Positions 1 through 32,000 of a DNA stretch of 32,000 nucleotides are shown here, in pieces. Numbering within the stretch: the stretch's first letter is position 1; each line of letters opens with the position of its first letter. The notes under the pieces are model-generated. The model was not told where the DNA came from. It was given only the letters and a program-made list of their open reading frames with translations, and searched no databases. The DNA lies in assembly GCA_048938295.1 (NCBI GenBank), contig JBHLMI010000002.1, positions 1 through 32,000 of the forward strand. Direction: 5' to 3'. The position numbers and the translations under genes were made by a program. This DNA is from Promethearchaeota archaeon (lineage in GTDB: Archaea > Asgardarchaeota > Hermodarchaeia > Hermodarchaeales > Hermodarchaeaceae).

Positions 1-123
1 ATAGCTCAAAATTATCCCGTGTTGCAAGCCATCTTCTACATCATGGCGCTCACAGTAATTATCGCGAATTTCATCGCGGATATTCTTTATGGTTTTCTTG
101 ATCCACGCGTCCGCTATGATTAG
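1..123 (+). CDS. Peptide/nickel ABC transporter permease (DppB/OppB-like), C-terminal fragment running in from the left edge
   Basis: Frame 1 reads IAQNYPVLQAIFYIMALTVIIANFIADILYGFLDPRVRYD* (TAG 121-123), matching the DppB-family ending 'DYPv.q...l....i.aNl.aDilY..lDPRir'. Not in the ORF track. Confidence 0.85.
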   Translation: MAQNYPVLQAIFYIMALTVIIANFIADILYGFLDPRVRYD

Positions 124-150
124 GAAATACCTCCAATGCGAACCAGCACA

Positions 151-175
151 GAAGGGCGGTTGGGAACCGCCCTTC
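151..175. terminator. Perfect hairpin between convergent genes, likely terminator
   Basis: GAAGGGCGGTT-GGG-AACCGCCCTTC (11-bp stem), followed on + by ATCCTTTTTT; lies between the permease stop (123) and the GNAT stop (174-176). Confidence 0.7.
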
Positions 176-743
176 ATCCTTTTTTCTTAAAGTCTTGAAT
201 TTGCGTGGGTCGTTTGTAGAGCTGCACTAGCATTCCAGGAGCTTGTTCATAGGGTTCTCCTTCAGGTTGGAAACCGAAACTTTCCACGAGTTTGCGCATT
301 GTGTCATGATCGTAGAGAATGTTACAAAGGTTAGCTGGAGCCTTCAATTCCTGGGCATAGGTGATGAATTGATGATACATAGCGCGGACAAGACCGCGGT
401 GCCGAAAATCGGGATGAACAGTTTGATGTTCTCCGAATAAACCCTCGGGTTTGAGAATCGCCTTGTAGAATCCGGCGATTTGACTTTGAATTCTAGCGCC
501 GAAGTACTGATAACCGGATGTCATCTCGTTGATTATCTGGTCAGGGCTAAGAATGCGGTTTTGTCGCCATTCTAGGGGGATATGTGTTGATTCCGGCCAT
601 ACCAGCGCCATTAACTGCGCGATTTCTTGTGCATCTTCGATAATTAGTTCTTCGATATGGATGTCATGGTCTTCGGGTGGAAAATCTTTAGTCGATGGAG
701 GCAGGGACATGGTACGGGATATTTCACTGTAAGATGTTTTCAA
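174..743 (-). CDS. GNAT-family N-acetyltransferase
   Basis: Acetyl-CoA motif A-like segment TVHPDFRHRGLVRAM and C-terminal 'MRKLVESFGF'. TTG start overlaps the radical SAM stop (TTGA); alternative ATG at 710. Confidence 0.8.
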   Translation of the reverse strand: MKTSYSEISRTMSLPPSTKDFPPEDHDIHIEELIIEDAQEIAQLMALVWPESTHIPLEWRQNRILSPDQIINEMTSGYQYFGARIQSQIAGFYKAILKPEGLFGEHQTVHPDFRHRGLVRAMYHQFITYAQELKAPANLCNILYDHDTMRKLVESFGFQPEGEPYEQAPGMLVQLYKRPTQIQDFKKKG

Positions 744-1882
744 TGCTTGCCTTTTGTCTCAGTTTGGACAACATGATAGGCTTCAATGAGCGCTGTGCAC
801 CCAGTGCAGCGAACACACCCCGCTCGATGGCTTGTGGGATCAAGGTCATATTCAACGAGGAGAGTGGCACAGTCGATGTAGATGTCGACCAGTGGGTCGA
901 GGTTCTCGACGTATGGAGGGACAAATCCTTCTAGTCGGGAGCCAGGATTAGGACGACAGGGCACCGGCACGGGGATGACGCCGAGTTCGATGGTAGTTTT
1001 GAATCCTTGGTGAAGTTGTTCTGGTGTTTCTCCAAGACCTAAGAGAATGAAGGAATCTACTTGACCTCTCCCGAAGATGCGAACGGCATTGCTCCATGCG
1101 TTATAATAGTCAAAGAAGCTCGCATGGGCGAATTTTCCAGGACAGTATTTTTTTCGCAGGGCGTCATCGTAGATTTCTAGGTGAATGCCCACGGTGTCTA
1201 CTCCGGCATCTTTCAGTGCGCGAAGCTGATCAGGACTGTCAGGGGGTTCAAGTTGAACATGAATCGGCACATCACTATATTGTCGAATCGAAGAGACAAA
1301 ATCAACATAATCTTGTGCTCCACGATCGGGGCGATCAGGGCTACCCATAGTTAAAGTAAGATGTGTTGCACAGCCTTCTTGTTGGGCAGCATGAAGAACC
1401 TTAATGAACTGATCAGGAGATTTGCGGAGAATAGTCGAACCTTCTTGGAGGCTGACAGGGATACTACAGTAATGACATTCTAATCCACAATCAAAATAAT
1501 CACAATGCTGGACAATGGTTGTGGCGAGACAATCCTTTCCATGCACTAGGGCGATGTGCTTCATTGGAGTGCCATCAGCTAACTCCTCCTGATAGAATTG
1601 CGGGGTGCCAAGTGGTGTAATCGGAAAGGACTTTCCTTCTAATTGGATAGTGAACTGATTATCGTCAACAGGCCTTACTTCTAAAGTATGAAACTGTTCA
1701 ACCTGATCTTTGGTTCGAACAGGTGCATTAACGACAATGGTATCGTTAAGGAGAAAATAACGACCAAGAGTCGGGCCAGCACCACCTGAACGACCGCTGG
1801 ACTCATCGGATGTAAAGCGAACTCCGCGGGTGAGCATCGCCACCTTTAGACGCAAAATGTCCTGATTCGTTATTTTTACCAT
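740..1882 (-). CDS. Radical SAM protein, MSMEG_0568-like (biotin synthase-related)
   Basis: ALVHGKDCLATTIVQHCDYFDCGLECHYCSI contains the cluster cysteines; 'DTVGIHLE' and C-terminal GCVRCTGC (extra CxxCxxC) are typical of this family. Confidence 0.8.
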   Translation of the reverse strand: MVKITNQDILRLKVAMLTRGVRFTSDESSGRSGGAGPTLGRYFLLNDTIVVNAPVRTKDQVEQFHTLEVRPVDDNQFTIQLEGKSFPITPLGTPQFYQEELADGTPMKHIALVHGKDCLATTIVQHCDYFDCGLECHYCSIPVSLQEGSTILRKSPDQFIKVLHAAQQEGCATHLTLTMGSPDRPDRGAQDYVDFVSSIRQYSDVPIHVQLEPPDSPDQLRALKDAGVDTVGIHLEIYDDALRKKYCPGKFAHASFFDYYNAWSNAVRIFGRGQVDSFILLGLGETPEQLHQGFKTTIELGVIPVPVPCRPNPGSRLEGFVPPYVENLDPLVDIYIDCATLLVEYDLDPTSHRAGCVRCTGCTALIEAYHVVQTETKGKH

Positions 1883-1920
1883 GAAACTCGCCGATCAATA
1901 CTATTCGATGGAAGTTGAAG

Positions 1921-1927
1921 CTTAAAG
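1921..1927 (-). promoter_or_regulatory. Candidate TATA box for the radical SAM-GNAT unit
   Basis: CTTTAAG on the minus strand about 40 nt upstream of ATG 1882; the same heptamer precedes the Rab gene. Confidence 0.4.
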
Positions 1928-2011
1928 AGTTCGCTCCCACTATACCAATCAAAATTGGGAATTAAATTGGTCCCCTCCAACTGTGTCATTTTCTTTATTC
2001 ATTTTTTTATG

Positions 2012-2058
2012 TGAAAAAAGAAAAGGAGGACTCTTCGCAAGATCAAAGAGTCTCCTTT
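2012..2058 (-). terminator. Hairpin + U-tract terminator of the secreted-protein gene
   Basis: Minus strand AAAGGAGACTCTT...AAGAGTCCTCCTTT followed by TCTTTTTT, starting 10 nt after the stop at 2068. Confidence 0.65.
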
Positions 2059-2067
2059 ACGGTTTTC

Positions 2068-2562
2068 CTAGTTAATATTGACAGGACCAATAGCCTGCAT
2101 TAGACCCCAATTGATTTGACCATTCATATGTACTTGATGACCTACTAGATGGCTATATGCGCCAGTAGCATAGGTTACTTCGCCATTCATTCGGAATTTC
2201 CAGTTGGCAGAGACTGTGCAACCTTTATCGATTCCATGAATTGTTCCCAGAGATGTCTCTATTACCCAGTCTTCTGTGAAGAAATGTACGTTCCATTCAT
2301 AGCCTAGGGCGTTGTCAGCATCGTATCCTATATCCTTCGGTGGATCAGGTCCAGTCGCCCAGAAGGTCATAGTACCTTCAAGATCCCCATGAATATATCC
2401 AATCCAAATCGGTTCAGAAGGATCAGTCCCGAAGAGAGGATTGAAGTAGACCTCCATTTCACTTCGAAACGGTTTAGCTTGAACAGTTGGAATAAAGGCG
2501 AGGAAGATAACAAAGAAAAACAGCACGACACCTAGTCCCTTTGCGAGGCTTAGCTTACTCAC
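2068..2562 (-). CDS. Secreted beta-rich hypothetical protein (164 aa); start revised to GTG 2562
   Basis: Perfect SD AGGAGGTGA (2568-2576) 5 nt upstream of GTG. Signal peptide SKLSLAKGLGVVLFFFVIFLAFIPTVQA with AxA-like cleavage site; the mature part alternates hydrophobic residues and Gly as in a beta-barrel. Confidence 0.75.
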   Translation of the reverse strand: MSKLSLAKGLGVVLFFFVIFLAFIPTVQAKPFRSEMEVYFNPLFGTDPSEPIWIGYIHGDLEGTMTFWATGPDPPKDIGYDADNALGYEWNVHFFTEDWVIETSLGTIHGIDKGCTVSANWKFRMNGEVTYATGAYSHLVGHQVHMNGQINWGLMQAIGPVNIN

Positions 2563-2902
2563 GATTTTCACCTCCTTTTGACTGATTAGAAACCATTGAA
2601 ATCTGAGGTACCTGTCCCCAGAATTTGCATCCCACCAAGTCACTCAAGGTGTCCCGGAGTTTTGCGGGTTCATTTTGAACCACCATTTTTTTGTATCATT
2701 AGTAAACTGATACTGCAATAATCTACACCAAAACCGATGAAAACAGGTTATTTTTGCAGGGCTCATTGCAAAATTGCGCAGTTTGAAGGAATTCTTTAAT
2801 ACAACCGTATGTATTTGCCTAACTGTTTGGGAAGGAGGTTTCACATTTCGTTGGAGTTGGTGGCGAAATGAGCCAATGAGTTCCAAATGCATCTGAGTTG
2901 GG

Positions 2903-3865
2903 ATGTTGGTCATGGATCCGCTGGACAAAGCGTTACTTTGGGAACTGTTCGGAAATGCCCGAATCTCATTCCAAGACCTGGCGAAGAAGTTCAAGCAATC
3001 ATTCAACACGATTAAGAACCATGTGAAAAGACTGGAAAAAATGGGTGTCATCCAAGAATATACAGTTGAGTTAAGTTCGGCCATGCTGGACCTGGAAACA
3101 CTGCAAGTAATCATTACTACCAATGGCACAGAAAAGATGAATGAATTCTTGGATGAGGTTGGGGGCCATCAACAAATCCGGTATCTATATCGATCAAGCC
3201 CTAACAGGTACTCCTGTTCAGCTTTTATCACAGGGACCACCGAATTCTTTCAATTAAAGCAGAGCCTCGAATCGCTGAAGGCGGTTCAAAAGGTAGAATT
3301 TCATCCAGTTTCAGTATTCGTACCGAATGCCCCTGCTCACAGTAAGGTTCGCAATCGCGGGAAGAAAGTGAGCTTCACACAAAACCAGTTACGAGTTCTC
3401 CGTTGTTTGACCGATGATGTCCGGATGCCAATAGGTAAGATCGCAGAATATACGGAGTTGACACCACGGCGGGTCAGCCACATTCTCCATGAACTGCAAG
3501 AGGGGGGAGGGGTACACTTCACGATGCGGATGAATTATCTTGCCTTGGGAGACGTTGAGCTTGAATATCTCATTCGATATAATGACATGAAGACGACAGC
3601 CAAAGAAATCATCGAATGGATTTATGAACAGTATACAAGTGAGTTTTGGCATGCTACAACGTTCTTGGATGAACCTACTCTGATAATCACCCTCCTTACC
3701 AATGAGCCATCACGCATCAAAGAAATCACTAGTAGGATTCGAGAAACCCCATATGTGCGATCAATTACGGATTTTCTGATTCCTGAGCAACACCGTGGAG
3801 GGCACTACCGTGATCCCACACAGCATCGATTAGACGATCTGTTCAAGGAAGCAGGATTGAGCTAG
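2903..3865 (+). CDS. Tandem (two-repeat) Lrp/AsnC-type winged-helix transcriptional regulator
   Basis: Two HTH units, MDPLDKALLWELFGNARISFQDLAKK...LEKMGVI and QNQLRVLRCLTDDVRMPIGKIAEYTELTPRRVSHILHEL, each followed by an ACT/RAM-like alpha-beta domain. Start may be ATG 2912. Confidence 0.8.
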   Translation: MLVMDPLDKALLWELFGNARISFQDLAKKFKQSFNTIKNHVKRLEKMGVIQEYTVELSSAMLDLETLQVIITTNGTEKMNEFLDEVGGHQQIRYLYRSSPNRYSCSAFITGTTEFFQLKQSLESLKAVQKVEFHPVSVFVPNAPAHSKVRNRGKKVSFTQNQLRVLRCLTDDVRMPIGKIAEYTELTPRRVSHILHELQEGGGVHFTMRMNYLALGDVELEYLIRYNDMKTTAKEIIEWIYEQYTSEFWHATTFLDEPTLIITLLTNEPSRIKEITSRIRETPYVRSITDFLIPEQHRGGHYRDPTQHRLDDLFKEAGLS

Positions 3866-3872
3866 TAAGAAA

Positions 3873-4838
3873 TCATGAACCCACAATTTGTTTATGCCAA
3901 TGGTCAAACACTTGCGTGAGGTCGACGTTTCCCCCACTGAGAATGACACCAACACGTTGATTGGAGACTAGCTTTTTAATTTTGAAGAGCCCCGCCAGCG
4001 GAACTGCACCAGATGGCTCGACGACGAGTTTCATTCTTTCCCAGAGAAACCGCATGGCTTCAAGGATCTCGTTTTCGGTAACCGTAATGATCTCATCGAC
4101 GTGTTGATGGATGATGGAGAAGGTTAACTCGCTCAAGGAAGTGCGCAGGCCATCAGCGATTGTGTTGGGGCTAATGCTTGGATAGAGTCTTCCTGATTTG
4201 AATGAGCGATAGGCATCATTGGCTTGTTCCGGTTCGACAGCGATGACCTTGGCAGAAGGACATAAGCCCTTTGTTGCAATTGCCGTTCCGCTGATTAAGC
4301 CCCCACCACCAACTGGAGCGAACATGAAATCAAGAGAACCTACTTCATTAATGAGTTCGAAAGCCGCTGTTCCAGCTCCGGCGATGATGCGAGAATCATC
4401 ATAGGGATGAATGAGGATGTACTTATGGGACTCGATCAGTTCTTGGGTGGTTTCTTCTCGGATGAGGACAGTGGGCTCACAGAATACAACCGTTGCACCG
4501 TATCCTTTTGTTGCTGCAATTTTAACTGGTGATGCGTTTTTCGGCATTACTATTGTTGCTTTGATTCCAAGCATTTTCGCAGCCAGGGCTACTGCTTGCG
4601 CATGATTTCCTGAAGAATGAGCAATGACTCCCCGTGCTTTTTCTTCGGTTGTCAACTGTGAAATGGCATTATATGCGCCACGAAATTTGAAAGCCCCGAT
4701 TCGTTGGAAGTTCTCACATTTGAAGAAGATGCTGCAATTAGCACGTTGGTTGGCAGTTAATGATGTCATCACGGGTGTTTCAATAATGGCTTTCCGAATC
4801 CGATCGTGAGCTGCCTTAACATCATCGAATGATACCAT
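3873..4838 (-). CDS. Fold-type II PLP enzyme, serine racemase / threo-3-hydroxyaspartate ammonia-lyase-like (threonine dehydratase superfamily, no regulatory domain)
   Basis: FFKCENFQRIGAFKFRGA (PLP lysine), HSSGNHAQA, VGGGGLISG, VEP..ANDA metal motif, VEPSGA, LSGGN; 321 aa. Confidence 0.85.
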   Translation of the reverse strand: MVSFDDVKAAHDRIRKAIIETPVMTSLTANQRANCSIFFKCENFQRIGAFKFRGAYNAISQLTTEEKARGVIAHSSGNHAQAVALAAKMLGIKATIVMPKNASPVKIAATKGYGATVVFCEPTVLIREETTQELIESHKYILIHPYDDSRIIAGAGTAAFELINEVGSLDFMFAPVGGGGLISGTAIATKGLCPSAKVIAVEPEQANDAYRSFKSGRLYPSISPNTIADGLRTSLSELTFSIIHQHVDEIITVTENEILEAMRFLWERMKLVVEPSGAVPLAGLFKIKKLVSNQRVGVILSGGNVDLTQVFDHWHKQIVGS

Positions 4839-4920
4839 ATGGTTCCTTGTAAGTTTTTGTTGGCATAAGTGTTTGTCCAGCCTACATTGGAGCGAGTTTT
4901 GATCTCCTTGGTTGAGAAGG

Positions 4921-4928
4921 TTTTATAT
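4921..4928 (+). promoter_or_regulatory. Candidate BRE/TATA for carbamate kinase
   Basis: GAGAAGG-TTTTATAT about 57 nt upstream of ATG 4985. Confidence 0.5.
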
Positions 4929-4984
4929 CAGGGCAAAGAATGAGGTAACTTCTCTTGCCAAACAGTACTTTGGACGTTCTGAAG

Positions 4985-5923
4985 ATGGCTAAGCGAATTG
5001 TTGTTGCCATTGGTGGAAATTCCCTCATTAAGGATGCAGCACGTAAAACTGTGCAAGACCAATATACAGCTGCAGCAGAAACCGTTCCCCACATCGTTGA
5101 CTTGGTGGAACAGGGATGGGATGTCGCGATTACTCATGGTAACGGTCCCCAAGTAGGATTTATCCTTCGGCGCTCTGAGTTGGCTGCTGGTGAACTCCAT
5201 GAGGTACCCCTTGATTTTTGTGGCGCTGACACACAGGGGGCAATCGGGTATATGCTTCAGCAGATTCTTCTGAGCGAATTTCATCGACGCAAAATAAACA
5301 AACTGCCCGTAACTGTCGTTACCCAAGTCTTAGTAGACGCTAACGACCCTGCCTTCACTCACCCCAACAAGCCCATTGGCTCCTTCATGGATCAAGAGAT
5401 GGCGGAACGCCGAACCGAAGAAGGCTGGCACGTTGTCGAAGATGCAGGAAGAGGATGGCGCCGTGTGGTTCCATCACCAATTCCGAAAAAAATTATTGAA
5501 GCCCAAGTTGTGGACAACCTACTTGACGACGGATTCATTGTGATTACGGTTGGTGGTGGGGGTATTCCAGTGGTGCAGGAGAATGGAATCCTGAAAGGCG
5601 TAGCCGCTGTGATTGATAAGGATCGGGCCTCAGCTCTGCTTTGTAAGGCATTGGGTGCGAAGGGATTTCTCATCTCGACGTCGATTGACAAAGTATATCT
5701 AAACTTTGGCAAAGCTAATCAGCGCCCAATCGACCGAATGACAGTCAAGGAGGCAAAACAGTATTTGAAAGAGGGACACTTTGCCCCTGGATCCATGGCT
5801 CCGAAGATCGAATCTGTTATTCAGTTCCTTGAGGAGGGAGGCGAATTTGCCATCATCACTTCTCCTGAAAACATCGCCCGAGCAATTCTTGGCAAAGCCG
5901 GTACTCGCATTCTCGCGGAGTAG
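4985..5923 (+). CDS. arcC: Carbamate kinase
   Basis: RIVVAIGGNSL, THGNGPQVG, GADTQGAIGY, KPIG, GWRRVVPSP, GGGGIPV, AVIDKD, GSMAPK. Start placed at ATG 4985 rather than the track's 4955. Confidence 0.95.
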   Translation: MAKRIVVAIGGNSLIKDAARKTVQDQYTAAAETVPHIVDLVEQGWDVAITHGNGPQVGFILRRSELAAGELHEVPLDFCGADTQGAIGYMLQQILLSEFHRRKINKLPVTVVTQVLVDANDPAFTHPNKPIGSFMDQEMAERRTEEGWHVVEDAGRGWRRVVPSPIPKKIIEAQVVDNLLDDGFIVITVGGGGIPVVQENGILKGVAAVIDKDRASALLCKALGAKGFLISTSIDKVYLNFGKANQRPIDRMTVKEAKQYLKEGHFAPGSMAPKIESVIQFLEEGGEFAIITSPENIARAILGKAGTRILAE

Positions 5924-5983
5924 TTAGTTTCTTCTTCCACAAATACTTTCGAACATTAATATGAGATACACAAGGCGTGGAAT

Positions 5984-6823
5984 TTGGCTACAATGATTTC
6001 AGAAGTGGTAAAGATTGTACAGGAGTACTCTGTTGAAGAAGTGCTACGGCTCTTAGAGCGAGTCCAACCATTACAGCACCAGGAACCCCGATTACTTCAA
6101 CTCCCTAAAAACCCACTGCTCTTCGTTGGGGACACCCATGGCGACTGGGAGTCGACTCAACGGCTACTGACGCAGTTTTGGCACACGCCAACGGTTTTTG
6201 TATTCCTTGGGGATTATGTCGACCGCGGACCCTTCCAAATTGAAAATATTAATCTGCTTCTATATCTGAAAACCATGGCTCCGAATCGACTGATGCTTTT
6301 GCGGGGGAACCATGAAACTCCGAGTATAAATCGTGCCTATGGTTTCTTTGACGCAGTTCAATTCTCTTTAGGGGATGTAATCTCGCATTATTGGAAGGTT
6401 TTCGGGGATCTGCCCTTAGCGGCTATTAGCTTTCAGCATAAAATCTTCGCTGTGCATGGAGGCATCCCTGAAGCATTAAACGAAGTGCAGGATATCGATT
6501 CGCTACCTAGGGAAGTTGAGCCCGTTCATCCAATTGCATTTCAGCTGCTTTGGAATGATCCAAGCGAAACCGTGAAAGGGTTTAGATCATCGATGCGGGG
6601 AGGACGAATCAGAACCTTTGGTCAGGATATCACGGAAGAATTCATGGCTAAAAATAAGTTGGATCTCATTGTTCGAGCTCATGAGGTCTTCCCCCATGGA
6701 TTTCATGAATACTTTGATGGACGTATTATGAGTCTGTTCTCCTGTCGAGAGTATCGTGGACCTATTGCTGGGAAAGCACTCTACGTGGCTTCATCCGGTG
6801 AGCGAAAGCTTGTGCCCGTGTGA
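5984..6823 (+). CDS. PPP-family Ser/Thr protein phosphatase (PP1/PP2A-like metallophosphoesterase)
   Basis: GDTHG, GDYVDRG, RGNHE, HGGI, LLWNDP and RAHE are all present in order; FSCREY replaces FSAPNY. Start TTG 5984 or ATG 5993. Confidence 0.9.
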   Translation: MATMISEVVKIVQEYSVEEVLRLLERVQPLQHQEPRLLQLPKNPLLFVGDTHGDWESTQRLLTQFWHTPTVFVFLGDYVDRGPFQIENINLLLYLKTMAPNRLMLLRGNHETPSINRAYGFFDAVQFSLGDVISHYWKVFGDLPLAAISFQHKIFAVHGGIPEALNEVQDIDSLPREVEPVHPIAFQLLWNDPSETVKGFRSSMRGGRIRTFGQDITEEFMAKNKLDLIVRAHEVFPHGFHEYFDGRIMSLFSCREYRGPIAGKALYVASSGERKLVPV

Positions 6824-6826
6824 CCA

Positions 6827-7183
6827 CTATTTCAGTTTTATGGAAGTAATGGCTCTTGCTAGGTCGTTTTTGGTGAATGGTTTTTCGAGGAATCCGATTC
6901 CTTCAGCTGAGGCCACATCTTTGCCAAGAAAATGTGTTCCCATCAGAATCACAGCAAACCCTTGACGTTTCAGGCTCTTGATGAAATCGATGGTTTGTGC
7001 CCGACTAAGCCAATAATCGACGAGGAGTACATTTGGAGGCGTCTCAGCTGCGTCTAATGCATGGTGAAAACTTCCCAAGTGATCCACACCAGGACACACA
7101 ATAAATCCTGCTTGAGTAATTAGCATCTCAATTGACCGGCGTAAAGACCCTTGAGGAGTAATGACCATCACAGCCGTTGCCAA
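6827..7183 (-). CDS. Stand-alone atypical response-regulator receiver domain
   Basis: CheY-like pattern with VLLVDYW (phosphoacceptor Asp) and FLEKPF, but the beta1 acidic pair is TP and the beta4 Thr/Ser position is Gly. TTG start 1 nt after the upstream stop. Confidence 0.8.
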   Translation of the reverse strand: MATAVMVITPQGSLRRSIEMLITQAGFIVCPGVDHLGSFHHALDAAETPPNVLLVDYWLSRAQTIDFIKSLKRQGFAVILMGTHFLGKDVASAEGIGFLEKPFTKNDLARAITSIKLK

Positions 7184-7184
7184 C

Positions 7185-9224
7185 TCAGTCAGCTCCTAAT
7201 TCCTTCTTAACCTTGCGCGGTTTACGAACTCGAGATTGGTTCGCCTTGGGAAGTAACACTTGTAATAAGGTCCCATATTGTGGATCATCGATTACGATAT
7301 TTGTGACCCTGAATTTACCTCGATAATATTCGACTAAGGCAGGAACCAGAAGGAGATTGGGATTTGCTTTTTGTGGCTGTTCAACATCTTCTCGGAATAA
7401 GAGGACTTTTTCCAGATCGGAGAGAACCCATTTTGGATGGGAAATTTCCACCTGCCAATACTCGATTCCTAACTCAGTGACTTCTGAGAAGGTTACACCT
7501 ATGGTGGTTGAACCTCCACCGACTTGAGTCATGACTAACTGGAAGAGAGGTCGAAAGATTTGTGTAACATACTCATTCACCAAAACGAATGCCTTACTCC
7601 CGGGAAGGGAAAGTGAGATTTGACTAACGGATTCGGGGAAGAGTGTGTGTAATTCATTGATGATTTGAGTAATCACAGACCCCAAATCGGTTCGGCTAAA
7701 CTCAGGTAATGCCTGAATATCGACGAGCCGCAGCAATTGGACGCTTTGGAGAATATTTTGAATTTTGTTTATTTCGGAATGTATCAGGTTCAGGACCTCC
7801 AATCGTTCCTCTGGATTGGATGTGCTCTGACCAACTTCGCTGAGGCTTAGAATGGATTGCAGCCCACTTGTGATCGAGTTATTGAGAATGCCCAGATAAT
7901 AGTCAAGTTTGACTAACTGGGATTTAGAAGGAGCTTGAGGACGCCTTTCAATAACTGTGAATCGGCGTAGCTCTGTACGTACACGACTTAATACATTAAG
8001 GATGTTTGTGAAATTATCTGAAATCCCCTGAAGTTCCGTGAAAACCAAACCAGCCGGCTCCTGGTATGAAATCAATCCTGGCTCCGTGACCGCACTGGTT
8101 TCTATTTCAAGCTGTTCTAGAGGCTGATAAATCAACCGAGCAAAGAAGTACCCAATTCCTCCAACTATTAGTCCAACTATTACGAATCCAATGAGTAACC
8201 CGATGCCAATGCTTTGCAACGCGAACATGGCATCCATGGGGCTTAAAAAAACCAAAAGCACATGACTAGTCAAAGAAACCGTTATAGTGGCGATGAGTGT
8301 CATCACCACGAGCAAAGAAAGGAGTAAGAGAACCCGAGTGATATCTTCGTATTTCACAGACATGGGACGAATGGTGGCCATGTTCTCGAGAGTCTTTCCA
8401 AAAATAGTCAATACTGAAATGAGAAAGAAAAAGATGGCGAAGAGTGTGACCGAATCCGATAGCGACCCGGCATAATAGAAGACTGAAACTGCTTGCCAGC
8501 TCATGGCATACTGGTAAGCAAAGGCGGTATAGCCAAGGATGAGGAAAAGACTAGAAACCACTAGCATCAAGCGGCTGAATCGGCTAATGACCTCTTGTGA
8601 TGGATCCGTGTTGAAGTAAAAAGCCCAAGCAAAGATGGCAGTAAAGAAACCAAGAAGGATTCGCACGCCTGTTCCAATAGCTGGAAGGATTGGCGGTTCG
8701 AAGATGAGATTCATCTGATAAGTCGACAAGATGCACGCTGCAAAGAAGAAGGTGATTAGTAGGTAGCCGGTGATTTGCTGTTTGGACCGCCTACGCTGTT
8801 CAACTGAAACCACGATGAATCCCACAAGTAGGATCAGATTTGCTATGATAGTGATATAGGCCGAGACGTTTGGGTACATGATTGGAAAGCCAAAAAAGAC
8901 GGTTTCAATTAGAAGCCAATAATGTGCCAGGGCACCCAAGAAACTCGCCCCGGCTACAATAAAGACCAATCGTCTAGCAGCCTGATTATGAAATCCTCGA
9001 AGAGCCAAGCATACTCCAAAAATCGTCAAGAATACCATGATGTAGGCATTGATGAGATAGACCCCAGCAATTTGGGGTGTAAAGAATCCAATGACAAGTG
9101 GAAGCACCGCGAGAAGGAATGCAATTGGTGTTGCAATCGCTACGAGTTTTTGGTTATAGCTTCGAAACCAGCGACTGCCTTGAAGCTTTTCTAACACCAC
9201 ACCCGCACTTCCAGACCAAAACAA
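7185..9224 (-). CDS. Multi-pass membrane sensor with HAMP-like linker and degenerate HisKA/HATPase_c (pseudo-histidine kinase)
   Basis: About 9-10 hydrophobic segments, then 'IYQPLEQLE' (HAMP-like) and a C-terminus that follows the HK layout to ...GKFRVTNIVIDDPQYGTLLQVLLPK. H-box LDYYLGILNN has no His; N, G1 and G2 boxes are lost. Start uncertain (TTG 9224 or a nearby downstream GTG). Confidence 0.7.
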   Translation of the reverse strand: MFWSGSAGVVLEKLQGSRWFRSYNQKLVAIATPIAFLLAVLPLVIGFFTPQIAGVYLINAYIMVFLTIFGVCLALRGFHNQAARRLVFIVAGASFLGALAHYWLLIETVFFGFPIMYPNVSAYITIIANLILLVGFIVVSVEQRRRSKQQITGYLLITFFFAACILSTYQMNLIFEPPILPAIGTGVRILLGFFTAIFAWAFYFNTDPSQEVISRFSRLMLVVSSLFLILGYTAFAYQYAMSWQAVSVFYYAGSLSDSVTLFAIFFFLISVLTIFGKTLENMATIRPMSVKYEDITRVLLLLSLLVVMTLIATITVSLTSHVLLVFLSPMDAMFALQSIGIGLLIGFVIVGLIVGGIGYFFARLIYQPLEQLEIETSAVTEPGLISYQEPAGLVFTELQGISDNFTNILNVLSRVRTELRRFTVIERRPQAPSKSQLVKLDYYLGILNNSITSGLQSILSLSEVGQSTSNPEERLEVLNLIHSEINKIQNILQSVQLLRLVDIQALPEFSRTDLGSVITQIINELHTLFPESVSQISLSLPGSKAFVLVNEYVTQIFRPLFQLVMTQVGGGSTTIGVTFSEVTELGIEYWQVEISHPKWVLSDLEKVLLFREDVEQPQKANPNLLLVPALVEYYRGKFRVTNIVIDDPQYGTLLQVLLPKANQSRVRKPRKVKKELGAD

Positions 9225-9321
9225 TAGAAAGGAGGAACGAATCTCAAGCTAAAAAGGTTTTTACCTCAGGGTAAGTGGGCGTGAAGAAAAAGAGGATAAA
9301 ACCTAGCGATTGAGAAGAGGG

Positions 9322-10530
9322 CTAGTTTTCTGTAGGATTTAGGGAACAGACTTCCAAGAGAGTTTGCTGGAACTTGTCTAAGGTTTGCTGGAAGTCATCA
9401 CGGACTTCAAGGTATAAATGATTGCGTTGCAGTTCCATGGTGTACAAAATTTGGACTAACTCACTTTGAAGAAAATTAGCAATTTCCCGATAAGCATCGA
9501 CTAGAGTAAGCATCTGTTGGGAATATGCGCTATACTCTAAGAATAAGGAATACGCCTGCGAAACGCCTAGGAGCATACCCTGACAATCCCGGATGTGCGA
9601 TTCATAAGTCTTCAAGGACGCTCCCTGACGTATCCTGTCCCGCATCTCTAGTAATTCTAGATGCGAGCCTTCAAAGATGCTCGAAAATAATGTGGTGTGA
9701 TGGCGTTCATAGATCCACCGGGTGCGATTCGAAAGGCTGACATGCTCTTTAAAGAGTTCGTGGACAGCCTTGAAGGAAGTAATCTTTTGGTCAAATTCTT
9801 CCAGTTCTGCTGTACCAAAATATCCTGCTGACTCGGTAAGAATGAATGCAGGATGGTTCTGTGCATCCGTGACAAAGAACTCGACCGCTTCCACTATGTG
9901 GTTTACCTTTTTGTTCAAATCTTCATTAGCTAATGCTGTTTCCACTTTTGCATATCCATCTAGTCGTAGCTGTATCGATTCATCTGATGTTGCATACTGG
10001 AGTACATCACAAAAACGTTGCATGCTTTCACTGTAGGTTTGCTCCACGGCTTCCATCAGTTTTGGCAGGTAGTCAGCTAATCGCTTGATATTGCGTTCTA
10101 CAGCTTGAAATTCATCGAGAAACTGGCGAAGAAACCAATCTACACCCTTTTGATCTAAATCATTGATCTGAATCTTTACCCGTGGGTCACTAGATGCACG
10201 AACCATTTCAGCGAACATGCGGTGGTCAGTTATTCCGATAGATGCAAAGAGCGTTTCCATACTTCGACGAACGCTCCGATAATAAGCATAATAAATTAAT
10301 AAATTATCGACATATTCGTCAATGTATCCGATTAATGCGTTTGTATCTACTAAATGATGTTTGAGCTCAGGAGATTTTTCCTGAAAATACCGGATGAGCC
10401 GTTGATTGGCGTGTTCTTCAATTACTCTGGTTCGTTCATCATACTTCTCACTTAGGGTCAGATATTGCTCGAGGAGTTCCCAGATTAGTGCGGGTGTTTT
10501 AATTCCTGAATCTGAAGCATTTTCATTCAT
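9322..10530 (-). CDS. Hypothetical all-alpha / coiled-coil-rich protein (402 aa)
   Basis: Long open frame with amphipathic heptad-like periodicity, few Pro/Gly and no TM segment; starts 37 nt downstream of the Rab stop. Confidence 0.75.
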   Translation of the reverse strand: MNENASDSGIKTPALIWELLEQYLTLSEKYDERTRVIEEHANQRLIRYFQEKSPELKHHLVDTNALIGYIDEYVDNLLIYYAYYRSVRRSMETLFASIGITDHRMFAEMVRASSDPRVKIQINDLDQKGVDWFLRQFLDEFQAVERNIKRLADYLPKLMEAVEQTYSESMQRFCDVLQYATSDESIQLRLDGYAKVETALANEDLNKKVNHIVEAVEFFVTDAQNHPAFILTESAGYFGTAELEEFDQKITSFKAVHELFKEHVSLSNRTRWIYERHHTTLFSSIFEGSHLELLEMRDRIRQGASLKTYESHIRDCQGMLLGVSQAYSLFLEYSAYSQQMLTLVDAYREIANFLQSELVQILYTMELQRNHLYLEVRDDFQQTLDKFQQTLLEVCSLNPTEN

Positions 10531-10567
10531 CAGGCTTCGACCTGGGCGTTAATGACATATGTTCCTG

Positions 10568-11116
10568 CTATTCCTTTGACCCTTCTTTGGCAAGTTCATT
10601 AGAAAGAATAAGTTCTGCAAGCTTGTGAAAGACCTCATTGACGCCGTAATCAGTTTTCGCACTGGTTTCAAAATATTGCATTCCTTTTTGAGATGCATAA
10701 ACACGCAGTTCATCTGTAGTAATGACCCTGGACTCGAGCAGGTCAATTTTATTCCCTACCAAGACGATTGGCACATCTGGACCTGAAAACTTGTGAATTT
10801 GTTCTAGCCATTTATCAACATTAACAAAGCTTTGTCGCACGGTGATGTCAAAGACCAAAAGGGCTCCTCTCGCACCTCGGTAGTAGATGGGCCTAACGCC
10901 TGCGTACCGCTCTTGTCCTGCTGTATCCCATGCTTGGAGCTTAACAATATAGTTGTTTAGGGGTAGGGATTTAACAATGAAATCAACGCCGAGAGTTGAA
11001 ATGTAGCCATCGGTAAATGTTCCATAAGCGAACCGTGTCGTGAGACTGGTTTTACCGACTTCAGCGTCACCAACGAGTACTACTTTGAATAGATAATCAA
11101 ATGCATCGTGTGACAT
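10568..11116 (-). CDS. Rab-like small GTPase (Ras superfamily)
   Basis: G1 GDAEVGKT, G2/RabF1 TLGVDF, RabF2 KLQAW, G3 WDTAGQE, RabF4 YYRGA, RabF5 LVFDIT, G4 NKID, G5 ETSAK; no C-terminal cysteines. Confidence 0.95.
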   Translation of the reverse strand: MSHDAFDYLFKVVLVGDAEVGKTSLTTRFAYGTFTDGYISTLGVDFIVKSLPLNNYIVKLQAWDTAGQERYAGVRPIYYRGARGALLVFDITVRQSFVNVDKWLEQIHKFSGPDVPIVLVGNKIDLLESRVITTDELRVYASQKGMQYFETSAKTDYGVNEVFHKLAELILSNELAKEGSKE

Positions 11117-11167
11117 GGGCTGGTCCCGGCAGCAGGTTTTTCTACTTCTAATTCAGTGGAAGTGTCA

Positions 11168-11174
11168 CTTAAAG
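11168..11174 (-). promoter_or_regulatory. Candidate TATA box for the Rab gene
   Basis: CTTTAAG on the minus strand about 52 nt upstream of ATG 11116. Confidence 0.45.
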
Positions 11175-11232
11175 ATATGTGTCTCTAAGCAGTTTAGGTG
11201 GATTCTTGCAAAATTCTGTTTGAAAAGAATCA

Positions 11233-12393
11233 TTAGGGAGGTAGGTACTCATATCCACGGTACCCTTTACGTCGCTGTATTTTTTGCATGTCATATAATT
11301 TTTTGAGCTCATTGGACGCAGTGCCTTTCGTGATGCCAATTTCTTCAGCTACGACTGCTGATGTGACTCGTTTCAGTTCTTTTGTTATGGTTATAATTTC
11401 CCGTTGAGTGGCGGTGAGTTCATCGAACTCTTCGAACCAAATCTCGTCTTCCTCTTCTGGACTCGTTTCAATAAATCGTGTCTGATCTATAGTACTGGGT
11501 GCTAGCGTGGTAACCGGTGGTGGACTGGGTCGCTGTTTGATGACTTGTTGCACAAATTCCCGCGTGATGCGGTCTCCGGCAGGTGTATCGTCTTGAAAGG
11601 CTAGAGAGATTATATTTTCACAGAATCGTAAAGTACTGCGTGGAAAACCACGAGTATGGAGATGAATTTCTTCAATAGCCTCAGCGTTGAAGGGCGTCAG
11701 TCCTTTTCCACCAAAATGCTGGATGCGTTCGCGGATGAGCTGCTCTGTTTCTTTGGCTGTTAGGATTTCGATGCCTTCAGGACCTTCGGTCTCTAAGGCG
11801 AATTCTAATGTGACTCGTTCCGCTATCGGTGGAAAGATACTTGTTAGAGCTCTAGAGAATCCAGTTAGGCCAGCCATGAATACTACAACGGCAGGTAAAT
11901 CGCTCAGAACCCGTAACCATCGGACGGTTTTCCGCTTCTCCGTTTCGATGGTCTCTGAATCGTCATGTGTCAATGCAAGTGACTGACTATCATCAATTAG
12001 CAGGACGATCCGTTGGTTACTTTGTTGGTGGAACTCATGAACCTTAGCTGCCATTGCATCGACGAGCGTGGGAACGATTTTATTTTTTGCCATGAAGTGG
12101 TGATTCATCAGTGAAATCAATGCGTTGCTTAATATCGATGAGTTCAAGGGTTCAGAAATGAGAAGAGGAATCATACCCTTGGATTTCGCCAGAGAATCAT
12201 TTAACCACCGCAGTATGTGGGTTTTCCCGGTTCCACGGCCTCCTTCGATGAGAATGATGTTGCCGGTTCGCAGTTGAATTGTCAAGGGAGTGAGTAATCG
12301 TTTTTGCCCAGCGAAGACTTCGGGCAGAACATCAATACGAAATGGAAAATCCGACCAGCCTAGACTCTTCAATCGCTCGTCGAAAGCGAACAT
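11233..12393 (-). CDS. ExeA/GspA-like AAA ATPase with C-terminal winged HTH
   Basis: N-terminal LGWSDFPF, Walker A GGRGTGKT, Walker B LLIDDSQ, AERV (Arg finger), TRGFPR lid motif; C-terminal LTATQREII...VAEEIGITKGTASNELKKLYDMQKIQR wHTH. SD AGGTGA upstream. Confidence 0.8.
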   Translation of the reverse strand: MFAFDERLKSLGWSDFPFRIDVLPEVFAGQKRLLTPLTIQLRTGNIILIEGGRGTGKTHILRWLNDSLAKSKGMIPLLISEPLNSSILSNALISLMNHHFMAKNKIVPTLVDAMAAKVHEFHQQSNQRIVLLIDDSQSLALTHDDSETIETEKRKTVRWLRVLSDLPAVVVFMAGLTGFSRALTSIFPPIAERVTLEFALETEGPEGIEILTAKETEQLIRERIQHFGGKGLTPFNAEAIEEIHLHTRGFPRSTLRFCENIISLAFQDDTPAGDRITREFVQQVIKQRPSPPPVTTLAPSTIDQTRFIETSPEEEDEIWFEEFDELTATQREIITITKELKRVTSAVVAEEIGITKGTASNELKKLYDMQKIQRRKGYRGYEYLPP

Positions 12394-12467
12394 CTTTCAT
12401 CACCTGTAGTGGAAGGTTTTTTTCATTCTGATTGTTTGTTTACACGCTTCTCCCAGATACTTTTCAG

Positions 12468-12749
12468 CTATGCATCAGATGAGACACCGTCACCCATTCG
12501 GCCCAAGAAATTGTTGTAGGCAAAGGGACAGACGACTTCGATGCCACCAGTAGGATCAAAGATAACCATCTCCTTTCCGATAGGGCAGAAGAGAGCACAG
12601 TAGCCACCATCTACCAGGTGTCCATTACGTTGACACTCGAAGGTCCTAGCAGTGGGGGTAATTAGTTCCAGGACTGTGGTCGAATCAAATTGTGTAACTG
12701 CTTCTTGGAGTCGTAATTTGGGTTGAAGCGCTTTGGCTTTATCACTCAC
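12468..12749 (-). CDS. Small Cys-containing hypothetical protein (93 aa), possibly metal-binding
   Basis: GTG start overlaps the upstream TGA (GTGA), indicating translational coupling; C-x11-C-x3-CP-x17-C plus His. Confidence 0.65.
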   Translation of the reverse strand: MSDKAKALQPKLRLQEAVTQFDSTTVLELITPTARTFECQRNGHLVDGGYCALFCPIGKEMVIFDPTGGIEVVCPFAYNNFLGRMGDGVSSDA

Positions 12750-12949
12750 GCATTCCTCACTCCTCTATTTCGTTTGGCCAGTGATTCATCTTCGCGTAGT
12801 TGTGCAATCGTTCGAGCAATCCGAACACGCAGCGTCGCCGTCACCAAAGGCATTGCCTCCTTGAGCTGCTCCTCTATGCTGGGAGCTTGGAGACGGGCCA
12901 TCGCGTCCGGATGAGCTCTCCCAGACGCTGACGCTTTTTCGGTTGCCAT
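12746..12949 (-). CDS. Small basic helical hypothetical protein (67 aa)
   Basis: SD GAGGT upstream of ATG, TATA at 13005-13011, and 4-nt overlap with the next gene. Confidence 0.6.
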   Translation of the reverse strand: MATEKASASGRAHPDAMARLQAPSIEEQLKEAMPLVTATLRVRIARTIAQLREDESLAKRNRGVRNA

Positions 12950-13004
12950 CGCTCACGTTACCTCATTGAGTTTCATTGATAGTCATTCATCTTCATTTCA
13001 CCGC

Positions 13005-13011
13005 ATATAAA
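13005..13011 (-). promoter_or_regulatory. TATA box of the 67aa-93aa-AAA unit
   Basis: CGAAGC-TTTATAT on the minus strand about 56 nt upstream of ATG 12949. Confidence 0.55.
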
Positions 13012-13296
13012 GCTTCGCATGTTTTCTCCACGTCGTCTATGCGGTTTAGAAAAGCACATAATGAAGATCAGGAAGGAAAATTTCTGCTCCAGTACAAATA
13101 GGACATAGAAGAGAATTCCATAAAAAAGCCTTGAAACGGTTATTTTTTGAAAAATAAAATTAAGTCGGTCATTATATAATCGAAATGAACATTAAAACGC
13201 CCAGAATAGTAGCTGTTTACTGGCGCGTCTTGGCTTCGATCTCGTTAGTGAAAGACAATGCGCGCCATTCCAGTTCGATTATAAAATTCCGAAGGC

Positions 13297-14346
13297 TCAG
13301 TCATTTTCGCCTTCAGGAATTGTTTCCATATCAGGTTCTGTTGGATGTGCAAGAATGGATTCCTGAGAGAGATAAGTGAGAAGACGGAACCGTTCAGAGT
13401 CGAGGTGAAGGAGGATTCGTAGGTGTTCCAGGGTGAAATGCGGGGCACTTCGACGGAAGTCAAGGAAATTGGTTAATTGGGCGCGGAGGGTATCCAGCTG
13501 AAGCTCAAGCAGCTTAGCTTGGAGTGCGGGATCATCTTTGGCTAACTCTAAGGCTTGTTTTGCTAAGTCCATTCCTGGTTGGTTGAAGGGTGCGATGAAA
13601 ACGGGTGATTTCTTTGTGAGATTTACGAACAGGTAGTGTTCAAGGTTTTCAGGGGTGGTAAGGCTGCGGTAGACCTTTTCGGAAACACCGAGAAGTGTGG
13701 GACGTTTACGTCGTTGATCTATCCGGCTTTCAAGAATCCCCTGAGCAGTCTCAAGATCCGTGATTCCTGGCATGTTAGGAACAGTAAATGGGAGCACGTT
13801 ATCGATGGCTTCGCTGAGTTCTTCGAATTTCTTTTTCTTGGCTCCGGTAATGATGATGGCGTTTCCTACGAGGATATTGAGGAGCACTATGTCTAGTGTG
13901 TCTTCGAATACCTCAAGAATGTATTCAGTGGATGAAATCCGGCGTTGGGCGACTTGGGAGCGCTCGTTATGGGCGATGAGGGCTTCATTAATGATCGGTA
14001 GGAAACTTTGGAAGGGTTTCACATCTCCATTCCATTTTTTGATTAGCGATTCATATTGAGCATAGAAGAGGACGTTCAGGCTGTGTAGTACGGCTTGAAC
14101 TTCTAGTTCGTCGGCGTTTCCATCAGCGAGACCCACAGTGATTAGCGGGTCATAGACATCATAGTGGAAGCGGTATTCACCAGCGCCGATGGTGGAAATT
14201 TCTTCTGAGATAGCTTCATGGCCAAATTCACGGATTGCAGTGAGGAGCCCTGTGAGAAGTGTTTGTTCTAGCTTCACCACAGGTGAGGTGTGGGAGACAA
14301 GGGTTTCGCCGGATCCTAGGAAAATGAATACCGAGTGCATTGTCAT
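13297..14346 (-). CDS. Longin-domain protein with DENN/folliculin-like C-terminal region
   Basis: N-terminal ~125 aa fits the Asgard longin pattern (GETLVS...LLTGLLTAIREFGHE...LFYAQY...WNGDVKPF..F..II). It is followed by LDIVLLNILVGNAIIITG...LSEAIDNVLPF, PTLLGVS and YLFVNL, resembling cDENN core motifs. Longin call is strong; DENN call is moderate. Confidence 0.75.
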   Translation of the reverse strand: MTMHSVFIFLGSGETLVSHTSPVVKLEQTLLTGLLTAIREFGHEAISEEISTIGAGEYRFHYDVYDPLITVGLADGNADELEVQAVLHSLNVLFYAQYESLIKKWNGDVKPFQSFLPIINEALIAHNERSQVAQRRISSTEYILEVFEDTLDIVLLNILVGNAIIITGAKKKKFEELSEAIDNVLPFTVPNMPGITDLETAQGILESRIDQRRKRPTLLGVSEKVYRSLTTPENLEHYLFVNLTKKSPVFIAPFNQPGMDLAKQALELAKDDPALQAKLLELQLDTLRAQLTNFLDFRRSAPHFTLEHLRILLHLDSERFRLLTYLSQESILAHPTEPDMETIPEGEND

Positions 14347-14535
14347 AGAATCTACCGCCCAAATGCCAAGTTCCCTTCTGTATGCTGGGAGTTTAGCCTT
14401 TGTCTGAAGGCAATTAAAGGTTTCTACGATTGGAGAGACGCATTTTCAATACATAAGGGAAATGGTCACTAATCTTAAATCAAACATCAGTATGAAACAC
14501 CACAATAGAGTCATGCAAATTCTGGTGATACAAAA

Positions 14536-15603
14536 ATGTCTGACGAGGTACTTCGCACCACCCTACGAAAGTTATCCGAAGCGGTTGGTGTCTCGGGTTT
14601 TGAAGCTGATGCACGTGATGTCATTCATAAGGAGATAGAATCTCTTGTGGACGAAGTGTGGGTTGATCCTCTGGGGAATCTCCTTGCGATTCGTAAGGGT
14701 AAACAGGAGAACCCACGCATTTTACTTGATGCACACACAGATGAGATTGGGTTTATGGTTAGCTATATCCATGAGCAAGGGTTTCTACGATTTACACCAA
14801 TTGGCGGTTGGGATCCGCGAATTCTGCCTGGTCATCGTGCGATTATTAGACCACTGGGAACTAAGCCTTCAGTTCAGGTGTTCGGAGTCATTGGGGCAAC
14901 ACCACCTCATCTGACAACCGCGAAACAGCGAGAAACAGTGATAGCCATCGATGACCTCTACGTCGATATTGGCGTATCTTCTGAAAAAGCCGTTAAAGCA
15001 GTGGGTATTCGAGTCGGCACTCCATTGACTATCTGGCAACCCTTCATTGAACTGCCCGATGATTCTGTTTCTGGCAAAGCCTTCGATGATCGCGTGGGTT
15101 GTTTAGTCATCATTGAAGTCTTAAGACGATTAGCGAAAGCCCGAGATCATACAGCTACAATTGCTGTGAATTTCGCAGTTTGCGAAGAAGTCGGAGCCCG
15201 TGGGGCCCAAACGGGAGCTTACACCCTAGCACCTGATGTTGCACTTGCCCTTGAGTGTACATCAGCAGGTGACATGCCTGGAATTCCAAAACACAAATCC
15301 CCCACCGCCTTAGGAAAAGGACCCGCGCTTACCGTCGCAGACCGTACTCTCATCGCTCACCCCAAGGTCCTTGAATCATTGGAAAAAATTGCGAATAGTT
15401 TGAAGATTCCTTACCAATATAAACAGCCCTTGGGTGGCGGCACCGATGGAGGTCCGATTTCTCAGAGTAAGCAAGGAGTACCAACGGGTGTGGTTTCTGT
15501 ACCGTGCCGATACATTCATTCCGCCATTTCCCTACTCCAATTGAGTGACATCAAAGCCACCATTGATTTAGTTCATGGCTTTACACAAAAATGGAAAAAA
15601 TAG
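14536..15603 (+). CDS. M42-family (TET-like) aminopeptidase
   Basis: DAHTDEIG, GKAFDDRVG, EEVGARGA, GGGTDG, RYIHS. Confidence 0.92.
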   Translation: MSDEVLRTTLRKLSEAVGVSGFEADARDVIHKEIESLVDEVWVDPLGNLLAIRKGKQENPRILLDAHTDEIGFMVSYIHEQGFLRFTPIGGWDPRILPGHRAIIRPLGTKPSVQVFGVIGATPPHLTTAKQRETVIAIDDLYVDIGVSSEKAVKAVGIRVGTPLTIWQPFIELPDDSVSGKAFDDRVGCLVIIEVLRRLAKARDHTATIAVNFAVCEEVGARGAQTGAYTLAPDVALALECTSAGDMPGIPKHKSPTALGKGPALTVADRTLIAHPKVLESLEKIANSLKIPYQYKQPLGGGTDGGPISQSKQGVPTGVVSVPCRYIHSAISLLQLSDIKATIDLVHGFTQKWKK

Positions 15604-15616
15604 GAGGTACAATAGG

Positions 15617-16045
15617 CTGAACATCCCTACTATAGAAGACCTGCTGAGAGGCGAAAATAGCATCTTCTTAGCCACAGCTGAAGATGATCAACCTCGAGTA
15701 CGCCCAGTGACACTTGTCGAGAATAATGGAGAACTATATGTCTTAACTGGTACTGCAGATGCGAAAGTTGAACAGATTAAACAGAATGAAAAGATCGAAG
15801 TTGTTCGACTGATTCGCTTCGAGGAAGGGGGAGGATATGTGCGGTTCAGCGGACTTGCGAAGATTATCACAGACAAAATCACTCGTAGTCGACTAGCCAA
15901 AGAGACGTCGTTTTTTTCCAATTACTTCAAATCTGCCGATGATCTAAAATTTACGCTTCTACACCTAATTCCGAAAAAGATTGAATACATGAAACCAGGC
16001 CAGATGTATCCAGATCCCGTCGAAAAACTTGATTTCACAAGGTAG
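15617..16045 (+). CDS. Pyridoxamine 5'-phosphate oxidase-like FMN-binding split-barrel protein
   Basis: FLATAEDDQPRVRPV, KVEQIKQNEKIEV, YVRFSGLAKI. Start either CTG 15617 (SD GGAGGT 8 nt upstream) or ATG 15575 inside the M42 gene. Confidence 0.8.
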   Translation: MNIPTIEDLLRGENSIFLATAEDDQPRVRPVTLVENNGELYVLTGTADAKVEQIKQNEKIEVVRLIRFEEGGGYVRFSGLAKIITDKITRSRLAKETSFFSNYFKSADDLKFTLLHLIPKKIEYMKPGQMYPDPVEKLDFTR

Positions 16046-16172
16046 AAGCTGGAATCTAGTAAGCAGAGTAACCTATTTCAGGGAGAGTTAGTACTGTTCT
16101 TTAACCGGGATTATTTGCGGCAAAGATGGTTCTGGTTCAGGAACCGGTGTGGGTAATCGGAGGTCTAGCGCA

Positions 16173-18332
16173 ATGGAGCAGAACGGTATAGGTGCCGACG
16201 ATCGAAGCGTAGTCATGCAGCCAGCTCTGAAACTTGAGGGATATTGCGTCAAAGTTGAGGGGGAAGAGCTCCCCCTTTACAGTGGCTCGGTCGATTATTG
16301 GCGAATTCCATCCAATAAATGGGAGGCGGTTCTTACTCGTATAGCAGGTTTAGGCTTCCGAATGGTTTCAGTAGCGATTCCATGGAATATACATGAAGTA
16401 GCTAGTGACCTGTTTGATTTTGGTAAGACCAATAAACAACGCGACATCGAAGCGTTTCTTACCCTTTGCCGAGAAAAGGGACTCTATGTGATTGTGCACC
16501 TGGGACCCTGTCTTGACGCTGAACTTAATTACTATGGTTTTCCGAAACGCCTGCTCTATGATCCCGAGATTCAGGCTGTGAGTGCCTACGGGACCCGTGT
16601 GATAATTCCTGCAATACCGAATCCATTTCCTATGCCAAGCTATGCAAGTGAAAAGTTCTATGATGAGGTATCTAAGTTCTTTGATGTGGTCTGTCCTATA
16701 ATCACTCGACATCTTGCACCCGGTGGTCCAATTATCGGAGTCCACATCGACAATGATTTACCACGCATCTTTTTGAATGGTCCATTCAGCGCTGATTATT
16801 CAGCCCATGCTTTACGGTGGTATCATGAATTTCTGAATAGTAAGTATCCATCGATTGGGGGGTTGAACAGAGCCTATCGTACCCGGTACAGTCGGTTCAC
16901 TGAAATCGAACCACCTCGAGCCCTAGCAGCCACTGAGCATGAAGCCCTCCCCAGGTACCTCGATTGGATGGAATTCCAAGAATACTATGTGGGGTTAGCC
17001 CTTAGCGTGCTGGCTAGCTTGCTTTGGTCACGTGGAGTCCGAGGAGTCCTTACTCTGCACAATACCCGATCCATCTACCCTACCTTGCCCTTGTCTGTTG
17101 GGCGAACAGAAAAGGAGTTAGATATTCAAGGCGTCGGGCTCTATCTCAGTCAGTCACATTATGACAGAATTCGACGTGGTGCGTTATACCTTAGTACTGT
17201 GAGTCGTTCACCCTACATTTCTGAGGGGGGAATAGGCGTTTGGCCTTGGGGTCCAGGTTTGCAGCCCACCGATCAGCAGTTTGCGATACTCGTTGCGTTG
17301 ATGTATGGATTTCGAGGATTTAATGCCCATATGCTGGTTGGGCGAAATCGTTGGCTTGGAAGTCCCATATCAGAGATAGGTGAAGCCGATGATGCCAACT
17401 CAGCATTCATGAAGCGATTACTTGAGGTGTTAAATGCTGTTGAATTCCATACTTTACAGCGCAACGTCCCTGTATTGTTGCTGCGCAACTTCGAGTATGA
17501 GCGGCTCCAACGCATGTGCACAAACTCCAATTGGCTGACCCATATGTTGGGAATTCCAGACGATTTGTTACTGGGTAACCGAACATTTAGTTATACGGAA
17601 ACGATCCAGAAAGCCTATCCCGCTCTGTGGGATGCCTACTATTGGGGATTGACCCTATCTAAGATCCCCTTTGCCATCGGTGATAGCACCATGGACCTGC
17701 CAGCGTTAAACCGATATCAGGCCCTGATTATTCCGAGTTTCGATTTTATGTCCGATGAGCTGCAGTCCAAGATAATGGATTTTGTCGAACGAGGTGGTAC
17801 AGCCATTCTTGGTCCGGAACTACCCTACCTGGGAATGGATATGCGTGGGTGCTCCGTGATAGCTGACCGTGCAGGCATTCAGCCCACATCGACCCGTCGA
17901 CCATTAGTTGGGCTTCACGATCCCTTTACTCTTATAGATGATAAAATTCAAGTGGGAAACCGTTCCGCTGGGGAAGTCAAGCAGGTAGGTAAAGGGACAA
18001 TTGTCTATCTTGGAATAACAATGCCTCCAACCCTGAATCGTGATGAAGCAATGGAAGCAGAAACTGTTATCACCAAATCCTTGAAGCATCTAAACTTGAG
18101 TGCTATAGGAGATGCACAAAATCCATCTGTTGATGAAATTCATTGGGGTGTTCGGGCCCCTAATGTAATCTTTCAGGTAAACGCTACTAACCAACCACAA
18201 TCAGTTACCCTAAAGGTAGCCAAACGCGTGATAATTCGAGATCTTTGGACCGGTGAACAGCTACCTGATAAAGGTCCTCAGGAAATCGAACTACAAGCCC
18301 ATGAATTACGTATTTTCGAGGTGGTTCGATGA
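16173..18332 (+). CDS. GH35/GH42-like beta-galactosidase-family glycoside hydrolase
   Basis: SGSVDYWR...W...L......G...V...IPWNIHE...FDF, GGPIIGVHIDND, ISEGGIG nucleophile region and a C-terminal trimerisation-like domain. Start set at ATG 16173 (SD GGAGGT 8 nt upstream); no signal peptide. Confidence 0.85.
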   Translation: MEQNGIGADDRSVVMQPALKLEGYCVKVEGEELPLYSGSVDYWRIPSNKWEAVLTRIAGLGFRMVSVAIPWNIHEVASDLFDFGKTNKQRDIEAFLTLCREKGLYVIVHLGPCLDAELNYYGFPKRLLYDPEIQAVSAYGTRVIIPAIPNPFPMPSYASEKFYDEVSKFFDVVCPIITRHLAPGGPIIGVHIDNDLPRIFLNGPFSADYSAHALRWYHEFLNSKYPSIGGLNRAYRTRYSRFTEIEPPRALAATEHEALPRYLDWMEFQEYYVGLALSVLASLLWSRGVRGVLTLHNTRSIYPTLPLSVGRTEKELDIQGVGLYLSQSHYDRIRRGALYLSTVSRSPYISEGGIGVWPWGPGLQPTDQQFAILVALMYGFRGFNAHMLVGRNRWLGSPISEIGEADDANSAFMKRLLEVLNAVEFHTLQRNVPVLLLRNFEYERLQRMCTNSNWLTHMLGIPDDLLLGNRTFSYTETIQKAYPALWDAYYWGLTLSKIPFAIGDSTMDLPALNRYQALIIPSFDFMSDELQSKIMDFVERGGTAILGPELPYLGMDMRGCSVIADRAGIQPTSTRRPLVGLHDPFTLIDDKIQVGNRSAGEVKQVGKGTIVYLGITMPPTLNRDEAMEAETVITKSLKHLNLSAIGDAQNPSVDEIHWGVRAPNVIFQVNATNQPQSVTLKVAKRVIIRDLWTGEQLPDKGPQEIELQAHELRIFEVVR

Positions 18333-19120
18333 GACGTCTCGACCAGAATTTTGAATTTGTGAATATGAAGAGCGCTCATTGGTTCAATTTACTGTCCAGC
18401 TTACCCCAATTTACGAGCGAGCGTGGAGCACTTTTTCTACTATACAAAGGAGCTGAAATCATCCATGCTTTTCATTCACTCCAAGGTATCCGACCAGACC
18501 TCACGGGTCCCTTTTCCACGCCCTCCATCCTTGTGCAGCAGATGCAACAACGAGAAGATGTTGATGCAGTCTTTATGATTGAGCAGGGACTCGTTCTCTA
18601 TCTGATTGCGAAGATGCAGGGTGCTTTTACTCCAGAAATGGACATCTTCCAATACTTGGAACTGGCTCAAACCAGCCTGGAAGAGGAAATCGGGAGACGA
18701 GTTTATATTTGGCCTCAGGAATTCTGGAATAAGGGTTTGTTTAAACTCTTCGAACGGACACGCAATGTATTGGACGCGTTACCTAGTAACTATATTTGTC
18801 TTCTCACAGTCTTTGAGGAGAACTCCATCTGGGCAAGTCTGATCATCGAAGGAGTAAACGGCCAAATCCATCGAATTACCTCCACACAGGCATTAGAGCC
18901 AGTGGCAATTACGATTTCTGATTGGCAAACAGATTATCCAAAATTACTTGAGCTCGTTACAAAAAAAATTGGCTCCCCCACCTTGGGAGTGTTTACCGAT
19001 GATGAAACACTCCGTTTTCTATTGCGTAGTGAGACACCACTTGAGTTTATCCGCCAGGCCCGTCGAACGAATCAGATTATATTAGATCCTTTGCCCAGCC
19101 AGATTCGTAATCAACTCTAG
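18329..19120 (+). CDS. Hypothetical alpha/beta protein translationally coupled to the glycosidase
   Basis: ATGA overlap with the GH35 stop; 263-aa globular composition; family not recognised. Confidence 0.75.
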   Translation: MRRLDQNFEFVNMKSAHWFNLLSSLPQFTSERGALFLLYKGAEIIHAFHSLQGIRPDLTGPFSTPSILVQQMQQREDVDAVFMIEQGLVLYLIAKMQGAFTPEMDIFQYLELAQTSLEEEIGRRVYIWPQEFWNKGLFKLFERTRNVLDALPSNYICLLTVFEENSIWASLIIEGVNGQIHRITSTQALEPVAITISDWQTDYPKLLELVTKKIGSPTLGVFTDDETLRFLLRSETPLEFIRQARRTNQIILDPLPSQIRNQL

Positions 19121-19135
19121 CATTCGACCGTCAAA

Positions 19136-20077
19136 TTATCGTCTTCGCCACACATAGAACGCCAAAACGAATACCACTATGATAATCAAGACACCGCCGA
19201 TGAGGAGGCCTAGCTCGGGTAGAATGCCACTGGGTGTTAAGGGTGGATCTCCCAAATCAACTTGAAGTGACAAATTGCCAAGATAGCTATCATCAAGTAC
19301 AGGATGAGGTGCCGTGTTGTCACACATCTCAGCAAAGTATGGAAATGCTGGGAAAACCACCGTTGTAATGTAGTTGCGACTCAGTGGGGCAGCGAATGCG
19401 AAGGCTTCCTCGACAGTCACTTCACCATCGGTATTAGAATCGGCGGATCCGTTGATTAGAGCATTTGTGAAAAAGTGAGTGAAGACCTCTCCGATAATGG
19501 GTAGTCCTTCTTCGGGCGATCCGGCCCAGCCGTATTCGTCCGCTTCCGTCGATGCGATGTGAATATGGGGTGAGGGATCATCATAGAGGGGGTTAAGTAA
19601 CAATTCAGATGTACACGAGGCAACGACGAAGAGCTTTTCTTGACTTTCAAGGTTCATCCATTGCTGTGGGAACCAGGTATTCCAGTAAGCATCCGAGAGA
19701 AGATAGTTACCGTGGGCAAAAACGAAAAACAACACGATATCATTAGCATCTGCATTCATTGCGAGAAAGTGAAGCGCAGCTTCCCCGGCTTGCTGAGTAA
19801 TTTCGCCTTGATGGATGAGAATATGGTGGGTTTGCCAACCCAATGTCTGAAGGGTTAAATTCCATTTCTGCGAGTCGGCATACCCGGTGTCCAAATCATT
19901 GCCAGAGGAATAGAAATTCATTTCCATCAAAACCGCCCAGCCTTCCCGAGGATTCTCGTTGGATTGGATGGAAGAACCTACTGGAGCGGCAGCGATCCCG
20001 GCTAGACAGGACAGAGAACCAAGTAGTAATAACAGGAGAAAATACCAGTGAATTTGACCTTGTAGGGATAGGTTCAC
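19136..20077 (-). CDS. Secreted, C-terminally anchored caspase-like (clan CD, C13/C14-like) peptidase
   Basis: Signal peptide after GTG 20077 (SD AGGTGG). Catalytic dyad FFVFAHG / VVASC, ASTEADEYG, FTHFF..AL, EF-hand-like DSNTDGEVTVEE, and a TM + RRR tail. Confidence 0.75.
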   Translation of the reverse strand: MNLSLQGQIHWYFLLLLLLGSLSCLAGIAAAPVGSSIQSNENPREGWAVLMEMNFYSSGNDLDTGYADSQKWNLTLQTLGWQTHHILIHQGEITQQAGEAALHFLAMNADANDIVLFFVFAHGNYLLSDAYWNTWFPQQWMNLESQEKLFVVASCTSELLLNPLYDDPSPHIHIASTEADEYGWAGSPEEGLPIIGEVFTHFFTNALINGSADSNTDGEVTVEEAFAFAAPLSRNYITTVVFPAFPYFAEMCDNTAPHPVLDDSYLGNLSLQVDLGDPPLTPSGILPELGLLIGGVLIIIVVFVLAFYVWRRR

Positions 20078-20256
20078 GATGTACCCACCTGTACGAAACC
20101 TCTTCAAGTTTATTATTACGGATTCAAAATACTTTGGTCTTTTCAATATGTAAAAAGAGAAAGGGACCACCCACTAATCTGTCATGAGGAATTGAATACA
20201 GCTTTTCAAAACAGAGGCGAGATTTTTAGTTGGAGAGATCAAACTTGGGCCAAACA

Positions 20257-21102
20257 CTAGGATGACCTACGTGTAATCTCAGCTAACCGTTTACGTAGTT
20301 GCTTCCGCTTGCGTTTATAGAAACTCGGACTGATTCGGTTTTCGGAGTGTTGAAGTTCAAGGGCACCAAGGAGATTGAGGATGGCTTCTCTCTCGATTTC
20401 TGTCTCAGAAAGGCGGGCAGAAGGTGCACCTGTAAGCGCTTCTGTGTGAACTAATTTCGATGAGACATCTACATCAACGGTCTCAGGCGCTTCATAGCGG
20501 ATGATGACTTTCTCAGAATCAAGGTCATCGATGTGTGACTGGAACTTTGATTCAATCTCATCCCGTGACTGCGAAGTGACGATTAGTTCATCGTGAATGG
20601 CAAGGGCAGCTGGACGATTCTTCAAAAGTGGTCTAAGCCATTTTGGCAGGTCCTGATCGCGAGTATCCTCCTCATCATCGTATTCAGTAGCTTCGCGTTC
20701 ATCAGGAATCGAAGGGGTTGGTTCTGATGATTCAGCATTACTTCGTTGTCTTTGCAGTGTTCGGTAGCGACGTCGAGTGTCCAGACGATGCCTAGCTCGC
20801 TGTGCCTGCAGTCTTGACCGATCTCCAGAAATTTCGACACCCCACGCTGCAACAGATACGACACCAAAGACCCCAGCAATGATGAAGAAGAGTAATGCAG
20901 AGAAGAGAAGCAGCGTAAAGACATCATGATTCGTTATCGAAAAAAACATTGAACCGTAAAATAAGACTATACCACCCACGAGGCACCCAATGAACCCTAA
21001 CACAAATACATACCGAGAAGGAATTGGCCTCCTAAATCTTCTTTGTGATCGAGACGCCGTATGACTGTTTAGATTGCCTTCCGAAGCTTGCTGAATTCTC
21101 AT
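20257..21102 (-). CDS. Two-TM membrane protein with acidic/disordered linker and SHOCT-like C-terminal helical hairpin
   Basis: Two hydrophobic helices at about residues 31-87; C-terminus EAILNLLGALELQHSENRISPSFYKRKRKQL. Confidence 0.65.
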   Translation of the reverse strand: MRIQQASEGNLNSHTASRSQRRFRRPIPSRYVFVLGFIGCLVGGIVLFYGSMFFSITNHDVFTLLLFSALLFFIIAGVFGVVSVAAWGVEISGDRSRLQAQRARHRLDTRRRYRTLQRQRSNAESSEPTPSIPDEREATEYDDEEDTRDQDLPKWLRPLLKNRPAALAIHDELIVTSQSRDEIESKFQSHIDDLDSEKVIIRYEAPETVDVDVSSKLVHTEALTGAPSARLSETEIEREAILNLLGALELQHSENRISPSFYKRKRKQLRKRLAEITRRSS

Positions 21103-21166
21103 CGCTTTATTACATTCCCTTGGTTGTCTCTTATTCTATATTCACCAAATTTTTAATTATCGGGTA

Positions 21167-21427
21167 TTAGGAGCGAAGCAATCCCACATGGGCCAGAATG
21201 AGAATGAAAAAGATGATGAGCCCAATATAAAATGCAAATGCGCCTATCCATTTGATGAAATCTACGGGAAGGAATAATTGCCAAACTAGGTAGGGAGCAA
21301 GTGTGTAGAGTGTAAACCCAATTAGCACACAAAACACTCCACAAAAAAGTAGAATGAGGAACACTCAACGGTTTGGCCTCCTTTGAACAGGAGAATAAAT
21401 TTTGTCTGATCTGGGCTCGATTTCCAT
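21167..21427 (-). pseudogene. Small two-TM membrane protein interrupted by an in-frame TGA (21365-21367), or a 20-aa leader directly followed by a 65-aa GTG-started ORF
   Basis: GGAGGTGG-ATG(21427) gives MEIEPRSDKIYSPVQRRPNR, then TGA, then in the same frame VFLILLFCGVFC...GLLRS* (TAA 21167-21169). Confidence 0.5.
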
Positions 21428-21645
21428 CCACCTCCAACTTACAAATGAAAATCGTCCCATAAATCATATCGGTTTCATATCAGAAGAGAATTATCAGGGC
21501 TTAGAAAGAGGTCTAGGAGGTTGTTACACAGCTATTTCGATCTTCAAGCCTGATTCACTTGGAAGGTTTTTCCATCTCTATTACATGAAATTTTGATGAC
21601 ACTCACATTGAAATTCCGAAATTAGATTCAAAAGATCGTTTTGTA

Positions 21646-24591
21646 CTATTTCTTTATTTTAAACTGGAGAGTACGAATCTGAAAGGGAGCAATACTCATT
21701 TCAACATGAGATGTATTTGCGACTGCTAGTGGAGTATCGCTAGTTGGTTCTTCATTAAGGTTGACGGGAGTAACCTTTGTAACCTCCAAGTGGGTTTGGA
21801 TTCTTGCCATTCCTGTAGCTCCGCTAATTTCGTATACGCGGAGAATGGTTGAATCGGTGTTTTCGGATTTCTTCAAACAGCTAAAGGTGCAGTGGGGATT
21901 ATCGATTGAAAGAAAGCTTTGATCAGGTGGAAGGTGGCCATTATTTGTAATGGAAAGTTGGATGGCTCTCATTGGAGTAACAAAGAGTTGGGTTTGTTGT
22001 AGTGTTTGCTTATTTCTCCATGACTTGGGATGAGGGAATATAGAATAGTGCATGGTATGATGCCCTAAGCATTGTGCCTTGGGCGTTGCGAGTTCTGGAC
22101 CTGCGTGTCCACGGCGGGTCGTTAAGTCAGCCCGGGAAAGCGATCCAACTGATCGAAGGAGTGTCAAGGCAATAGTACGTTTTTCGTCATCAATCACCTC
22201 GTATTCAGGGAGCCCTCGCGTGGCGATAAGCAAACCTGCCTTGCCATCATTTACATCTACGAAGCTTTGGAGGGCATGTGTGGTTGCGGAGTCTTCGAAC
22301 CAACCAAGGGGTTTACCCGGAATATTTGGTGCTTTGAGAATTGAGGTGAGGTAGTAGTCTATCATCATGGGGTAGAGCTGAGCTTCCCAGGTTTGAGAAG
22401 CAGCTTTAATTGGTCGTTCTGTGACATGGAACGGAGTATCGGCACATGCGGTGGTAGTGTTTAGGTCTGTTGGGAAAAGGACCCGGAGTCGGTGGTCCTT
22501 TGCCGTATTGGTTAATATGGTTTGAATATCGACTCGTGGAGAATAGGCAGATACTGTGATTAGACTTTGAATGGGTATTGTCACTCTCTGGGAGCTTCGG
22601 CGTTGGCGATTAGTGAGGATTTCTTTTGGAACTCTAATCCTTGTTGAAATCAAGAGTGAAGCTGTGATTGGCCCCGCTTCAACTACGCTTATCCTTGTGT
22701 TCGGTACGTCTTGCGTGGTGATACAGGAATCCTGAGCGGGAGGACAGTAGTTGTATTCGTCACCGATATCACCTGTGTCTTCCAAAACGTGAAGATTGGT
22801 GTACTCTTTGTGTGTGGGTTTATGGTAGAGAGTGACTGAACCGTTTCGGGTAGATATGTATAGTCGTATGAACGTGTTTTCAATAGAATACACTTTATCC
22901 TCTTGTTTAACTGAGAGGAGGGGAGTTGACGGGGTTAAATCATTAGAGGCTCGTTGGGCTAAATAGAAGGTGGCGTGTCCGAGTCCAGGAATGTCCCGCG
23001 CAGGAAAAGTGACCAACAGATAGTCTGTAAGATTTGGGACGTATGTTTCACCTGCATAGGGTTCAGGAAGGGTGTGAACAGCAATTGACCTATTTATGGC
23101 TGGATCGAGAGCTGTTGCTTTCTGACATTGGAAGGGAACAGCTTCTCCAACTGAATTATAGAGGACGAAGGGATTGGCACCGTCTACGCGGTTAGGTAGG
23201 TGAAGAAGAATGCGGACAATATCTGTTGCGTTCCACGAATGTGGGTTGAACACCCGTAATGCAACAAGCAGTTCATGTGGTAGCGTTGAAGGAGAAGTGG
23301 AAGTGGTTTGCTGGTTAACATACGAAATGGCTTCGCTGAGCAACTGATTTCCGATTTGTTGAACTCCTGCGAACCGTCGGTCCATATCAGCGTGAGTTGC
23401 GTCGACACTGCAACCGCAGATAGAATCATGGGGGTGGTTCTGGAGGAGAAGTTTCCAAGCGTATTGGAGAGGAACCGTAGGGTAGGGAGCTCCAAGCCAC
23501 CAAGCGATTGTGCTAAAGGGTTCAACCCACCGTTCGAGCAGTTGTTGGCAGATGAAATTTTTTTGTTTAAGATAGAGACGAGAGGAAAATACACCGGGAA
23601 GAACGGGGACATACTTGCTGGCGTGTTGTTCTCCTTCAATAATCGGCAATTCTGTGAGGATCACTTCGTTTCGGACGATATCGATATAGTCCTGTAGCGT
23701 ACCGTGATGGAATGTGACTCCTTGTAATTCTTTGAGGAAGTCAGTAAACAATTGGTCAATGAATGGACTGAGTTCATCAAGACCAGTTACTTCTTTGTCT
23801 ATAGGACTTTTCCCGAACTCACTAAGTAATTGTGTAACTTGTTTTCCTGCCAAAATATCCTGTGATTGGAGACGTTGATTCAATGCCTGAATGAGTGGGG
23901 GAAGATGGGGTTGAGGGGGAAGGTGGTCACTTCCGTTCATGAGAAGAGCAGCGGATGTGGTTCCTCTTAGAGATAGAACATTTAGTGGCATAAGGAGTTG
24001 AGCCAATGCTGAATCCACAGAATCTGGGAGATTTGCTGCAGTTGAATAACTCGTCCGTAAATGAATAAGGAGCACTTCTGAGCCATCAGGTGCTCGCCAA
24101 CGAAGTTCTGTTGGCAGAGTTCTTCCGTGATCTTCTAATCCGCGCCACCAAATACTAGCCGTAATGTCGAAACCGTTGAGAATCTGGGGAAGTTGAGCGA
24201 TGTGTCCAAAAGGATCGGGGACATATCCTATGGACATCACATTTCCAAATTGACTTGCGGTTTGACTTCCATAGAGTAAATTACGGATCAGTGATTCTCC
24301 GCTGACTAAAAATTCGTCAGCGAGTACATACCATGGACCAATTTGTATGCGATTTTGACTAATGAGTTGCTGCAATCGATTGCGGTTTTCTGGTCGGAGC
24401 GCAAGATAGTCCTCGAGGATAATGGTCTGGCCATCTAAGTTGAAGTAGCGATATTTCGGATTGTTTTCCATGAGTTCGATGAGCTGATCTAAAGTCTTAA
24501 CCAGTAGCCACCGGAAATCTTCAAAGGGAAGATACCATTCGCGATCCCAATGCGTATGACTGACCAGGATCACTTTTTGAAGCTTTGGCAT
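21646..24591 (-). CDS. GH38 alpha-mannosidase (MngB-like)
   Basis: SHTHWDREWY, FNLDGQT, GPWYVLADEFLVSGESLIRNL, GYVPDPFGH (nucleophile), NGSDH, HDSICGCS and a C-terminal beta-sandwich. ATG 24591 (track uses GTG 24600). Confidence 0.93.
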   Translation of the reverse strand: MPKLQKVILVSHTHWDREWYLPFEDFRWLLVKTLDQLIELMENNPKYRYFNLDGQTIILEDYLALRPENRNRLQQLISQNRIQIGPWYVLADEFLVSGESLIRNLLYGSQTASQFGNVMSIGYVPDPFGHIAQLPQILNGFDITASIWWRGLEDHGRTLPTELRWRAPDGSEVLLIHLRTSYSTAANLPDSVDSALAQLLMPLNVLSLRGTTSAALLMNGSDHLPPQPHLPPLIQALNQRLQSQDILAGKQVTQLLSEFGKSPIDKEVTGLDELSPFIDQLFTDFLKELQGVTFHHGTLQDYIDIVRNEVILTELPIIEGEQHASKYVPVLPGVFSSRLYLKQKNFICQQLLERWVEPFSTIAWWLGAPYPTVPLQYAWKLLLQNHPHDSICGCSVDATHADMDRRFAGVQQIGNQLLSEAISYVNQQTTSTSPSTLPHELLVALRVFNPHSWNATDIVRILLHLPNRVDGANPFVLYNSVGEAVPFQCQKATALDPAINRSIAVHTLPEPYAGETYVPNLTDYLLVTFPARDIPGLGHATFYLAQRASNDLTPSTPLLSVKQEDKVYSIENTFIRLYISTRNGSVTLYHKPTHKEYTNLHVLEDTGDIGDEYNYCPPAQDSCITTQDVPNTRISVVEAGPITASLLISTRIRVPKEILTNRQRRSSQRVTIPIQSLITVSAYSPRVDIQTILTNTAKDHRLRVLFPTDLNTTTACADTPFHVTERPIKAASQTWEAQLYPMMIDYYLTSILKAPNIPGKPLGWFEDSATTHALQSFVDVNDGKAGLLIATRGLPEYEVIDDEKRTIALTLLRSVGSLSRADLTTRRGHAGPELATPKAQCLGHHTMHYSIFPHPKSWRNKQTLQQTQLFVTPMRAIQLSITNNGHLPPDQSFLSIDNPHCTFSCLKKSENTDSTILRVYEISGATGMARIQTHLEVTKVTPVNLNEEPTSDTPLAVANTSHVEMSIAPFQIRTLQFKIKK

Positions 24592-24817
24592 CTTAAACAC
24601 CGAACGAGGTACTTAAGAGGATAGGTGTGTGGTTCGTTGACTTATACTCTTGTGTCGTTCGCAACATGAAAGCGGTAATTGTTTTCATCCAAAGTCTTAG
24701 TGTTTGAAATTTCACGTCAAAGGGCATGGTTCGGGCTTTTGGCAAGCTGTTCACTTATCGCCGACCCTCTCTGGCTTTTAGTATGCAAGTGTTCAATCTT
24801 TCTTCTGAGGAGGCGTA

Positions 24818-25075
24818 TTGAACGTGACCTATCTGGTGCAACCTCAAGCAGAAGCCGATCGTATTTTATGGGAAGTTCTTCGTGAGCTTCAACCACATCG
24901 TGACCCCACCCAGCATAGTGCGATGCTAAGAGCCAACCAAGTACAACGGCTCCGACCCCTATTAGATTATGTTTGTCGACTTCATTGGCGGGCAGGACCC
25001 ACTGAGGAAGGGGAGGCGGCCTTGAAGCGTTTCGTCTACAGATTTCTGAGCGGGGATATCCCGTTTTATGATTAG
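24818..25075 (+). CDS. Small hypothetical protein (85 aa)
   Basis: Strong SD GAGGAGG 4 nt upstream of TTG; tandem stops TAG TGA; fills an otherwise empty gap. Confidence 0.6.
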   Translation: MNVTYLVQPQAEADRILWEVLRELQPHRDPTQHSAMLRANQVQRLRPLLDYVCRLHWRAGPTEEGEAALKRFVYRFLSGDIPFYD

Positions 25076-25108
25076 TGATGCTTCAGCCATTACTTAAAAG
25101 AAGGTTTG

Positions 25109-25144
25109 AGGAGAGGAGCCCAGCCGCTGGGGGTATCCTCTCCT
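25109..25144. terminator. GC-rich hairpin between convergent genes
   Basis: AGGAGAGGA...CCCAG-CCG-CTGGG...TCCTCTCCT. Confidence 0.5.
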
Positions 25145-25166
25145 TAGACATTCATCTCGTGGATTC

Positions 25167-26519
25167 TTACTTCTTCAGGTATCGTTGGTAGACCCATCCA
25201 CCAATCGCTAGAATGACTACGACGACGATGCCGATGATAATGTATTCGATGGGAATTGGTTCTGGGGGAGGAGGTGCCGTGAGCGTTGTGCCAGCATTCC
25301 AATCCCAGTTGAAAATCTGGGTGAAGTAGTTAGCGACACCTGAGTGAGTGATGATAACTCCAGCTTCTCGGTTTTCGTGCGTGGATTCGTAACTCCAGTT
25401 GATGCTGGAGACGAGGACCTTTTGTCCGTCAACGATGACGCCTTTGTTGTGGGTCCATTCAAAATAGTCCTGATTGCTGAACCGAACATCCACACCATTA
25501 GCCATTAACAGATTGGCCACTTCTTGCATCCCGGAACTACGGTTGTCGAGAATGACCTGACAGTCTACCCCCCGTGCAGCGGCTGCAATAATGGCATCAT
25601 TGAATTGATTTGGAGCTCCATCCCAATCGAGCTTCGAATACATCTGCTGTACGCGCACGGTCGAGGTGGCAGAGTCGATGAGGGCCTTGATCGTTGGAAT
25701 GTCGTTGTCCGGTGAGAGGACGCATTGGATGCTCATGGAGCCAGAAAATGTCTGGCTGGTGAATGGTGCAGGATAGGAACCTGTTGAGATGTTATCACTG
25801 AATTCTTCTTCATCAGCGATATTAGGAACGTAAGGTTCTACATTATCAAGGGTTAAGTCATGCATGAAGGTGTCAGAGAAGTAGTCGATAACATCAGGTT
25901 GATTAATCACTACCCCCCATTCCCGGTTTCCAGCGCTACTGGCAGGTGGAACGCCGGTTTTTGCCCAATTCGCACTTTCCACAACGAGTGCCTCGTGATC
26001 AAAGATCATGAATTTGGCATGGGTGAATTCAAGGTAGGTGTCCTCGGAGAAGTAGAGTTGCAAATTGGAGCCAAAGGCGGCATTTTGTGAAAGGTTGTAG
26101 AATGCGCCTTTTGTGAGTGAACGCTCAGCTATTGAAGCCCATTTCCAGGAAACGATGATGGTGATTTCCATGGTGCCATTTCGGGCAAGGGCGTCATGGA
26201 TTTCTTTGATGAGGAACCAGTTGCTAAGTGCATACACCATGATTTGCATTTCGTTCTCGGTGTTTTGTAAAAGGTCTGTAAGGACGCCAAAACTTGAGTC
26301 AGGCGAAGAGTAGCAGGTAACAGACGCTGATCCCGTATAGGTCGACGCAGGTTTGTCTAAAGCGGGAGGTTGGGCAGTGATGTTCAACGGTGTTTCGGAG
26401 GCAGGTGACAAAAAGGGCAGAACCATGACCCCGAGAAAGAGGAGTAATATTAATTGTGAAAAGATTGTTCGCCGCATTGGCATGTCTCCCATGTATCGTT
26501 GGGTACTATTCATCCTCAT
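25167..26519 (-). CDS. Secreted, membrane-anchored phospholipase D-superfamily protein (two HKD motifs)
   Basis: THAKFMIFD...ESANW...NREWG and THNKGVIVD...SSINW...NREAG; N-terminal signal peptide, Pro linker and C-terminal TM. Several possible ATGs between 26519 and 26477. Confidence 0.88.
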   Translation of the reverse strand: MRMNSTQRYMGDMPMRRTIFSQLILLLFLGVMVLPFLSPASETPLNITAQPPALDKPASTYTGSASVTCYSSPDSSFGVLTDLLQNTENEMQIMVYALSNWFLIKEIHDALARNGTMEITIIVSWKWASIAERSLTKGAFYNLSQNAAFGSNLQLYFSEDTYLEFTHAKFMIFDHEALVVESANWAKTGVPPASSAGNREWGVVINQPDVIDYFSDTFMHDLTLDNVEPYVPNIADEEEFSDNISTGSYPAPFTSQTFSGSMSIQCVLSPDNDIPTIKALIDSATSTVRVQQMYSKLDWDGAPNQFNDAIIAAAARGVDCQVILDNRSSGMQEVANLLMANGVDVRFSNQDYFEWTHNKGVIVDGQKVLVSSINWSYESTHENREAGVIITHSGVANYFTQIFNWDWNAGTTLTAPPPPEPIPIEYIIIGIVVVVILAIGGWVYQRYLKK

Positions 26520-26687
26520 CTAGTATTTTGCTATTTAGGCTTGTGCTTTTTTCTAGAGCCGACTCAAATGCAGAGAACGCGAATAGGGTTTTATTCTGGA
26601 CCCCTTGAATTTCTGATCTTTTACACGATATTTTATTAAGAAGCCATTTGCTCAGTGCTCTCATCATTACTCTGAAAGGTGTGCCTG

Positions 26688-27170
26688 ATGCACAAAGAGC
26701 TTAGTTATGAGTTTCCAACGATGCCACCAGCTCAAAGGGCATTCAAATGCATATGTGACCGACTTGGGATTGTATCTGAAGAAGCCGATATGGGAGGTGG
26801 GCTGAGTGCACGAACGGATGATCGATCCTTCTCAGCCCAATTGATGGCAAGTACCACAGACCGTGGAACAATGAAAGTCGAAGTGCATATTCGTGTATCC
26901 TCTGATGAACAAATGACTGCGGTAACGGCTTGTTTTGGTGAACCTCAACAAGAACGTGATATTGCGCCCAGTCAGAAAACTTTCGCTAAGGTCGTAGTTG
27001 AAACGGAATTTACAGGTGACACAAACTGGTTTGTAAATGAGGTGTGCGAGAAACTGGATATTGCTCCAGATCAATTTGGGAACTATCGAGCCATGGTCTT
27101 GTTAACTGCAAAAATGAAAGGTGCTCCTGGGTTCATTCAGGAAGCTGCAAAGAAGCTAAAGGAGATGTAA
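26688..27170 (+). CDS. Hypothetical protein (160 aa)
   Basis: TATA-like TTTTATTAA near 26632, SD AGGTG upstream of ATG 26688; no recognised family. Confidence 0.7.
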   Translation: MHKELSYEFPTMPPAQRAFKCICDRLGIVSEEADMGGGLSARTDDRSFSAQLMASTTDRGTMKVEVHIRVSSDEQMTAVTACFGEPQQERDIAPSQKTFAKVVVETEFTGDTNWFVNEVCEKLDIAPDQFGNYRAMVLLTAKMKGAPGFIQEAAKKLKEM

Positions 27171-27197
27171 CTCCAGATTTGTTTTAACCGAGTCACA

Positions 27198-27365
27198 TCA
27201 TCCGAATCGAAGTTCATGTTTATCTGATGTATGCCCGCAGACGGGGCATTCGTATCCTTTTTTCTTCTTAACGCACGATCTGTGGAATGTCGAGTTGCAG
27301 TTTGAGCATTTGATTGAGGTTTGGACTATCTTTCCGCATGCTTGGCATACATCATCTGAACTCAA
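27198..27365 (-). CDS. Stand-alone C4-H-C3 cross-brace zinc-finger microprotein (PHD-finger / Nse1-type RING-like), 55 aa; absent from the ORF track
   Basis: TTG 27365 to TGA 27198-27200 translates MSSDDVCQACGKIVQTSIKCSNCNSTFHRSCVKKKKGYECPVCGHTSDKHELRFG, pattern C-x2-C-x9-C-x2-C-x4-H-x2-C-x8-C-x2-C. Confidence 0.85.
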   Translation of the reverse strand: MSSDDVCQACGKIVQTSIKCSNCNSTFHRSCVKKKKGYECPVCGHTSDKHELRFG

Positions 27366-27405
27366 AATATCACAATCCTATTAGTAATTTACCTACGAAC
27401 TTCAT

Positions 27406-27412
27406 GGTTAAA
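27406..27412 (-). promoter_or_regulatory. Candidate BRE/TATA for the zinc-finger microprotein
   Basis: GAGAAATG-TTTAACC about 40 nt upstream of TTG 27365; SD-like GGATTGTGA just upstream of the start. Confidence 0.45.
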
Positions 27413-27457
27413 CATTTCTCTTGTTGTGGGGGAGGGACTACTTTGGCTGGGAGAAGC

Positions 27458-28384
27458 TTAAACTCCTTTTTCCTTTATATATGGAACCCCGATACCCTTG
27501 GGTGGAATGGATCGTCGAATAATTCCGAGGGCAACAATAACGCTGATGTATGGAATCATTTGGATGAATTGCACATACTGACTGAGGAACTGGAATTCAG
27601 GAAGAATGAGGATTCCAGCTTCAACCGCATTTAGGAATCCAAAGAACATACCTGAGAGGAAGACCCCGATGGGCGTCCAGTTACCAAAGATCAAAGCTGC
27701 TAGTGCGATGAAGCCACGGCCACCAGTCATGACTTCTACGAATCGACCCAGTGTTCCGATGGATAGTTGGGCACCGCCTACAGCCGCAAGAATACCACTG
27801 ATCGCCACGCCTATCATTCGAGTAGATTCCACATTCACCCCGGCAGTATCAAGCGTGCTGGGATCCTCACCCGAAGCACGTAACCGTAAGCCAAAAGATG
27901 ACCGATATATGATGTAATGGCTTATGGGCAGCATGAGAAACATGAAGATCATTATAGGACCGATGTAGCCGAACCAAGGGAGAGACAGACCTGGTAGACG
28001 TGGAACGTTGGGTGAAACCCCATGAACGCCCCAAACCGCGAAAAGTCCAAAAGTCGTTAAGCCTGTTGCAAAGAGAATTATTCCTGCACCACTCACAATT
28101 TGATTACCTTTTAGTCGCACACAGATTATTCCATGAATTAATCCTAATAAGGCACCTGATAGAATGGCTCCAAGTAAACCAAACCAAGGATTATTAGTGA
28201 ACCAAGTGACAGCAACAGCCGTAAACGCACCCATGAGCATCATTCCTTCTAATCCGATGTTCACTACACCTGATCGTTCAGAGAACATTCCTCCTAACGC
28301 AGCGAGAACTAGGGGAGTTGAGAATTTGATAATGGAGTTGATGAACCATGCAATTATTAGAGGATTCAGGAATGAATTTTGCAT
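27458..28384 (-). CDS. Nucleoside/sugar ABC transporter permease subunit 2 (CUT2 family)
   Basis: PLVLAALGGMFSERSGVVNIGLEGMML, GLRLRASGEDP, GRGFIALAALIFGNW. Start revised to ATG 28384 (SD GGAGGTG, TGATG overlap). Confidence 0.92.
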   Translation of the reverse strand: MQNSFLNPLIIAWFINSIIKFSTPLVLAALGGMFSERSGVVNIGLEGMMLMGAFTAVAVTWFTNNPWFGLLGAILSGALLGLIHGIICVRLKGNQIVSGAGIILFATGLTTFGLFAVWGVHGVSPNVPRLPGLSLPWFGYIGPIMIFMFLMLPISHYIIYRSSFGLRLRASGEDPSTLDTAGVNVESTRMIGVAISGILAAVGGAQLSIGTLGRFVEVMTGGRGFIALAALIFGNWTPIGVFLSGMFFGFLNAVEAGILILPEFQFLSQYVQFIQMIPYISVIVALGIIRRSIPPKGIGVPYIKEKGV

Positions 28385-29865
28385 CAGAAGACACCTCCAA
28401 TCACAACGGCCTTTCTTACTATCAGGTAATATGCAGGTAACACGAGAATGAGCCCTACAACCCCTAAAACAAGGAGAGGTATTGTTAGGGTGTTGACTTG
28501 ATACACAAGAATTAGTGCGGCCAATATGATCCACCCTATTGATGTTAGACAGGCAACAAGAAGCCCCCAAGTTTTTCTCATGAGGATACCTACGAAAGCA
28601 AAAAGGGCTAGCAGTCCCAGGGTTACCATTTGAGCCATGAAAATGACATCAGCTTGCAGATACGCAAAGCCAATGAATAGCCCAATGACTGAACCAACTA
28701 CAGCGATTACTGCTGTAAGAAAGATGGGTAGAGCCTTCTTCGGTTCCTCAATTATCCACAGGGCATATTCATTCCCTTTTGAAGCCAGCCATTGGATGAT
28801 TTTTGGAGCTGCAACAAACAATACGACAAGACCCTGAATTATAACTACCATTTCTCGAGGAACACCAGCTACGGCATCCATTACGACAGCACCTGCCTTC
28901 AAGAAGCCAAAGAAGAGGGCAGCTAAAATTACCCCAAAGGGATTGTTGAGCCCCAACACAGCAACTGTAATCCCATCAAATCCTAAACCTGGAGACCAAC
29001 CATTAATGAAACGGTGGTAGTACCCAAGAATCTCACCGGCACCTGCTAAACCGGCAAGTGCGCCACTGAGTGTAAGAGCAAGCACCATCATGTACTTTGA
29101 ATTAATTCCAGCCGTTTCAGCTGCTTCAAGATTCTTACCCACTGCCCGAACTTCATATCCACGCACAGTGTAGTTTAAGAAAAACCAGACGACTAAAGCA
29201 CTAATGATTGCGATTAGAAAGCCAGCATGAAGAAAAGGTGATCCAAGTAGGCTGGGAAGGATAGCGGTGGGTTGAATAGGCGAAGTCTGGGGATAGGGAG
29301 TGCCTGGTTCTTTCAATGGAAATGTGACCAACCATTCAGTGAATAAGATGGCAATATAGGTCATCATCATTGTGGTAACCACTTCATGCGCACCACGATA
29401 GGCTTTGAGGATTCCAGGAATAAACGCCCAAGCAGCACCAGCGATTGCAGCAGCAGCTAGGCACACTAGGGGATGAATAAAGGAAGGCAATAACACATAG
29501 ACGCCAATTATCGTGGCTACCATAGATCCCATATAGAGTTGTCCTTCAGCACCGATATTGAAGAGTCCTGCTTTGAATGCAAGGGCTACGGAAAGACCAG
29601 TTAGGAGGAGAGGAGTTGCATACCATAACACCTGATCTGGATTCCGAAAAGCCCCTTGAATCAAAACAGTATACGCAAAAACTGGGTCATATTCTGTGGC
29701 GATCATGATCAGTGCTGCTACGAGTAAGGCTAGAATAATAGAACCGCCTGCCCAGAGCAGTTCCTTCATCGCACTTAGTAATGACCTTTCGAAGGGCCTG
29801 AGTTCCTGACTTCCATTAAGCACTTTCTCGATGTCCGCATCCTTTGGTCCATGAACTTCGTTCAT
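28384..29865 (-). CDS. Nucleoside/sugar ABC transporter permease subunit 1 with extra C-terminal TM segment
   Basis: GLFNIGAEGQ, HEVVTTMM, GYEVRAVGKN, GFDGITVAVLG, FFGFLKAG. Confidence 0.92.
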   Translation of the reverse strand: MNEVHGPKDADIEKVLNGSQELRPFERSLLSAMKELLWAGGSIILALLVAALIMIATEYDPVFAYTVLIQGAFRNPDQVLWYATPLLLTGLSVALAFKAGLFNIGAEGQLYMGSMVATIIGVYVLLPSFIHPLVCLAAAAIAGAAWAFIPGILKAYRGAHEVVTTMMMTYIAILFTEWLVTFPLKEPGTPYPQTSPIQPTAILPSLLGSPFLHAGFLIAIISALVVWFFLNYTVRGYEVRAVGKNLEAAETAGINSKYMMVLALTLSGALAGLAGAGEILGYYHRFINGWSPGLGFDGITVAVLGLNNPFGVILAALFFGFLKAGAVVMDAVAGVPREMVVIIQGLVVLFVAAPKIIQWLASKGNEYALWIIEEPKKALPIFLTAVIAVVGSVIGLFIGFAYLQADVIFMAQMVTLGLLALFAFVGILMRKTWGLLVACLTSIGWIILAALILVYQVNTLTIPLLVLGVVGLILVLPAYYLIVRKAVVIGGVF

Positions 29866-29867
29866 TG

Positions 29868-31544
29868 CTATGACTCCATGTTAGCTTTTTCAGTTTGGGC
29901 TCCAGCCATAAGGAGCCCTAGTTCTCGATCATCAGTTTCAGTGGGATCTTTGAATGCCACAATTCTACCCTCATAAATTACGGCGATACGATCAGCAATT
30001 TGTCGGACTTCTTCAAGCTCAGCAGAGACGAGTAGAACAGCTACTCCTTGGTCACGCATTTCAATTAGTATTCGGTGGATATATTCAATGGCACCGACAT
30101 CTAGACCACGGGTTGGATGTGAAGCGATGACTAACTTGGGATTCTTAGCCAATGCTCTAGCAACAATTAATTTCTGTTGATTCCCACCTGAAAGCGTACT
30201 AGCTAAAGAATCAAGGTCCCCAATTCTTATCGAATAAGCATCCACCAATTGATTTGAATCATTAACAATTCGTTTGCCATCTAAAAGCATATTAAATGGT
30301 CCTCGGCTGTAAGGAGGATGGTATTCAGAACCCAGAATCAAGTTTTCTTTAATGGAAAAGTCGAGAATTAGGCCACGTTTATGTCGATCCTGTGGGATAT
30401 ACCCCACACCATGTTCATGCATTTTTCGAGGGCTATACTTCTTTATTATATCACCTTCAAAATAAATTTCACCACCTATAGGTTTACGGAGCCCCCAGAT
30501 TGCTTCAACGAGTTCTTGCTGCCCGTTACCCTCGACACCAGCAATACCCAGGATTTCACCTGAATGGACTTCGAGGCTAACATCTTTAACGACGTCAAAT
30601 CCACGGTCATCTTTGACGCTGAGGTGTTTCACAGTTAACACTGCTGGACCGGGAATAGCTTTAGTCTTGGAAACCTGAAATACAACAGGGCGACCAACCA
30701 TCATTTCCGCTAACTGCTCAATGGATGTATCTGCTTTGTTGACGGTACCCACAAGTTTACCATCGCGAAGAACGGTGATTCGATCACAAAGGGCCATTGG
30801 ATCTCGAAGTTTATGTGAGATGAGAATGATCGTTTTTCCCGCCTTTCGAAATTCTTCCAAAGTTTCAAAAAGCTCATCAACTTCTTGTGGCGTTAGGACA
30901 GCAGTGGGCTCGTCAAGAATCAGAATTTCAGCTTCACGATACAAAACCTTGATGATTTCAACACGCTGTTGCATTCCAACTGAGAGAAATTGAACCTTCT
31001 CCTTTGGTTCAATGAAAAGCTTATTTTCTTCAGCAATTTCGAGGATCTTCTTTTCAGCGGCTTTCAGATTCATTGGAGTTACTCGATTAATCGAGCCCGT
31101 AATACCCCACGCTAAGCCTTTGAAGAATTGTTTGATCTGATAAGCTATGTATTTGCTAGAGGAATGAGAGGAGATTTCTGTTGGGATGACAGCTTTTTCG
31201 AAGCGGCTTTCAAGATTAACGTAAAGAGGTTCAGAGCCCAGCACAACATTTTCAGTTACCGAAAAAGGTGGGATGAGTTTGAAATGTTGGTGGACCATGC
31301 CAATCCCCACGCGAATAGCATCACGTGGGGATCTAAAAAATACCTCTTCACCCCTAATCTTAATGGTCCCTGAATCCTTAGAAATTAACCCATATAACAC
31401 GTTCATGAGAGTAGTTTTTCCAGCTCCGTTTTCACCAAGGAGACCATGGACTTCCCCTTCCTCAATTCGAAGCGTGATGTCCTGATTGGCTACGACATCT
31501 CCTGGAAAGGTTTTATTAATATTTTCGAGCTCAATGATGTAAAT
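29868..31544 (-). CDS. Double-domain ABC ATPase of the nucleoside transporter; start must be non-canonical (ATT 31544 or CTG 31550)
   Basis: The frame upstream of the track's ATG 31406 encodes YIIELENINKTFPGDVVANQDITL...LLGENGAGKTTL (Walker A); also LSVGMQQRVEI, ILDEPT, LSGGNQQK, PTRGLDVGA. Confidence 0.9.
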   Translation of the reverse strand: MYIIELENINKTFPGDVVANQDITLRIEEGEVHGLLGENGAGKTTLMNVLYGLISKDSGTIKIRGEEVFFRSPRDAIRVGIGMVHQHFKLIPPFSVTENVVLGSEPLYVNLESRFEKAVIPTEISSHSSSKYIAYQIKQFFKGLAWGITGSINRVTPMNLKAAEKKILEIAEENKLFIEPKEKVQFLSVGMQQRVEIIKVLYREAEILILDEPTAVLTPQEVDELFETLEEFRKAGKTIILISHKLRDPMALCDRITVLRDGKLVGTVNKADTSIEQLAEMMVGRPVVFQVSKTKAIPGPAVLTVKHLSVKDDRGFDVVKDVSLEVHSGEILGIAGVEGNGQQELVEAIWGLRKPIGGEIYFEGDIIKKYSPRKMHEHGVGYIPQDRHKRGLILDFSIKENLILGSEYHPPYSRGPFNMLLDGKRIVNDSNQLVDAYSIRIGDLDSLASTLSGGNQQKLIVARALAKNPKLVIASHPTRGLDVGAIEYIHRILIEMRDQGVAVLLVSAELEEVRQIADRIAVIYEGRIVAFKDPTETDDRELGLLMAGAQTEKANMES

Positions 31545-31663
31545 CTTCAGAACCTCCAGACTAAAATTTCAGCTCAATTCTGATGGCTGTTGAAATCAGC
31601 TATTTTCGTGTGGAAGTTGTATTTAATCTCAGTGATAGCTGATAAGCCTAGTCAGAATATCAA

Positions 31664-31694
31664 GAAAAAAGAGGGGAAGGGCCTTGTCGGCCCC
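31664..31694 (-). terminator. Hairpin + U-tract after the substrate-binding protein gene
   Basis: Minus strand GGGCC-GACAA-GGCCC then TTCCCCTCTTTTTT, just after the stop at 31702. Confidence 0.6.
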
Positions 31695-31701
31695 ATCTGA
31701 T

Positions 31702-32000
31702 TTAGAGGAAGTTAAAGTCTGTAGGAACTGTGATACTGCCATTGATAATTGCAGCACCAATGTCATTGACGATGAATTGTTCACCAGCGGTGATCTTGTA
31801 TCCGGGTGCTAAGAGATCGTTATTGAGCTCCCAACCAACACCACCGTCAGCTAAACTGAAGTATCGGACACCACCAGTAAAGTTGCCCCAAGTTGTTGCT
31901 TCTCCGATGGCCCTGTAGACACCGATATCAACACGTTTCAGCATTGAAGTGAGAATTGTGGTATAGGTTCCACTTGGGGGAATACCTAGGTACATCTGGG
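31702..32000 (-). CDS. BMP-family (PnrA/TmpC-like) ABC substrate-binding protein, C-terminal fragment running off the right edge
   Basis: QMYLG...ILTSMLKRVDIGVY...FSLADGGVG...IINGSITVP matches the BMP C-terminus; context fits a CUT2 ABC operon. Confidence 0.88.
   Translation of the reverse strand, partial: QMYLGIPPSGTYTTILTSMLKRVDIGVYRAIGEATTWGNFTGGVRYFSLADGGVGWELNNDLLAPGYKITAGEQFIVNDIGAAIINGSITVPTDFNFL

Follow-up and report, generated by a model that had tools for sequence, protein, structure and literature searches.

A kinase-like membrane protein and a receiver-like protein that lack phosphotransfer motifs are maintained as a pair in one family of Asgard archaea

Introduction

Why has one family of Asgard archaea kept a sensor kinase-like protein and a receiver-like protein, encoded side by side, when motifs for phosphotransfer are missing from both? 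The question is raised by a locus in the window, a stretch of 32,000 nucleotides from a Promethearchaeota archaeon of the Hermodarchaeaceae (contig JBHLMI010000002.1). The stretch is listed in sediment, soil and mangrove DNA metagenomes and in no RNA data set. An earlier note, made from the letters alone, had described the two proteins as a phosphorylation-independent sensor and adaptor. Here the domains, motifs, relatives and neighbours of the two genes are described. The pair is probably a selection-maintained pseudo-two-component pair of one Asgard family (Hermodarchaeota-type) that derives from a working kinase and regulator at the same locus and signals by binding.

Domain organization of the kinase-like protein

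The two genes and the domains of the larger protein are as follows; residue numbers of the kinase-like protein are those of the 679-residue frame.

6827..7183, minus strand: single-domain pseudo-receiver gene, 118 residues, TTG start
7185..9200, minus strand: pseudo-histidine kinase gene, 671 residues from the GTG at 9200, the start used in the orthologues and in the database copy
7185-9224, minus strand: longest open reading frame of the pseudokinase, 679 residues from a TTG at 9224
8127..9158, minus strand: ten-helix membrane input module, residues 23-366, with very short external loops
7950..8126, minus strand: HAMP-like linker, residues 367-425, from QPLEQLE to FTELQGISDNFTNIL, its second helix aligned by hhalign
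7716..7925, minus strand: DHp-like two-helix hairpin, residues 434-503, from the AF2 model and Foldseek matches to kinase DHp-CA structures
7245..7715, minus strand: CA-like domain (HATPase_c fold) without ATP-binding motifs, residues 504-660, from the AF2 model and Foldseek matches at E about 1e-10

The AF2 model of the membrane module (pLDDT 85, pTM 0.83) places TM2-TM8 in a bundle that resembles 7TM receptors, and TM9-TM10 in a hairpin that leads into the linker. TM scores of 0.51-0.60 to the membrane modules of prokaryotic signalling proteins were obtained in the ESM Atlas. Superposition on GPCR-like bundles with VIA gave Z scores of 10-12.9 and rmsd values of 3.3-4.4 over 184-197 residues, a range that VIA calls common for helical bundles. 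Foldseek found no match for the module in the PDB at E<0.02, and the pseudokinase has no Pfam HisKA_7TM or 7TMR match.

The linker has a mean conservation of 0.80 and its first part has low pLDDT in the AF2 model. Its second helix aligns by hhalign with the second HAMP helix of P0063, a kinase whose HAMP domain is confirmed by Pfam; a Pfam scan did not detect HAMP (PF00672) in the linker itself. The DHp-like hairpin consists of helices 69-102 and 106-137 of the C-terminal AF2 model, and in the CA-like domain the predicted secondary structure elements follow the order of the Bergerat fold.

The protein of 671 or 679 residues is a true homologue of sensor histidine kinases. This kinship is visible only to profiles and structure, since searches of Pfam, NCBIfam and the PDB with the single sequence found nothing significant. 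The alignment to Pfam HMMs proposed in the earlier note gave HisKA 12.3 bits, against a threshold of 26.9, and no HATPase_c match in the pseudokinase; a precomputed Pfam domain is present in none of 23 orthologues. The kinship lies far outside what chance would give. The family profile matched 1,956 proteins at E<=0.001 among 1.84 billion. The seven matches sampled from outside the family are kinases of the PAS/HAMP-HATPase_c type, aligned over DHp-CA at E values of 1e-25 to 1e-17. Comparison with a HAMP-kinase by hhalign gave 97.5% and E 7e-12. The AF2 model of the cytoplasmic part (pLDDT 74.5) was matched by Foldseek to HK853, HprS, CusS, RetS and DivL at E about 1e-10, with TM scores up to 0.79. 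Against PDB sequences the best hit of the family profile, the DHp domain of ERS1, reached only E 0.37 and was used for the alignment register alone.

Loss of the kinase motifs

The remnants of the kinase motifs were located in an alignment of the pseudokinase with its closest true kinases and five kinases that the genome itself encodes, and by hhalign besides.

7878..7907, minus strand: H-box remnant LDYYLGILNN, with Asn449 (7878-7880) in the His column, unchanged among 23 orthologues
7533..7562, minus strand: N-box remnant QIFRPLFQLV, in which Pro559 and Leu563 stand in place of the two Asn residues
7416..7445, minus strand: G1-box remnant ISHPKWVLSD; DxGxG is replaced by His596-Pro-Lys598-Trp-Val600
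7344..7364, minus strand: G2-box and ATP-lid remnant NPNLLLV, inside the nearly invariant EQPQKANPNLLLVP

The four strings quoted in the earlier note are all present where it placed them, and its register for the N, G1 and G2 boxes agrees with these alignments. Its statement that the His is replaced by Gly was a register error. Three independent alignments place Asn449 in the column of the phospho-acceptor His, and Gly445, four residues away, falls in the column of the conserved Asp at His-4; a His is absent in either register. No conserved His occurs elsewhere in the DHp region of the 23 orthologues. Of the HisKA phosphatase motif, 19 of 23 retain the Asn at His+4, and the acidic residue at His+1 has become Ser or Thr. 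The GxGxGL of the G2 box reads Lys619-Ala-Asn-Pro-Asn-Leu624.

All 23 orthologues have other residues at the His position, at both Asn positions of the N-box and in G1 and G2. The region that formerly held G1, F and G2 is the best-conserved part of the pseudokinase (0.86-0.87), with 0.87 for the segment of G2 and the lid. Judged from these replacements, the cytoplasmic part would have lost canonical ATP-Mg binding and would have no His to phosphorylate. The protein thus appears to be a pseudo-histidine kinase (Collins and Childers 2021, as cited in PMC12632262), which is a retained kinase homologue without at least one kinase function.

The pseudo-receiver

The receiver gene starts 1 nt past the stop codon of the kinase gene, with an AGGAG 9 nt upstream of that start. 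The two genes are coupled as in an operon, and the receiver would be co-translated with the pseudokinase. Response_reg (PF00072), the remaining HMM of the proposed check, gave 27.6 bits (E 3.5e-6) for the window receiver, under the cut-off of 30.2; most receiver orthologues have a precomputed PF00072 match. The receiver family profile finds PhoB receivers and other receivers among structures at E 1e-5. The positions of the active site are as follows.

7154..7159, minus strand: Thr9-Pro10 at the position of the Mg-binding acidic pair (DD); Pro10 is invariant, position 9 is Thr or Ser
7016..7018, minus strand: Asp56, the phospho-acceptor position, retained and invariant
6935..6940, minus strand: Gly82-Thr83; Gly takes the canonical Thr/Ser position, and the next residue is an invariant Thr
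6878..6883, minus strand: Lys101-Pro102, with the conserved Lys retained, invariant

The earlier note correctly observed that Asp and Lys are kept and that the acidic pair and the canonical Thr/Ser are gone, yet the invariant Thr83 directly follows Gly82. In one distant orthologue, position 82 is Ser. Three canonical receivers are encoded in the same genome, and they carry DD (one of them only the second Asp), Asp, Ser or Thr, and Lys. A pseudo-receiver (PsR) has been defined as a domain that is recognised as a receiver and lacks at least one of DD, D, T and K (PMC12632262), and the window receiver is of this kind. It is not an aspartate-less receiver (ALR), as Asp56 is present and invariant. 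Phosphorylation of the receiver is very unlikely because the Asp and Lys are kept but the metal-binding pair is gone. Asp56, Lys101, Phe98 and Thr83 are all invariant, and some phosphorylation-like chemistry could persist.

Selection and distribution

Sets of 23 kinase and 23 receiver orthologues were collected from a genus-level clade, and the absence of phosphotransfer motifs from both partners, first noticed in one sequence, extends across this clade. The frames are intact in all orthologues and the replaced motifs are themselves nearly invariant. One orthologue pair, 87% identical, was used for dN/dS, as more distant pairs are saturated at synonymous sites. It gave 0.137 for the kinase and 0.344 for the receiver, far from 1, and 0.04-0.11 for neighbouring genes. 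The values for parts of the kinase are 0.08 (TM), 0.22 (HAMP and DHp), 0.18 (CA) and 0.04 (former G1-G2). Amino acid identity is still near 60% where synonymous sites are already saturated. Both genes are therefore under purifying selection, which excludes simple decay, as the earlier note had argued from the open frames. Most of the refuting conditions that the note set for itself thus turn out in favour of its reading.

The pair is single-copy in 12 of the 14 genomes of the genus. In the 12 that have the kinase the receiver gene is always directly downstream, and no receiver was found in the two that lack it. Within its GTDB family, 15 of 18 genomes have one copy of the pseudokinase, and a search of 283 genomes from 29 other families of the phylum found none. 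Two lineages, genus g2 and P0050, carry the pseudokinase without an adjoining receiver gene, and no receiver was found elsewhere in the g2 genomes at E<=1e-12. The function of the kinase-like protein is thus not wholly dependent on the receiver. The g2 orthologues had appeared to be interrupted by one internal TAG; the match in L018 overruns the real stop by two codons, and both g2 reading frames that were fetched (L018 and L019) are intact.

Origin from an intact kinase

Over DHp-CA the nearest sequence relatives of the pseudokinase are archaeal PAS-histidine kinases with a SHDIxNxxQ H-box, for example WP_255668319.1 of Methanocella (P0055), and also P0051, a protein from a hydrothermal-vent metagenome. 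Unlike the pseudokinase, these proteins keep the His, N, G1 and G2 motifs and pass the Pfam HATPase_c threshold. P0051 is a positional orthologue, as it occupies the same slot of the syntenic region, and it has the complete membrane architecture as well. It keeps SHEIRN, NLLRNA, DRGLG and GLGL, with 56.6 bits for HATPase_c, and its receiver has E-P at the acidic pair followed by D, T and K. In a tree rooted on true kinases P0051 is sister to all His-less forms (99/96). Among the His-less forms the ATP boxes were lost stepwise, and two sister lineages have Tyr at the His position.

Because P0051 has all the kinase motifs and branches first, the pair descends from a working two-component system; this intact orthologue is known from a single metagenome sample. 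The earlier note held that orthologues with His, N and G boxes would point to lineage-specific decay. The deep orthologue P0051 does retain the boxes, and the 23 others do not. Read from these sequences, the motif loss is lineage-specific and is followed by long retention rather than decay.

The neighbourhood and the Rab gene

Three further genes flank the pair.

10568..11116, minus strand: Rab/Ras-like GTPase gene, Pfam Ras E 5.7e-57
9322..10530, minus strand: gene for a 402-residue helical protein that belongs to no known family; it separates the Rab gene from the pseudokinase gene
5984..6823, plus strand: Metallophos phosphatase gene, Pfam Metallophos E 1.6e-28

The earlier note had placed the pair directly downstream of the Rab gene, and the gene for the 402-residue protein lies between them. 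This gene is present in some relatives and absent in others, and an M28 peptidase gene sometimes accompanies it. In all relatives with upstream DNA, the Rab gene keeps its synteny with the pair and points in the same direction; the intervening genes vary, and in one relative the Rab gene lies 74 nt upstream. The Metallophos gene is convergent with the receiver gene, with 3 nt between their ends, and its synteny holds in every relative examined. Throughout the one family that carries the pair, synteny extends over about 15 kb of surrounding DNA and takes in metabolic genes as well. Adjacency to Rab is thus expected from shared descent alone, and it was rejected as functional evidence because region-wide synteny in a single carrier family makes it uninformative. 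A spacer of 97 nt precedes the pseudokinase gene. A/T-rich, TATA-like stretches were seen in it by eye, which is not decisive, and the gene may have its own promoter. The conserved neighbourhood contains no gene for a true kinase or regulator.

How the pair may work

Prediction of the complex, as the earlier note had suggested, was carried out with two DHp-CA copies and the receiver. The score was 0.57, against 0.00 for the best control, with at least 94% of the contacts common between runs and a partner pLDDT of at least 82. The mark used for this score is reached by 58 of 80 solved complexes and by 2 of 110 mismatched pairs. Just 7 of the 80 solved complexes pass with a score of 0.60 or less, as do both mismatches that passed, and the prediction supports binding weakly. 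As structures of kinase-regulator complexes have been solved, likeness alone may account for the pass.

It is suggested that the sensor probably detects something within or at the membrane, because the ten-helix module has nearly no external loops. The signal would lead to a conformational change in the DHp- and CA-like cytoplasmic part, and this change would alter how the small receiver-like protein, or other partners, are held or released. The former ATP pocket and its lid, now the most conserved surface, probably serve as a new binding site. Information would flow by binding and not by His-Asp phosphotransfer, and the pair probably signals by binding alone.

Could the pseudokinase instead modulate the real two-component systems of the genome, by heterodimer formation or titration as in RetS-GacS and RocA-CovS, with the pseudo-receiver as a decoy or competitor? 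Possible partners exist, as the same genome encodes five kinase-like HATPase_c proteins, a sixth with a weaker HATPase_c match and three canonical receivers, and its kinases share the archaeal H-box type (xHDxxN) that is the source of the pseudokinase family. RetS and DivL are among the best structural matches, and the lineages without a receiver still keep the pseudokinase. However, over DHp-CA the pseudokinase is no more than 16-20% identical to the kinases of its own genome, and the neighbourhood lacks a true kinase or regulator gene. This role is possible but unlikely; it overlaps and is compatible with signalling by the pair through binding. It is more doubtful that the locus works as a conservon-like receptor, in which the 7TM-like pseudokinase relays to Rab, its putative regulators and the 402-residue protein with the receiver as an adaptor, comparable to CvnA-CvnD in Streptomyces and RomR-MglA in Myxococcus. 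The constant position of the Rab gene while intervening genes vary, the 74-nt distance in one relative and the superposition of TM2-TM8 on 7TM bundles would fit such a relay. There are also precedents for a membrane HAMP-kinase that works together with a Ras-like GTPase in the absence of a response regulator (PMC4316618) and for receiver-domain proteins that bind MglA-GTP (PMC13408092). But the adjacency is what descent within one family with 15 kb of synteny predicts, the 97-nt spacer may hold a separate promoter, and the 7TM match lies within the range that VIA finds in common helical arrangements. In addition, conservon function needs kinase activity (PMC4316618), and the kinase motifs are absent here. 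A related and slightly less probable proposal is that the 7TM-like pseudokinase is a membrane receptor whose dead core is a docking platform for the neighbouring Rab-like GTPase module (DENN/longin-like, AAA+ and 402-residue proteins), again with the receiver as an adaptor.

Phosphate might still be used in another way. Asp56 could receive phosphate from a different kinase or from small-molecule donors while other residues hold the metal, and the His-less protein could act as a phosphatase or reader, as DivL does with DivK~P (PMC4211667). The invariance of Asp56, Lys101-Pro102, Phe98 and Thr83 and the His+4 Asn in 19 of 23 orthologues are consistent with this. Nevertheless, both positions of the acidic pair are non-acidic, the second being an invariant Pro, so that the domain is a pseudo-receiver by definition (PMC12632262), and the acidic His+1 residue of the phosphatase motif is Ser or Thr. 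We regard such chemistry as very improbable. That the two proteins are decaying, functionless relics of a two-component system is hardly credible. Every catalytic motif is lost and the receiver is gone altogether in two lineages, but against this stand the intact frames, the dN/dS values of 0.14 and 0.34, the near 60% identity at synonymous saturation and the near invariance of the replaced motifs.

Comparison with known systems and significance

The closest parallels to the pair are bacterial. PsmA, a histidine pseudokinase from Streptomyces venezuelae (PMC12963549), has a DHp-CA scaffold in which the His is replaced variably by lineage and the ATP motifs are lost, as in the pseudokinase of the pair. 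Like the pseudokinase it is conserved and confined to one taxonomic family, and it works by protein binding. However, PsmA is a soluble PAS hybrid that binds DivIVA and has its receiver fused on by a long disordered linker, whereas the archaeal protein has ten transmembrane helices and a separate receiver gene. DivL-DivK from Caulobacter crescentus (PDB 4q20, PMC4211667) likewise consists of a His-less kinase homologue and a single-domain receiver, and its signalling works through binding. With TM scores up to 0.77, DivL ranks among the best structural matches, and two sister lineages of the pseudokinase carry a DivL-like Tyr. DivK differs in being a true receiver that can be phosphorylated, whereas the archaeal receiver has no metal-binding pair and all ATP boxes are gone from the CA-like domain. 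RetS from Pseudomonas aeruginosa (PDB 6dk7, 7n0e), a top structural match, also has the kinase fold and signals without phosphotransfer of its own, but it has 7TMR-DISM and periplasmic domains and binds the true kinase GacS, and no true-kinase partner is indicated for the pseudokinase.

The receiver shares its fold and an incomplete five-residue active site with bacterial pseudo-receivers such as FrzS and the PsR domains of CikA and ShkA (PMC12632262). The commonest change in PsR domains is a non-acidic second residue of DD (PMC12632262), which is also found here. Unlike the bacterial examples this receiver is stand-alone, archaeal and encoded with its cognate pseudokinase; the authors of a 2025 review knew of no functional studies of archaeal pseudo-receivers (PMC12632262). 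The conservon CvnA-D of Streptomyces (PMC4316618) resembles the locus in its layout, as a small Ras-superfamily GTPase and accessory proteins are encoded close to a kinase-like membrane protein that has a HAMP-type linker. In the conservon the histidine kinase CvnA and its activity matter for the Cvn interactions, a receiver is missing and the GTPase is of the MglA type (PMC4316618). Conservon-type systems are further marked by an MglB/Roadblock partner and a C-terminal LPxR. The archaeal locus, by contrast, has a kinase without its motifs, a receiver and a Rab-like GTPase, and the link to the GTPase is synteny within one family.

The pair is a new, archaeal example of the pseudokinase idea known from bacteria. 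Both cognate partners appear to be disabled yet are under selection, which argues that the interaction itself, and not phosphate, carries the signal. At one locus the related lineages form a graded series that begins with an intact kinase and ends with a fully remodelled one, whose ATP pocket has turned into the most conserved surface; this is a natural experiment on the origin of pseudokinases. The setting next to Rab machinery of eukaryotic type is suggestive. If the Rab link is true, prokaryotic sensor hardware would be wired into a eukaryote-type GTPase switch in an Asgard archaeon, and if the core is a docking platform it would be an Asgard counterpart of receptor-to-small-GTPase coupling that evolved from a two-component system. 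If the Rab link is untrue, the pair would still represent a clean new archaeal pseudokinase family.

Gene organization

The polytopic membrane protein and the receiver-like protein discussed here are encoded on one of 66 contigs of a 2.5 Mb genome (91.6% complete). By the names that databases give to orthologues, the host belongs to the Promethearchaeota/Hermodarchaeota-type Asgard archaea. The membrane protein has 679 residues if translated from a TTG codon and 671 if translated from a GTG codon at 9200; residue numbers refer to the longer form.

Genes surrounding the pair in the window
11233-12393, minus strand, AAA_22 ATPase, co-directional with the Rab, 402-residue, membrane protein and receiver genes
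10568-11116, minus strand, Ras/Rab-like GTPase (Pfam Ras, E 5.7e-57)
9322-10530, minus strand, helical protein of 402 residues belonging to no family, between the Rab and membrane protein genes
7185-9200 or 7185-9224, minus strand, polytopic membrane protein (pseudokinase) of 671 or 679 residues
6827-7183, minus strand, receiver-like protein of 118 residues
5984-6823, plus strand, Metallophos (calcineurin-like phosphoesterase), convergent on the row
4955-5923, plus strand, carbamate-kinase-like protein, convergent on the row

The TTG start codon of the receiver gene lies 1 nt past the stop codon of the pseudokinase gene and is preceded, 9 nt upstream, by AGGAG, so the two genes look translationally coupled. 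The earlier note placed the pair directly downstream of the Rab gene. This needs to be amended, since in the window two elements intervene, the 402-residue gene and a spacer of 97 nt that contains TATA-like stretches. The 402-residue protein is strongly conserved where it is present (93% identity and dN/dS 0.07 against the relative at locus L012), and its gene is absent from loci L003, L006 and L014. A gene of about 680 codons for a Peptidase_M28/Big_7 protein follows the 402-residue gene in L001, L013 and L022; L006 and L014 have the peptidase gene and lack the 402-residue gene. In one surveyed genome (G096:C73:6391-7320) the pseudokinase match lies in an open frame of 1,426 residues, which suggests that it runs on in frame from the gene upstream; in several relatives that gene encodes an M28 peptidase. 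The run-on could reflect a gene fusion or simply a spacer that happens to lack a stop codon. On the other side, 3 nt separate the ends of the receiver gene and of the Metallophos gene, which is on the opposite strand. All relatives examined have the Metallophos gene in this position, even those without a receiver.

Relationship to histidine kinases

Single-sequence searches with the large protein gave only HisKA at E 0.18 and no HATPase_c match in Pfam, and no match in NCBIfam or the PDB. When 1.84 billion representative proteins were searched with a profile built from 23 orthologues, the family itself was recovered, and then more than 1,900 further proteins through the DHp-CA part only. Seven of these were sampled (E 1e-25 to 1e-17); all have a PAS or HAMP domain as well as a Pfam HATPase_c domain, and one is annotated as a Methanocella histidine kinase. 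The family was aligned with one HAMP-kinase by hhalign at 97.5% probability (E 7e-12, 252 columns). In the AF2 model of the last 314 residues (pLDDT 74.5), a pair of long DHp helices precedes strands and helices in the order of the Bergerat fold, and Foldseek matched this model to HK853, HprS, CusS, AdeS, RetS and DivL at E of about 1e-10, with TM-scores of up to 0.79 when normalised by target length. The relationship of the large protein to kinases is real.

Loss of the phosphotransfer motifs

An alignment that included the closest true kinases and five kinases encoded in the same genome set the motif register for the family. All four motif strings given in the earlier note occur where it placed them, and the loss of the His, N, G1 and G2 boxes that it reported is borne out by this alignment. 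Its statement that the His is replaced by Gly was off by four residues. Gly445 aligns with the conserved Asp found four residues before the His of true kinases, and the phospho-acceptor position itself (SHDIxNxxQ) is Asn449, invariant in 23 of 23 orthologues. The same register is given by a PDB profile alignment to ERS1 and by hhalign. No conserved His was found elsewhere in the DHp part of the 23 orthologues. The Asn residues of the N-box are Pro559 and Leu563, G1 (DxGxG) reads His596-Pro-Lys598-Trp-Val600, and G2 (GxGxGL) reads Lys619-Ala-Asn-Pro-Asn-Leu624. Arg and Lys are consistently abundant among orthologues in the C-terminal tail that comes after the final LLP strand (7185-7244, minus strand), as in RVRKPRKVKK, although the sequence of the tail is poorly conserved.

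For the receiver, the alignment included PhoB structures and the three canonical receivers encoded in the same genome. It retains Asp56, Lys101-Pro102 and the aromatic Phe98. The position of the acidic pair is Thr9-Pro10, with Pro10 invariant, and the Thr/Ser column is Gly82, followed by an invariant Thr83. The earlier description of a receiver with Asp and Lys but without the acidic pair and the switch Thr/Ser is thus correct, with the addition that an invariant Thr adjoins the switch position. Judged by these residues, the protein is a pseudo-receiver and not an aspartate-less receiver under the definitions of PMC12632262.

Canonical ATP-Mg binding requires the N-box Asn, the G1 Asp and a glycine-rich lid, phosphotransfer requires the His, and receiver phosphorylation requires a metal held by the acidic pair (PMC12632262). 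Since the ATP boxes, the His and the acidic pair are gone, His-Asp transfer between the two proteins is very unlikely.

Selection and conservation

The closest orthologue on a fetched contig, at locus L012 (87% identity), was used as the reference for dN/dS. The kinase-like gene gives 0.137 and the receiver gene 0.344, against 0.04-0.11 for neighbouring genes. Among more distant orthologues synonymous sites are saturated and the proteins are still about 60% identical. The argument of the earlier note against simple decay therefore holds, with both values well under 1.

dN/dS along the pseudokinase gene, against L012
Membrane module: 0.08
HAMP and DHp: 0.22
CA-like: 0.18
Former G1-to-G2 stretch, 43 codons: 0.04

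Column conservation is highest in the former G1-F (0.86), the former lid/G2 (0.87), which is a nearly invariant EQPQKANPxLLLVP, and the last strands (0.84). As read from these values, the former ATP pocket has been remodelled and then frozen, a pattern that would be expected of a new binding surface.

Distribution and origin

A survey of 301 genomes across the phylum found the kinase-like protein, in single copy, in 15 of the 18 other genomes of the GTDB family of the window (12 of 14 in its genus and three of four in a second genus); the search of 283 genomes from 29 other families gave no match. Wherever the genus has the kinase-like gene (12 genomes), the next gene downstream is that of the receiver, and no receiver was found in the two genus genomes (75% and 84% complete) that also lack the kinase-like gene. 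The second genus (L018:2173-4140, L019:2139-4250) and P0050, a deeper relative (L014:8001-10078), have a pseudokinase without an adjacent receiver gene. No receiver gene stands between it and the Metallophos gene there, so the receiver has been lost at least once in lineages that retained the pseudokinase.

The deeper full-length relatives from the profile search have 32-36% identity and the same architecture, and all occupy the same syntenic slot. Upstream are AAA_22, Ras, an optional 402- or 427-residue protein and an optional M28 peptidase or radical-SAM gene; the kinase-like gene is usually followed by a receiver gene and then by convergent Metallophos and amino-acid-kinase genes. P0051 (607 residues; L020:8001-10232, also L021), a relative of this set that comes from a hydrothermal-vent metagenome, has an intact His (SHEIRN), N-box (NLLRNA), G1 (DRGLG) and G2 (GLGL), with HATPase_c at 56.6 bits. 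Its receiver has Glu-Pro, Asp, Thr and Lys and is over the Pfam threshold. Judged by motifs, it is the only catalytically intact member found. The earlier note took orthologues with His and boxes as a sign of lineage-specific decay; P0051 has all of them, so the loss is lineage-specific, yet the genes were afterwards kept for a long time and did not decay.

In a maximum-likelihood tree rooted on true kinases, with the root taken from DHp-CA columns alone, P0051 branches as the sister of all His-less forms (support 99/96), and the His-less clade is compatible with a single loss. P0051 itself comes from a single sample. The ATP boxes erode stepwise along the ladder of the tree. The second genus retains the Asp and one Gly of G1 together with the first Asn of the N-box (HATPase_c 30 bits), P0049, another deeper relative, retains an N-box Asn, and the genus of the window has lost all ATP-box residues. 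The residue at the His position varies by lineage (Ser or Tyr, Tyr, Asn, Arg, Asn), as is also reported for the Streptomyces pseudokinase PsmA (PMC12963549).

The membrane input module

The AF2 model of residues 1-372 (pLDDT 85, pTM 0.83) has ten transmembrane helices with very short loops. Positively charged loops, such as EQRRRSK, are on the same side as the linker, which by the positive-inside rule would make the N-terminus and the HAMP-like segment cytoplasmic and leave almost nothing exposed outside. Such a predicted topology suggests that the protein senses a signal inside the membrane or a membrane partner. Foldseek with this module found no relative in the PDB. VIA-align placed TM2-TM8 (module 8127-9158, minus strand) on 7TM/GPCR-like bundles at Z 10-12.9, which the tool assigns to the range of common helical arrangements. 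In the ESM Atlas, similar modules (TM 0.51-0.60) stand ahead of the cyclase, GGDEF/EAL, kinase and ANF-receptor domains of predicted prokaryotic proteins, among them guanylate cyclases and archaeal kinases. These matches fit a generic membrane sensor input, and the module may be an unnamed, widespread 7TM sensor module.

Possible mechanism and targets

The retained scaffold, the tight gene coupling, the strict co-occurrence in the genus and the frozen former ATP pocket suggest a conformational relay between the pseudokinase and the receiver or other partners. In such a relay, a signal from the membrane would be transmitted by the HAMP-like linker to the DHp/CA-like dimer, whose altered shape would change how it holds the receiver-like protein or other partners. 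Binding between the two proteins was examined by complex prediction with two DHp-CA copies and one receiver. The score was 0.57, against 0.00 for the best control, with at least 94% of contacts agreeing between runs and a partner pLDDT of at least 82. Among 80 solved complexes, 58 attain the score mark, as do 2 of 110 mismatched pairs, but scores of 0.60 or less are those of only 7 of the 80 and of both passing mismatches. Because kinase-regulator complexes have already been solved, the pass may reflect no more than likeness. The prediction thus lends weak support to binding of the two proteins.

Three targets, which are not mutually exclusive, can be considered. The pair might be self-contained, with a further partner downstream, or it might modulate the five true kinases and three true receivers of the genome in the manner of RetS, RocA or DivL. 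It might also feed the neighbouring Rab-like GTPase module, for which there are analogies. In the Streptomyces conservon a membrane HAMP-kinase works with a Ras-like GTPase and no regulator (PMC4316618), and receiver-domain proteins that bind MglA have been described (PMC2034494, PMC13408092). Attractive as it is, the Rab link draws on synteny within one taxonomic family only, where the whole 15-kb neighbourhood is conserved, metabolic genes included, and the 402-residue gene and the TATA-like spacer lie between. The overall proposal of the earlier note is partly supported: judged by sequence the pair is phosphorylation-independent, and selection maintains it; binding, the relay and the Rab link are what we infer.

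Comparison with known systems

Both pseudo-histidine kinases and pseudo-receivers are recognised categories (PMC12632262; PMC4211667; PMC12963549). A Lokiarchaeum kinase that lacks the catalytic His is noted briefly in a paper on Asgard kinases (PMC10343646). The non-enzymatic kinase-like proteins in a census of archaeal two-component systems are of another type, having HisKA without HATPase (PMC5847659). The authors of a 2025 review knew of no functional work on archaeal pseudo-receivers (PMC12632262). No description of the present family was found in the literature, and its 23 orthologues have no Pfam domain and are all named 'hypothetical protein'. Judged from sequence, this is a new archaeal family in which both cognate partners are disabled and the input module has ten transmembrane helices, and the surviving intact orthologue P0051 documents the transition from kinase to pseudokinase.

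Follow-up and report, generated by a model that had tools for sequence, protein, structure and literature searches.

A conserved 55-residue zinc microprotein from one family of Hermodarchaeota, predicted to adopt a minimal RING-type fold

Introduction

A reading frame of only 55 codons, missed by annotation in an archaeon of the Hermodarchaeota, is a genuine protein-coding gene with its own promoter and ribosome-binding site. It lies within the 32,000-nucleotide stretch of DNA analyzed here (called the window), and its product, a small basic protein carrying eight cysteine and histidine ligands, is a lineage-specific variant of a known fold, newly recognized. The microprotein is best regarded as an offshoot, cut down in size, of archaeal small RING (srfp-type) domains, and it is proposed, with moderate confidence, that this offshoot is non-catalytic and would use an invariant lysine patch to bind a partner that is polyanionic or acidic. 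An earlier, sequence-only reading of the window had laid the emphasis elsewhere, on PHD fingers and the recognition of histone tails.

The Gene and its Upstream Signals

The coding sequence occupies positions 27198–27365 on the minus strand, from a TTG start codon (27363–27365) to a TGA stop codon (27198–27200). An in-frame TAG is found 12 nt upstream of the start, and TTG is the sole possible start after it. At this position TTG and ATG alternate between orthologs, and the ATG-start orthologs present in other MAGs carry only the annotation “hypothetical protein.” A collection of about 15 billion predicted proteins has no entry identical to the microprotein, which fits a gene left uncalled in the genome studied. 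The hidden, stand-alone ORF first proposed is borne out, in what is an Asgard archaeon, by its orthologs, by the selection acting on it, and by conserved blocks upstream.

The ligands are arranged as C7-x2-C10-x9-C20-x2-C23-x4-H28-x2-C31-x8-C40-x2-C43, exactly in the order and spacing originally claimed, and all eight are invariant in 18 or more orthologs. Other signatures include an FH..C motif, a tyrosine (Tyr38) two residues before C40, a DD pair before C7, and a KKKK run at positions 33–36. A strict regular expression for the ligand motif, run over six frames of the whole 2.52-Mb genome, returns a single match, at the microprotein ORF itself, and three shuffled genomes return none: the motif is no chance event.

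An alignment of 14 same-genus orthologs contains only two conserved stretches upstream of the gene. The first is a promoter block (AGAGAAATGTTTAAC, 27407–27421, minus strand) located 42–56 nt upstream of the start codon and made of a BRE-like run and a TTTAAC TATA box, the latter (27407–27412) sitting inside a 15-nt block, AGAGAAA[C/T]GTTTAA[T/C]. The second is a Shine-Dalgarno-like GTGAT (27369–27373, minus strand), 3 nt upstream of the start codon, which is invariant in the 14 orthologs while its flanking bases vary, and which presumably pairs with the 3′-end of 16S rRNA; the sister genus has AGGAG where the genus has GTGAT. The spacing of the promoter block would give a leader of about 18 nt, with the Shine-Dalgarno sequence inside it. 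Both the TATA box and the Shine-Dalgarno sequence had been picked out as candidates earlier, and both indeed fall within these conserved blocks. A non-coding RNA at the locus was rejected, as no Rfam family matches across 26400–28000.

Conservation and Distribution

The search for unannotated Asgard orthologs that had been called for finds them in 17 of the 18 sister Hermodarchaeota genomes of the family: full-length, stop-free copies are present in 13 of 14 same-genus genomes and in all four from the sister genus. No ortholog occurs outside that one family among 400 Asgard genomes. The ratio dN/dS is about 0.08, and variation concerns 53 of 56 third codon positions vs. 15 of 56 second positions. 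The gene is under strong purifying selection and restricted to one lineage.

Among 1.84 billion proteins, true representatives of the family number only four, and a word-indexed search of 5.8 billion proteins gives a single match, P0002. This 88-residue protein, encoded on a 1,053-bp contig, consists of the first ~43 residues of the microprotein fused to a rubredoxin through a YKCTVCG knuckle common to both; an assembly chimera is the probable explanation, and P0002 was left out of the analysis. In an index of public sequencing runs, the locus is listed in DNA runs only (sediment, soil, and mangrove metagenomes), with no RNA run listed.

Genomic Context

The neighborhood of the microprotein gene gives no functional hint. 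Upstream is a nucleoside ABC importer, or, in the sister genus, a metallophosphoesterase-like gene, and a link to the importer was rejected on account of this replacement. Downstream are an orphan 160-aa gene in convergent orientation and an exported PLD-like gene. The microprotein and its 160-aa neighbor are paired in every microprotein locus, including those of distant metagenomic members. The 160-aa family is however wider in Asgard archaea, where it is found in 13 more genomes from eight further families, mostly flanked by a gene of ~410–460 aa (PLD-like in size, and likened to it by size alone); no Cys-rich small ORF stands beside it there. No functional link between the two is claimed, since the 160-aa family occurs widely without the microprotein.

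The nearest matches outside the family are RING-like domains inside Lokiarchaeial proteins of ~450 aa. L048, which is related to these proteins, has a Pfam VWA domain. The microprotein could in principle be one half of a split gene, its detached domain acting in trans, and this was rejected after a whole-protein search of the genome found no such ~450-aa protein.

Probable Kinship with the Archaeal Small RING Proteins

Only one Pfam model reaches its threshold, zf-RING-like (PF08746, Nse1), with 26.9 bits for a cut-off of 26.6, a small margin, and a full-length match (1–43/43); this score, that of the window protein, is the best among 18 members and is lower in the others. The likeness to the RING-like domain of Nse1 noticed in the sequence-only reading is upheld by this result. 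Nse1 and SLX1 share with the microprotein the C4HC3 order and the x2/x4/x2 spacing, and their RING domains keep appearing near the top of the structural matches of both models. Their domains, however, are the C-terminal parts of larger winged-helix or GIY-YIG proteins and act within SMC5/6 or SLX1-SLX4 complexes, whereas the microprotein domain stands alone, with no such partner encoded nearby and no Nse-type gene among its neighbors. The RING-variant domains of Nse1 and SLX1 serve largely in protein docking rather than as strong E3s.

Probable relatives are encoded by the genome itself. Its four small-RING (srfp-type) domains, including the E3 of the ubiquitin operon, share a C-x2-C-x4-H-x2-H core, and hhalign aligns the family profile with these four resident RINGs at a probability of 77% and an E-value of 2e-5, all ligands in register, although this link rests largely on the ligand columns. 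Described in the operons of Aigarchaeota and Asgard archaea (Hennell James et al., 2017; PMC5654768), srfp is a small archaeal protein with a single eight-ligand cross-brace zinc domain, the architecture predicted for the microprotein as well; both have the unusual middle spacing C-x2-C-x4-H-x2-[H/C] and a CPxC last knuckle. They also differ. The srfp of this genome has 108 aa (L063:4797–5120), whereas the microprotein lacks any N-terminal extension and consists of nothing but the domain. At ligand 6 a cysteine stands in place of the histidine, and both loops are shorter. In the proposed route from one to the other, replacing the histidine at ligand 6 by cysteine and trimming both loops would draw a C4HC3, “PHD-like” signature out of an srfp-type RING.

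Could the microprotein then be a second minimal RING E3, or an E2 cofactor, that docks the UQ_con E2 via the usual RING surface? Small RING proteins of archaea have been proven to act as E3s (PMC5654768), RING and U-box E3 domains come out foremost in all the structural searches, and the genome encodes ubiquitin (L063:5127–5369), a UQ_con E2 (L063:5570–6028), and E1 (L063:6007–7068), as the sequence-only reading had asked to be checked; all are present in one operon, a Ub-E2-E1-srfp cluster on contig C53. Most members also have a proline after ligand 7 (CPVC), and the sister genus has a valine two residues after ligand 1. Yet this small-RING E3 option is weakened by the residues that count for catalysis. 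In the Caldiarchaeum srfp, the substitution I30Q abolished ubiquitylation, and W58A and R69A impaired it (PMC5654768). The equivalents in the microprotein are Ala9, which is variable, Lys35, which is invariant, and Gly44. Lys35 lies four residues after ligand 6, where the E2-contacting Trp is found in RING-H2 domains and in archaeal srfps; this Trp position holds Lys35, or falls in a deletion when aligned by hhalign. The E2-contacting Trp and the linchpin Arg of srfp are thus replaced by an invariant Lys and a Gly. Two positions after ligand 1, where RING-type E3s have a hydrophobic residue (C-x-[ILV]-C), the genus has Ala, the sister genus and P0005 have Val, and P0006 has Lys. Moreover, the ubiquitin operon already has a canonical srfp that retains C-x-V-C, Trp, and CPIC-R, and the microprotein gene is unlinked to this cluster, being on contig C8. 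The scores with the RING models also fall short (zf-RING_2, PF13639, 18.6 bits for a cut-off of 27.3; Prok-RING_1, 20.0 for 29.1), and the microprotein is confined to one Asgard family whereas the ubiquitin system is widespread. A role as E3 or E2 cofactor is considered unlikely.

The Predicted Fold

The AF2 model of the window protein has a pLDDT of 76. P0006, the member that diverges most, was modeled independently with a pLDDT of 73, and both models were built on shallow alignments of 16–18 sequences. The top PDB matches of the window model in Foldseek are RING1B/PCGF5, Nse1, a TFIIH subunit, TRIM2, and the AL3 PHD, with TM-scores of 0.5–0.65 and probabilities of 0.9–0.99; the TFIIH match corresponds to chain 4 of yeast PIC entries. 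With VIA-align, Z reaches 6.4 for the N-terminal domain found in spliceosome chains ranked alongside the Prp19 U-box, and about 5 for SLX1 and RING1B. In an unbiased scan of 48,161 PDB representatives, the 50 best matches (Z 3.8–5.6) are nearly all RING, U-box, or ZZ domains. The P0006 model retrieves the Nse1 RING, the BHC80 PHD, and TRIM RINGs. RING, U-box, and Nse1 superpositions give TM-scores of 0.5–0.65 with an rmsd of 2.0–2.8 Å over 46–53 residues, and the matches, whose absolute strength is modest (Z below 7, Foldseek E-values of ~0.01–0.1), are what is expected at ~50 residues. On the sequence side, the family profile run against PDB sequences finds the Hrd1 RING-H2 domain (E 3e-4) and the PHF21A PHD (E 1e-3), with the ligands in register.

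The fold comparison suggested by the sequence-only reading points for both models to the cross-brace RING/U-box/PHD class, and this is the predicted fold, not a pair of zinc ribbons. The eight ligands would bind two zinc ions, most likely in the interleaved pairing C7/C10/H28/C31 and C20/C23/C40/C43, because the models superpose on folds of this type; the result would be a minimal RING/U-box/PHD-type domain. Whether zinc truly occupies predicted Cys4 sites is beyond what AlphaFold can decide.

The microprotein might instead form a tandem of zinc ribbons or of rubredoxin-like knuckles, or bind a single zinc, and would then resemble the haloarchaeal C(P)XCG micro-proteins or the small ribosomal and nucleic-acid-binding zinc-ribbon proteins. 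Its first and last knuckles are indeed of the CxxCG and CPxCG types (CQACG and CPVCG), there are weak matches to Pfam DZR and to rubredoxin-type knuckles, and the Foldseek lists include archaeal ribosomal chains of ~50–60 residues (9znf_BV, 9fhl_C). The haloarchaeal HVO_0758 and HVO_2753 are likewise shorter than 70 aa, often unannotated, and essentially made of zinc knuckles (PMC11241148, PMC10716476), and HVO_2753 of Haloferax, with its four C(P)XCG motifs, binds only one zinc ion instead of two (PMC11241148). These proteins, however, are predicted from sequentially paired motifs, whereas the microprotein has eight ligands including a histidine and a predicted interleaved, RING-type fold; no sequence relationship between the two groups was detected. 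Few zinc-ribbon chains are among the best structural matches, and the ribosomal chains align at TM-scores of 0.32–0.42 with an rmsd above 4 Å, vs. 0.5–0.65 for RING, U-box, and Nse1. DZR (PF12773) scores 16.8 bits for a cut-off of 27.3. The FH..C motif, the full-length RING-H2 and PHD profile matches with all eight ligands in register, and the concurrence of two independent models on a RING-type fold all render the zinc-ribbon alternative rather improbable.

The Lysine Patch and the C-Terminal Tail

The codons of K33–K36 (27258–27269, minus strand) specify a Lys patch within the loop that leads from ligand 6 (C31) to ligand 7 (C40). Across 18 orthologs, K35 and K36 never vary and the conservation of K34 is at least 90%; a basic run persists in the distant members P0005 and P0006, and the net charge is +2 to +8 in every family member. 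The protein ends with a tail, E51-L-R-F-G55 (27201–27215, minus strand), in which conservation is at least 90% at E51 and R53 and complete at the terminal Gly. This ELRFG tail, conserved and poorly modeled (pLDDT below 50 at residues 53–55), may serve in docking or form an edge strand.

In the non-catalytic reading proposed here, the surface with which RING E3s dock their E2 would be taken over by the invariant patch K33–K36, with the conserved K12 and K19 in the adjacent loop and strand. Since the lysines would cover the E2 surface, the linchpin Arg is absent, and the protein is net basic, a non-catalytic action is most likely. The domain would be a small zinc-stabilized binding module, in which the Lys patch, and possibly the ELRFG tail, would bind a polyanionic or acidic partner. 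That partner would most likely be nucleic acid, an acidic protein or anionic lipid being the alternatives; no match to nucleic-acid-binding families was found for the microprotein. Of the three options listed at the outset (a histone tail, an E2, or nucleic acid and anionic ligands), the last seems the most plausible.

A membrane module comparable to C1 or FYVE domains or to polybasic PHD fingers, with a part in the membrane biology of Asgard archaea through anionic lipids, would also make use of the invariant Lys patch. For all 18 members, C1_1 and C1_2 rank with the best Pfam matches, although they stay below threshold (PF00130 and PF03107, 23.3 bits for cut-offs of 26.5 and 26); some AFDB cluster matches are named “Phorbol-ester/DAG-type,” and the PLD-family gene is a conserved neighbor. 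The microprotein nevertheless lacks the N-terminal His of the C1 ligand set (H-x12-C-x2-C ... C-x2-C-x4-H-x2-C-x6-7-C), as only six residues precede C7, and ends in C-x2-C instead of the single terminal Cys of C1 domains; it has neither the FYVE basic motif nor hydrophobic loop tips. As for the PLD-like neighbor, its signal peptide and anchor make it extracellular, and the 160-aa gene paired with a gene of PLD-like size is present in other Asgard lineages without the microprotein gene. A lipid-binding role is quite improbable.

PHD Fingers and Histone Tails

The emphasis initially placed on PHD fingers is not supported: the Pfam score is below threshold, the spacing is not specific, the family is basic, and no co-occurrence with a histone tail is seen. 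Pfam PHD (PF00628) reaches 21.1 bits for a cut-off of 24, over residues 7–36 only, and its best E-value among the 18 members is 1.4e-4. The spacing C3-x2-C4-x4-H-x2-C (numbered by ligand), held to be a PHD hallmark, is present in the microprotein and also in the four small-RING domains of the same genome, and hence does not discriminate. A match of the kind named beforehand as removing the PHD reading, to archaeal small RINGs, was found in the hhalign comparison described above. Some of the PHD marks do stand, namely the C4HC3 order, the FH..C motif, and the aromatic residue two positions before ligand 7, usually Trp in PHD fingers and Tyr or Phe within the family; most members also have an acidic residue 2–3 positions before ligand 1, with Lys in its place in the ortholog L013.

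One PHD finger, that of BHC80/PHF21A (PDB 2puy), has the same C4HC3 order, FH..C motif, and aromatic residue, as well as acidic residues before ligand 1; it appears with other PHD fingers in both the sequence and the fold match lists. In PHD fingers, the loop between ligands 6 and 7 cages the N-terminus of histone H3. There this loop is long and forms the H3 pocket, whereas in the microprotein it is a short, 8-residue loop with an all-Lys core, and PHD fingers aligned with the family profile in the PDB-sequence search need insertions of 5–6 residues at this point. Across the family, the loop has 7–9 residues with a Lys core in the genus and P0006, and 14 in the sister genus and P0005. The surface of PHD fingers is acidic; the microprotein is net basic in all members, which suits it poorly to a histone tail that is itself basic.

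What of the histone itself? The check for a tailed histone proved positive in that the single histone of the genome has a short N-terminal extension. It starts with MPREKTTR, and after removal of the Met its R2, K4, and T6 coincide with those of histone H3. However, at least four other Asgard families without the microprotein gene have kept this MPREK-type N-terminus, and co-occurrence of tail and microprotein was rejected. There is no other PHD protein above threshold in the genome. An archaeal PHD-type reader of the short Asgard histone extension is very unlikely. The still bolder idea of a true PHD forerunner, a RING-derived C4HC3 reader of the MPREKTTR extension, is rated slightly less likely still, although if true it would mean that tail-reading chromatin biology predates eukaryogenesis.

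Conclusion

The Hermodarchaeota microprotein gene is a conserved and strongly selected Asgard micro-gene, of a kind that gene callers miss when the start codon is TTG. Its narrow distribution, in a single family, limits its broader impact for now. There is also a lesson for motif-based annotation: the C4HC3 signature is not specific to PHD fingers, as a single His-to-Cys ligand change together with loop trimming can yield it from archaeal small RINGs, which calls for caution before eukaryotic chromatin readers are claimed in Asgard archaea from motifs. With its 55 residues, the protein also offers a compact target for learning what a RING scaffold does once a Lys patch replaces the E2 surface. 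If it does bind nucleic acid or another defined partner, it would be among the smallest natural cross-brace binding modules.

A Conserved Gene Missed by Annotation

The microprotein is encoded by a 55-codon ORF on the minus strand (window 27198-27365). Its translation carries the eight ligands in the order C7-x2-C10-x9-C20-x2-C23-x4-H28-x2-C31-x8-C40-x2-C43, along with an FH..C motif, a Tyr two residues ahead of C40, DD ahead of C7 and KKKK at 33-36, exactly as described in the sequence-only reading. TTG is the sole possible start downstream of an in-frame TAG located 12 nt upstream. A strict regular expression for the pattern matches the six-frame translation of the 2.52-Mb genome once, at this ORF, and has no match in three shuffled genomes. 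The identical sequence is not found among ~15 billion predicted proteins, and the gene is therefore uncalled in this genome. An Rfam search of the region found no family.

The proposed unannotated ORF is a genuine gene, as its orthologs, the selection acting on it and its upstream signals all attest. In a six-frame search, 13 of 14 same-genus genomes (62-85% identity) and all four of the sister genus (~47%) prove to contain an ortholog that is full-length and free of stops, with TTG and ATG interchanging at one shared start position. Of 56 codon columns, 53 vary at the third position vs. 15 at the second, and dN/dS is ~0.08 where synonymous sites are unsaturated. All eight ligands, V14, T16, K19, F27, K35, K36 and the C-terminal G55 are invariant, and the ligands, F27, K35 and G55 remain so with the two most divergent members, both metagenomic, included. 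Upstream of the start, an alignment of 14 orthologs shows conservation confined to two minus-strand blocks. The first is a Shine-Dalgarno match, GTGAT, 3 nt ahead of the start (window 27369-27373), and the second a BRE/TATA-like element, AGAGAAA[C/T]GTTTAA[T/C], 42-56 nt upstream (window 27407-27421). The latter contains TTTAAC, so that the TATA and Shine-Dalgarno candidates first picked out from the sequence both lie within conserved blocks.

Orthologs thus exist, but they are limited to one family: when 400 Asgard genomes are searched with a profile, stand-alone copies turn up in 17 of the 18 genomes of the window's own family and in none outside it. Among 1.84 billion representative proteins, an exhaustive profile search yields four true members (56-71 aa), the other matches, close to noise, being C2H2 arrays and RING/PHD proteins of several domains. 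Annotated homologs are labelled “hypothetical protein.” Both distant members originate from sediment metagenomes, and their downstream synteny is retained. In a further protein, P0002 (88 aa, ENA, 1,053-bp contig), ~43 N-terminal residues of a family member are joined to a complete rubredoxin at a YKCTVCG knuckle. Since this knuckle sequence is common to both families, P0002 is most likely an assembly chimera.

The Predicted Fold

An AlphaFold2 model built from an 18-sequence alignment has a mean pLDDT of 76. Its top-ranked Foldseek matches in the PDB are RING1B/PCGF5, Nse1, a TFIIH subunit, TRIM2 and the AL3 PHD finger (TM 0.5-0.65, rmsd ~2.5 Å, probability 0.9-0.99), absolute scores that are modest because the domain has only ~50 residues. 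Swiss-Prot models return SLX1, RNF138, Nse1 and TRIM RINGs, while AFDB clusters return small proteins named “RING-type,” “PHD-type” or “Phorbol-ester/DAG-type.” VIA-align gives Z 6.4 (2.2 Å, 53 residues) to the N-terminal domain of spliceosome chains co-ranking with the Prp19 U-box, and Z ~5 to RING and SLX1. In a Foldseek-independent scan of 48,161 PDB representatives, the top 50 are nearly all RING, U-box and ZZ domains (Z 3.8-5.6). Ribosomal chains of ~50-60 residues also appear among the structural matches, at TM 0.32-0.42 and rmsd >4 Å. A second, independent model, that of the most divergent member P0006 (pLDDT 73), matches the Nse1 RING, the BHC80 PHD and TRIM RINGs. In PDB-sequence profile searches, the entire domain aligns with its ligands in register to the Hrd1 RING-H2 (E 3e-4) and to the PHF21A/BHC80 PHD (E 1e-3).

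The fold is thus very probably a RING/PHD-class cross-brace, as had been suggested. Two independent zinc ribbons are less supported by the models, given how uniform the match lists are. AlphaFold has mispredicted zinc occupancy in archaeal micro-proteins (PMC11241148), and for this reason the zinc stoichiometry and ligand pairing of the predicted cross-brace are put forward as presumptive.

A Proposed Kinship with the Small RINGs of the Same Genome

Pfam scores alone do not decide between RING and PHD. The microprotein reaches 26.9 bits against zf-RING-like (Nse1) (cut-off 26.6), 23.3 against both C1_1 (26.5) and C1_2 (26), 21.1 against PHD (24) and 18.6 against zf-RING_2 (27.3). The genome's own RINGs are more informative. 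On contig C53 (1-8000), a typical Asgard ESCRT cluster with EAP30 (Vps22/36-like), VPS28 and UEV/Vps23-core genes on one strand adjoins a divergent operon encoding a 108-aa small RING finger protein (srfp), ubiquitin, a UQ_con E2 and a ThiF-type E1; the ubiquitin, E1 and E2 whose presence was in question are therefore encoded. Three more proteins end in an srfp-type RING (C50:78834-78962, C25:20159-20284 and, beyond the window, C8:54777-54908). Long hydrophobic stretches precede these RINGs, and the proteins are apparently membrane-anchored; in one of them the preceding part includes a large repeat region, probably extracellular.

The four share the core C-x2-C-x11/12-C-x2-C-x4-H-x2-H...W...C-P-x-C followed by Arg within two residues, the three extra RINGs showing x12 spacing, [H/E] after x2 and [W/Y] at the Trp position. 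When the microprotein-family profile is aligned to these four domains with hhalign (probability 77%, E 2e-5), every ligand falls in register. The middle spacing, C-x2-C-x4-H-x2-[C/H], is held in common, whereas ligand 6 is Cys instead of His and both loops are shortened by deletions. This odd spacing was also remarked on in the Caldiarchaeum study (PMC5654768). What had been taken for a PHD hallmark is therefore native RING spacing in this organism, and a specifically PHD identity, with its sub-threshold Pfam score, is not supported. From this spacing and the profile alignment, we infer that the microprotein branched off, in trimmed form, from the small-RING radiation of archaea, and that the PHD likeness of its C4HC3 signature would be secondary.

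Larger proteins with a RING/PHD-like domain occur in a Lokiarchaeial Asgard family with 3-5-Mb genomes. These proteins of ~440-450 aa (L046:1068-2414, L047:1093-2412 and L052:751-2079) have a conserved N-terminal domain without Pfam match, a central C-x2-C...C-x2-C-x4-H-x2-C domain and, when full-length, two C-terminal CxxC knuckles. At one locus two paralogs stand in tandem, one being cut by the locus edge (L047:1-942, at least 313 aa). A related protein (L048:1554-2720) carries a Pfam VWA domain. The arrangement is reminiscent of TFIIH p44/p34, which combine a VWA domain with zinc fingers.

E3 Ligase or Histone Reader?

A role as an E3, one option of the sequence-only reading, is possible but disfavoured. 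Work on the Caldiarchaeum srfp showed that ubiquitylation was lost when the hydrophobic residue following C1 was replaced (I30Q), and weakened by substitution of the helix Trp (W58A) or of the Arg behind the last Cys (R69A) (PMC5654768). The operon srfp of the present genome retains all three positions (C-x-V-C, Trp, CPIC-R). In contrast, the microprotein family has Ala, Val or Lys after C1; where the Trp would stand, or close by, it has an invariant Lys, and its last Cys is followed by Gly. The gene is unlinked to ubiquitin genes.

Histone-tail reading of the PHD type is improbable. The genome does encode a single detectable histone with a short N-terminal extension (C1:6632-6868; L062:1474-1710, minus strand), MPREKTTRIIP, in which, without Met, R2, K4 and T6 coincide with those of eukaryotic H3 (ARTKQTAR). 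The extension is conserved in Hermodarchaeota, and similar forms (MPRERSSR, MPREKAER, MPKEKAER) occur in several other Asgard families; yet several families with the same type of N-terminus lack the microprotein, every member of the microprotein family has a net charge of +2 to +8, and the C6-C7 loop, which in PHD fingers builds the pocket for the H3 N-terminus, is cut down to a Lys run.

Gene Neighbourhood

Within the genus, a Bmp-type nucleoside ABC importer precedes the gene on the same strand, although the microprotein gene carries a promoter of its own. In the sister genus a metallophosphoesterase-like gene takes the importer's place. The listed 370-aa second permease of the importer (window 27458-28570, minus strand) overlaps the upstream permease gene by ~190 nt, and probably starts at an internal codon near 28390, since its orthologs have ~306-320 aa. 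Downstream, tail to tail with the microprotein, lies a conserved 160-aa plus-strand orphan without Pfam or PDB match (window 26679-27170; true start probably the ATG at 26688). Beyond it come an exported PLD-family protein that has two HKD motifs, an N-terminal signal and a C-terminal anchor (25167-26519, minus strand) and a GH38 alpha-mannosidase (21646-24600, minus strand), in an order conserved across the family. The orphan is more widespread, being present in at least eight further Asgard families, where its neighbour is mostly a ~410-460-aa gene matching the PLD-like gene in size. No small Cys-rich ORF was found beside it in those families, so the adjacency says little about the microprotein.

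A Putative Binding Module

Conservation, charge and RING topology together suggest how the domain may work. It would keep the RING scaffold, with the face that normally docks the E2 given over to the invariant Lys patch K33-K36, and with the conserved K12 and K19 in the adjoining loop and strand. The C-terminal ELRFG tail is conserved, poorly modelled and ends in the invariant Gly. Given this patch and tail, we propose that the microprotein may act without catalysis, as a zinc-stabilised module that binds a polyanionic or acidic partner, with nucleic acid the foremost candidate, then an acidic protein, then anionic lipid. In any case, the protein represents a known domain type in a new form confined to one lineage.
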